From: Podarcis erhardii
Lineage: Eukaryota
DNA length: 64,000 bases
Assembly (NCBI GenBank): GCA_964252035.1
Contig: OZ176208.1
Reading direction: 5' to 3' (one strand)
A program made the position numbers and the translations under genes. Positions 1 through 64,000 of this stretch are shown here, one piece after another. Numbering within the stretch: the first letter of the stretch is position 1; every line of letters starts with the position of its first letter. Under the pieces are notes generated by a model. That model worked only from the letters and a program-made list of their open reading frames with translations. It did no database searches and was not told the DNA's origin.

Positions 1-626
1 TGCAATGAGGGCAACTCCCCAGCTCCCCTTTGGCCGCATTGGGGCTGGAGGCAGCTTGCCGCTGCTTCACGGCCAAGTCAAGCAGCAGCAGCGGAAGGCA
101 GGCAGGAGCTGCATGGAAGCTGCTCTGGTTCTAAGCATATTTGAAAAAGGTCGCCTCGATCTCAGCTCCCGGGCTGCTCGACGCTCTCGGCTTTAATTTG
201 GCTAAAACGCCGCTATCCGACTAATCCCTGACTTGGAAGCAAGGCCTCTTGAGACCAAGGATTGGTTTAAGCAAGGGGAAGCCGATCCTGTTAGAAACCG
301 GTGCTCCTTACTTCCAAGTAAACACCTTTTGAGCGTGCCTGCCCCATTCGTGCTAGGAATCAAGGCCGGGCACCTACGCGCTTTGAGTTGGTGGCCGGTG
401 GGTTGGTTTGTTTGTTTTGTATTTTGTTTAACTAGCAACTCAAGTTCCACGAGCGGAAGCAGCAACCTGGAACATCTCTCCGGCGCTCAACACATGCATT
501 TACTGGAAAGTAAAAAGTCCCTTGTCTTAAGTGACAGCCGAGACCGGCTTCCCCATCCTCAACCGCAGCGTTTTGGCTACTCGCTTCCCGGCCAAGTCCA
601 CGTGCGCTTCCCGGCTGCTCACTTAC
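1..626 (-). other. MSX1: 5' part of MSX1 intron 1
   Basis: Lies downstream of the donor on the minus strand; no homeobox sequence (RKPRTPF...WFQNRR) is present in the window. Confidence 0.85.
621..626 (-). other. MSX1: 5' splice donor of MSX1 intron 1 (GTAAGT)
   Basis: Plus-strand ACTTAC at 621-626 directly follows the FSPPPP codons; perfect consensus donor. Confidence 0.93.
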
Positions 627-1098
627 TTGGCGGCGGCGGAGAGAAGCGGGGGCTTTGCATCCAGGGCGTCCGCTCCGGCTTCTCGGGGCTTTCGGCTTTG
701 GCGAGCGCCTCTTCGGGCACCTGGACTAATCCCCCGACAGCAAAATGGGTGGCGATGGCCAGCGCCGAGGCCGGTCTCTCCGGCGCCGCGGCAGAGGGCG
801 CCCCCCTCCTGGGACTGAGGGGCCTCGGGTGCGCCGACGGCTCCCCCCGCTCGGGCCCGCTGCCGGGCAGGCTGCCGGGCTTTCTGCGGTCGGCCATGAG
901 CGCCTCGACGCTGAAGGGTAGCAGAGCCGGAGCCGCCTTAGGCTTGTCGCCGCCGCCGCCGCCGCCGCCGCCGCCCTCCTCCCGGCCCCTGGTGGCCCCC
1001 GGGGGCCCCGTCGGGCCGGGCTTGCCGAAAGGCGGCGCGGGTGGCTCCTCGCTCCCCGCCGCGCTCTGAGCAGAAGTCATTTCCAGCGCCGGGGCCAT
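627..1098 (-). CDS. MSX1: MSX1 (msh homeobox 1) coding exon 1; homeodomain exon 2 lies outside the window
   Basis: Translation MAPALEMTS...[17 protein letters not shown]...[23 protein letters not shown] matches the Msx1 N-terminus: dual Met start (MAPxxxMTS), eh1 motif FSVEALM (915-896) and PWM hexapeptide (669-658). It ends at a phase-1 donor CCA A|GTAAGT; 472 nt = 157 codons + 1 nt. Confidence 0.96.
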
Positions 1099-1151
1099 GC
1101 AGCTCCCCCCGTCCCCCCGCCGGCGCCCCAGCTCTCGCAGCCGTCGCTCAT
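1077..1151 (-). other. Overlapping upstream ORF (24 aa) in the MSX1 5' UTR
   Basis: ATG 1151-1149, [24 protein letters not shown], out of frame with MSX1. Its TGA (1079-1077) overlaps the second in-frame ATG (1080-1078). Confidence 0.6.
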
Positions 1152-1254
1152 GGAGGTGGGCGCGGAGGGTGAGGCAGGCCCGGCCGCGCTCCCGGCTGCG
1201 CGGCGCCTTCGCTCGTCCGGGCTCCGCTTGGCGAGGCCCGGGACCCAGCTCGGC

Positions 1255-1380
1255 GGGCTAATAAAGCCAGGCCGCCCCCGACGGCGGCCAATCCGCGCTC
1301 CGAAGGGGGGTCCCGCTGCCTTCCCATTGGGTGCGGCGCGCAAGAAGGACCAGGGGGCGGAGGAAGAGGAGGCGGGATCG
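1255..1380 (-). promoter_or_regulatory. MSX1 core/proximal promoter: TATA-like TTTATTAG, two CCAAT boxes, GC boxes
   Basis: Plus CTAATAAA 1258-1265 (minus TTTATTAG); CCAAT 1288-1292 (reverse orientation); ATTGG 1326-1330 (CCAAT on minus); GC-box-like GCCGCCCCC 1271-1279 and GAGGCGGGA near 1370. These sit ~160-280 nt upstream of the ATG within a CpG island. The TSS itself is inferred, not seen. Confidence 0.65.
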
Positions 1381-4300
1381 CCCGGCGCGCCTCCGCTCGA
1401 CTCTGCCTGGCGCGCCCGCCAAGCCGCGAAGAAACTTTGCTCGGCACTAGCCAGGAGCCATTGCGCGCCGGCCTTTGGTTCTCCGCCTCTGGGCAGCTCC
1501 CATTCACCTCGCGTCGCCGTCGATTCACCTCGAGGAGTTGTTTGTTTTGCTTGGATTCCCTTCCGTCCCGCTCGCTCTGTCTCTGCGATGGAAATTCCGC
1601 GCGCCTGAGCTGCAGGCGGCAGCTTTGCTTGGGACGACGATGCTCATCTTCAGATTATCGTAGAATAATTATTTTACCCCTTCTCTCGCAATCAGCGGCG
1701 TGCAATCTAGTTCTACGATAACCATTTAGAGTTTTAATTCTCTTTGAAGTGTCTCCCGACAATCAAGCGGTATATAGAGTTTGTGAAATAAATGTGAAAT
1801 AAAATAAATAAGACTTCTTTGAATATGGGCTGCATTCGTGTGTGTGTGTGTAAGAGAGAGATAGAGAGATAGAGAGAATGCTGTAATAATATGTAATATT
1901 TGCCCACCCCCGCCGCCCAATGTCATTTTGATGCTCACTGATTTCAAAGGGATACGTTTACACATGCCTTTCGCTTTTGGAGGGGAAATCAACGTAGAGA
2001 AAAGCTATTAAATTTGGCTGCATCGTCGTGTAGCTTACTCGGAAGTAAGTGCAATGAGACTCATTCTAGACAAGTGTGGATGGAATGGCAACCTCTCTGG
2101 TTGTGAAATAATAGTTCTTCTTAAGCACAATAAACTCCCAAACTGCCAAAAACAAACAAACAAAAAACCACAGAGAGTCCAATATATAAGCCAATGAATT
2201 AAATACGATGTGTTGTATGTGTAGGGTTTAAGCTTATTTATAATCATATTAGCATTAGATGGGCTATACTTGATTTGGCAGGGATTTGGATGAGGATGCG
2301 ATCTGGCCTCGGCATGACCCAGTCTCAGGGCAGATACAGCATAGCTAGTCTTCCCCATCGGCTTACAGAAAAGCAATTTAACAAACAAGCAAACAAGCAG
2401 GAGGCAAAACGAGGGGCAAACCCTGCCCATCATTTGTATCTGGTATATCTCTCCTAGAGCTCTGTTTGTATGGATAAGGCATACAGTGTGGCGACGGGAT
2501 CATTCTTTGGTAAAGAATCATTGTAAAGGTGCCTAGAGATTGGAGCGTTAATACCCTCAAGGAAGTCTAACCTCTAGTCCCGACCAATTAAGGTCTTAAA
2601 AAGGAGGTTTTGTTTCGTGAATGCCTTTTACGATCCCTTATCCTCGCGGCCAGGACGGATGTGCAGTAAAAGGCGCTGATCTCTCTCATAATGGGATTGG
2701 CCGCTTGCTGGGAAAAGTTTATTGATAGCTGCGGGGCTCTAATCTCGGCGAAACACAAGAGCTTCTTGCAGTCATTTAAGGGCAATTATCTAAACGGGGA
2801 GGGACAGCGGAGCCCCTGCCTTTTGAACGGGGCCCGAGGAAGACGGGAGGTGATGAGCGCTTAGATTATGGGATGGATGGGCGAATGTCACAGCAAAGCT
2901 AGGTTTGTCAATACGCGAAGGAGCCGAGGAAAAGGAAGCGGGAATGTTCTTAAGGCTGCGTCGAGGTTCTCCCGCAGACAGACCCAGCATTGCGTTACCG
3001 TAGATGGATGACCCAACCTCGAGTATCGCTATTTATTTACTGCATAAATATATTTCCTGTATGTAAATTTCCCTCCAAGGAGCTCATGGCCACGTATGTG
3101 AATCCCTCCCCCCGCCAACTTCCCCTTACAACAGCCCTGCGAAGTGGGCCAGGTTTGCCGAGAGTAAAGCCTCGCAAGGTTTCGTGGCTGGGGAGGAACA
3201 AAGATCTCCCGAAGTCGAGCTAACGCTCTTAAGCGCTGCTCCACCCTGGCTCTGCCCCCGGGACTCCCAGTGTGGACCTAGAGCGCCTGGTTCTTCCTTC
3301 CTCCCCCCGCCCCGCAAAACAACAACAAAAAACCCTGAATGAGGAGAAGACCCGCTTTTCGGGTGAAAACAAACTCGCTCATATTCACACATCTCTCCTG
3401 GAACACGTTACACATTTCTTTCTATCGCCGTCTCCATATACTTTAATAAGAATAACGACACTGCTCCTTCCTGTTGCTGCTGTTATTGAAACAAATAAAT
3501 ACACGATGGGGGGGGGGGTCAGCCGTGTAACGGGTGCTCAAAGAGGAGCCATTGAAATAAATGCGGTACAGTAACCTAGGGCTTAGTGATGAACGAGAAA
3601 GCTAAACTTAACCCCGAAAAAAATGGAAGCTTATGTTTAACTTCCACGGACCATCTTGGGGTTTAACGGCAAAATCTTACTCGGTAAAAGGCCCACGGAG
3701 CTTTGGGTAAATGGCCCTAGGCCTGCAGCCTAAAAGTATTTACTTCTAGGGAGGGATGAGCGATTTGTGATCCATGGATTCACAGAAAGGGAGAAGGGGG
3801 CGCGCGCGTGCCCGCGTGAGAATGCACGCTGTGAATTTGGAGGGTGTTCCTGAAGCAGTAGGTATCTCTGCGTGTGCGCAAGATTTTAAGACTAGACTAG
3901 ATATGGATCGCTTAAACCATTTATTGGACTGAAGTATATTCCTCTCTGAGGCGCATGCATTTGTTGCAGGCCTCAAGAAATCTATGAAACCAATAAATTG
4001 GTTCTATGAAATCTATGAAACCAAGTAAACCAATAAATCACGAGCACACCTGCGTGTCCTGGCTTCACCCCATATTGAAAAGGTTCTTGGATAGGAGTGG
4101 AATTTCCTTCCACAAGGATGTGGTCTGCTTTCTGGGAGAAATCGACTTAAAGTTCCCCGTTTTATTATACAGCGCGGATGTCGTCCCGAATAGTTGTGCT
4201 GCGGTGTGTCGGCGCATTCCTTGGAAGGACCGCCCGATCCTAATGCCGACCGAGATTCGTTTGCTAAAGCCCTTTCTACTCTGGTCCCTTTCCTCACAGG

Positions 4301-4654
4301 ATCCTTTCCTAGACTCCTTGGGGAAAGTTCCGCCCGCCCCCCTTGGGGTTCTCCAGAAAGAACTTAGGCCGGAACCCTGGGGCTCTCCGTGAAAGGAACG
4401 CGCCTGCTCGCTTCTCTGACCCGTGGACCAAAGAGTAAAATCGATAGGATTTTTGGGAGGGGGCCTCCTGGCCCCAAGCACAAAACGCCGCGCCTTTCCT
4501 CCCCTTTTATCCCGCTTCTGGCGGCCAGATTGCGTTGCCCGCCTTTGGTGGGAACCCAGCTAGGTCCGCTTCTCGCGCGCCTCTCCCGCTGCACTTGGAC
4601 GGCGCGGCCGGCCCGGTCCAAGGGGCGTCTGCGCGGGCGCCCCAGAAGCGGCCG

Positions 4655-4760
4655 CGTCGCTAATTGCGAGAATAAACAATCTGTCACGATTAGTCAGTGC
4701 CTCTACTGGGCAGACAAGGGATGTTGTCTGGAGGCGCCAGCGGCGGCGGCATCAAAGGCT
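4655..4760. promoter_or_regulatory. Candidate MSX1 proximal enhancer (TCF/LEF + BMP-Smad + homeodomain sites)
   Basis: CTAATTG 4660-4666, TAAACAAT 4673-4680, TGTCA 4682-4686, CAGAC 4711-4715, GTCTG 4726-4730 next to GGCGCC 4733-4738, and CATCAAAGG 4750-4758, all within ~100 bp. Confidence 0.55.
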
Positions 4761-6733
4761 CCCGCTGGAGGGCCTATTGAGGACGCGAACCCGCGTCCAG
4801 GGAGCGAGGCGCCGGAGCCCGGCTAGGACCCCGACGCAAGCAGCCGAGCCAAAGGAGCGCGCTCGCCCAACCCCGCCTCTCTTCCCACCCCCGCAACGAC
4901 GGGGAAGACGCAGGATCCAGCCCCTCGCAGTTCTTTTGCTTTTGGGCAGCTCTGGCAATTCTTTGGGAAACCCCCCCCCCAAAGCGGGGGGACGTTGCAG
5001 AAGGGGATAAGTGGCGCTCATGTGAGCGCAGTCGGCGGCTGTTCCCACCAGTCCAGCTCCTTGGGCGTTGCTTCGACGGGGCTGGGGTGTGTGGGGACGA
5101 GGTGGGCATTGCTAGTCAGGACCATTAAGCCTTGGGGAGGAAGCGACCCCAGGAGCGGCCGGCCGCCCGCAGCGCTCACGAGGCAGCCCCGCGAGCAAGA
5201 TGCTCGGAGAGCAGGACTGAGGCCAGGCTTTGCCGCTGGGGCGCTGCATGGGGGGGGGGGGTAGATGTGGAAATCCCATTCCGGAATCCCGAAAATTCCT
5301 CCTGCCAGTCATAATGCCGGTCCCACTTTACGGTCGCGCTTTTCCAGCGTCCCAGTCGGCGTTTGCTTGTCCTTTACAAGCCGGCAAGATTGCGGCTTCC
5401 GCAGGAGAAGAGACCGGCCGCTTTTACTGACTTAGCCAAAGCGACTCCTGCCCCGACGGCTGTGGGGTTTTCTTGAGCGCAGGAGGCCGCATGATATCCG
5501 TGCAACGAAATTTTGTGTGGATTCTCGTTGCTTAAGAGTCTCCAAATTTTTTATTGCGCTTATTATAAATGGGCACAACACGCTGACAGATTATTTACCC
5601 CGGTTTGTCCTCCACCGTTTCTTTGAAGGAAGGAGAGGGGAAGAGTTTAAGAAAGAGAGTGAGAGAAGGGGGGGACCCTGCTCCTCTTGGGTGGAACAGA
5701 TAATTTAATGATAATATCACTTGAAAGCAAAACAAAACAACAACAGAATTTCAACCATGGGTTTATTTAGGGGGGGGGGAGTCTCACTTTATTCAGCGAA
5801 TCTTAACTTAAAAATATATGTGCAGTGATTGATGCGAGCATAACACTGATTACTAAATATCTATACTTGGAAACAAATCCTATCGAAACTATGAACTGGG
5901 CATTGGTCATCTTAAAGTGAAGGATTCTGGGCTACAAGTCTTATTTGCAACAGTACAGAGAAGCCCCGGCAAACCTAGCCGCCTTGTATATTTACCCAGC
6001 GCTATTTGCTGAATTTAAGCAGGGTTCTGTCCGGTCGAGTTTCCTCTCTCCATACACTAGAATCTGGGAAGTCGTTCCCATCGAAATAGATGAGGTCCTG
6101 GGTGTTAGTTTGCATGTCCGTCGCTTGACGACTAAACCTCTGGAGCGATGTAGTACCCCTGAACTGCAGCGGCAGCCGGTACTGCGCAGCTGACCGAAAG
6201 GTGATTTCACTTCACGGGAAACGCAGGGCTTTCTAGGGGACTCCCGTCCATACATTCACTTGCCAATCGCGAAGGGCTTGGCATCCGGTTTGGAGGTATG
6301 GCGGTATTACATGCACGTGTGAATCACACTTAAGCGCTTAAGAGTTGAGCGGGACAGCCCTCCTTACCTTTGATTTCTTGTTGCTGGAGCTAAACCATAC
6401 TCAGAGAATATACCGGGCACAGGAACGGAACACCGGGGAGGGGGCCTTCGCTTAAGGGCTAGGGAAGTCCGTGAGATTTCATAGCCCCAGTTCAGCTGAT
6501 GGAATTGAAGACTTCTCTGAGAGAGGTTCTTCTGCTCGTATTTAAAAGTGCCTCTTGCCCTTTGATCTTAAGCGCACTGAGCGCAGCCTGTCTTCGTCAG
6601 TCGCCTTGAAATAAGCGGGAAAGAATTCCTATTCGTTTTCATGCATCCGTGGAGACGGCGCGTATTAGTTGACCATCGGGGCCGTTGCTCCCATTGTAGG
6701 GCGTTGCGCTGGGGTTTGCCTTCTTCGACTTAG

Positions 6734-6736
<3 letters not shown>

Positions 6737-6778
<42 letters not shown>
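6737..6778. repeat. (GT)21 microsatellite
   Basis: Direct reading. Confidence 0.95.
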
Positions 6779-6785
<7 letters not shown>

Positions 6786-7385
6786 CATAACTCTTGCAAC
6801 CTTGGCCAGTTCCTGAACCGTGCAAGGCGATTCACACGTACTTGCCGATCACTTGAGAACCCGCAACATCAACTGCACGTGCTAATGAGCCTTCCAGAAC
6901 ACCGCCAGTGTAACTTTCGCATCACCGCAAACGCAAGAGTCAAGACATTTCAAGTGTGTCATGGAGGTGTCAGTGAACAAGTCCTTGTCATTTGTGCCTT
7001 ATCCTGACTTCGCCTTCCTTCTCCTCAAATTCAGTACTTCCCAGTGGGGCGAGTTCGCACATTCAGCTTCCACCGGTCACCAAGTGGGCAATAATCGAGA
7101 GATGGCAAATCAAATAATGTGTGTTGCACCACCGACATTTAAAAATGTATGCACGCAGCGAAAACCAAAACCAACAATTTGACAGGGAACTTTGACTCCT
7201 TGGTGAGTGTGTCCCTATGATACACGAATTTGTATATACATGCGTGTCGCATTCGCACGCATTTTGGGTGTGCATTTGAACCATGAACTAATGAGTGGAA
7301 TTGCTGTCGGTCCCATGTATTCTGATGAAATCTATTTCCAAGTAGCAAAACCGAAGGGTGTGTATAAGGTGGGAGTAAGGTCTGG

Positions 7386-7440
7386 TCCATGGGGTCACGA
7401 AGAGTCGGACACGGCTAAACGACTAAAAAACAACAACAAA
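7386..7440 (+). mobile_element. 3' tail fragment of an RTE-BovB-type LINE or BovB-tailed SINE
   Basis: CCATGGGGTCACGAAGAGTCGGACACGGCTAAACGACT followed by (CAA)n resembles the BovB 3' end. Confidence 0.7.
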
Positions 7441-7859
7441 GGTCCTATTAATCTGAGCGAGAATAAACTCCAAGTAACGCATTTAAGGCAGGGGGGGGGG
7501 GGCGAGACTGCAGCCGTCATTCGCTTTATCTGGAGAAACCTTCGCTTCAAGACGAGGTTTTATTTTTTATATATATATAAATATTTATTAAAGTTTTTGA
7601 ATACTCAAGACGAGGTTTTAAAACCGTCTCTCCCTTTGCAGACTTTGGAAATTCGCCGACTCCGGGTCGAAGTCAAACAGGATAAGGAGCGCGCACCCTC
7701 CACCCCCCGCCCCATCGCTGCCCCGGCCATAAACACTTCTCAGGGATTCCCGAGTTTAGTAATTATCCTGATCAAACGAGCTTTCCCTCCCAATCTCTCT
7801 CAGGCCGCCCCCCCCCCAACAAAAAGGGATCCTTGCCTCTTTAAGGCTGGATGAATGGA

Positions 7860-8030
7860 GGGCACTATTTCAAGTGGCCCAAATTAATTTGATCGCGACA
7901 TTTTGATGCACTTGGGCAAGATGAAAGCACAAGGCTGGCCGTCTCCTCCAAGATCTCTATAATTATAGATAATATATCCTATTTCAAAGCAATTAGCTCA
8001 ATCAGGCGTAACGAGGCACTTGGCTGCCAG
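7860..8030. promoter_or_regulatory. Candidate MSX1 distal enhancer (Nkx/homeodomain/TCF motif cluster)
   Basis: TCAAGTG 7870-7876, 12-bp palindrome CAAATTAATTTG 7880-7891, CACTTG 7909-7914 and 8018-8023, TTCAAAG 7983-7989, CAATTAG 7990-7996. Confidence 0.4.
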
Positions 8031-8244
8031 GCAGTTAACAAAGCGGCCCTGACGGTTATTTAAGCTTCAAGATGTCAAGCAGACACGGAGCCTCTTGGCT
8101 CAAGACCGGGTCGGAGCTGTTCCCCGAAGACTCCTCTCTCTCTCTCTCTCTCTCATATAGATTCATGAAATGGTAGAGGGGTTTTTTAATGAATATTTTA
8201 TTTGGAAAAATTCATTTATAAGAAGAGAGACTAAATAAATTGTA

Positions 8245-8301
8245 AAGTTGGAAGGGACCATCTAGGGTCATCTAGTCCAACCCCCTGCAATGCAGGAATC
8301 T
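8245..8301 (-). mobile_element. CR1 3' UTR fragment
   Basis: GTTGGAAGGGACC...TCATCTAGTCCAACCCCCTGCAATGCAGGAATCT is the reverse complement of the CR1 3' end seen elsewhere in the window. Confidence 0.7.
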
Positions 8302-11300
8302 AAACTGAGAGATGCTCTCTCTCGCGCGCGGCGTGGCGCGAAGCGTGGGAAGCAAACACTGCCCTGGAAACCGCCTTCCTGAAATGCATCCACTGCGCGG
8401 ATCTCCCGCAGGAGCTTGAGCAGGAGAACTGCCCAACAGACATTCCCACTGGCCTAAGGCGAATAGCGGAGTGACGGGCTTGGTCCGGTTTGCGTCGGGA
8501 TGGAGCGGGAGGAAAGTCTTGCTCCCTCCTTTTTCTTCTCATCCCCAAAGACCTCGCTACGTCCTAAGCACGTGTATATTGGGGACTCCCGTCCCATTCA
8601 CTGCAATTTACCCCCAAGTGCTCGCGGTTAAAACCGCAGCCAGACGCCTGGCCTCTCCGAAAAGGCTCACAGCCCGCGCCTTGACCAGCAAGCAGGTTCA
8701 GCTGAGCTCAATGAGATTGGCTCCCCCGGGATCCTGCAGCCTCGGGACCCCAAATTCTGCACTCAGACAGGTGGTGCTTTGAATTATGGGCGATTTAACT
8801 GGGACGCCGCCTTCAATCCGAACTCATTGTCACCCCGCGCTAAAGAAAAAGGGTGTCCTTTCTAGTGGCCGTGGCTCCCGTGCAAAGGCGTTTGGGATCG
8901 CCGCCTCTGACTTTGACGGGCCTTTTTGCACACACTTGACAACAATTTAAAAATGCAGACGTGTGCAATCGATAAGAGATCTCGAGTCCAAGTGTTTGAG
9001 AGCAGGGCTGGACGTTTGCGTCGGTGGGAAGCAGCAGCTCCGAGCCAGAAGCGACTGATAATTCTGGGCTTTTCAGCTCCCGCTCCCCCTTCGCATCCTC
9101 GCTCTACTCTCCGGGTCCCTCCAGCGGACACAGGCGCGTCACCTTCTCTCTCTCTCGCCCCCCCCCCCTTCTGCTTTCCACTGCAAGATCCGATCCAGAG
9201 AATGCAACACGTCGTGGCAGTCTGGCCAGCAAGCACGACCTAAGTGGATTCAGGGCAGCATCCGTCCTCACCCCATTGTTTTGGCTGAGACAGATGCCGG
9301 GGCCCATTGAAACCCACGGCATTCGGCTGCGGAGCCCAAGTGAGAAGCAGGATAGGGCCAGGGTCCATCTGCGGCCTGGATGTTGTCTGCGAGCTTTGGG
9401 TCCCAGCGATCCATCCACAGACTGAAGTCCATCGAGCTAAAGCTAAGGCTTAGGCTACAGCCGGATACTTGTGTCCTGGAGGAAGTCCCTTCGGACGCAC
9501 TTCCTCATAAACAATACGCATAGGATAAGTTTGCGCGGGTTGTTGAGTTTTAAAATCGGGTTTCATATCGGTAGGGGGCTGTCTTGAGACCGTGCCTTCA
9601 AGCTGCCTAGATGTTCAATATTAATCTTAGAAATTCCTAAAGATGATTTAGGACGGTTTAGAATAATCCATAAGAATGAGTGGTCCTTAGCAAAACATTG
9701 CGAGGGAGTCTAAGGCACAGTGGGAGGTGGGTGCGCATAACCATTTTTAAGTATCAAAGTGCTTGTCAGACATCCTCATGTCACTGCAGCCCTACAGGAA
9801 TGTGGGAGAAAATTGCCTCTCGTTGAGTAGACAGCTGCCTAAATCTTCTCCTTTAGACCTCCATCAATTAAAAAGCAAGCAGACTTGATTTTAAGATAAG
9901 AAGCTGAACACTCCGAGAAGATCCCCACCTCCTGTTTGTCTGCTGCTCTCGGGTTGTAACCTTCGATCTTTAGCACTTACTTTGAAATAAGCGCAGCTCC
10001 ATAGTCATCCGCGGGGCTACTTCGTTCCTACGCTATAGTTGCGCGCAAGCGGAAGTCTTCTGGCTCGCGCCGCCAAACGGATCCTCGCCCCCTTGTGGCC
10101 AGTGCGACTCCTGGAGCGCTGCGCCAAGGACGCGCACTCCAGCGTCCTGCTGTGCTTAGGATCGCCGCCTTCATTCCGTCGGAAAGGACACGTCTAGGGC
10201 GCAACCCAATGCGGCCCCCATTTCCTTGGAAGTAAGTCTCATTGTCTTGCACAGAAACCTCTTTTCCAGTCAATAGGATTTGCTGGGTCCGGACGTTGCA
10301 GGGGGAATGAAAGCCGTTGCGCGATGCAGGAAGAAGCTTCTGCTCCGCGGCGTCCGCAGAGGTTACCTCGGGTTTTCGGAGCGGCTCCCAGACAGAAGGG
10401 CTTCGAGGTGCGCCAGTTGGTACAGTTAGCGAAGGTGAGGACACAACCGGCCGGGCAGTACTCCTGCCTAACCTCTTCGACGTGGATCGCTGCCTTGCGC
10501 AGAGCTTTGCCCTCCTCCGCCTGGAGTTGCTTGCAGCGACACAGCTCCGGGCTCGGCGGAGTTTTCCCTGCTGGCTTCCGGGAATACCAGTCGGATCCTC
10601 TCGATTTGCAACCCGGTCAAGCTGCGGCGCAAGCAAGGGGGCTGCAAAAAGCGTGACTGTGTTTGTTTAGTAGGGATTGCTAATCGGCCTGCCCGGGTCT
10701 TTTCTTCCTTCCCGGTGTGAATGGGCTTTTTGTGCGCAACACCGATTTAGTAAAATCCCACCAGATCCGTCCCGCAGCTATTTGATTCGTTGCAATCACA
10801 GGCACCTAGTTCATACGCTCTCTTTCTGAATATTCTTGCATGTAACATAGGACTATATTCTATGCACGTGTGAATAATTACCCACAATAATATGTTGACT
10901 TGGAAGATGCGTTTTCCTGCGCTGTTCTAAGCACACAACAGAAGGAAATAAGCGGTATTTGCATTTGCTTTCAAGAAAATACATGTCTGCCAGTATGCGA
11001 ATATTATTAACCCCTGAGAGGCCTGGATAATATGTGGTTGAATACAGGTCTGCAGTCCACAAGACACATGGGATGGTTCTTATTGCTGGATGTGACAGGA
11101 TTACTGAGGAATAAATTGTGCAGGGCAGATTATATAATTGTCTCTTGAATCCACCCCACAGTATCTCAGGGGCATACAGTATTGTGCTCAAATAAATATT
11201 GCCATGTCTGTATGTGTATCTGTATGTTTACATGTGTGTCTGCTTATCTCGAGTTAGATCTTCAGCTTCAATCTTCACTTCTTTTGCTCTAGCCTAGAGC

Positions 11301-11690
11301 ATCCACATTGAATTGACTTGAGTAAGACTTCTGTGAACACCGTCTGGAACCAGCACCTAAGTAGCTGCAGAGCTTCAGAGATTTGCTGCCCAACTCAGCA
11401 ATCCTCCCAGATCTCAGGTTGGGGTGGGGGATGTTTTTCTAAGGGGGTGGGCCACGACCACATGTGGTTCCTCCTTAGCAGCTCCTAGTATTTAGTGGTT
11501 ATGGCTGCACACTTTCCTTGGAGTAAGTCCCATTGGAGACAGGGGGATCTACTTCTGAGTAAACACTGCACTTTCTTGGGAACAGGAAAGTTAGTGGGAT
11601 TTCTTGGCCAGAGCTAACATGCACTGAGCAGTAGTGACTCTGGATGGGCGTATTTTGCTTAAAGCTAATGGAGGTGGTCTAATTTCATAC

Positions 11691-11783
11691 TCATAGAATT
11701 GTTGTTGGAAGGGAACACTAAGGATCATCTAGACCAACCCCCTGCAATGGAGGAATCACAACTAAAGCACCCAAGACAGATGG
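11691..11783 (-). mobile_element. CR1 3' UTR fragment
   Basis: CATAGAATT...GTTGGAAGGG...CATCTAGACCAACCCCCTGCAATG...AGACAGATGG. Confidence 0.7.
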
Positions 11784-12671
11784 ACTTGGGGTTGATAATT
11801 CAGTTCCAGTTATTGCCAGGCATACAAAGTAACCACACCCACATCCCTCAGTTTTATTGCTGTTTTGTTCAGCAGTCTAATGTCAGTCAGTCAAGTTTAT
11901 GGCTTATAGCCAAAGGCTGATGCAATGTATACAATGTCATTCAATAAAATATATACTAGTTTGATACAAAAACTTAAAACATTTACATTATCAAAACATG
12001 ACCTAATCTGCACAAAGCTAAAATCACCGCGGGGCCACTAATATATTAAAAGTAATGTTAAATAATATAATAGACAATTATGTACAAAGCTTAGTGAGAA
12101 AGATTCAGCTTGGTGTAGATGGGGGCAGTCTAATGTTAAATTTGATCAAGAGCAGCTCCCATTCCTTTCCTCTGGGCCTGGACTGGTCACTTTCCTGTGC
12201 CCAAAGTATTTCTCTTCCTGGCAGGCAATTGCCCCCTTTCGTTGGGTCCAGGGCCAGTTCACCCATGAGGCAAGGAGAGGCAACCACCTCAGACAGCAGG
12301 ATCCACAGGGGCTGCAGCTCCAGCCTCCAAGGACGGCATCAACAGTTGTTGCTGCGGTGACAGTGATGGCTATGGCTGGCTCTGCCATCTCCTTAGCAGC
12401 CCCCCCCCATGCTACTTCTATAGCAGACTCTTGGCAAATAGGAGGCACTGCTGGTCTCCTCCCTCTCCTAGGGAGGAAAAGGTGGGGGCTGCCCTCTGGG
12501 GTCTCCTGGGCATTCGCCTGGCATGAGTCAGAGTGGCATCTTTCCCTTCTGTGGAAACCTTTGATTCCCACTTCTACCATTGAGGAAGGTTGATGTGATT
12601 CTCCCCCTTGTTCCCAATGTAGATCTGCCCCCCCCCTTATTTCTGATGTAGATAGTCACTCATTTCTTCTT

Positions 12672-14540
12672 CTTTTTTTTTTTTTTTAAATAAATTTTTA
12701 TTGGGTTTTCAAATTTTTAACATACAAACAAACATATAAAAACAAAACAAAACATCCATAACTTCATAACCTTACTTTCATTACCTTCTTTCATTGACTT
12801 CCCCGCACCCTCCCTCCCACATTCCAATTTCATTAATTATCTCAGCAAGTTATTTCCTCTCATCCCTTAAATATTTCTTATCTTTTCTTAAAATTTGTCA
12901 TTTATGCTTAACCCAGTTTAACTAATCCAATTTTACACAATTAATCTTTTCTCTAAGGACGGCCTAAATTTTCTCCCCTGAATTCCTCCCTTCACATATT
13001 ACACCAAAAAATCATAATATAACAATTCAAAATCTCAGGTTTTAATTATTCTACTCTCCCCTCCCCCCCTGCCCCGGTTTCTGTCCCTTCCCAGACCGAT
13101 GTCCCAATAGGTTAACTGCTTTAGCCCGGGTTTCTCACATCAGAGGCTCTTAAGCCCCAGTTAGTCTCTCTCCACCAGTTTTGTTGATAATCCATTTTGT
13201 TGGCCCTCTCTTCTTGAGGAGGTTCTGTCATCAGCCCCTCACATTTTTCTCCTTCCAAGTCCATCAATATCAGTTCCTGCTCAGGACCACTCAATTTATC
13301 ATACTCCAGCTTAATGAGGAAGTCCCAATCATACTTGTTTACTCTTATATAGTCCAATATTCCAGTTATTCCAGGGACTTCTTCCTTTATCTTTCTCTCC
13401 TTTTGTAGGTTTGTGGGCCACTTGTCATTTTCTTTGTTTCCTTTGTTCCCAAAGGTTGCAGGCTTTTGGTTGATTTTTTCCATCTGAAATTCCTCTCCTT
13501 CTTCCTCTTCTTTTTCCCCCAGTTCCAAAGTTATCTCATCCTCTGCAGCTGCAGAATTTCTTTCCATCAACTTTATATCATTAGCAGAGTTGCTCAGTTC
13601 CAAACCGAAAGTCTGAAGTTGTTTACTCATTGTGATACTTTGCTCTTGTAAAGTTCCCACGAGAAAAAACATCCTTTCAATCTCTGCCCATAATTTCCCT
13701 TCTGCAGCCATTGCAATGTCTTTAGTTCCCTCCAGGGGGATTTCCATCATGATCCTATTCCAACAGTTCGTTACTTTGTTATTCCTTGTTATTCCCAATC
13801 ACTTTGTTTCAAAAAGTTCAATTTTAAAGTAACTCTTTTGGTCCAAAGAGTTACTAATAGCTCAGTTCCAAATCTTTGCCACTCGTTTGACAGCTCTTTT
13901 GACAGCTGTCAAACTCTTTATTCTTTTTCCTCGGGCTCACACGCAGGGCACTCCCGGGTCCAAAGGGGGGGGGGGGATTGCCAAAAAAGAAAAACTTCTG
14001 AGATTTTACTCCTTTCCACTCCAGCACAATAACTTTATAATCCAGTTCGTGAGAACTATTTATTTAAACACCAAAGTCTTTCCGCCTTAGTGCTCCTCTC
14101 CTTGCTTTGAATCTTTCTGTGGGGGGGGGGGAGTGCGGACTTCCTTTTAACACACCCCCGATCGTACTCAATTTTAGGTATAAAACTTTTAGTGCCAAAA
14201 TTTCCTTCTACTCACGGGTTCTTCATTTCAGTCCAAATTTTCAGGAAGAAAGATAGCGCTCTCCGGTCATGGCTCGCGGCTTCGCTCCGCCAAGGCAGCG
14301 ATCGACTCTCAGCGCCACGCCACTCTCCGGTCCACTCCGTAGCCTTTAAAAAGGCTCTTCGCAGGTCGGGGAGGGCGCTTAAGGTGCCCACCGAGTCTCC
14401 ATGTCCGCAGGCTTCAGCGCCTGCGGTTTCTAAGGGTCCCCGTGTCGCCGGCACGGCAAGACCCGTCCTTAGCGGAGCCGATTCCCTCCGGAGCTCGGAG
14501 GGAATCCGCCATTACCCGTTCGCGCTATCCCGGAAGTCTC
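12672..14540 (-). mobile_element. Complete 1869-bp L1-like non-autonomous element (one ORF, no ORF2; HAL1-like)
   Basis: Perfect 18-bp TSD AGTCACTCATTTCTTCTT (12654-12671 and 14541-14558); poly(A) tail (plus-strand T run at 12672-12687) with AATAAA (plus TTTATT 12697-12702); CpG-rich 5' end starting GAGACTTCCGGG; no endonuclease or RT motifs. Confidence 0.85.
13121..13750 (-). CDS. 209-aa acidic, coiled-coil-like ORF of the L1-like element (putative ORF1 derivative)
   Basis: Open from ATG 13750 (MMEIPLEG...) to the stop at 13121; heptad-like stretch LQEQSITMSKQLQTFGLELSNSANDIKLMERN and an E-rich tract. No canonical domain recognised. Confidence 0.45.
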   Translation of the reverse strand: MMEIPLEGTKDIAMAAEGKLWAEIERMFFLVGTLQEQSITMSKQLQTFGLELSNSANDIKLMERNSAAAEDEITLELGEKEEEEGEEFQMEKINQKPATFGNKGNKENDKWPTNLQKERKIKEEVPGITGILDYIRVNKYDWDFLIKLEYDKLSGPEQELILMDLEGEKCEGLMTEPPQEERANKMDYQQNWWRETNWGLRASDVRNPG

Positions 14541-15368
14541 AGTCACTCATTTCTTCTTACTTAGTTGGTGGGTGTGCCATTTTGTGGTTCATCTCAGGTG
14601 CCAAAATGTCTTGGTCAGGCCCTGGTTGGGTCAATGCCCTGCCATTCTCCACCCAGAGAACTGCTTGGGGCTGCCACCTGAGGCCTCAGACTCTACCATG
14701 TTGTCCAGAACGTTCTAACACCGTATTGCACAAGGAACCGAGGGAGAAAGATCCCAGCCCTGGTTAAATTAAGAATGCTTTGATTTATTTCATTTAAACC
14801 AGTAGCAGAAATCCCCACAAAAGCTGCATTGTTGAGCAGCGGCCTGGGCTGAGATTTGGGGTAATTATTGTATCCTTCCCTTTCTCCCTCAACCCCATCT
14901 TCTTCTAATCATGTGCTCACAAGAGAAGTTTTGTTCCCCACCCCCTGCCAAACCTTCTGGTAAGGAGAGGAGAAACTGCACCCCAGACTGTGGTGCCCTT
15001 GAAGCAGTCACCGTGAGAGAAAGTTTCAAAGCCAAAGAAAACCATACAAGGTAAATTGCTGTGCTGGTTTCCCTTTCTCTTACTCAATATATAGGAAGCT
15101 GGGAGAATAGCCACAGAAAAAGTGCCAGAAAGCATTACAGAAGGCTCCCTCTTTCAGGCGATAATCAGAACCTGGGAAAATGCATGCAGAAGGAGAGGAA
15201 AGTTACAGTTTCCACCAAAATATGTCTAGGGAAATAGTTTCTTTCGTCAACAAATCACCCCAGATAGAGGTTTGGAGTAAGCGGTTCCAGGTCTGTTCCC
15301 CAATCCAAGGTTCAGATCTGCTACACAGTGGGGGTCTTTGCTACAGATTCTGTTTCAACGTTGCCAGT

Positions 15369-15532
15369 NNNNNNNNNNNNNNNNNNNNNNNNNNNNNNNN
15401 NNNNNNNNNNNNNNNNNNNNNNNNNNNNNNNNNNNNNNNNNNNNNNNNNNNNNNNNNNNNNNNNNNNNNNNNNNNNNNNNNNNNNNNNNNNNNNNNNNNN
15501 NNNNNNNNNNNNNNNNNNNNNNNNNNNNNNNN
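15369..15532. other. Assembly gap (164 N)
   Basis: Run of N. Confidence 1.
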
Positions 15533-15570
15533 TCCCCAGCCGAAGCCGGGCTCAGGGCGGCTAACAACAC
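15533..15570 (-). mobile_element. Retroelement 3'-end fragment abutting the gap
   Basis: TCCCCAGCCGAAGCCGGGCTCAGGGC is the reverse complement of GCCCTGAGCCCGGCTTCGGCTGGGGA at 36723-36748, which precedes an (AAT)/(ATT) tail. Confidence 0.65.
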
Positions 15571-15828
15571 TAAAACAGTACAACATGAAAACAGTTAAAT
15601 AGAAGCATGTCTGTTTTAAGTCTATGCCCGAAATTCTTCTTGCATGGAATGGAGACAGATACAAGTGAATTGCATTACAAGTGAACCAGCATTACAATAA
15701 TTGTATTTCGAGGAACTGGGACTGGGAGCTTATGTAGGAAAACATCATGAAGATTTGTGATCTTGATATCTCTATATATTTATTTATCCATTTTTATTTA
15801 TATTCCTTAGTGGAGAACCACTACAGCT

Positions 15829-15982
15829 GGAAGTAAATAGCTCCATCAGTACAGAGGGAGACTCTGGATCTCAGCGTCATGGGTTCAAGCCATGACCACG
15901 TTGGGCAAAAGATTCCTGCTTTGCAAGGGGCTGGACTAGATGACCCTCATGGTTCCGTCCAACTCTGCAATTCTATGATTCT
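15829..15982 (+). mobile_element. tRNA-derived SINE with CR1-type 3' tail (Squam3-like), degenerate
   Basis: tRNA-like head (ATAGCTC...GAGACTC...ATCTCAG...TCATGGGTTCAAGCC) followed by GGACTAGATGACCC...CCAACTCTGCAATTCTATGATTC. Confidence 0.7.
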
Positions 15983-16984
15983 TGAATACAAATCACTACA
16001 AGCTTCCTAAAATGAAGAGGACAGGAGCTTGAATTTTGAGAGAAAAGCTCTCTCTGAATATTCCAGGTGTGTTGGACTTTTCTGAGAACCTCTAGCGCAT
16101 CCTCTGGCTATAATTCAGTATCTCCTGCCAATCAATGCCACCAAGACATTTTCCTTTTGCCTCTGTGATGCCTGATTGCTGGGCTCCATCACAAGCCAAG
16201 ACTCTACATTGGAAGAGTCATATTTTGTAACAAACCAAATTTTAAAAAATTAGACATCTATGTAGAATCATGTCTCACACAAGCTCAGATAACAACAAGT
16301 AGTTACAACTTTTCAAAGTCTTCACATATACATGATTTGGGCATGATTTCCACCAGCTCTGTAAAATTGGTAATTTGTATTATTTCCTTGTTAAAGGTAC
16401 AGACACTTGGCGGCTTTGTGGATGAGGGTTAGCATCAAACCTAGACAGCCTCAGGTGGTGCTGGTGAGAAGTCGGGAAGAGCTGTTGCACGTGTGCCTTC
16501 TTTGCATGCTTTCCTGGTGCAGACCTGCATTCCTTGGGGCATAATATTTTTGGGGCACACTATGACTGTGGGGCGCCCCAAGGGCAGAGCCACCCTTTCG
16601 CGCACTTTCTGATACTCGCTCCTCTCTCTCTTTCTGTCACCTTCCTCTCTTCCCTTTCCTGCTCAACAGGTGATTGCAGGAGGGAAAGATTGCTATGGTG
16701 TGTCAAGGCCCCACAGTTCCTCCAAAATAAACTTGGGATAAATTAGGCCACAACTTTATTGGTTACAGATGTGAGCGGTTTGGCTTAGGCATTTGGGTGA
16801 AGCCAGACTATATCCTGACTCCTGCCCATCAGCAGCAAGTCTCTGAAGGGTCAACCACTGATGGGGGGAGCCCTATGATATACATCAATTAAGAGCACCC
16901 CCAGGGGCACCGATGGGGTTGTGGCATGGCCCTAGCCCACGCCCAGGCTTCGGACAGGATCCACACCTCCAGATCCCTTTAACA

Positions 16985-17308
16985 CAGGGGTCAGTAAACT
17001 TTTTCAGCAGGGGGCCGGTCCACTGTCCCTCAGACCTTGTGGGGGGCTGGACTATTTTTTTTTGGGGGGGGGAATGAACAAATTCCTATGCCTCACAAAT
17101 AACCCAGAGATGCATTTTAAATAAAAGCATACATTCTACTCATGTAAAAACACCAGGCAGGCCCCACAAATAACCCAGAGATGCATTTTAAATAAAAGGA
17201 CACATTCTACTCATATAAAAACACGCTGATTCCTGGACTGTCCACGGGCCGGACTGAGAAGGTAATTGGGCTGCATCCGGTCCCCAGGCCTTAGTTTGCC
17301 TAACCATG
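16985..17308 (+). mobile_element. hAT-type MITE
   Basis: Ends CAGGGGTCAGTAAAC...GTTTGCCTAACCATG; degenerate 8-bp TSD CTTTAACA/CTTTAATG; internal ~70-bp direct repeat; related to the inverted copy at 52620-52871. Confidence 0.8.
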
Positions 17309-20056
17309 CTTTAATGGGTTACCCTCAACGTGGAGGGGCAGGCCGGAGGCAACAACCGCCCCTCCCATGACAAGGCAAAGTTGTGACGATTGCTACAAGG
17401 TAGGCGAAAACCAAATGGATGGTGCCAATTTGCCAAGTGGAAAAATTCCTACCTGGCCCCAACAACCAGGCGACCAGCATTAGTCCATAGCAAGGCCAAA
17501 GTCAAGCAACACATAAAATAAGAGGGTGGGCAGACTGGGAGATCCAACAAGAAGGCGAATGGTGGTTGCCCCCCACAGCCGCACCACAGTTTAAACCCGA
17601 TTGGTCAGCCAGGGGGTGAGACTGGGCTGGGAGTCCTAATGACGTGGGCGGCATCCCTCCACCCCCTACTGGGTCACAGGGAGGTGCCAGATGCTCGGCC
17701 ACAACTCCACCCTCTCCCTGGGGAAGGGAAGTGGCTTTGCCAGAGGTGTAAACTGAGTGCCAAGGGCTTTTGGATCAGACCAAGGGCCACAGAAAAGTAG
17801 GCAGACCTCTGATCTGATCTAAATGGATGTAGACATATACATGCAGGGATGCCCCCATGTAAACTGGAATCCTGTTGGTCATTTATAGTATTATTATATC
17901 TGTTACAGAGCTTTGTGCTCTCAGGGAGAATGTGTCATGTGGAATATTAACAGGATTCAGGTTGCCCCCCCCCCCCGCACCTGGATTAGGCGGCAACCCT
18001 AAATTACCTACTTAGAGCAGAGTTTAACACACACCCCTCACTAAAGTCAATAGGACAACCATCGGTATAAAAATTAGACACAGAGTTTAGTGGCAGATCT
18101 GTTAATTAAAGCTCCATAGCCTTCTGCTTTGCATGCTGACTGGGAAGAAAGCCCCAAGGGGCATTGCTGAGAACTGTGTAGGATTGCAGTCATAGTGGAT
18201 TAACAGACAATGACACACTTGTTTAATTTGGTCAGTGGCTATTTTGGGTCTATCTTCTTTTTCAAAGGAAATGAAAAATAAAATATTTATACAGTGCCAC
18301 CTTTTGCTTGTCAAAGTGTTAAGTTCTCATGTATTTGTTTAGTCTCTCTCTGTCTCAAAAAAGGGTGTGTATATGAAGGTTTGGGCAATGTACATATATA
18401 TTCAAATTTAATCAGTTAAAAATAATATCTTATTAAGCGGAAATAGTTTAAATAATCAGTATTGTAGTTCCAACACTCTTTGGAACCCCTTTGGCTACTA
18501 AATGCCACTTTAGGGCACTGAAGGAGCCACGGCCATGAGGGAGCGCTCGTTTCACCCAGAGAGTCTCCTCTCCTTTGCTTGTGCTTCACTCAGAGCTTCC
18601 ATGCAGATTCCAGAAGCAAAATAAGCTGCTGGGTGATTTGAAACTGGCCACATTCATGTGCTCCTTTGAAATGAGATCACAGTCTCACCAGAAAGAGTTA
18701 AGACCTTAATTGCTGATGCTCGCATTAAATTTCAGGAACTAAAGTAAAAAGCTTTTGCAAGTGAGAAGACACAGCCATTTTCCCCAATTGAATTTTGGTT
18801 AGGAATTACATCAATAAATACTTTCCTTTCAAAGCTTCACAAAAGCCAATGGCTTTGGAAAGGTTTGCGAGAAAAAAGCACATCAGCCACTCCAGTGCAG
18901 TTTATGACTGGCTTCGTTCAAACCTGCAGCTCAGTTCACAGCTTTCACACATTACCTTGTTAGGTGCACACTTAAGATGTTTCAGAATGTGAGAAACGTG
19001 TATCACCCGGGGACACATAATTGCCTGCAAATTCCCAAATAGTGTACGCCCATTGGTGAACTCAGGTTTGCTTTGTGTAATGTGTGAAAGGGCTCTCTTG
19101 CTTCTCTTAAACATTAGCATCACCTATGTGCTTCATGCTGTGTGAATGATCTTAAGGAACATGCTGAACTCAGTGGGACTTATTTCTATATAATGTGTTT
19201 AGAACAGGTGTACCTTTCTCATTAATCAAAGTTGATACATCAAAGTTGCTGGCTTTATTAAATCAGTCTAATCCATTTGCACTTAGTTGCACTAAAGCAG
19301 TTTAAAACCATCCAACTGGTTTAGCTGGTTGAGAATTGTACAATGTCTATTGTCTTAAAACCAAATATTTTTGTTTAATGAGGTTTCTGGCCTGGCCAGG
19401 TTTCTGGGCCAGTTCTGATCCATGTTTTGAGCTCCCTTGTAGAAACAAACACAGCACAACCCTTCGCCTCCGCTTTCATACAATCCTGGCAACAAAACTT
19501 CTGTCTAAAGATTTTTACTGTGACCTCTACCAAAATTATGTTGACTACTTAGAAGTCAAAATCTGAAGCCAAACTCTGCCTAATTTGTATGTATTTGGTC
19601 CTGTGACGTGAGGGAACGTGGAAAGAGACTCTCTGACCCTGACGTAGCCCAATTATGTGAAAACAGAGACTGGTTTATCATTTCCAGCATCGCATCCGGG
19701 AGGAACTGGAGGCGCTCCCTGTCGCTTTGATTTTCCTCTTCAGCCACACTTGCTTTCAAACAGTCTGGAAACCTTTTACCTTTCCTTTGATGAAGTATCT
19801 CAGAGGAGGGAAGGCAAGAAGTCTTTTCCCCTTAGAGGTTCCGGAAGAAGGGCCAGGGAGGAAGCTGCCAGGTCATCTCAGTGGAAACAGGGGAAAGGTA
19901 CAAAAATCTGGGATTGCTCAACTCCCAAATTTTGCTTCCTTTTCACATAGTTTGCCCATGATCTGGCCAAATCTAAGCACTTGTGCAATTTCTGATGGGA
20001 GAGTTAAGAGTGGCTTAGCCACACTTTTGTATTGGAATCAAGGGGATTTAAAAGTA

Positions 20057-20271
20057 CAGTGATACCTTGGGTTACAAACACTTCGGGTTACAGACTCCGC
20101 TAACCCGGAAGTAGTACCTCGGGTTAAGAACTTTACCTCAGGATGAGAACAGAAATCGCGCTGCAGCAGCAGGAGGCCCCATTAGCTAAAGTGGTACCTC
20201 AGGTTAAGAACGGTTTCAGGTTAAGAACGGACCTCCGGAATGAATTAAGTTCGTAACCAGAGGTACCACTG
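20057..20271 (+). mobile_element. Tc1/mariner-type MITE
   Basis: TIR CAGTGATACCTTGGGTTAC...GTAACCAGAGGTACCACTG, flanked by TA on both sides. Confidence 0.85.
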
Positions 20272-20898
20272 TAGTGGAACACGTGCTGAATATTGCTAAG
20301 CTCTAATTGGGAATGTTGAGCATAATCCATCAAAACTGACAAAGTCCATCACCAAAGACTCCTGAGTAAGATTAGCAGTCATGGAAGAAGAGAAGATGTC
20401 TTCCTGAGGACCACCTTCAGCAGGAACATGCCATTGAAGAGACAGGATTGTCCTTCAGTTCTGAAGGAATACCACTGAGTTCAAAGGGAGCCGAGGGAGG
20501 AAGAAAGCCCAGGAACCTGATTCTTACCTTCAGATATGAGGACTGGGAGAAGGTTTAGGGCCACCCCACCCCAATAGTGTCCATAAGCAAGCTCTGCATT
20601 TTCCCCTTGTGAAAAACACATGCATTTGCCCATACACTGAAATCCAAGAGTGAGCCTTGTCAGTAGTTCAGTAGTGGTGTCACAATTGCTGGATGTTCTC
20701 TGCTGCCTGCTTTGTTGTCTTTTTTGAGGCTAGGGGGAAAAAAAACTATTTTTATTTCCCCTAAGCTTTTATCTTACAATTTTAGTGCTGAACTCAGGCC
20801 TGAAGCCATATACAAATTGGTCCAGATTATTTCTTTATTGAAATGTATATGTTTGATTGTAAAAAAAAAAGAAACACCACCTTCTAAATGGTTTACAG

Positions 20899-21166
20899 CA
20901 GGCACGTCCAACAGGTAGATTGTGATCTACCGGTAGATCACTGGACGTCTGTGGTAGATCACTGGCTCCCCCCCCAAAGAAGCTCAACAAGTTTGGCTCC
21001 CCTAAGAAAAGCTCAACATTTTTGACCTGCGTGCCAAAAAAGCATGGCTTTTCCCTCCCTAAAAAAAGTCAACAACCTTGACCTGAACCCCAAAAAAGGG
21101 GGCAGATCACTGCCAGTTTTTAACTCTGTGAGTAGACCGCAGTCTCTTGGGAGTTGCCCACCCCTG
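20899..21166 (+). mobile_element. hAT-type MITE
   Basis: Perfect 8-bp TSD GTTTACAG (20891-20898, 21167-21174); ends CAGGCACGTCCAAC...GTTGCCCACCCCTG; second copy at 55926-56142. Confidence 0.88.
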
Positions 21167-21479
21167 GTTTACAGTATAAAACTAAATGTTAAAAAATATT
21201 GCTAAAACCAGTTAAATGCTGGTATTAAAATATTTAAAAGATGAATAGAAAGAATAAAATAAAGAATAGAAAGAATAAAAAGAAATAAAACACATGCAGC
21301 TTCTACCTGACTGGGTAAGCTTGCCGAAACATTTGTTTAAAGCAGGCGCCAAAGAAAGTACAGTGAAGGGACCAGCTGCCTGCTGTCAATAGGCAGGGAG
21401 TTCCAAGCTTAGGTGCTGCCAGACTAAAATATTGACTTCTTACAAGTGTGACAAGAATACTGCAAGGCACCTGTAATGG

Positions 21480-21740
21480 TGTCAGTTTTACAGATCAAAG
21501 TGGTCAAGGGGGCATATATGAAGCCAGGAGATTCCACAAGTAAATTGGCCCCAAGCCATTAAGGGCTCTATATATGAATAGAAACATCTTGACTTTGGCC
21601 CTGTAGCAAATGAACAACCAGTGCAGAGGTGCCACATGTTGACGGGGTCTCACTCCTTTCAGCAACTGAGCCACAGAATTCTGCACTGGCTGCAGCCTCT
21701 AAGCCAAATTCAAGGGAAGCCGCACATAGAGGTTATATGA
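21480..21740 (-). mobile_element. L2 LINE ORF2 C-terminal fragment (decayed)
   Basis: Translation QNSVAQLL..HVAPLHWL..YRALNGLGPIYL matches the L2 QNAAARLL...LHWLP...YKAL.GLGP.YL motif. Confidence 0.75.
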
Positions 21741-23674
21741 TCTCACATCAAGCAATTCTTACCCCACGTTTTGTATTTCCCCATCACTTTCCTTACCTCA
21801 AAAAGCCTGGTGTTTTTGGTGGTGTTGTTGTTTTGGGTGGTGGTAGAGGGAAGGAGTAGAAGTAGATATGTTGTGCAAGAATGCCAACTCCACACTAATA
21901 ATGGAGCATGAATTTGCTGTTACGTGATGGAACCTTACCTGCAAAATAGCAGCAGTCTGTAAGTGGCCAAACAGGGAAACTAGTTTAAGGAATACAAAGC
22001 TATTGATTACGATAGTGGGCTCATTTAAATCCATGGAAACGAAACCAAAAGGAGGAAGAGGAAGAGGAGGAGAAGGAAAAAGCATGGACAGAACAGGGTG
22101 TTAGGACTTCAAAAGAATTAAACCAACACATTTATTTAGATTTATATTCCTTGGGTCTCTCCCTCTCCTGCCCCCAACAGATTTAAAGATCTATTCTCTC
22201 TATGATTCATGCACACACATAAATCCCATTGATGGAGTGTCTCCAGGTGATTGGATGTGCATTCCAAATAAGGCATGGTGTCAAGTGCATATTCCCCAAA
22301 AGGGCCAACTGGCAACCAATATGTTGTCTATTAGTATGATGAAATTTGTTTCAGCATTTAACTGGTGCACCCTGTGTGCAAAATTGAAGAATTCCATCCT
22401 AGAAGATCTCTTTGCCTTTTACTGAGGCCTCAGACCCCGACATAAGTTTCGCTCTGAGGTACAGAGCGACTTACGTGGGGGTCTGGGGATCACTCCTAAA
22501 GCCAAAATCGCATATAGTCAAATTCAGTGGTGGGTGGGATAGTTAGGTTCAGTGGTGGGTGGGATTGCCAAGGCCTTTTTTCCTGGACACCCACCTCCTT
22601 TCTGCCCCCTTTATAATTTGCAACAAACACTTCAACCCTTCAGGCCTTGGGCACAAACCTTCTGGAAATTCTTACGTGCAAGTTGCATAGAAATGGTACT
22701 GTTTCAATGAGGTTTGTTCAGGAAACCTTTCAGGCAGGCTGTGCCCGTTACATATAAATGGTTTAATATAAATGAACAAAATGGAATGAGCCATCTAGAT
22801 ATGTGGATCTCATTAGCAGAAAAGTATCTCTTGGAAAACCTTGAAACAAATTGCATTAAGTGACAAATCTATTTTAAAAGGAACAGAGAAAAAAAGAATC
22901 TATGTTTCTCTCTTGACCTTTATTTACAAAGCATATTTTCATGACAACAAGATGTTCATTAGGTTTAAAATTAATCTCCCAATTACCTCTCTCTGAAGAT
23001 AGGCTCTGATTTGTATTGGCATGAGCTGCTGTGAAGATGCAACAAGCCTCTGCTCTGCGGTGTCACAAATGAACAAAACAGAAAGATATGATTAATCAAA
23101 TGCCCGCCATGCCAGTGCTTTAAAGCTATGGCAGTCCTGTTACAGAAAAGGTCAGCCAGCAACTTTCACCCCCAGAAATGTCTTGAGGGATGGAGTGCCA
23201 AAGAGTGTCATGCTCCTAAACTTACTGGCTATTATTTCTCAAGGCAAGCAGATGGACAAGTTATGACTCACCCAGAGGTTTCTTTCTCAGTCTTTACCAG
23301 TTAATGGTGTGGGACGTGACCCACGAGAGGCAGTCAAGGACCACATTCCTTGAAATGCTAGAGAAGACATGCGAGGGAAAGTTTGGTCCAGCCAGTCGAA
23401 ACTCCCTGTTCCTCCTGGCCGGAGCATCCTTCCTTTTGCATGTGACACTGACGCTGATGCATCTGACCTGCAGCGGTTATGGTGAAAACATTGAACAGAC
23501 TCACATCTCTGTGCCTTATTCAGTCCCTCTTCAGGACCAGCTTCCAAGCAGAGGGGTGGACTAGTGGTATCCAGGCATTAATATGGGGATCAGTGCAATC
23601 TAATCATCTCATTATGGTCAGGATCTATGAACGATGGCATCACCAAGCAGCAAAGTCCTCACATGGATAGAACA

Positions 23675-23930
23675 CATTTATTTATTTATTTATTTTTAAC
23701 TTAAGGTATAAACCCATCCCTCATCATGCAGATCCCAGGGAGGACACTGCAGACTACCAAACACATACAATAAAATCAATACAATAAAGCAATTCATAAC
23801 ATGCAACACTCACTTGTGTGAGTCACAGAAACAGAAGCTTACTGCATGACCTCACCTCCTCCGAGAGTCTGGATAAAAAGATGTATCTTTAACAGGCATC
23901 AGAACTCAAGGACACTTGGCACCAGGCACA
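23675..23930 (-). mobile_element. L2-type 3' end with (ATTT)n tail
   Basis: (ATTT)n at ~23676-23695 followed by sequence resembling an L2 3' UTR on the minus strand. Confidence 0.5.
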
Positions 23931-24012
23931 TATTTTTATGGTTGTAAGCTGTTTTAAATTGTTTTTAATTTTGTGTTAATGCTGTAACCCAGCTTTGGGT
24001 GAAGGGTGGGTA

Positions 24013-24014
<2 letters not shown>

Positions 24015-24045
<31 letters not shown>

Positions 24046-24053
24046 AAGACAGA
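24015..24053. repeat. (GACA)n microsatellite
   Basis: Direct reading. Confidence 0.9.
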
Positions 24054-24119
24054 CTCTGAGGTCATTCTGGAGGTGTGAGCTTGTTACAGAGAAAGAAAGC
24101 CCTTTCTCACAACATTGTA

Positions 24120-24377
24120 CAGCGGTACCTCGGGTTACATACGCTTCAGGTTACATACGCTTCAGGTTACATACGCTTCAGGTTACAGACACTGCTAACC
24201 CAGAAATAGTACCTCGGGTTAAGAACTTTGCTTCAGGATGAGAACAGAAATCACGCGGCGGCAGCACGGCAGCAGCAGGAGGCCCCATTAGCTAAAGTGG
24301 TGCTTCAGGTTAAGAACAGTTTCAGGTTAAGTACGGACCTCTGGAACGAATTAAGTTCTTAACTCGAGGTACCACTG
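24120..24377 (+). mobile_element. Tc1/mariner-type MITE (same family as 20057-20271)
   Basis: TA|CAGCGGTACCTCGGGTTAC...CTCGAGGTACCACTG; internal 16-bp unit GGTTACATACGCTTCA present three times. Confidence 0.85.
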
Positions 24378-25717
24378 AACTGTGTTCTTGCCCGGGTTAG
24401 CCACAAGAAAGGCTTCTTCCTTCCCAGTCTCAATACACAGGCAGGTTGGTCAAGAGAAATCAGGCCAGAACTGGCCCAGGATGTTCTGCTGCTTCGGGCA
24501 TAACAGAAAAGGACCCCCGCCCCAGCCCACTTCCCCTGCTGCCCCTCCCCCTGCTTCCCACCATGACCCTCTCCTCTGTGCCCACCACACACATCCAAAC
24601 TTGGTAAATGCAATTATGTTAAAAACCTCCTGGTAGGATCTTAGTTGTCAGCCTTCCCTGCTTGCAGCAATTAACATCCCTTTAAAAACCTGGTTGAGAA
24701 CATTTCTGGGGCTCAGGGGTTGTTACTTGGGCCAAAATATTCCCTAAGGGGATTTTTTGGAAGGGGGGCGGGCTGTTAATGGAGGACATAGCTGCGTGAA
24801 AGCCCTATAGGACACACTATTTTGGCATGCAGAGGTGAAATGCTAAGGTTTCCCATGTGGAAATTAAGCATAACTATTTTGCGGATCAAACTTGGGAAGA
24901 ACCCAGACATAAATAACACAATGTCCGCCAGGTTTCCTAGTATGATTTCAGACAAATGGGTTTAACCAAACGTGGATGCTTCGTGGGGTGTTTTTGTGGT
25001 TAGTCCAATTGCTTTCATTATATCTTTATAGCAACAATGTGTCTGCTCCCCATGTGCCATAAAACAATCTCTGAACTGAAGCTCAGCTTCAGAACAGGAG
25101 GCTCCTTTACCATCCTGCATAATAGCATTCTTGTTTGTACTATTCTTACTGAACTTTCCAAACACATGTCATTTTCCCTTTCATTCTGGGAGTGATTGTA
25201 CGCTAAAGCAATTATAGGCAAACCCTTCCAGAGTTCTGAAGACCAAAACATTCTTTGTGTGGAAGCCCAAAGGCAATTATTGGCATTAGAGTTTAAGGGA
25301 GGCATTCCATGTCTCTGATGTAACAGTAGCTTTGGGGGGCATGTTTTAAATGAAGCAATTTGCCCGCTTGGCGAATTCAGCGCAAATTCAAATTATTAGT
25401 ATTACTATTATGCAATGATAAAGATCTAACATGGAAACTTCTTTGATAAAGTACAAAAGCAGTTTTGGCATTCAAAAAAACCCTAAAAGGCAGAATCCAT
25501 TGAGGGGTGTTCTGTGCAAGAGTTAGTGAAACAAACGCGAAAGATGCAAACACTCCCAGTGATTTCAGCAGAATTTGCACTGGATAACTTCCATATAGAT
25601 GAGCTTTCTCCAACTTGGCCTTCCAGATGCTTTGGACTACAACTCCAGTCCTAACAACACCAGTCCGAAAGAATCGTCAATGGCTCCCAGTACGTACACA
25701 CATACACACATTGTGCC

Positions 25718-26105
25718 ACTGGGGTGGCGCTGTGGTCTAAACCACTGAGCCTCTTGGGCTTGCTGATTGGAGGGTTGGCGGTTTGAATTCATGTGACGGT
25801 AGTGAGCTCCTGTTGCTCTGTCCCAGCTCCTGCCAACCTAGCAGTTCAAAAGCCTGCCAGTACAAGTAGATAAATAGGTACTGCTGCAGCGGGAAGCTAA
25901 AAGGTGTTTCCATGCACTTTGGCACTTGTCATGGTGTTCCATTGCGCCAGAAGTGGTTTAGTCATGCTGGCCACATGACCCAGAAAGCTGTCTGTGGACA
26001 AACGCTGGCTCTCTCAGCCTGAAAGTAGAGATGAGTGCCACACCCAATAGTTGAATTTGACTGGACTTAAATGTCCAGGGGTCCTTTACCCTTTACCTTT
26101 ACCTA
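25718..26105 (+). mobile_element. Sauria SINE, near full length
   Basis: GGTGGCGCTGTGGTCTAAACCACTGAGCCTCTTGGGCTTGCTGA head; AGTAGATAAATAGGTAC and GTCATGCTGGCCACATGACC body; (ACCTTT)n-like tail. Confidence 0.88.
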
Positions 26106-27088
26106 AAAGAGCAACCCCTGTGTATGTTCAGCTGCTCATGTACTGGGGCTTCAAACAGTTAGGATCCTAGATTGCATGGGCATCTCAATTGCATGGAGTT
26201 CATCTGCCAGACCAGCTCCATTAACATGTGACCCTGAAATCTCAGATTCCACCCCCCAAAAAACTGAAGCCAAATTTAGTGTTAGTTTTGTGCCATGAAC
26301 TCACATGTTAATGGAACTCTGGCACTGTGCTGATTAGGATGCAAGCCCAGCAGAGAGAGCTACTGTTTGGGCTCAGTCCAAACTCCCACTTTTGTCCTGG
26401 GTCTTCAATACACACAGCAAACAGACTCATGTTTTCTACCAGTGGATTTCTCCCTTTCACCTCAGTGAACTTGACAAGTGATGGAGTCTCTGCATTAGGG
26501 ATGTGTAGCTGATTTGGGAACGGGAAGCAGAAAGAACTAATAAATAGATCGTTCTCACAATGCAGGTAAGTAAGAAGTAGGAGCATGAAACTAAGCCTCC
26601 TGGTGTATATTGTGCTCTAGGAGGCTCAGTTTGGTCAGAATTGAGTTTACACCTCCAGAGTTAACGCTAAATACATTACTTCTGGTAAATGAGCCACCAT
26701 AGCCACTAGAGGACTGTGAAAATTTGTGTTCCAAACTTTTTAGACTCGTCTACCCATGTACTATCTGAAACTAAAAGGGCACATTAATTGCCAGGTGTTA
26801 ATTCCCCCCCCCCCAGCTCTCCTACCCCACTATTGAGATCACCATTTACCTCTTTTCCCCCTGTCATGGTTTTTTAAAAAAGCCTTTCTGAAGCTGGTTT
26901 CATTTGTATTTCAAGGCCTTCATTGGTGCCAATGGTAGCTTTCCTTGAAATCCATGTATCCATTTCAGAAAGACAATTTTTGTTTGGCCTGTTGTTTATT
27001 TTTGTAGTGCCATAAATATGAACACACTTTTACTAAGTAATGTAATCCAAAAAAGGTGTCCCTCCTCCAAGGACCATCCTATCTAACG

Positions 27089-27222
27089 CAGGGGTGAAGA
27101 ACTTGTGGCTATCCAGATGTTGCTGGACTACAGTTCTTATCATTACAGTTCATATGCTGGCTGGGGCTGATGGGAATTGGGGTCCCAACATCAAATGGAG
27201 GGTCACAGGTTCCTCACCCAGT
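27089..27222 (+). mobile_element. Short hAT-like MITE
   Basis: CAGGGGTGAAGAACTTGTGGC...TGGAGGGTCACAGGTTCCTCACCC inverted ends; TSD degenerate (ATCTAACG/ATCCATTG). Confidence 0.65.
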
Positions 27223-27364
27223 ATCCATTGCTGTGGCTGATTCTGGCGCTCTTGGGCCTGGTGGCTCATGTGCCCCATTTGTCCTGGGTCTCCAATACAC
27301 AGCAAACAGACTCACAGCCTTGTCATCCAGTGGGTTTCTTCTTTCATCTCAGTGAACATCCACC

Positions 27365-28912
27365 CTCCAGATGATGAACCATTGATGAGCACCCTTTGGG
27401 TTCGGTCAGTCAGCCAGTTACAAATCCACTGAGTGGTAGCATAGTCAAGACCGCATTTTACCAGCTTCTTTACAAGAATATCATGGGGCACCTTGTCAAA
27501 TGCCTTGCTGAAATCAAGGTAGGCTACATCCACTGCGTTCCCTTCATCTACCAGGCTTGTAATTCTGTCAAAAAACAAGATCAGGTTAGTCTGACATGAC
27601 TTATTTTTCAGAAATCCATGCTGACTATTGGTGATCACAGCATTCCTTTCTAGGTGCTCACAGACTGTTTGCTTAATGATCTGCTCCAGAATCTTCCCTG
27701 GTATTGATGTCAGACTGACTGGGTGGTAATTATTTGGGTCCTCTCTTTTCCCCTTTTTGAAAATAGGGACAACATTTGCCCTCCTCCAGTCTGCCGGGAC
27801 TTCGCCTGCTCTCCAGGAATTCTCAAAGATGACTGCCAGTGGTTCTGAGATCACATCTGCCAGTTCTTTTAATACTCTTGGATGCAGTTCATCTGACCCT
27901 GGAGACTTGAATACATCTAAACTAGCCAAGTATTCTTGTACTATCTCCTTAGTTATTCTGGGCTGTGTTTCCTCTGCTGAATCATTTGCTCCAAATTCTT
28001 CAGGTCGGGCATTGTTTTCTTTATTGGAGAAGACTGAGGCAAAGAAGGCATTGAGGAGTTCAGCCCTTCTGTGTCCCCTGTTTGCATTTCACCATCTTCT
28101 CCTCTGAGTGACCCCACTGTTTCTTTGTTCTTCCTTTTGCTATGAACATACCCATAAAAGCCTTTTTTGTTGCTTTTAACCTCTCTAGCAAGCCTGAGTT
28201 CATTCTGTGCTTTACCTTTTCTGACTTTGTTTTTTTTAAAAAAATGTTTATTAAAGTTTTAGCAAATAAAACAAGCATAGAACAAAAACGAAATACATCA
28301 AAAAGAAAAAATACTTCACACAAAGAAAAAAGAAAGAAACAATAAAAACATAAAAAAGAAAAAATCCACTTTTTAGCTTTATGTTTATATAACTCTCTTT
28401 CTTGACTTCCTCACATTTCCTTTTTTTGTGTTCCCCTTTACACAGTCGAGTTCAGCAAGTCCTTGCCCTCTTTCAAATCTCATTTACGGTTGTATATTTC
28501 AACCTATTATGTCTCCAATTTTCTTCCCTTTTCGAATCAATTTTCGCCATATACATTAGACATAATATTACACTGGTCTTTTCCCCCTTTTCTTTTTAAA
28601 CATTTTTGCATACTCCTTTTAACTATGTCACTAGCTTTTCTGACTTTGTGTCTACATGTGCTGGCTATTTGTTTGAATTCCTCTTTGGTGGTTTCCCCCC
28701 TTTTCCATTTTCTGTACACATCCTTTTTAAATCTTAACTCAGTTAAAAGTTCTTTAGATAGCCACCCTGGCTTCTTTAGGCACCTTCCATGTTTCCGTCT
28801 CATTGGTATTGCCTGAAGTTGTGCTTCTACTATCTCCCTCTTAACAAACTCCCAGCCATAATGAACTCCCTTTCTTTTAGTATTACTGTCCATGGGATCT
28901 CACCCAGCACTT
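27365..28912 (-). pseudogene. CR1 ORF2 linker and RT N-terminal half (segment B), split by an L1 insertion
   Basis: Continues APE with EVLGEIPW-type sequence; KSPGSDELHPRVLKE, PVSLTSIPGKILEQ, QHGF, YLDFSKAFDKVPH; ends at TQRVLINGSSS. Confidence 0.88.
28231..28631 (-). mobile_element. 5'-truncated L1 (3' UTR only) nested in CR1 segment B
   Basis: 18-bp TSD with one mismatch, TA(C/G)CTTTTCTGACTTTGT (28213-28230, 28632-28649); A-rich tail with AATAAA on the minus strand; purine-rich then T-rich 3' UTR. Confidence 0.82.
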
Positions 28913-29881
28913 AGAATCATAGAATCATAGAGTTGGAAGAGACCACAAGGGCCATCGAGTCCAACCCCCTGCCAAGCAGGAAACACCATCAGAGCACTCC
29001 TGACATATGGTTGTCAAGCCTCTGCTTAAAGACCTCCAAAGAAGGAGACTCCACCACACTCCTTGGCAGCAAATTCCACTGTCAAACAGCTCTTACTGTC
29101 AGGAAGTTCTTCCTAATTTTTAGGTGGAATCTTTTTTCTTGTAGTTTGGAACCATTGCTCCGTGTCCGCTTCTCTGGAGCAGCAGAAAACAACCTTTCTC
29201 CCTCCTCTATGTGACATCCTTTTATATATTTGAACATGGCTATCATATCACCCCTTAACCTCCTCTTCTCCAGGCTAAACATGCCCAGCTCCCTTAGCCC
29301 TTCTTCATAAGGCATCGTTTCCAGGCCTTTGACCATTTTGGTTGCCCTCCTCTGGACACGTTCCAGTTTGTCAGTGTCCTTCTTGAACTGTGGTGCCCAG
29401 AACTGGACACAGTACTCCAGGTGAGGTCTGACCAGAGCAGAATACAGTGGCACTATTACTTCCCTTGATCTAGATGCAATACTCCTATTGATGCAGCCCA
29501 GAATTGCATTGGCTTTTTTAGCTGCCACGTCACACTGTTGGCTCATGTCAAGTTTGTGGTCAACCAAGACTCCTAGATCCTTTTCACATGTACTGCTCTC
29601 AAGCCAGGTGTCACCCATCTTGTATTTGTGCCTCTCAGTTTTTTTGCCCAAGTGCAATACTTAACATTTCTCCCTATTAAAATTCATCTTGTTTGTTTTG
29701 GCCCAGTTCTCTAATCTGTCAAGGTCGTTTTGAAGTGTGATCCTGTCCTCTGGGGTGTTAGCCACCCCTCCCAGTTTGGTGTCATCTGCAAATTTGATCA
29801 GGATGCCCTTGAGTCCATCATCCAAGTCGTTGATAAAGATGTTGAATAAGACGGGGCCCAAGACAGAACCCTGTGGCACCC
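28913..29881 (-). mobile_element. CR1 RT C-terminus + 3' UTR + tail (segment C)
   Basis: [52 protein letters not shown]; tail GATTCTATGATTCTATGATTCT; bounded by CACTT at 28908-28912 and 29882-29886. Confidence 0.9.
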
Positions 29882-29886
29882 CACTT

Positions 29887-30688
29887 CCCTAAGTTTTATG
29901 AAGTCGGCTTTCTTAAAGTCAAGAAATTGAATCCTAGTATGTTTGACTGCTCCTTTCCGCTGTATAGTAAACTTCAGAAGAGCATGATCACTTGCGCCTA
30001 ATGATCCTTCCACTTCTTCCCCACTAACCAGGTCATCAACATTGGTTAGGACCAGATCTAAAATGGCTGTTCCTCTTGTTGCTTCTCCCACTTTCTGGAC
30101 AATGAAGTTGTCTGCAAGGCCAGTGAGAAATCTGTTTGATCTTATGCTCTTGGCTGAGTTTGACATCCAACAAATATCCGGGTAACTGAAGTCCCCCATT
30201 ACTACTATCTTCCTTCCTTTTGCATACTTGGCCATCTGTTCCAGGAAGGCATCATCTATGTCCTCCGTTTGGCTTGGGGATCTATAGTAAACTCCCACAA
30301 TGAGGTCACTGTTATTCTTCTCTCCCTTAATTTTGACCCAAATGCTCTCACTTTGGCTTTGAGGTTCTAAATCTTGGATTTCTTCACAGGTATACACATC
30401 CCTGACATATAACGCCACTCCTCCTCCTTTCTTGTCTGGTCTGTTTCTCTGAAATAGATTGTATCCCTCCATTATTACATTCCAATCGTGGGACTTATCC
30501 CACCAGGTTTCAGTGATGCCTATTATGTCATATTTAGTTTGCTGTACCAAGAGCTCAAGCTCATCTTGTTTATTACCCATGCTTTGCGCATTAGTGTACA
30601 GACAATGAAGTCCATTAATCATTCCCCCGTGTCTCTTATTTAAGACTTTTTTCCTCCCACCACTTGGTCTGTGTGCTGTTTGCTCCAT
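29887..30688 (-). pseudogene. CR1 ORF2 N-terminal apurinic-like endonuclease domain (segment A)
   Basis: CLYTNAQSMGNK, IIGITETWW, GGGVALYV, VMGDFSYPD (canonical GDFN reads GDFS here), LDL, SDH; interrupted after [10 protein letters not shown]. Confidence 0.9.
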
Positions 30689-30771
30689 TTAGTCTATGAC
30701 ATTTGGATGATCGTGTTCATCAATTGATAGACTCCTACCTTCAGGAGCACTGTATCCCTCCCCCACGTTAG

Positions 30772-31800
30772 TCAGTTTAAAGCCCTCCTGATGAGGTTTC
30801 TGAGATTTTTGGCAAAAACATTCCTCCCAACCGTTGTGAGGTGCAGCCCATCGCTTGCCAGAAGTCCATCTTCAAGAAACTGCAGTCCGTGATCTAAGAA
30901 TCCAAACCGTTCCTGTTTACACCATTTGCGAAGCCAGGTGTTCACTTCCACTATTTTCCCCTCTCTCCCTGGGACACGTCGTTCAACTGGGAGGACAGAT
31001 GAGATGACAATTTGTGCATTTAATTGCTTCAATTTCCTGCCCAGAGCCTCGTAGTCTCTTTTGCTCTTCTGGAGGCTATTGCTTGCAGTGTCATTGGTTC
31101 CCACATGAACCAAGAGGAAGGGGTATTTGTCAGTGGGTTTTATGATTCCTTGCAGTCGTTCAGTTACATCTTGGATCTTAGCCCCGGGGAGACAGCACAC
31201 TTCCCGAGACATCTTGTCAGGCCCACAAATCATTGCTTCTGTTCCCCTCAGTAGGGAATCCCCTATCACCACTACACACCTCCTCTTAGGTCTGGTCGGG
31301 GTTCTTCCGTGAGCTGTCCGTTCCAAGGTCGCCTGCACATTCCCTGAGGACTGACTATGCTGCTGGTCTTCATATACCTGATCGACTGTAACGAGGGAGA
31401 GATCCTCAAATGGAGTCTGCTCTTCGTCTTCCATGCTAGGGGAGAGGACCTCAAAGCAATTGTGTATTTCTAAACAATCAGAGCGAACCCTGGACCTCCT
31501 ACTACTTTGAGTCACGTTTCTCCATATATCTGGCTCCTGTGTTGGCGAACTAGCCTCCTTCTCAGGGGAGTCCCCTGTCTCCTCCTTGGTGGAAACAGTG
31601 TGCTCTGTTGCTTCCAAGAAGAGCTCCAGCTCTCTAATTCTTTGGAGTGTAGCTACACGTTCCTCCAGTTGCTGGACTTTGTCTTCTAAGAGGGCAATCA
31701 ACATGCAATTGCTGCAGGTAAAGCTGCCTGCAACCTTTGGCAAGATCGCAAACATTGCACAGGAACCGCAGGCGACTGCAGCTGTTCCCTCACCCTCCAT
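30772..31800 (-). CDS. CR1 ORF1 protein (CxxC-CxxC zinc finger, coiled coil, SGNH/GDSL esterase), 342 aa, uninterrupted
   Basis: VACGSC...FTCSNC; LEDKVQQLEERVATL; VVVIGDSLLRG; LPGAK; VHVGTNDT; DGLHL; stop after RRALN. Confidence 0.9.
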   Translation of the reverse strand: MEGEGTAAVACGSCAMFAILPKVAGSFTCSNCMLIALLEDKVQQLEERVATLQRIRELELFLEATEHTVSTKEETGDSPEKEASSPTQEPDIWRNVTQSSRRSRVRSDCLEIHNCFEVLSPSMEDEEQTPFEDLSLVTVDQVYEDQQHSQSSGNVQATLERTAHGRTPTRPKRRCVVVIGDSLLRGTEAMICGPDKMSREVCCLPGAKIQDVTERLQGIIKPTDKYPFLLVHVGTNDTASNSLQKSKRDYEALGRKLKQLNAQIVISSVLPVERRVPGREGKIVEVNTWLRKWCKQERFGFLDHGLQFLEDGLLASDGLHLTTVGRNVFAKNLRNLIRRALN

Positions 31801-32273
31801 CTTGAGAACGTGTCGTTGGGGGTGGCTACAGCGGTCCTCCAACATAAAAAGCGTGAAGACAGGACAAATAACTCCCCCCCAAAAAACCCTAGGTCTCCCC
31901 CAACAAACGTTTGAGACTAGCTCCCCTAAATCTAAAAGATGGATCAAACTGTGCGCGCTGCCCTGCAAGCTCTGATAAGCTCCTCCCACAGCTAATCACC
32001 TGCCTCAACAGAAACCCTGCCCCCTCTAACCTTTGCACAGGGAGAGCAGCTAATCAGCCACAAGAAACACACACACGAGAAAACCCTTTTTGCTCCTTCT
32101 TCAGCTGCTGCCCTGCAAGCTCTCCCTGGAAGCAAAACTTGTTTGCTGATAACTCAGTTCCAGCCAGTTGAAATGGCTATTTTGCTCCACTGCAGCTTAT
32201 TATTTCCAGGTGTCTCTCCTGTCCCTGCCAAGACCAACAGTTACGGGATCAAGGATGTTCCCCTTACACATTA

Positions 32274-32515
32274 CAGTGGTCCCTTGGTTCTCGAATGAAC
32301 TCTGTTCTGGGAGTCCATTCGACTCCTGAAACCGTTCAAAAACCAAGGTGTGGCTTCCAGTTGGCTGTAGGAGCTTCCTGCACTCAAGTGGAAGCCGTGT
32401 TGGACATTTGGCTTCTGAAAAACATTTGCAAGCCGGAACACTTACTTCTGGGTTTGTGGCATTTGGGAGCAGATTTGTTCGGGATCCAAGCCATTCGAGT
32501 ACCAAGGTACCACTG
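32274..32515 (+). mobile_element. Tc1/mariner-type MITE (second subfamily)
   Basis: TA|CAGTGGTCCCTTGGTTCTCGAA...TTCGAGTACCAAGGTACCACTG|TA. Confidence 0.82.
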
Positions 32516-32878
32516 TACCAGGCAAGCTACAAGCCATGGCTATAGTAAGACCAATGACAGTGGAGCTGTATTCAGCTGTCTCCCTGTGAGGTTGCCAACT
32601 GTCTTGCCATCAGTGATGGGTCAGACTCCTCTGGTCAGGTTTGGAACTGGGCTTCAAGAATTTCCCCAAATGAGAAAACAGTTTGGCTTTTCTCCCCCTA
32701 AGCCCAATTCTAAACCAAATCAGGCACCGCCATGCCTTGATGATGTCATCGGAGCAGGCCAAGATATGATTCCCACCCGCTGGTTACTTTAAAAATCTGC
32801 TCTGCTCCCCCCTCCAGCAACCTTGTCTACCTGCTGATCTAGCTTGCTGTTTTGGTGGTGGCAGGCAGCAGTAGAATG

Positions 32879-32883
<5 letters not shown>

Positions 32884-32925
<42 letters not shown>
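32884..32925. repeat. (AG)n microsatellite
   Basis: Direct reading. Confidence 0.95.
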
Positions 32926-32929
<4 letters not shown>

Positions 32930-33037
32930 CCCCCCCTCCTTCCCTGACACCCAGGATGCAGCCTTGAGACATGGGCCATGAGATCAGCAGCACTGGGAAC
33001 ATCTCGTTAACTTTGCAGAATGACAGTCTGGTTACAT

Positions 33038-33189
33038 CAGTGGTGTCCAGACTTTTTCCAAAGAGGACCAGTTTCCAACCAAAGGGCCAACCAAACTTGT
33101 CAACCTTTATTTAGGATTGAAGCTGTTGAGCTTCTTTTAGGATTAAACTGACCGGATTAGGCCCCCGAAACAGACTTTGGACATGCCTG
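33038..33189 (+). mobile_element. hAT-type MITE
   Basis: Perfect 8-bp TSD GGTTACAT (33030-33037, 33190-33197); ends CAGTGGTGTCCAGAC...CTTTGGACATGCCTG. Confidence 0.85.
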
Positions 33190-34837
33190 GGTTACATGAA
33201 CAAAGTCACAAATTAAGGTTCAATGGAGAGGATGGTCCCTAACGCAAGGTGGAGAGAGCCCGACCCTTCCATTATTTTTTTCTGCACCCCAGAATCCAAA
33301 ACCCGTCAGTCCTGTGTCCTCTCCCGCCTCCCAAGCCACATTCAAGTATTTCTTATCATTCAGAAACTTCCTGGAATCTTTTTAGTCCATCTCTCTTGGT
33401 ACAAGCAGGACTAAAAAAGTAAAAGTATAACTACATATTTGATGCTAACTCCTAGGCATGCGTCCAGCTTTTCTCTTCTGATAGCTTATATGTCTTCTGC
33501 ATCTTTGCAAGGGAGGAGGATGGGGAGAAAACCAGAATAAGTTGACTCAGCCCCCAGTGACCCCCCCCCCCGCCAACTCCAGTTCCCATTAGCTGCCCTG
33601 CCTACAGCTCCATCAGCTCCAATGGTTACTACAGCTAAGAACATGTTACCAACTCAGATACTGATGAGATGCTAAAAGAATTCAGTTAGCTGAAGTGGAA
33701 ATGCCGTAATAATGGCACTACTGTCACATGAACTGGGTAGATGTAAATTTGAGCCATGACAGAGAATAAAAATTTCTAGATACAATGGACAATTGTGACT
33801 TAGCCATGCAGCTGACAAGAGAAGAAGCAATCATTGATTTACTCCCTTAGTGGTGGTGAGAATCTGCTGCAAGACAGTTGTTGTTTTTAAAAAAAACAAC
33901 CACCAAAACACAAATCTGTTGAGAGTTGTGCACATGCACCGACACCCTTTTATTAATGTTTAATTGTGAAAGAGACAGAATGGGGGAGGGAAAGCAACAC
34001 TGGTCTTTGGAAAAGTGGAGAGGGGGGGAGAAGTCTTTTTATCTTTGTCTTGTCTTACTTAGAGACAGATCTCTTGCAATATTTGGCGCCTGGCAGAGGC
34101 ATTTTATCCACTCAGAGGTTTGTAGTTTTCTTTGTTGCTTGCTTTGTTTTTCTCTGAGGTGTGTGTATGTTAGAGTTTTGGCAGGCTTTGCTAAGCTGAT
34201 GCCCTCCTGATGGGACTTGTAGTCCAAAAACACATCAAGGGCAATAGCTTGGCAAAGGCTGAGCTTAGGTGTTGGGTGTATTGTGATGCCGACACATCAA
34301 CAGAAATCAAGTTAAGCTCCTAGGGTGACCAAGTAAAAAAAAAAAAAAAAGGACCAGGCTCTTGTACCTTTTAGAAGTTGTGCAAAAGAGGGAATTTCTG
34401 CAGGCAAACTGCATCTGATTAAATTTCATCTTCTGCAAACCTCTTAACGCTGCAGGGGCCCCATTCTCCTCCCTGCACCCCCAGCCAGCCTGTTCTTGCT
34501 TCCTACTAATCTGTAGACAACAGCACAATTTATTCCAAACTGGCTGAAGCCAGCACAGCCTTTTATTATTAGCAGATATCTTATGCACACCTATCTAGAA
34601 ATAAGCCCCACTGAACCGTGTGGAACTTACTTTATAGGTAAACTTGCAAGGGCAGAGCATGTTACATTAATTTCAAAAAGTGTCAGTAAGGCTGTAAATA
34701 GGCATAATATTATATTGAAAATTAAATTAAAAAGGAATCTCTACTTCACTGAAAATACCATTCATGAATATAGAATGGTAAAATAACTAAGCCTCCTTCA
34801 TAGTGTTGTGAGTTTTTTTGGGGTGGTGGTAGGTTTG

Positions 34838-35061
34838 TGTTGTAAATCCTGGATTCAGCATGGATTAAATTGTTGAAACAGCCAGACCCATTCAAGTTGT
34901 GTGTATATATATGTAAACAAACCATATATCATAAAGACACCACAGTCTGCAATGCCCCTCATTCCAAGGAAATCATACCCTGGGTAAGTGTCTGGAACCC
35001 CAGGAATTTTGCACAGCTCAGAGATTGGGGTGGTGCGCAACACTGGTGTCAAAAGTGGGAT
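34838..35061 (+). mobile_element. LTR retrotransposon remnant: 5' LTR end plus tRNA-Leu(CAA) primer-binding site
   Basis: ...GCGCAACA (LTR end, 35042), then C, then TGGTGTCAAAAGTGGGAT (35044-35061), a 17/18 match to the complement of the tRNA-Leu-CAA 3' end. The block ATATCATAAAGACACCACAGTC...CTCATTCCAAGGAAA recurs at ~35446-35640. The left boundary is approximate. Confidence 0.6.
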
Positions 35062-35475
35062 TTGTGTTTCCAGAAGAAGGACCTGTGAGTGAGGTGTGCC
35101 TGAGCTGAAATGGAGGGAGGTAGAGTTGTGTGCGGGGGGGGGGGGGTTTGGAGGGGGGTTGAACACTAATGGAAGATCCCCTTTTTGAATTAACCAGGCA
35201 AGGGCCATAATGGCCCTAAGTATGGGTCATTGCTCTGTGCCAGAGGGCAAATGGGTGGGCCCCTCCCTCACCTTCCTGGTAGCTAGAGTTGGGGTCTGTG
35301 TGAGAGAGCTGGGTTAGAAGCAGGCAGAAGCCAGGAAGTCAGAGCCATGCTTGATTTCTGCTTGAACCCAAGGCTAGGACAATGGAAGAAGCAAGACCTC
35401 TTGGGGTGTTAATGCTGTGAGCCCTTCCATCATCAGCTCAGGAAATAAACCGTATATCATAAAGACACCACAGTC

Positions 35476-35566
35476 AAAACAAAAAAAAAATCCTTCCAGT
35501 AGCACCTTAAAGACCAACTAAGTCAGTTCTTGGTATGAGCTTTCGTGTGCATGCACACTTCTTCAG
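35476..35566 (-). mobile_element. 91-bp Penelope-like terminal-repeat fragment with a minimal hammerhead ribozyme core
   Basis: Perfect 15-bp TSD AAAGACACCACAGTC (35461-35475, 35567-35581); the minus strand reads CTGAAGA-A-GTGTGC-AT-GCACAC-GAAA-GC-TC. Confidence 0.72.
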
Positions 35567-35579
35567 AAAGACACCACAG

Positions 35580-36447
35580 TCTCTCCTGCTTCTCATTCCA
35601 AGGAAACTGGACCCTGTGTAAGTTCCTGGAGCCCCATAGTACATATGCTAAAGTCACATGACTTCACCCTGGACTTTTACACCTCTGAGGCATATTTTTA
35701 GGACCGCCCCCCATCCTCTGATAGTTAATTGTTTTAAGATGTTAATTGGCAGAGGCTGGTTCATTTGGGCCAATGCGGCAGTGACCCACTAACCTTAGTC
35801 TGCCCTTAAGGAGGCCAAACCTTCCTCCCTTCTTACTTACAACCAGTCGAATGGGGTAGCCTTGGCAGTTAGCTTCCTCCACTTTCCTTAGTCTGTGTGT
35901 TGCCCTTGTAGAACTCAGCTGAGGGGAGCGGGGGGGGGGGGGGACGGACGACGGACGGACAATAATTAATTGGCTCCAGCTCCAACCCCTGACGGCCCCT
36001 CGGCCTACCACCCTACCCATCCCAATGGGGACCAGGCACCTCTGATTTCATGTTTGCAGTTTTACATTGCTGTAATCTGCCCCAGAGCCTTATAGTGAAG
36101 GGCAAGTAAGGAACCCAATTTACCAGACCCTCCAAGTGTCACTATTTTCCAGGGACAGTCCCGAATTTAAAAAAGCCGTCTTGGTTTCTGATTTGATCCC
36201 AGAATGTCCCATTTTTCCTTAGGACGTCCCTATTTTCATTGGAGAAATGTTGGAGGGTATGGTAGGACTTCCCTATTTTCATCTGAGGGTATGGAGTTAT
36301 CCGACCCCCAAGCCAACAAGATAAGTAACTATGCAACCTTTAGAAGACATCTGAAGTATTTTCTAATGTTTAATGTTTTATTATGTTTTTATATTTGTTG
36401 GAAGCCACCTAGAGTAGATGGGGCAACCCAGTCAGATGGGCAGGGTA

Positions 36448-36493
<46 letters not shown>

Positions 36494-36786
36494 CTAATGG
36501 AATAGGATGTCCCTGTTTTCATCAGACACATGTTGGAGGGTATTAATTTACTAGTACTAAACCACTACTGCATAGATGGGATAAAGCAGATCCTTTTGTC
36601 AGAATCTGAGCAAATATTGAGCTACAGGCTCCTTACCATGCAATCGTATTTTTTCATCTATCACTTCCTTTTGTACATCTGTTTTAGAATACAGAAGGCC
36701 TAGCAATTTATTGTTGTTAGGTGCCCTGAGCCCGGCTTCGGCTGGGGAGGGCGGGATATAAATAAATAATAATAATAATAATAATA

Positions 36787-36818
<32 letters not shown>

Positions 36819-37281
36819 AATGTTTTTTGTGTTAACTTGGATAGATATTATTATAACTGTATGTATTTATGCATATATGTATGAATGCTTGTATAAAGAC
36901 ACACTATCACAAGAAAATTGTCTCTCCTGCTTCTCATTCCAAGGAAACTGGACCCTGTGTAAGTTCCTGGAGCCCCATAGTACATATGCTAAAGTCACAT
37001 GACTTCACCCTGGACTTTTACACCTCTGAGGCATATTTTTAGGACCGCCCCCCATCCTCTGATAGTTAATTGTTTTAAGATGTTAATTGGCAGAGGCTGG
37101 TTCATTTGGGCCAATGCGGCAGTGACCCACTAACCTTAGTCTGCCCTTAAGGAGGCCAAACCTATTTTTTCATCTATCACTTCCTTTTGTACATCTGTTT
37201 TAGAATACAGAAGGCCTAGCAATTTATTGTTGTTAGGTGCCCTGAGCCCGGCTTCGGCTGGGGGGGGCGGGATATAAATAA

Positions 37282-37319
<38 letters not shown>

Positions 37320-37421
37320 AATGTTTTTTGTGTTAACTTGGATAGATATTATTATAACTGTATGTATTTATGCATATATGTATGAATGCTTGTATAAAGA
37401 CACACTATCACAAGAAAATTG
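35580..37421. repeat. Complex local duplication X-U-Y-X'-Y'
   Basis: X 35580-35822 = X' 36921-37163 (243 bp). Y 36648-36920 matches Y' 37164-37421, differing by one substitution and microsatellite length. Confidence 0.9.
36125..36543. mobile_element. MITE-like repeat with inverted ends containing an L2-type 3' tail and (ATT)n
   Basis: AGACCCTCCAA (36125) versus TTGGAGGGTAT (36533-36543); three internal GGA.GTCCCT.TTTTCAT...GAGGGTAT units; (ATT)n at ~36447-36491. Confidence 0.6.
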
Positions 37422-38484
37422 GATACCAGGCAGAAAAATCGAAATTAGAAACAGAATTGTTAGAACCGAAAACTAAGGTTTTGTCAAAGATGTATAACTT
37501 GCTGCTGAAATGGAACACTCAGGATGAAACGGTGAAGTCTGCTATGATTAAATGGGCACAGGATGTTGGACATAATATTATGTTTGCTGACTGGGAACAG
37601 TTATGGACCACCGGTATGAAATTTACGGCATGTAATGCCTTAAGAGAGAATATTATGAAAATGATTTACAGGTGGTACATGACCCCAGTCAAGCTTGCAA
37701 AAATTTATCACTTGCCCGATAATAAATGTTGGAAGTGTAAAGAGACTGAAGGTACATTCTTTCACCTTTGGTGGACGTGCCCAAGGAATAAGGCTTTCTG
37801 GGAGATGATCTATAATGAAATGAAAAAGGTATTTAAATATACCTTCTTGAAGAAACCAGAGGCCTTTCTCCTGGGCATGGTTGGCCAATTGGTGCCAAAG
37901 AAGGATAGAACTTTTTTAATGTATGCGACAACAGCAGCAAGAATACTCATCGCAAAATATTGGAAGACACAAGATCTACCCACTCTGAAAGAATGGCAGA
38001 TGAAGATGATGGACTATATGGGATTGGCAGAAATGACTGGCAGAATCCGAGACCAGGGAAAAGAGTCGGCAGAAGAAGATTGGAAGAAGTTTAAAGACTA
38101 TTTGCAGAAATATTGTAAAATTAATGAATGTTAGAATGATGTTGGACAGAAATTAAGTGGTTTCCAGCTGTAATGTTTTAAGAGATATGGAAAATAAGGT
38201 TTTGAATTAAGTAAAAATTAATGGTGAGGATTTGCTGAATTTATAATCTGAATTGGAATATAAGAAAGGGAGGTATGAGGAGGTCCGGAAAATAAGTTAA
38301 AAGAAAATAGGTAAAGGGAAATTCTATATGTTTTTTAGTTGTTTTTATATTTTTCTCTTTTTTTGTATTTTTGTATTTTTGTTATTTCTTTTTTGTTGTT
38401 TAATAATGTATTATTCTGGAAAATTTCAATAAATATCTATATATCTATATATCTATCTATCTATCTATCTATATATATATATAT
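37411..38484 (+). mobile_element. 5'-truncated L1 LINE (ORF2 C-terminus + 3' UTR)
   Basis: 13-bp TSD AGACACACTATCA (37398-37410, 38485-38497). ORF to 38134 with the CCHC knuckle CWKC-x8-H-x4-C and L1 motifs AARILIAKYWK and EW..KM. AATAAA at 38428-38433. Confidence 0.92.
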
Positions 38485-40080
38485 AGACACACTATCAATC
38501 AAATGTTGTGAAAAAGAAAAAGAAAACCCAAACTTGATAAACAAAGGACCCACACATTATCTTCACTATGCTGCCTACTAAAGTGCAACCAGCTTGTTCA
38601 GAGGCTTGAAGCAGATTCCTGCTCCGAAGTGTGTCCCACTGAATTCAATGGGGCTTCTTGCTGGGTAATTGAGTATAGCATTGCAATAAGGCCAGCAGGC
38701 CAGAGACGTTCTCGCTGGCCCCTGGCATGCAGCCTGACACATAAATAGCATCCAGTCATTGAATATTGCTGGCGGGGAGAAGAAAATTGCTTCTGATTAG
38801 ACAGTAACAAGTAGTAGATTTTCTGATCAGGAGCTAGTGAGAACTTTGGGTTTCTGCACAGAACCATCAATGGCCCACAGCCACTGTTAAACTGTCCATG
38901 ATGTTAGAAATCATTCCCCAAACAGGTACCGTAACTACTGTTTTTTTTTAATGCTCTTTTGCTAGCTATCTTACTCCATGCTCCACTAGATGTGCTTTCG
39001 ACATGAAAATGAGCTTTTTGATTGTGCGAGCAGGTCTGCCATGGATGCTTATTAGCTTCTTCAGTTTATATCCTGCACTGCAGCATTATCCAAGCATCAG
39101 AATCCATCATGAACTGTTGCGTCCTTGTTCCCGCGTCAGCCCACGAGGAAGTGCAGCTTTGTATTGCCTCCGTGAGCGGAGAATGGTAGTGAGGAGACAA
39201 GAGATGGGTGAAAGAAACAGATGGAAGAGTGTGAAGCAACAAAGAGTTTATTGTGAGCAGCACGACAAGCTGCGATCCTGGCAAACCAGCTGCCGAGCTA
39301 CTGCCAAAGATTTGTAGACATAACGGCAGAGGAGACATTCTAAGGAGAAGTGAGGGGGACAATGGAATCTCTTCGCAGCTATTTATCGTAGACTTCCATA
39401 GCAGTGATTTCATTGGAAGGAGCTACAGGAGTTGTGCCAGGACAGCTTTGGAATGAAAGGGTGGGAAAACTTAGTATTTTAACATTTTATCATCCCTGAG
39501 AGACCTTCCTCTTTCCTTGCATCAGTTTCCTTAATGTGTGTTTCTTACACTTAACTGCTCATAGTGGGAGGTGTGAAATATATGTAATATTCAGAAGCTT
39601 GGGTGATGCAGGACGGTATTGTGAGCTCCTGTGGGGTGATATTGGGGGCCAAAGTTAGCTTCAAGAGAATCTTGGCTTTCATATAATATTGAATGTAATG
39701 CACACCTATTTTGGCCAAATTACATAGAGGAAATTAAGGTGCACCAACAAAAACTTTTTTGGTTTCAAGGTTTTGAAAATTGAGGTGCGCATTAGATTTG
39801 ATGGTGCATTAGATTCTCCTAAATGCAGTAATAAAAAGTTTCTGTCCCTTGAAGCTGCAAAGATAGTCTTGAAAGTGTGTTGGTGATTCTAGCTGAAATC
39901 AGAGCAGCTGAAGTTGCTGAAGTCTGTAGAGTTGTGTGTAATCCTGCAGGAGATGTTAACCAGGCTGTCAACCATGCATAGGTGTGTGCATAAACATCTG
40001 AAGCAAGGGAGACTGAGAACTGTGACTTGCTCAGCTCAGGACAGCAGAACTCTGCTTTGCCACCAGTGATATCCAGCCTA

Positions 40081-40294
40081 TGGTGGTACCTCTGGTTAAG
40101 AACTTAATTCATTCCGGAGGTCCGTTCTTAACCTGAGGTACCACTTTAGCTAATGGGGCCTCTAGTTGCCGCTGCACGATTTCTGTTCTCATCCTGAAGC
40201 AAAGTTCTTAACCCAAGGTACCATTTCTGGGTTAGCGGAATCTGTAACCTGAAGCGTCTGTAACCTGAAGCGTCTGTAACCCGAGGTACCACTG
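40081..40294 (-). mobile_element. Tc1/mariner-type MITE (inverted copy of the 20057/24120 family)
   Basis: TA|TGGTGGTACCTCTGGTTAAG...GTAACCCGAGGTACCACTG|TA. Confidence 0.85.
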
Positions 40295-40365
40295 TACTTC
40301 AAAATCAAGGGGCGGAAACCAAATATTTATAACCAGGTACCTTCTAGCTCATATATTCTTGACAT

Positions 40366-40516
40366 CAGTGCTCCCCCCCCCCAAAAAAAAAAATGTTTAG
40401 GGGATATTCTCATTTTCCTACTCATATTGAAATACTGTCCTTAATGAGGCCAAACTTAGATTCACAAAATGTTTAGGGGTATGCGTTCCCCTGCGTCCCC
40501 CCAGAAAAAAGCACTG
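40366..40516. mobile_element. hAT-type MITE
   Basis: CAGTGCT...AGCACTG ends; TSD CTTGACAT/CTTGACAG (7/8). Confidence 0.75.
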
Positions 40517-41314
40517 CTTGACAGGAAGCTGTTGTCTACTGTATTGCCTGATTCTACACCATAGGGACTGGGATATTTTACGATTCCTTCTGGGTTTAGC
40601 TTGAAGGTGTCTGCCTGAGGACTGTATTTCCCCCAGCTGAGTAGTTCAAACTCTTTGCTAAAGCAAAAAGCACCTTTTGGCCACCTCAAGTGTCTGCTGT
40701 CTCTGGAGTTGTCAAGGCAACAACTTTAGCATTTCCAAGGAATCTGTTGCAATAATCTTGGCCTCTGATCTTTTGACAGGCCTATAATGAAGGAGGAGTT
40801 TGTAAATGCTGACATAAACATTTTGAAAACCTAGAGAGGTGATTATTTAATGCTGTTTAGGAAGTCAGCCGATGCACAGTCAACAGAACAGTCTTCTGTG
40901 AAAATATTTACTCAAGCAAATTTCCTCAGGAGGAAACAAATGTCCGCTTTACAGTGGAACTTGACTATCAAGGGCCTTGTGTCACAAGGACTCTCCAAGT
41001 TCCTTTGCCTTTTTAGATCCCTATAATGTACATTTTTCTGCATAACACAGAGCCAAGCCAAAAGGTTTCTCAGTCAATTTTCTCTTTTTCATAACCAAGT
41101 CTTTGCTTTCCAAATGACGTAGCTTCGTTTCTACAAAAAGAGATGCTGAGGCTATCTGGAACCTTTCTCCTCCGACCTGACAACCAATCTCTGTACTTTC
41201 CCATTAGTGAGGGAAAGGACTCTGTGCCTGCGTAAAGGTATCTATTCTTCCTTGCTAAATTCCAAAGGAGAGCCTTGGCACTGCAAGCAGGTAGTCAAGG
41301 GATGAGGGGCTGGG

Positions 41315-41602
41315 GCACTTGTTTATTTCACTTGTTTTCTCCTGCTCTGGAGGGTAAGACTCGAACCAATGCCTTCAAGTTACAAGAAAGAAGATTCTGA
41401 CTTAACATTGGGAATAACTTTCTGACAGTAAGAGCTCTTTGGCAGTGGAACAGACTCCCTCAGGAGGTTGTGGACTCATCTTCTTTGGAGGTTTGTAAGC
41501 AGAGGTCAGATGGCCATCTGTCATGGGTGATTTAGTTGAGATTCCTGCATTTCAGGGGGTTGGACTAGATGACTCTTGGGGTCACTTCCAACTCTGCAAT
41601 TC
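41315..41602 (+). mobile_element. CR1 3' fragment (older subfamily)
   Basis: TTCAAGTTACAAGAAAGAAGATTC...TTTCTGACAGTAAGAGCT...GGACTAGATGAC...CCAACTCTGCAATTC. Confidence 0.85.
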
Positions 41603-42152
41603 CAGAGGACTTTGGATGTTGGCCCTCTTCCTTACTCAGGCTGGGGCCTTAGGAGTGGCCTCCAAGGGCCATTCATGGAGGAAAGTTGGTTTGTAAATTA
41701 CACCCGATCCCATGTTACTCTAAGATCCCTTTCCCTATTGTGTCAGCACAACAAGCCTGTGAGGTAAGTTGGGTTGAGCGATCATGAATGCCACAATGTG
41801 GTTCTCTCTTGTGTCCTATTCAGGCGTGCCTACGAGGGTGGTGGGACTGAGAGAGAGGTTTACCCAAAAGATATCAGAACCTGGGAATGCTCATGTAGAG
41901 AGGTATGGTCCTTCAGATGTCTGGATCTAAGCTGTATAGGGTTTTGTAAGTCAAAACCAGTGCTGTGAATCTTGCCCGGAAATGGAGAATTAGCCAGTGG
42001 AGCTATTGCAACAAGGCATTTCTGTTCTTCCTATAACTGGCTCCAGTCAGCAACCTGGCTGCAGCATCTCAGACCTGCTGAGGTTTCCAAACACTTTCCA
42101 AAGGAAGTTCCATGTAAAGTGTGTTACAGTAATCCCAACATGATGCAACCAA

Positions 42153-42291
42153 GGCTGCTGGAATAGCTCAGTTGGAAGATCATGAGACTCTTAATCTCAG
42201 AGTCATGGGTTTGAGCCCCACATTGCATTGCAGGGGGCTGGACTAGATGACCCTGGGCGTCCATTCCACCTCTACAATTCTGTGATTCTAT
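42153..42291 (+). mobile_element. tRNA-derived SINE with CR1 tail (Squam3-like)
   Basis: ATAGCTCAGTTGG...ATGAGACTCTTAATCTCAGAGTCATGGGTTTGAGCCCCAC head followed by GGACTAGATGACCC...ATTCTGTGATTCTATG. Confidence 0.8.
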
Positions 42292-42399
42292 GGCATATAT
42301 CAGTGTGGTCACATCAGACATCTCTAGGAACAGGTCAGCTGGTGCACTAAGTTTTACTGCAAATTAGTAAATTCTCTTCAAGCCACCATGGAAACTTGG

Positions 42400-42615
42400 G
42401 TGTCTAGACTAAGCATTGAATCTCGGAGTACACGCAAGAGGAATAACCTGAGTTTTCAGGAGGAGAGGAACCCCATCTAGTATGGGTTGAATCCCTGTTC
42501 TTTGATCTGCTTTTTGACTGATTAGGCGCACCCCTGTCTTGTCTGAATTCAGCTTCAATTTGTTCTCCACAATCCAGTCCATTACTGATGGATACTGGCT
42601 TAGCACGGAAACAGC
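42400..42615 (-). mobile_element. L2 RT fragment
   Basis: MDWIVENKLKLNSDKT...QPILDGVPLLLKTQV matches the L2 W(M)..NKLKLNPDKT motif. Confidence 0.75.
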
Positions 42616-43185
42616 CTCCTCAGATGCAGATGGAAAGGAGAGATAAAGTTGGGCACTAGCGTATTGGTAGCGAGACTGTTTAGCATGGTTTAAAAAGTGA
42701 GGGGGAGAAGATCAGTTCAGCTGAGGATTCTTCTGCCACCCCAGTCCAATGGTGGCTGTAGAAAGAAACTGTGCTCCCCCCCTCCGCCCCTTGCACTGCA
42801 CATTGTAAGTCAAAAACCCTTGTTCCACCAGGAAGGCCATTACTCCTGGAGCAATTTCCAATAGTAGCTGGAGTGCTCCAAATGTCCTCGGGGGGTGGAA
42901 TCCATCACGCAGTGTGCTGAATCCCGTCAAGGAAGCCTGGGAGAAAGGGTCAAGTGGTCCGCTGCCATGCTGTTGGAGCTCATCAGAGACATATTTAATT
43001 TAATTAAGGTTGTCAGTGCTATTGATTTTGGCAGTTTCAATTACTGTGCTGTTACGGCTTCTGGATCTACTGATCTGTGATGAGCCATATCAGCACCAGC
43101 ACACATGGAGGAAAAAGCCCTTTGTCTCCTTTAAAAGCTGACACATCTGCCATCGGCCATAACTTATTACTTTTATCCAGCCCAG

Positions 43186-43341
43186 NNNNNNNNNNNNNNN
43201 NNNNNNNNNNNNNNNNNNNNNNNNNNNNNNNNNNNNNNNNNNNNNNNNNNNNNNNNNNNNNNNNNNNNNNNNNNNNNNNNNNNNNNNNNNNNNNNNNNNN
43301 NNNNNNNNNNNNNNNNNNNNNNNNNNNNNNNNNNNNNNNNN
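43186..43341. other. Assembly gap (156 N)
   Basis: Run of N. Confidence 1.
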
Positions 43342-43999
43342 CAAGATAAAGTAAAACACTTTAAGGATTGTCAGCTTTTTAAATTATAAATTAGGTTGTT
43401 TAAAGAGCATGGGCATTTAGGAAGCCGTTATCACACATTTAGTAATTATAAATCCTGGCCTCCAATACAATTATTGGGATTATATTTACAATTCCTCTTT
43501 GCTTCCCTCATCCCACAGTCTTGTTATTTAACTGTGTTACATCTTATTGCTGTTAGTCAAAAATAACTGAGTTCTGAGATAATGAAGGGTCTTTTACATG
43601 CATAATTGCACACCATAACTAACTCTGAAGAAGTCAATAAAGTTATGAAGTAATACTTGAAGTTACAAGCGAACAGCTGTAAACTAATACAAAACATCTC
43701 AGATATGTGTTTTCTTTCTTTCAGATTCTGGAGGGTTCTGGAGAACTGAGTCCTTTCCAATGGAGATAGTTGGTGCTGTGTCACTGCCAAAATCCTGTGG
43801 CAGGAAAATTGGACTACAGTTTCACCTTTGCCCTGAATTCAGTGAGTAGCTTTAGGTGGCCCTTTCTTCTGTTAGTCTGTGGTATGACCACATCACATAT
43901 GAGCACATTAGGAGATCTGTGGTGAGGTGTCACCAATGCGCTAAGGATACCCAGCTTTATTTCTGTGCAATATCTGCGTCAGAAGAGGTCATGCCAGCC

Positions 44000-44420
44000 C
44001 TGGACTCGCAGTGGTGGGCAGGATAAGAGCCAGCAAACTGATGCTGAATCCTGACAAGCTAAAAGTGTTGATGGCTCCCATGCCTGAGAGCTGGTCAACA
44101 GCTTGCTTTAGATGGTGTCGTTCTCCCCCTGAAGGAGCAGATATCTCTGTCACTAGACAGGTGACCTCAATGACTATGAGTGCCTTTTACGAACTTCAGC
44201 TAGAAGGCAGGTTTGTCCATTTCTGGGCTGGATAGCCTGATCACTGATGTCCATGCACTGTCGGGCTGGACTACTGCAATGCACTGTTTGTGGAGCTGCC
44301 CCTGAGATTGGCCTGGAAGCTGCAGCTAGTGCACTGGGGAGAAATAGTGCCACCAATATTCACCAGCTTCTGAAAGAATTTCACTAGCTGCCAGTTAGCT
44401 GCCAGGCTAAGCTCAAGGTG
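44000..44420 (+). mobile_element. L2 RT/C-terminal fragment (decayed)
   Basis: RASKLMLNPDKLKVL; GCTGGACTACTGCAATGCACTG (LDYCNAL); GGAAGCTGCAGCTAGTGC. Confidence 0.72.
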
Positions 44421-45148
44421 CAGAACATTTCCACCCACTATTGTGATCGAAACAATAACTGGGAGCCACAGCAATAAAGTATTTCTGGGAAAATTAGATT
44501 TCCCTACCACAAAAATGCTTAAAGAAAGATACTTGGATCCTGAGGTTGAAAGAACTCCCTCCCCTGCAATTTATTCTTCAGATGACTTTTGCTATGTCCA
44601 TGTGTTTCACCAGGAGCTAAAAGATATGTTTTTGTTGCCTCCCCTCTGCTCACTGCCAATGCCTCTCTTAATTGGTTTCAAATGCTGGCAGGCCTGTGAA
44701 ACATGGCCTTGTGAGTCTAGTTCCTTATATGATTTTTATTAAAATTCACTTTGTGTCCAAAGCACATGAGATTTACAGCTGAAAGTAATAGATTGATTCT
44801 TACTAAGGCATAAATCTGCTAACGGTTTATGGAGGCTTGTTGATATTAGAAGGTTGGTGAAAGTCACTGCAATCGTCCAGCTGAAGAGCCGTCTGTTATG
44901 CCCCTTAATACATTTGCTTAATTGGATAAATTGTACACGGCTTCTGAAAATACAAACAGAGGTGTGGAAGGTAGAGATACTCTGCTTGGTGCACAGTTTC
45001 TCCTTCCACACCCTTCCCCTCAAAAAATTGAAAATGAAGAGGAGGCAGAAGGGAACAAGAGAGGCAGCTTTGCCGTTTGCTACCTTGCAGTTGAAGCAAT
45101 TTGTTTTCCTGCAGCCATGGAGAAGCCCTGCCTTGCCTCTGGGAAGGA

Positions 45149-45204
45149 GGAAGGAAGGAAGGAAGGAAGGAAGGAAGGAAGGAAGGAAGGAAGGAAGGAA
45201 GGAA
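45149..45204. repeat. (GGAA)14 microsatellite
   Basis: Direct reading. Confidence 0.95.
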
Positions 45205-45387
45205 GGGGGACAGAAGCCTTTGGAGAAAACTTTAAACTAAAGCCACTAGAGGATGTGGAATGGGGAAGGCAGAAAGGTAGCAAATGTATGGATTTAGGGT
45301 TGCTGTTGGTAATTTTTTCAATGACTATGAAGAATATAAGAAACAGGAGGGGTTCAGGGGGAAATATGAGGTTTAGTCTTGGACATA

Positions 45388-45613
45388 CAGTGGTACCTTG
45401 GTTTGCATATGTTTTGGATTACAAACACGTCAAACCCAGAAGTGCGTGTCCCAGTTTGCAACCTTTTTTTGGATTATAGCCCCTTTTTTTTTGAATCACA
45501 AACAAATTTTTTTGGGAGGCCCCATTGGTGAAAGTGCGCCTTGGGTTTCAACCTGTTTTGGTTTACAAATGGACCTCTGGAACGGATCATGGTTGTAAAC
45601 CAAAGTACCACTG
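45388..45613. mobile_element. Tc1/mariner-type MITE (third subfamily)
   Basis: TA|CAGTGGTACCTTGGTTTGC...GTAAACCAAAGTACCACTG|TA. Confidence 0.82.
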
Positions 45614-46679
45614 TATTCAGCTTGAGATGATGAAGAAGCACTGAAGGGGGAAGATCAGAGAGACTCTTGGAAATGGAGGAGTGGAGCAAGGCAAGAGAAG
45701 AGTTGGGTGTCACAGGCTGTGATGAGATTAGACAGTAGGAAAGGGACAGAAAGAAAATCACAGAGGATCAAAGAGAGAGAGGGAAAGTGAGGAAGGACTC
45801 CCCATGAGAAGAAACTGAAAGAATGATTGGGCAGCTAGGAAGCAAACTGTGATGGACAGCTGAAGCAGTCACTGGGGGTCAGTAACTGTGCTTAGTAATT
45901 CTTTTTCTGAAAAGGGGGCGGTAGGCCAAAAAAGTTTGGGAACGTCTGAGAGAGCAGCAGGGAGAAAATAATTAGAGAGCGGGTTCTGATCTATGTGCAA
46001 CATTCACTCTGAGGAAAATATCTACAGGTGGAAAAAAGTGTCTCTGACCTTAGATAGAAAGGCAGTGTTTAGTGTCTTGTGAGAGTATTAAGCCAGGAGT
46101 TAACTGGAGGGCTGGGTTTGAGCAAGGAGAAGTAGAGCTGGGAGGATACAGTCTACTTGGGTCTCATTTCAGTCAGAAGGGGAGAGATCTTCTAGAAAGA
46201 GAAGAATCCAAATCCAGTCAAGAGGAGTGTGGTGACCCCCTGGGTGTGTTGTTATTGTGCTGCTATAAGTACCTCTGGAGTGTGACTGCTAGAAGGTTGG
46301 GAAACTGACAGAAAGTGCTACCTTGGTTAAGAACCAAAGTATTAAGCTGTAACACTTATGCAACGATTAAGTTGAGGAACTGAAGTGAAATAACTTGAAA
46401 TAAGCTAAGCATTTACCAACTAGTCTAGAAACCTGTAATATCTAACTGAAGAGTAATAACTAAAAATAAGCAACTGAAAATTAAAAGAAGCAAGCTGTGT
46501 GTTTACTACCTTGTTTGGAAGCCTGTAACATCCACTGGTTTTAGTATGATTATTAATAAGTTAACTGTTTCCTAAAATAAGTTGATCTCTTGACAAATCA
46601 TTTGCTTGACCAACTTTGTCCTATATGATAAATCTTTCTTATTTGTTCAACTTCTGCATGAGTCTCCAAGTATCAAAGT

Positions 46680-46980
46680 TTTACCTCATTCAAAACCCAT
46701 AACCTGTGGTGCATATAGAGGGTCTACAGTGGAAGAACCTACTGAAGATGAAACTCCAGAGGTGGAGGGCATAAGGGGAATCAAGCAAGGAATAAACTGT
46801 ATTGAAGGCAGCAGAGAAGTCAAGGAGGATGGGGACTGAGCAGAGACATTTGGATTTATGTGTGCGAAGATCATCAGTGATTTGGGGGAGGATAGCTTCA
46901 GTGCCATGGTGAGTGGAGGGTGGAAGGCAGATTGGAGGGGGCCAAGAGCATAGCTAGAGGCGAGAAAGGTCTCCTCTAGA
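46680..46980 (-). mobile_element. Old L2 RT fragment
   Basis: Minus-strand TTGACTTCTCTGCTGCCTTCAATACAGTT encodes an LDFSAAFNTV-like motif (L2 LDLSAAFDTV). Confidence 0.55.
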
Positions 46981-49154
46981 TGACCTGTTTATTCAGCATT
47001 CATCCAGATTTGTTTGCATGAAGTTTACATGGTGGTTAGACTAAGCCTGGTCTTTTCTGACAATGAACATTCATTCTGCATTCATCCTGTTTTGCTTTCA
47101 GGGTGTTTACATGTCTTCCCATGAGTTCATCCCACATGAAGTGTCCCCCCCCCCATTATATTGGAACAAATGTAGCATCACTCTCAGTGCCAGCATGCTG
47201 AGCACTGATTTGCACATCTCTATGGAGAACTAAGTTTCCATTTTACAATGCCAGTCTTTCCTGACGACACGTCAAACTGATCCAGTAACCAGTTGCATTA
47301 GTAACCTGATACTCCCTTGGGTTTATAACTGGTAATTTGGGCCAACAGCAATGCGCTGAGCCACGTAACATCTGCAGGCATTAAGTATCACAAAACTTTA
47401 CAGTGCTGATTGCAAATCTTGTCAGCCATTCAAAATATTTTATAGTCACACATACGTTCCAAAAGCCATTCCAGTAGCTCTGTCTTTGATCTACTTCAGA
47501 GCCTGTCTCTAAATAGGATCCTTGTAATAGCACAGGGTGCCATTTTCTAGAAATTAAGTACTTAGGGAACAGATCCTTTTCATTGACTAATGGCTTGTGG
47601 GCCAGATGCTGATCCAGTTACCAGTTTTAGAGTGGTGTAATTTATCCTGACCTGTAGCTGAATAAGGGAAGCACTTCAGACATTCATACATATCAAAGAC
47701 AAAAAGCTAAAACTCCCATAATTGTCATGTCCCCTGCACCCCCCCCTTTCTAGGCCTCTTATGTAATTCATCCAAGGTTAGTCCTTTACAGCCAGTTATT
47801 TTAAATGGGGGAAATTATTGGAAAGGTGTTGCCCAGTGTATATGTGGGCATAGCCCATATAACTGATAGATTAAGAAGAGATTGTGGATGGTTCAAAATT
47901 CTGAACCCAAGTTTTATGTTACTGGAAGCTCCCTTTGTCAGAAATAGTGCTGACTTTTTTACAAAGGGGAAACATGGCCATGGCAGGTCTCGTCTAAAGA
48001 CTTATACGCCTTGAACCCCAGTATTCACTGAGAACCTGGGAGATAAAAAGTGATCCTGACAAAACAATGGATAACCTTGTTGGATGCTGAGGCTCTGGTG
48101 AAGGCAAGTGACAGCACCTAGTGGGGAGGGCAGAGTTTGCTTCATCTGCATGGCTGTAAGGCCACTAACAAGCTCTTATCAAGCCAGCTGGAAAACTGCT
48201 TAGCCCTTGATTCTGGATCCTCAGTCTGAGATCTAATGCCTTTCCTCTGAGATACTTAGAAGGAGGCTAAACCTTCTAGATCCCCTTAAATGTCTTAAAT
48301 GGCTTTGAGATGCAGCCAAGCTGTGAACCCTGCTCCTAAGTAAGAATTTGTAGGATTGCGGTCTTAGTATGTTATAGATTTATATCTTTATATATTGCAA
48401 AATTCTTTCAGAGCCAATTTGGACATGTTGTAAAAGGCTTAAGTTCTGAAATTGAATGAATGAATTTTCACAGAATCAAGCCTATTGTGCTAGATTACTG
48501 GTTGTTGGCAAGGAAAGGTGAGAATGATTTCATAGGTACTTGGCTAGCTGTGTTTCCATTTACTGTCTTGGCCTTGAAGATGGAGACCAGTAATGTGGTC
48601 AAGGGCCTTTTGTGACTCACTAAGCAGAATGCAGGCAATTCATGACCTGCAGTTGTACCTGAAAGAAATATTCTATTACATGCACATGATTCACTTTTGG
48701 ATGTTTCCAATTAAGTACAACCAGGATGCCTCCTGAACCTTGAACGGTTCTGGGCAAATTCTGTCAGGTTGTGTGTTGGTGGTTCATTTCTCTGCACTAT
48801 TTCCTGCAGTAATGACAAACTGGACATGCTGAAATTATTGTTTTCAGTCCAAGACAAGTTGAATTTGGAGACTAAATCAAGAGGCAAGATTGCTGCAGTT
48901 GCAGGAGTCCAGGGGAAGTGAGAGAGAAAGAAGAGGGGCCATCATATATTTCCAGAAGAGGCAAGTGCCAAGCATGTAGGCCAGGCACCAATCTCACCCT
49001 CCTACCAGACTTTTTACTAGAGACCAAAGGTTCTACCCTTGTCCTGTTCCTTAACTACTCCAAAGGTTCCCGATCTTTCCACTCTTACCTCTTTCACTGA
49101 TTGGCTGTTTGTTTTATGTTCTTTTAAGTTCCACTAGAACTCACCTCCAAGAGT

Positions 49155-49592
49155 GCATAAATGACTTGGATGAAGGAATTGAGGTGATGGTCATCTACTT
49201 TGCAGATAACACTAAACTGGGTGGGGCAGCTAATGCTGCAGAAGACCGAACCAGGATTCAAGATGACCTTAACAGGTTGGAAAACAGGGCCAAAACTGAC
49301 AAAATGAATTTCAGTAGGGACAAATGTAAGGTTCTACACTTAGACAGGAAGAACCAGCTGCACAGATATAAGATGGGGGACACCTGGCTTGCCAGCAGGA
49401 TCTAGGGGTCTTAGTAGACCACAAGCTTACTGAGACAACAGTGTGATGCAGCAGCAAAAAACCTTCTGCTGTTAGGCTACATCAACACAAATATAGAATT
49501 CAGATCAAGGGAAGTCATGATGCCACTCTATTCTTTCTTGGTCAGACTCAGAACACACCTGGAGTACTGAATCCTGTTACGGGCACCACAAT
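49155..49592 (+). mobile_element. CR1 RT fragment (decayed)
   Basis: INDLDEGIE...FADNTKLGG...IQDDLNRLE...MNFSRDKCKVLHL; frameshifts and stops downstream. Confidence 0.88.
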
Positions 49593-50094
49593 TTTTATTC
49601 AAAATAAACTGCAAAAGAAATGCCATTGGTTTATGTGAATATAATTGCTCATCAGCAATGCATAAATATTGCACATTCATCTTAAGTGTTGATGTGTCCT
49701 CAAATTGTATGTTTTCTTCGCAGATGCAACTACAGAACACAGTGGTAAAAGGGCAAAGCCCAGAGCAAGTGCTTTTGATTCATGGTATTAACAGCTACCG
49801 CTTTTGTATACAGACATACTGCATTGCCTTCAAGTTTCACAAATGTTCTAGAGGACAGGGCCAACACAAATCAGCCTCCAACTGTGTTGGAAAGAGAAAT
49901 CAAGGATTAAAAGTGCATTACTCAAATAGGCAAGTACAGCCGCAGGATAATCAATGAATGTGTGGGCTCAAAACTGATGCAGTTTAGTGGATTATTCAAG
50001 AAAGTTGGTGAATCCACATAGTACAGGCTAAGTGAATAATGGACGGAACACAACTCCATTCAAAACCTAACATTCAAGAATATGAGGTATTCAT

Positions 50095-50097
<3 letters not shown>

Positions 50098-50156
<59 letters not shown>
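50098..50156. repeat. Compound (CT)n(CA)n microsatellite
   Basis: Direct reading. Confidence 0.95.
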
Positions 50157-50157
<1 letters not shown>

Positions 50158-52619
50158 GCCAATGTGATGTAGTGGTTATTGTGGGAGACCATGTTTCAAA
50201 TCCCACTCAACCATGAAGTTCATCTGGGGCCAATTATTGGTTATCAGGTGCCCTGCCATTATGACTACAAAATGGGGGAACATATGTTGTCCTACGCCCC
50301 AGGGACTAGAGGTGGAATATAAGTGAAACAAACAAACAAACAAAAACACAAAGGCAGACTTTCCCCACTTTCACACTGAATCACACCACCTTTTCTCTTT
50401 CTGATCTGAATTCCCACCTTCCCCGACTGTTCTTTCATTCTTTTTTCTTTTGCTTCTGTATCTCACTTACCTTCTTTCTTTCCTCCTTTCCCTCTTTCTC
50501 TTCCGCCATCTCTCTGACCCCCACCCCCCATCTCCTTACAGAGCTCAGGTTGTGTACACATTACCTGCTTAAAAAGCAGCCAGGTCATTTTTTTCAATTC
50601 GGATCAAAGCTGGTTTGCGGGGTTTCATCAAAGCAACAGTATTTCATTAGAGGGTGGATGTGTGTATTATGGGTGACATTATGCACACACTGCTTCCTAG
50701 ACCAGTGGTGGAAGCACATGGGGGTGCAGAGTAAACTGAAGCCCCCTTTAGAAATTCTCCTCTGCACATTCCAGGTAGGAGAAGGGCAGCACCCATCGGT
50801 GTCATTGTCAGTCTGCCTGTCTCCACTGCCTTCACCCCACTTCACTGTCTTTGTGCAATGGATGGGAGATCAGGACAGGGGGCGGGGGGATATGTGCATA
50901 TGCTACTTCATGTGATCAAGGGCTTCAGTTGCACCAAGGTTCTTGATCACATGAAGGAACCTGCACGCATTCAGCAGAAAGCTTATAGGTCCTCTCTTCC
51001 AACCTTCTGCAAAACACGCCAATGTCACGTGGGCAAAGTGTGCAGGGCCCTGCTCTCCCTTTCCCTGTTCTTGGAAAATGTGAAACTTCTGAAGGATCTT
51101 TTGTTGCAAATACCTGTGTAGCATCTGAGAAGGCCAGATCTCCTGTCTCCTACTCTGCCGTTCTGGATGGCACTCAAATTCTGTCAAATGAGACGGCTGC
51201 CTCCTCAGATTTGCTGGGGAGGGGGGAGTGCATGCTTTCTCCTACAAAGCAACAATGCATGCAAGGGATTCTAAGATGAAAAAGTCACTTACAGCCCAAC
51301 AAGAACTGGTTTCTGTTTATGAAAACTGGCACTGAAGGCCATGTGAAATGCGAAAAGCATCTGTCTCAGAGAGAGATCCGTTTTAAATGCATCACAATCT
51401 GGATCATTTTTGCCTTGCAAATGTCCCAGTAGGAGTTTCAGGAGTCAGTTGCAGCCAATTGTACTCACTTCTCCTGCTCTCCTTCAAAAGGGATAAATCT
51501 TTCAAACATTGTGAATAAACTGTGATTACATCTTCATTTGTCAGTAATGGGATTACCGTGCCAGTGAAAGAGACTTCAGACAAACATACATGTTTAAGAT
51601 GGGTGTAAATTACCCTAGGGGATTGGGAGGGGGGAATTCTTGGGGCTCCCCTGGCCCCAGCCCCCAACTCCAGCTTCTTTAGAAAGCTGGCCTGCGGCGA
51701 CGAACTTGAATAGCCTGGGATCAGCTGACTGTTCCCTGCTGCGCGTTGTTGCTGTTTTCCTGTGCACATGCTCAGTCAACTGGAAAATACAATTATACAC
51801 ATCCAAGAGAACGGCTAGAGTTTTTGACTCTGGCTAACAAGCTAAGGATTTTTCAACTAATTGATTTTTATCTCTGTATGAAGAAGATGTCATAAATCTT
51901 CCTTGGCTAATAATAGTTAAGAGATAAAGGCTGTTCTGAAGAAATATAAGCTGGGCTGCTGCTTAAAACTCAGAAGGGGTACATGGGCTAAAGTGCAGAA
52001 AGCCTTAGGTAGCTGTTGATAAAGCAGAACAAACTGGGGGCCAAGGAGCCTGTAAAGAAATCAATTAGATTAAAGTTTGTCCTGTGAAAGCTCTACTTAG
52101 GTCCTCTTAAAGATAGAGGAAGGCGAGAAGGCCCCGAGAAGTTTTATCAGCTTGTTATGCTTCTAATGAGCAAGATGAGGAGGAAAGCCAAATGTATCCT
52201 GGAAAAATGAGCATGGGGTCTCTTTCATTTAAAGGAGGAGGTTTTGGTTACACTGCTGGAATCGGGGCTTCTTTTCCCAGGTCCCATGGCACATCACGCG
52301 CATAAAGAAAACCCTCTTCAGGGCTTGAAGGGGAAACATTAGCAGGGCCCCACTTTCACCCCACCATCACGCAGCTTCCCGGAATTCTGTGTTGCTTCTG
52401 CAGTCAGTGGGGATACCAAAGATTCGCCATACACTGAAGAGTCCTGCACAACCAGGGTTCTAAACCACACCTGGAGTTTCCACGAATCCTGGAGGCCCCC
52501 CGCTGCCCTTGGAGACTGCAGAGCCAGGCACAGTGAGGTAACAGAGAGAGCAGGACCCGTCACTCTCCTGATCACAAGATGGAGATTGTGTGCTTTAAAT
52601 TACTGGAGAAGGCTTAAAT

Positions 52620-52871
52620 CATGGGTAGGCAACCTAAGGCCTGGGGGCCAGATCCAGCCCAATTGCCTTCTCAATCCGGCCCACAGACGGGCCGATAACC
52701 AGCATGTTTTTACATGAGCAGAATGTGTCCTTTTATTTAAAATGCATCTCTGGGTTATTTGTGGGGCATAGGAATTTGTTCTCCCCCCCCCTCATAAAAT
52801 ATAGTCCTGCCCCCCACAAGGTCTGAGGGACAGTGGACCGGTCCCCTGCTGAAAAAGTTTGCTGACCTCTG
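52620..52871 (-). mobile_element. hAT-type MITE (inverted relative of 16985-17308)
   Basis: Perfect 8-bp TSD GCTTAAAT (52612-52619, 52872-52879); ends CATGGGTAGGCAAC...GTTTGCTGACCTCTG. Confidence 0.88.
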
Positions 52872-53454
52872 GCTTAAATGCTTCCAAAAAAGCTGAATGA
52901 TAGAAAGTGGATCAAAATCTGGGCGAAAACAAAAGGGCTAACTTCTTGTCAGCAATACTGTATGTTGTGATACAGGGGGAGGCTTTGCTCATGCCTGAAC
53001 ACAGCAAGTCTTCTGCAGAGTTAAGCATGTCTTCTCCATAGTGCTCCAAAGCAAAACATGCTGCTTTGGAGCAACTTCAGAGTTTTGGAGGGTTGTTTGT
53101 ACAGCCCCACCCACCCCAGTTCTCCATAAAGGGAAAGCTCCAGGTAGCAGGAAGAGGAGGTTATCTTTTATGACTGGTGAAACAGGGAATGCCTTCATTA
53201 CCAGAGCTCTTTGGGGAGGGGCCTTGATAAGACAGAATATCAGAAATGGTGCAGTATTTTTTACGGTTCACTTCCGAGTTGCCTCATGCAGGAAAAGGAT
53301 GCGAAGTTGATGGCATTTTTTTTTTTGCAGCTCCAATTTCAATGTGGTATTTCATCCTTGGAAGGGGCAGGGGAAGAGATGGACTCCTGTATTTCCACAC
53401 ACACATACTCAATGAAAGGAAGGGTGCTTTTGAGCTGAAAAATGATAAAAGGAG

Positions 53455-53546
53455 TGGGGGAAGGTTGGTTCAGCACATGCTTTGTATGCAGAAAGTCCCA
53501 GATACAATTCCTGGCATCTCCAGTAGGGCTATTAGAGATCCCTGTC

Positions 53547-53599
<53 letters not shown>

Positions 53600-53740
53600 T
53601 TATTATTTATACCCTGCCCATCTGGCTGGGTTTCCTCAGCCACTCCAACAGAATATTAAAATACAATAGTCTATTAAACATTAAAAGCTTCCCTAAACAG
53701 GGCTGCCTTCAGTAATTCTGGAGAGCCTCTGCTGGTCTGT

Positions 53741-53745
<5 letters not shown>
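53455..53745 (+). mobile_element. tRNA-derived SINE interrupted by a minus-strand L2-type 3' end
   Basis: Head AGCACATGCTTTGTATGCAGAAAGTCCCAG...CCTGGCATCTCCAG...CCTGTCT resumes as CTGGAGAGCC at ~53718; insert at ~53549-53712 with an (AAT)17 tail. Confidence 0.65.
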
Positions 53746-53779
<34 letters not shown>

Positions 53780-55925
53780 TGCCATCATGACTGGAATTTG
53801 TATATAGGCAATTTCAAGCGAATACAAGCACCTCAGTTATATGAAATCAGAGCATGCTATGTACACTCAATAAAGCAAAAGGCTATTAAATAGGTGAGAG
53901 TTATACTTCATTTATAAAAATGACCAAACATTAAAAAGGGGAAATTATTCATTGTACAGTGTGGTGGGTTGCAAACCCAGACATAACCACTCTAGCAAAA
54001 CCCATAATAGTCATTGTAGGCGAGTCTCTTTTCATGGCCCAAACATCATCAGTTTCTTTTGGTCTTTGAATCAGTGGGCATTTTTGCTAATCTCTAATTA
54101 TTAAGGTCAATCTCAGACCCGTCTTAGTTGACTGGTCTATAAGATGTAACTTTATTTTGGCCAGATAGAATTATTGTAGATGGGTCATGTGATATTGCCC
54201 TTTCCTTTCACTTAGAATCTTTGGGGATTATGAAAGTGAAGGGCGTAGAAAAACTCACACAATACTCAGCAAATTAGTCCATCTGTCAGTCACTTAGTCA
54301 CTTCTGGAGCTCAGCATGGAGGACTCTCTGCAAGTAAAGGATGGTGAGAAAAATCGCAGGACAGGAATTCCCTGAAGGTGAGTTTGCAAATGTTGCTTTA
54401 AACGACTGGATAATTGTCCTAAGGTGGCACAAGACTCTTGGTTGTTTTACTGCAAAAGCCTAGCGCAGTTACCTATTTTTCTGTGCTGGCTTTTTTCACT
54501 TCAGAATGAAACTTAATCTACTTAGGAACTTTTTGTTGTTTGCAATCACTTAACTTATTGATCACCAAATGTGGAGAAGACTGAATGAATGGGTTAAAAC
54601 TACAGCGGCTGTGTTGACATGATTGCACATATTTCTAATCTGAGGATGTTTACTGCAGTTTATGGAAGGAAACAGATCCAAATCCATTGACTGTTTATAT
54701 GAGGACACGCTGAAAAACTGTGGTCAAATAAAATACGAAGAAAATATCACAGCTAGAAACCATTTCTGAGAAATAAATTATAGAGTTGGAGGAAAGCTTA
54801 GCTTAAAGATGTTTTTGGCCCAGTCAAATAGCACTTTCCCTTGGAATATTTCAGCACAATAAAAAAAAATGGCTTCTTCTCAACAGGGAGAGAATAGACT
54901 AACTTGGAATATTTTGGATTCCATTCAGCTTTTTGTCTCCAAGTCTGCTTTCCCACCACATTTGCATGCCTCCCTCTTGTAAAATATTTTGTCAGGGGAG
55001 AAGTAGAGCCCAAAATAAGGGCAATCAAACTTGCTTCAATTATCTTACTAGAAAAAATGTGGTTCTGAGCCTTTACAATTGTTTCTAATAATAATGTCAA
55101 AGATTAACACTGTCTGATTTGAGGGACTAAAATATTTAAATGTTTACAAACATGGGGCACAATCTCACCAAAATTAAGAACTTTTAAATCTCTTTTATTT
55201 CAGTGGGATGGAGTTAAACACATTTAGTTCCAGAATTTGAGGATTTTATTTTTTACTAGAGTAATTTTTTCATTCTCACGAGTAATTGGTGCACTTCACA
55301 ACTTTGGTATAATGACTTTTGTTTGTGCCATTTAATTTCTATTTCTATTCCAGGTGATTAACCTTGCAGTGAGCCTCAAATAGTCAAGACACATTTCCCA
55401 GAAAAATGTTGGTCCTTTTCTGTCTATTCCAGGACAAGGCCATGAGCTGAGCTCTCAATTGCAGGGTCACCAGTTTTGGGCTATGTACACATTAGCAGCT
55501 TAAAACACAGCGAAGTCACACACACACAACCCTGCTGCATTTCCAGTTGCATTTTTGTGTTGCTGTACAGACTGGAGGGTAGCAGAGATAGTTTCACCTG
55601 ATGCACATTACCTGATTTGTTTCCCTGCACCTGCAACCCCTCATAACTCCTATTCAATGAAGTTATCATCTACACATATACAATGATTGTCTCAAATGTA
55701 CACACTTCAGCTTAACCACGACATACGTTTTCAAATCAGATGGAAGCTGATCTGAAGGAAAATGCATCAAACAGCGCTATTTTTCTAGAAACTACAGGAT
55801 ATATATGGATTGTGACTAACATCACGGAAGTGCACTGGAGCCAGAGTAATTGGTAACATCTGGCATTTGGAAGAAGGGTCACTGGGTGCACTGTGTTTGG
55901 GGGGCAGCATCTTGACACTGTAGGA

Positions 55926-56142
55926 CAGGCACGTCCAACAGGTAGATCGTGATCTATTGGTAGCTCACTGGACATCTGTGGTAGATCACTGGCTCAATTT
56001 TTTTGCCCCGCACCCCCAAAAATGGGGCTTTCTCCTTCCTAGAAAAAGCTCAACAACTTAGACCTGAACCCCCCAAAAGGGGGTAGATCGCTGCCACCAG
56101 TCTTTAACTCCGTGAGTAGAAGTTGGAAGTTGGCCACCCCTG
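55926..56142 (+). mobile_element. hAT-type MITE (same family as 20899-21166)
   Basis: CAGGCACGTCCAACAGGTAGATC...GTTGGCCACCCCTG; TSD CTGTAGGA/CTGTAGTA (7/8). Confidence 0.85.
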
Positions 56143-58566
56143 CTGTAGTAGAATAAATAATTCATAAAGCTGGAAGTAAGCAAAGTGGATATTTGGATAT
56201 TTTTCTCTATGGCTACCATTAATTATATTCTTGACCATACTTCAAGAGGAAGCTATTACTAGTAGCGTCTATGTATTGTCATGTGTGATTATAAGTCATC
56301 TTATGTGATAAGGGTTTTGGTGAATCTTTCCATGTCTGTCTGTTGTGTGTGCGTGTGTATGTGCGCATGCACACACAAATACGAGAGCGGGGAAGGGGAG
56401 AAAGAGCACATGCATGACTTGACCTGTCTTAAGGCTTGGCTCGCCTTGCCTTCTTCAGTTATCTGCTCATCCTCTTTCTGTGTTTTGTGTAGTACTTCTG
56501 GGCATCCAGCCACCATCTTGAACTTGCTCCCCATATCCTGGAATTTGAGTCAATTTGCACCATGGGGGAAAACTATCCTGGTGGCCTGTGTTTCTGCCCC
56601 AATGGCTTGGGTTGGCATTGAGACAGCTGCCCAGATTGTTTAGAAATACAGCCCTTTTCAGGAGACATTTCCCAGCATGCCTGGCTCAGTGGAAGATGTC
56701 AAGACTATCAGAGCCTGACCTCTGCCTGTATAACTGGAACCACTCAATAACTGCTGAGGTCTGCTCCCATACGGAGGACTGGACAACCACAAGCTTTCTG
56801 GCAAGAACATTCTGGAACATTCTGGTGTGGTTCCACCTACCAAGGCTGGGCAGCGGCTCCTTCCTGGGATGAACAGCTCTTTGGCCCTGCCATTCTCTGG
56901 TTCTGCCTTTGGCTTGTCCTCTCCTCCTGATTGGCTCCTGGTTCCTCTTCCAGTGATGGCTATTTGGCAAAGCCAGACTCCTTGCTCTCAACTGCCACCT
57001 CCCTCCGGACTGCTGCCCACAGCCTAGCTCTGCATCTCTACTACCCATTATAGATAACTGTCTCTGAGGTGTGTGAAACAGTTGTTGACATGCTCTGGTC
57101 ACCACCAGGGAAGAAGACAGTGTTGTTGGGAAAGGAGTCCAGGTCATCTGCATGGGCCTCCTTGAAGGTTTCCATTTGATGTTCCCTGGACTGAAATGGA
57201 GTGTCAACACATTGCGATTATAATTTTTGTCACTGAGTTGGAATTAAGACTTTCAGCCCATCAGGACCACACAGGGCACTGAAATTGTATCACACGGGAC
57301 TCTTATCTCATTGGGATGAAAGAGAAACTTTGTCCTCCTGTCAGGAACTATTGTCATTTGGAGTTAGGTTCTTACACTGGGGGACACAAAAGCCACACAC
57401 TGCATGGTTGACCATCAAGCTCATTTCATACATGTCAGCATCATTGTCCTGAGGAAATATGATCAGATCATTTAATACTACATCTGAGGTTCTGCTAATT
57501 TCCCTGACCAGCCAAGTAGTTGTTTCTTTTCACTATCAAAATACCATCAAGCCCAACATGCAAGTTCCCTGGACAGAAGTGCTGAAACATTTCTTTCACT
57601 TATCTTCAAGGATTCTACCTTCTCCCCACCCCCATAAAGCATTGCTCTAAGGAATTACATGTAATTCTGTAGTCATGATTTAAAACATGAACCTCAAACT
57701 TTGATGGAAATGTCTACCAGTTTCATTTATCATTAAATGGAGGCTCCATGAAACATTACAGCAGGAAAAACTTCCTATTTAGAAGAAAAAACAAAAACTT
57801 AGAAATACAATTTCTTATTCAAGGAAAATCCTTTGTATTGCTTCACAGAGCAGTATGGCTGTTACCCTTGCAGTTCCTGGCTGAACAAAGTGGATCTGCT
57901 GTGCTGAATGGCTGTTTGCTTTTTGTGGGGGTGGGTGCCAGTTTTTTTATGCCAAAGTTGTCATTTTGGGAGTGCAGAGTCATCAAGTTTCGTATATGAT
58001 CCTGGCAAATTAAGGATCACACAGTGAGCATGACAATGTCATAGAGATAAATAGCTAATAAGATATGGCTACATGATGATGGATTGGTAGCTGATACTCA
58101 CTGGAGTTGGCAGAGAGGCAACAGTAGCCAGAGCCAGAACCAGAACCAGAACCAGGGACAGGCAGAACCAGCTAATTCCAGTTTTGTCCTCATTCTGCTC
58201 CCTGCGGCATACAGTGAGGCCCCTGCTGCAGGTGAGAAGGCAGGCAGGTGAGGACCAGTTGAGAGCAGGTGGAGCTTGGTGCAGTGTGTGTGACTCATTT
58301 GCCCATATGTACAATTGCCCTCACTCTGGTGGGGAAGAAAGAGGGGAACATATCCTTGCTGCCCCTGCATGACCAAACAAACCATTGGCTTGATTGGAAT
58401 CTAGGCTTAGACAAGGATCCTCAATGTAATAAGCTTGTGATCTATGTGGGAAAGGGACACATTCTGCCCCTGAGCATTGCATGCAGTGGTGGGGCTGCAC
58501 CTGGACCTCAGAGGAGACTCCAACCTCACCCCACCTCCTACCCCCCAGTAAGTTATCGGATTAGAG

Positions 58567-58932
58567 CAGGGGCCAGCAAACTGACCGTGCCTCGGGCCGG
58601 TGTCTCCAGCGCTGGCGGCGGGCCGGAGGAGCGCGTGCCCACACGCGTGTGCACACGCTATTTCTGGCGCGCTTCCGGGTCGGAGGAGCACCGGAAAAAG
58701 CTTGTGCGCATGTGTACAGGTCTCCTCCGACCCAGATGTGCACCAGTAATAACGCCTGTGCATGCGCAAATAACGCTTGCATATGCCCACAAGCTATTTC
58801 TGGTGCTCCTCCGCCCTGAAAGTGGGCAGCCGTGCAGCACAGCGCTGGTAAGAGCAGGCAGTGGCAGCGGGTGGCAGGGATTGCCGCGGGCCGGATAAAC
58901 GAGTCCCTTGGGCCTTAGTTTTGGGACCCCTG
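58567..58932. mobile_element. hAT-type MITE, CpG-rich
   Basis: Perfect 8-bp TSD GATTAGAG (58559-58566, 58933-58940); ends CAGGGGCCAGCAAACT...AGTTTTGGGACCCCTG. Confidence 0.88.
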
Positions 58933-59765
58933 GATTAGAGAACTGGGCCAAAACTAACAAAATGAATTTCAGTAGGTACAAATGAAGGTTCTACACTTAA
59001 GCAGGAATAATCAGATGCACGGATATAATATGATGGACACCTGACTTTCCAGCATGATCTGGCAAGTTAACAGTGTGATGCAGTAGCAAAAAAAGGCTAA
59101 AGTTCTTCTAAGCTGCATCACTCTATTCTGCCTTGATCAGACCACACCTGGAATCCTGTGTCCAGTTCTGGGCACAACAGTTTAAGAAGGATATTGACAA
59201 GGAGGGTGACCAAGATGATCAAGGCAACCCTAGCTAGCAGGACCAGTGGTCAGGAATGGACCAGTGATGGGAAACAAAGTGGACCAGTGATGGGAATTGT
59301 AATCCCAAAACATCTGGAGGGCCGAGTTTGCCTATGTCTGATCAAGGGTCTGGAAACAAAGCCTGATGAGGAACGGTTGAGATAATTTAGTCTGGATAAG
59401 AGGAGACTGAGAAGAGATATGAAAGCCATCTTCAACTATCTTTAGAGATGTTCCATGGAGAATGGAGCAAACTTGTTTTCTCTTGCTCTGGAGGGGAGGA
59501 CTCAAACCAATGGCTTCAAGTTACAAGAAAGGAGATTCCAACTAAACATCAAGAAGAACTTTCTGACAGTCAGAGCTGTTGGACAGTAGAACAGATTCCC
59601 CCTGGGGGTGGTGGACTCTCCTTCATTGGTGGTTGTTAAGCAGAGGCTGGATGGCCATCTGTCATGGATGCTTAGTTGAGATTGCTGCAGTACAAGGGTT
59701 GGACTAGATTACCCTCAAGGTCACTTCCAACTCTACAATTCTATGGTTCTGTAGGATTCTATGGG
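58933..59765 (+). mobile_element. CR1 3' portion (decayed), with a short MITE fragment at ~59240-59340
   Basis: GAGAACTGGGCCAAAACTAACAAAATGAATTTC...CACACCTGGA..CTGTGTCCAGTTCTGGGCAC...CCAACTCTACAATTCTATG. Confidence 0.85.
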
Positions 59766-60856
59766 GTTACCATAGGACCCCAATTACCAGTATATTAAAT
59801 TTACCGGAAGCTGGTGTTAGCGACTGCCAGCACAGGAGGCTCCATAGGAAAGCTAAACTGTTTTGCTACATCTCAAATCTTCCCTGTCTTCAAATATTCC
59901 TCATTGTAGGATGAAGAACAGTATCTAAAAGGACAGCTTTCATTCCATTATACAATACAAAGGTCTCTGTGCTGAAATGTTGATTCTCAGGAAAGATTAG
60001 ACATCTTTTTAGTTCGCCAAACACAAAGTGTAATAATCTGTCCTAAGTATGCAATCCAAACTCAGCTCCTAGAAACATATATCTGATGGAAACCACAAGC
60101 TGAATTCACCAGAGTTAATGGGTGGGTGAGTAAGTTGAAGGCAGTGCTTCCTGCAATTAAAACATATGGATTCAAATCAGAAGGTTACAGTTACCAACCA
60201 AGATGCTAGAAACTATTTAAGTCTCCGCAGAGCAGGCACAAGTGAATTCTTTGTTGTTCTAAAGTTTATTTTATTATGCTAGAACTTTAGCAATTGGTTT
60301 GAAATTGAAGTGAGAAAGGCTCAAGCCCACCGGGTTTACTGTTTTCTGCTAACATATGGACTATTATCCAGGTTTCAAAGCGGCCACCAAAGAAGGCTGT
60401 TTCCAAAGCTGTAGCAGGATAGCAATCTAACACCCCTCCTGAATGAAAAGAATGAATACAACTTTTCAGCTCACAAATGAGGTAGATTAGCTGCAGTTTT
60501 TTTAGTCCTGTGTGCAAATGCTCCCCAAAATGTCTCTCAGACAGGCTCCCTCTCTCCCTCCACAGCAGCCGTCTGGAACGATTGCTAATAAATGGCAGAG
60601 GAGGAGTCAAGGAAAACTTGTCTTTCAGTCCAGCCAAGAAAGGGACAGTATTTGATTGCTGATGTGTGATGGTGGCAATGAGCATCTGACAGTATTGATA
60701 ACCAATGTAAAAATGTGGGTTGCTGTAGTTTTCAGACTTTCTTCATGGAAAACTTTTCACACTGAATTATTAGCCAATGGACTCCAGATATCTGGTGCAG
60801 GTAAACTTGAAGGTATCTCCTAGGGTTGTGTTCTTCAACACTGGTTCCTCAGGTAC

Positions 60857-61065
60857 TAGGGCTGACATATTTCAAAAAGTAAAAACCAGGACACCCCGCA
60901 AGTTGAGCTTATTTTAGGAACCCTGCCCCCCCAAAAAGCCCATGGGTTTTTTTTGTTTACTTGCCAAAGGTCCAAGACAAACCAGAAATCCCCACGCCCC
61001 AGACATTACTTCCCCCTTTCAAGTCCTGGTAATGTCTGGGAAATCTGGGGTATATGGCAGCCCTA
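60857..61065. mobile_element. MITE with TAGGGCTG(A/C)CATA-type TIRs (PIF/Harbinger-like)
   Basis: TAGGGCTGACATAT (60857) and ATATGGCAGCCCTA (ending 61065) form inverted termini. Confidence 0.65.
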
Positions 61066-61232
61066 CCCAGCACCCCTGACAATTTGATAAGCTCACTCAG
61101 CCACACAAATTGGCAGCTGCGTGAATGGGCCCTGCACACAGCAGACTGCAATAGTGTCCTGTCTGATCAGTGGGCAGTGCCAGAGAGCCATCTTCCTGAC
61201 CCCCGTGTTGCTGCTGCTTAATGGGACAAGGG

Positions 61233-61235
<3 letters not shown>

Positions 61236-61276
<41 letters not shown>
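61236..61276. repeat. (GT)n microsatellite
   Basis: Direct reading. Confidence 0.95.
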
Positions 61277-61279
<3 letters not shown>

Positions 61280-61477
61280 AGGTTGGGAGTGTGCAGACAC
61301 CCACCCTTTCGCATCAGGAAACAATAATACAATACTCTGTTATTTGTTGTAAATTTGTTTATTAGCTTTGTATGCTATTAAAAGTGTCAGTTAGAATATA
61401 TATCTCTTGCCCCCCGCTCCAAAAAAAACCTGGTCAGGCCATATGAGCTCAGCTAGAAACATAAAGACATCAGCCGT

Positions 61478-61583
61478 GGAGGCTGGCTGGCCACCTGTCA
61501 GGGATTCTTTGGCTATTATTCCTGCATTACAGAGGGTTGGACTAGATGACCCTTGGGTCCCTTCCAACTCTACGATTCTATGA
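61478..61583 (+). mobile_element. CR1 3' tail fragment
   Basis: GGCCACCTGTCAGGGAT...GGACTAGATGACCCTTGGGTCCCTTCCAACTCTACGATTCTATG. Confidence 0.8.
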
Positions 61584-61592
61584 AAATTGTGT

Positions 61593-61644
<52 letters not shown>
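61593..61644. repeat. Compound (CA)n(GA)n microsatellite
   Basis: Direct reading. Confidence 0.95.
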
Positions 61645-61647
<3 letters not shown>

Positions 61648-64000
61648 TTATCACAACATTAGAGCTAGAGATGCTTGAATCCCATCCTTCTGTTTCTGTG
61701 CAGTTTTTTTACTTTTCTGCCTTCTTGCCTCAGATATTCACAGAAAATCCATGGAGTACCTCAGATATCCCTTCTGTTAAGAACTGCAGGCATAAATTGC
61801 ACATTAAAACCAGCATCCAAATGTAGATCCATCTTCACTTTTAAACCCACAGGAAGCTTGTGTGAGAATTTTTGCATCTAGCCACCAATTTCCCTCCTCT
61901 TAATTAAAACTTAAATCAAAGAAACTGGGTTGAAGTTAATTACAATAACCATGTAAAAAAAAAAAAAATCAAACCTGCCGGATTACTGCTGCATCCCTGA
62001 GTACAGCAGCGAGGAAGAGCTGGAGACTTAATTCAGTTCTCTGGGTTCTCTGGCCTTACAGCATTTTAACAGCTTTCTCATGTCTGAATAGAACTGAGCT
62101 GAATTTGAAGCCAAGCAAGCTCTTTATCTCTTTTTATTTTGAATAGGCAAGGTTTCTGGAGGCAGAGATTTCGATTGTCAAGGGTCCTGAGTTATGCGTT
62201 AAGGGTAGAGATGCCAGTGTAGATCTGAGAGTTTAACTTTCAGGAGGTAGCAAAAAAGACTTTTTGTTGTAAAGATCCCTGGCTTCTTGACTCCCAGCTG
62301 TAAGAAATCTTTGTTTCTTTCTCTTCCTTAGTGAAAAAGGAGATTATCTACTGCAGAGCACCTATTATTTTACCTTTTCATTCACTGTAAACTCTGTTTT
62401 CATGCTTGTTGCTTCTTTCTATGCAGTCGCACTTGGTGCTAAATGCTGACCTTTACTTTGTTGCCAGAGTAAATGTAGACCATTTTACCACTTCAAAGGA
62501 CAAGCCCTGGACTTTTCAACATTTAAAAGCCAGCTGGCATGGATATTTACCTGTCTACAGTAACATCTAACTACTTGTCAACTGTAACTTGGCTAACATA
62601 CTACCAAAATAAAACTCTTTTCAAAAGCTAGTCCAATGGTCATTTACTTCATTGTGAAGATGGCAGGATCCCAGCCAGTTGTGGGTAAGTTATAGTTGTT
62701 TGTAGCAGAAAGGGTTAGGTTTGCTTTGCTTCAGGCCATATCTACCTAAGGGGATGGAATCTGACTTTCATGTAGCATTAACAAATGTTCTCTCCACCCC
62801 CTTTTCTTTTCTTTTGAAAGTCCATTTAACTCTGCTTTGTCATTCCATCTGGAAACGAAAGAGCTATGGGGTGATGGGTTTGCATTCTGTTTCACTAGCA
62901 GAAGATGAAGGAACAAAATTTATCTCCTGGTGTCTGCCATTCCCTTAGATCAATGCAATGAGATTGATTTCTCTGTGCTTTAACAGAAGAAAAAAGAATA
63001 AACAAAATGAACTGTATTAGGGCCTCCTTACATAATCAGACATCGTGGGATAACAATGGTTTCTATGTACTGCATGCTTTTTAAAAAAAACTAAAGGGAA
63101 AGAGGGAATTAGCGGTCCAAGTCTGGGGACCCTGAGCAAGAGCTTGGGTTTCTTGAGTTGTTCTCTCTCATCTACAATAAAACAATAACTGGATGGTCTT
63201 CTCTAGTGGATGGAGTTCATAATTTCATCAAGGGCCTATGACCTTGGACCAAACTACTTTAGGATCATCTGCCTTAGATATCTGTGCTACCCTGGCACAT
63301 GGTAACATAGTTTTACCACACAGCAGCGGTACAGGTGAAGTAAAAAATGTGGTACAATGTGTACAACTGTGCTTGTTTGACCTGCCCACCCCGACCAGAA
63401 AATAATTCAAGGAAAATAACAATGTGATGAGCACTTCCCAAGTTGTAACAAAGTGGTGTACAATGTAAATGACTGGGAAGAATCACTGTCTGCATCATTC
63501 AGCCAACTCACAAGGAGAATTTTACTACAAAACAGGCGTGGTCAAGAATATGGCTAACTCCTTGGAGAATTTAGTATTATTTTCGTTTGTGCACCAGGAC
63601 TTCCGGAACAGACAGGCTTGGCTGGAGATACTTTTAGTAAGGTGCTAACACCAACTAAAGTGTTAGGAGATTAATTATTTCAAATCAATTTTAATCAGTG
63701 ATTACCTTGGTGCTCCTCACCCAGCAAAGATGACAGGGCAACACATAATGTTTAAAAAAAATCACCCCAGTGATTAGCCATACTGCCTTTCAAGCTTTGG
63801 ACCAGTGGTGAGACTTGATACGGCCTTTATCAGTTGCTGAAATGCTGCATTAGCAAGTAAGCAGTAAATTATGTCTAAAGTAATTAAACAGCACCTAAGC
63901 AAAGGACTGGAGGAGAAATTGAATAGCGGGTGGGAATAAAAGCAAACGAGAGAGATTCTGCTTAGGCATTTTTATCAGGCAGTTACTTATCATCTTCCAG

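Follow-up and report, generated by a model that had tools for sequence, protein, structure and literature searches.

The leader of the MSX1 gene in the 64,000-nucleotide stretch of Podarcis erhardii DNA analysed here (the window) carries a conserved overlapping upstream open reading frame (uORF) that starts in weak context, and we consider it reasonably likely that this element attenuates and tunes MSX1 translation. MSX1 is dosage-sensitive, and haploinsufficiency in humans leads to tooth agenesis and orofacial clefting. If the uORF is a true brake, leader variants at the upstream AUG (uAUG) or in its context could shift MSX1 dose with the protein sequence unchanged, and so could seemingly mild codon 8 variants that destroy the uORF stop.

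All window features given below lie on the minus strand. The coding part of MSX1 exon 1 occupies 627..1098 (157 codons plus one base), with a gtaagt donor from 626; exon 2 is outside the window, beyond the window start. The exon-1 protein is 95.5% identical to Podarcis lilfordi MSX-1, and it is also close to the MSX1 of P. muralis/raffonei, Lacerta agilis and Zootoca. A MAPxxxM N-terminus is common to tetrapods and fishes, with Met7 followed by Thr in most tetrapods; the sequence-only reading had named the gene as MSX1 with a two-methionine N-terminus, and the MAPxxxMT(S) seen in the protein comparison bears this out. Within exon 1, a (GGC)n run at 958-990 gives nine glycines, and the same run has four to six in Podarcis lilfordi, P. 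muralis/raffonei, Lacerta and Zootoca; it reads as a coding triplet repeat of variable length.

Three start codons follow one another at the 5' end of the mRNA. The upstream one (uATG, 1151-1149; acctccATGa) has T at -3 and A at +4, which is a weak context, and it is the sole ATG in the window's leader of about 130-140 nt. It lies 53 nt 5' of the first MSX1 start codon (ATG1, encoding Met1; 1098-1096; agctgcATGg; CTGCATGG), which has T at -3 and G at +4, and the uORF frame differs from that of MSX1. The uORF (1077..1151) comprises 24 codons plus TGA; it crosses ATG1 and ends on Met7, whose codon (ATG2, 1080-1078; ctggaaATGa; MSX1 frame) has G at -3 and A at +4. The T and G of the stop codon (TGA, 1079-1077) are shared with ATG2, so that stop and start form AUGA at the RNA level. 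Of the three start codons, ATG2 stands in the most favourable context, with G at -3 in all amniotes examined. Every one of these coordinates and contexts, as first given from the letters alone, matches on the minus strand.

The uAUG is part of the mRNA. Mapping of RNA to 1000-1700 of the window used six raw reads and three Logan contigs from two studies; these runs come from a close relative (a congener), not certainly from the source species, and the RNA label of the contigs is a guess. The contigs reach 1227 (X1, 593 nt), 1212 (X5, 575 nt) and 1173 (X6, 666 nt), and by arithmetic X1 and X5 have their other ends at about 635-638, adjoining the exon-1 donor, as RNA predicts. In the stranded raw reads (X23), depth is 4 at 1144-1215, 1.8 at 1216-1239 and zero at 1240-1700, and the first mates are all on the plus strand, the sign expected for minus-strand RNA. 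These contigs and reads place an approximate transcription start zone at 1227..1239, which is 25-35 nt below a TATA-like TTTATTA box (1259..1265) kept in sauropsids and Xenopus, and they give a leader of about 130-140 nt with the uATG some 80-88 nt from the cap. A spliced mRNA of another squamate (Logan L002/L003, from SRR12657000 and SRR12657011), which encodes a complete MSX1 of 273 aa, starts in the conserved GGCC-T-GGAAAGTG block, roughly 27 nt past the TATA-like box; the first base of L002 aligns to the 1227..1239 zone, and both contigs carry the homologous uATG at -59. The RNA support for the start zone is thin, yet it agrees over four runs, three studies and two species. The earlier proposal depended on the uAUG being transcribed, and a transcription start downstream of 1151 would have spoken against it; reads and contigs instead cover 1151 and end at or below 1239.

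The position and frame of the uATG are conserved across amniotes. In all 10 informative loci, a single leader ATG stands in the same relative frame and opens an ORF that ends at the +19 TGA on Met7; these loci represent six squamate lineages, with one DNA locus each for turtle, bird and mammal, and the count leaves out Crocodylus (assembly gap) and Trichosurus (no DNA). The spacing from uATG to ATG1 is 53 nt in the window, in Podarcis lilfordi and in Pogona (uORF of 24 codons in each), 50 nt in Rhineura and in the walrus Odobenus (23 codons), 59 nt in the squamate mRNA L002/L003 and in the pigeon Caloenas (26 codons), 56 nt in the turtle Mauremys (25 codons), and 29 nt in Eublepharis and Pantherophis (16 codons). 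Weaker hints to the same ATG and frame, at the protein level, come from predicted proteins that read the leader in the MSX1 frame, where His or Asp followed by Glu, Ala or Asp appears at -50, -59 or -62; they belong to cat, panda, a rodent-type cluster and four further birds. The possible conservation of the uAUG frame and of the AUGA junction, raised in the sequence-only reading, is seen at the DNA level over the amniotes, including the walrus (gctgacATGA at Met7, uATG at -50).

The spacings of 29, 50, 53, 56 and 59 nt all equal 2 modulo 3. On the accepted amniote tree they require at least 6-7 independent changes, each a multiple of three, which gives P at most about (1/3)^6 by parsimony count. 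As a control, the distances from the TATA box to the uATG (79-216 nt) contain all three residue classes. When the 100 nt before ATG1 were shuffled with dinucleotides preserved, 10-23% of the trials for each species produced an ORF that begins with ATG, lies in this frame and ends at +19. As the species are related, these per-species figures were not multiplied, and the spacing rule was used, with the upstream leader as its control. A lone occurrence of such an ORF is unremarkable; its recurrence across amniotes with the frame kept exceeds chance.

The contexts are conserved as well. The uATG has C or T at -3 and A or C at +4 in all loci, so that weakness itself is kept. ATG1 has T at -3 and G at +4 in all loci compared, with a ATGGCCCC core invariant in 11/11 aligned taxa and a -1 base that varies (CTGT in Xenopus). 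At the uATG, CCATG is near-invariant in the alignment and the flanks diverge; turtle, lizards and bird share a CCCC-ATGA-CGGCGGC block at the nucleotide level. Among the uORF peptides, similarity is limited to a loosely kept M-[NS]-x-G at the start and to those C-terminal residues that MSX1 codons 1-7 fix. A coding role for the peptide was considered and rejected, as it is not conserved beyond the part that MSX1 forces, and this suggests a regulatory ORF rather than a coding one.

Selection seems to have kept the uAUG along with its weak context and frame, the last because the uATG frame keeps the overlapping ORF short. Without the +19 TGA, the uORF frame would run to between +109 and +658 across loci (in the window it is open to +370), and the other out-of-frame reading runs to between +146 and +473, except in turtle and walrus; the uATG frame (frame 2) has the earliest stop in most species. 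These data can also be read in another way, namely that CCATGA is kept as a DNA or RNA motif in a promoter-proximal block and is essentially skipped by ribosomes, with the least harmful frame surviving as a tolerated by-product. The weak uATG context everywhere, the nucleotide block common to turtle, lizards and bird, and the early stop of frame 2 all fit such an origin. However, mere tolerance predicts frequent loss of the ATG, which is present in every informative amniote locus, and spacing changes in multiples of three imply selection through translation; in addition, no known motif was identified at the CCATGA block. We therefore regard the by-product explanation as unlikely.

For the attenuating uORF, we propose the following course of events. 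Scanning 43S complexes would meet the weak uAUG first, and most would pass over it. The minority that start there would translate 16-26 codons in the +1 frame, override AUG1 and end at the first available stop, the UGA formed by Met7 and a following Thr or Ser (AGC) codon. Such ribosomes would be released at +19 to +21 and be lost to initiation at Met1. The weakness of the uAUG would make this diversion depend on start-codon stringency, with more of it when stringency is lowered (eIF5 up, eIF1 down) and less when it is raised. The weak context may mean that very few ribosomes start at the uAUG. We infer that ribosomes do use it and that MSX1 is repressed in this way, in keeping with short out-of-frame uORFs that overlap the main ORF, which are typically repressors bypassed by leaky scanning (PMC10275272). 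The sequence-only reading had offered two outcomes, a dampened MSX1 dose or the choice of a shorter isoform; the first is the better-supported half, and the second, by way of reinitiation, is speculative.

The closest likeness is to the conserved Hox uORFs, which depend on stringency through eIF1 and eIF5 and comprise 7-21 codons in leaders of 53-98 nt (Ivanov et al. 2022, PNAS; PMC8892498). Like the Hox genes, MSX1 encodes a homeodomain developmental regulator, and its mRNA has a short leader (about 140 nt) with a single short uORF (16-26 codons). In both, the uAUG is without a purine at -3 and without G at +4, this poor context is kept across vertebrate classes, and the main AUG is suboptimal too (T at -3 in MSX1). 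Unlike the Hox-cluster genes, MSX1 is an NK-like homeobox gene, and unlike the Hox uORFs, its uORF runs across the main start to end on the second in-frame AUG. The effects of the Hox uORFs were shown experimentally (PMC8892498), whereas the MSX1 uORF is known here from sequence and RNA mapping. MSX1 goes unmentioned in the main text of Ivanov et al., and our search of the literature for an MSX1 uORF, uAUG or alternative start found no paper describing the element, which genome-wide uORF catalogues may well list. The MSX1 element appears to be one more conserved uORF in poor context on the mRNA of a homeobox gene, with a stop on the alternative start as its special feature; if the proposed brake is real, stringency-sensitive uORF control extends from Hox-cluster genes to an NK-like homeobox gene. 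As with other overlapping repressors (PMC10275272), it begins in the leader, runs out of frame and terminates within the coding sequence, and the main start is expected to be repressed. Compared with typical members of that group, its overlap is minimal (19 nt), its stop falls exactly on an alternative in-frame start, and it would free ribosomes at the very start of the coding sequence, not deep inside.

The position of the stop raises the question of whether ribosomes terminating at the UGA restart on the overlapping AUG2, so that use of the uORF turns Met1-MSX1 into a Met7-MSX1 shorter by six residues. The AUGA overlap is found in every amniote locus examined, including the crocodile with its Ser AGC; among the three starts, AUG2 is in the best context; and the 16-26 codons of the uORF are in the range that keeps reinitiation competence (PMC8892498; PMC10275272). 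Moreover, the length of human MSX1 is quoted in the literature both as 303 and as 297 residues, so the true start is unsettled and the Met1/Met7 ambiguity is already known; a conserved brake in the leader, if real, would offer a concrete explanation for this long-standing ambiguity. However, any ATG with a codon beginning with A after it (Thr ACN or Ser AGC) yields the TGA automatically, and AUGA is for this reason not an independent signal. Documented AUGA/UAAUG reinitiation depends on a TURBS element (PMC10275272). The TURBS-type overlap of stop and start codons is present in MSX1 (ATG 1080-1078, TGA 1079-1077), but no UGGGA (TGGGA) motif occurs in the uORF or the 60 nt before it in the nine species scanned, and the leader fold is no stabler than shuffles (z +1.34), with no unusual structure. 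In the viral cases (caliciviruses and influenza B M1/BM2), stop and start share nucleotides as in MSX1. The upstream ORF is long in the viruses and short in MSX1, the UGGGA motif 1 and the conserved structure are absent in MSX1, and the restart yields a second protein in the viruses, whereas in MSX1 it would yield the same protein minus six residues.

In cellular reinitiation after short uORFs, the restart codon follows the stop far enough away for the ternary complex to be reloaded (PMC10275272). In MSX1, Met1 precedes the stop by 19 nt and the Met7 codon shares bases with it, so neither stands at a reloading distance of the GCN4/ATF4 type. Furthermore, plain leaky scanning past the weak AUG1 suffices to reach Met7, and a difference of six residues is not known to have any functional effect. 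Taken together, a restart at Met7 is improbable.

A second kind of restart would be farther downstream, with the 40S subunit rescanning after the uORF and initiating at an internal AUG (codon 24-43, in an 'AMGxEE' setting) to give an N-terminally truncated MSX1. No ATG outside the MSX1 frame occurs within 330 nt past the uORF stop in any locus. The first ATG in this stretch lies at +96 to +126 from ATG1 (L004, L005, L006, L007, L009, L011, L014), about 50-105 nt past the stop. Its context is strong, with G at -3 and, in most loci, G at +4 as well (Pogona has A, Pantherophis C); in the walrus it is GCCGCCATGG. The distance is comparable to those favouring reinitiation in p53 (39-42 nt) and preproinsulin (79-140 nt) (PMC10275272). 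Yet few ATGs are expected at about 80% GC, and no truncated MSX1 isoform is documented in the literature covered. The internal Met at codon 24-43 is the sole site to which a reloading distance of the GCN4/ATF4 type could apply, and in the Podarcis lineage, including the window, this residue is now Arg. The next ATG after the uORF stop in the window, and its first possible restart site, is at 895..897 (codon 68, MSX1 frame, inside FSVEALMAD). We consider this route very unlikely.

A broader proposal would join these elements into an amniote-wide module of three starts, in which the uAUG and AUG1 (both weak), together with the better AUG2 on the uORF stop, set both the amount and the N-terminus of MSX1 according to stringency, and restarts at the AUGA or at the strong-context internal Met (codon 24-43) yield short isoforms. 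This would be a TURBS-free cellular switch in place since the amniote ancestor, about 300 million years ago; we hold it to be rather unlikely as a whole.

Several loci depart from this pattern or limit it. In Crocodylus, an assembly gap covers the region from -31 upward, and Met7-Ser is encoded as ATGAGC, with AUGA kept. Some geckos (P0005, P0009 and P0020, seen as protein) have Met-Ala and hence are without the TGA. In one mammalian lineage (P0011/P0134; four contigs, protein only), the leader G-run seems one base shorter than in walrus and panda, and the uATG seems to stand at -49 and so in the other frame. That frame, too, has a stop just before Met7 (TGA at +14) in mammals that carry GCT GAC ATG. 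Among the outgroups, Xenopus laevis (L012/L013) has a same-frame uATG at -47, whose 7-codon ORF stops at -26, before ATG1, and its Met7 is followed by Ala, with no TGA. The ATG of this Xenopus uORF is at a similar distance to the amniote uATG and is at most a candidate homologue of it.

Upstream of the TATA-like box, an inverted CCAAT box (GATTGG, 1288..1293) and a CCAAT box (1326..1330) are conserved from Xenopus to sauropsids. The latter, as CCAATGG, holds an ATG at -229, which was rejected as a uORF start since it is the CCAAT box and lies above the transcription start. The uATG is followed by A (ATGA, 1149-1152), and the untranscribed ORF from the CCAATGG box thus ends on the uATG, which CCATGA probably brings about by coincidence. 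Two copies of the 9-mer GAGGTGAAT, 20 nt from each other, stand some 400 nt upstream of ATG1 (window ~1503-1531), in a block that is recognisable in Rhineura too (L004 ~2560-2600), and the pair may be a proximal promoter element. Farther out, about 600 nt above the transcription start, there is a compound (CT)n/(CA)n microsatellite at 1835-1880.
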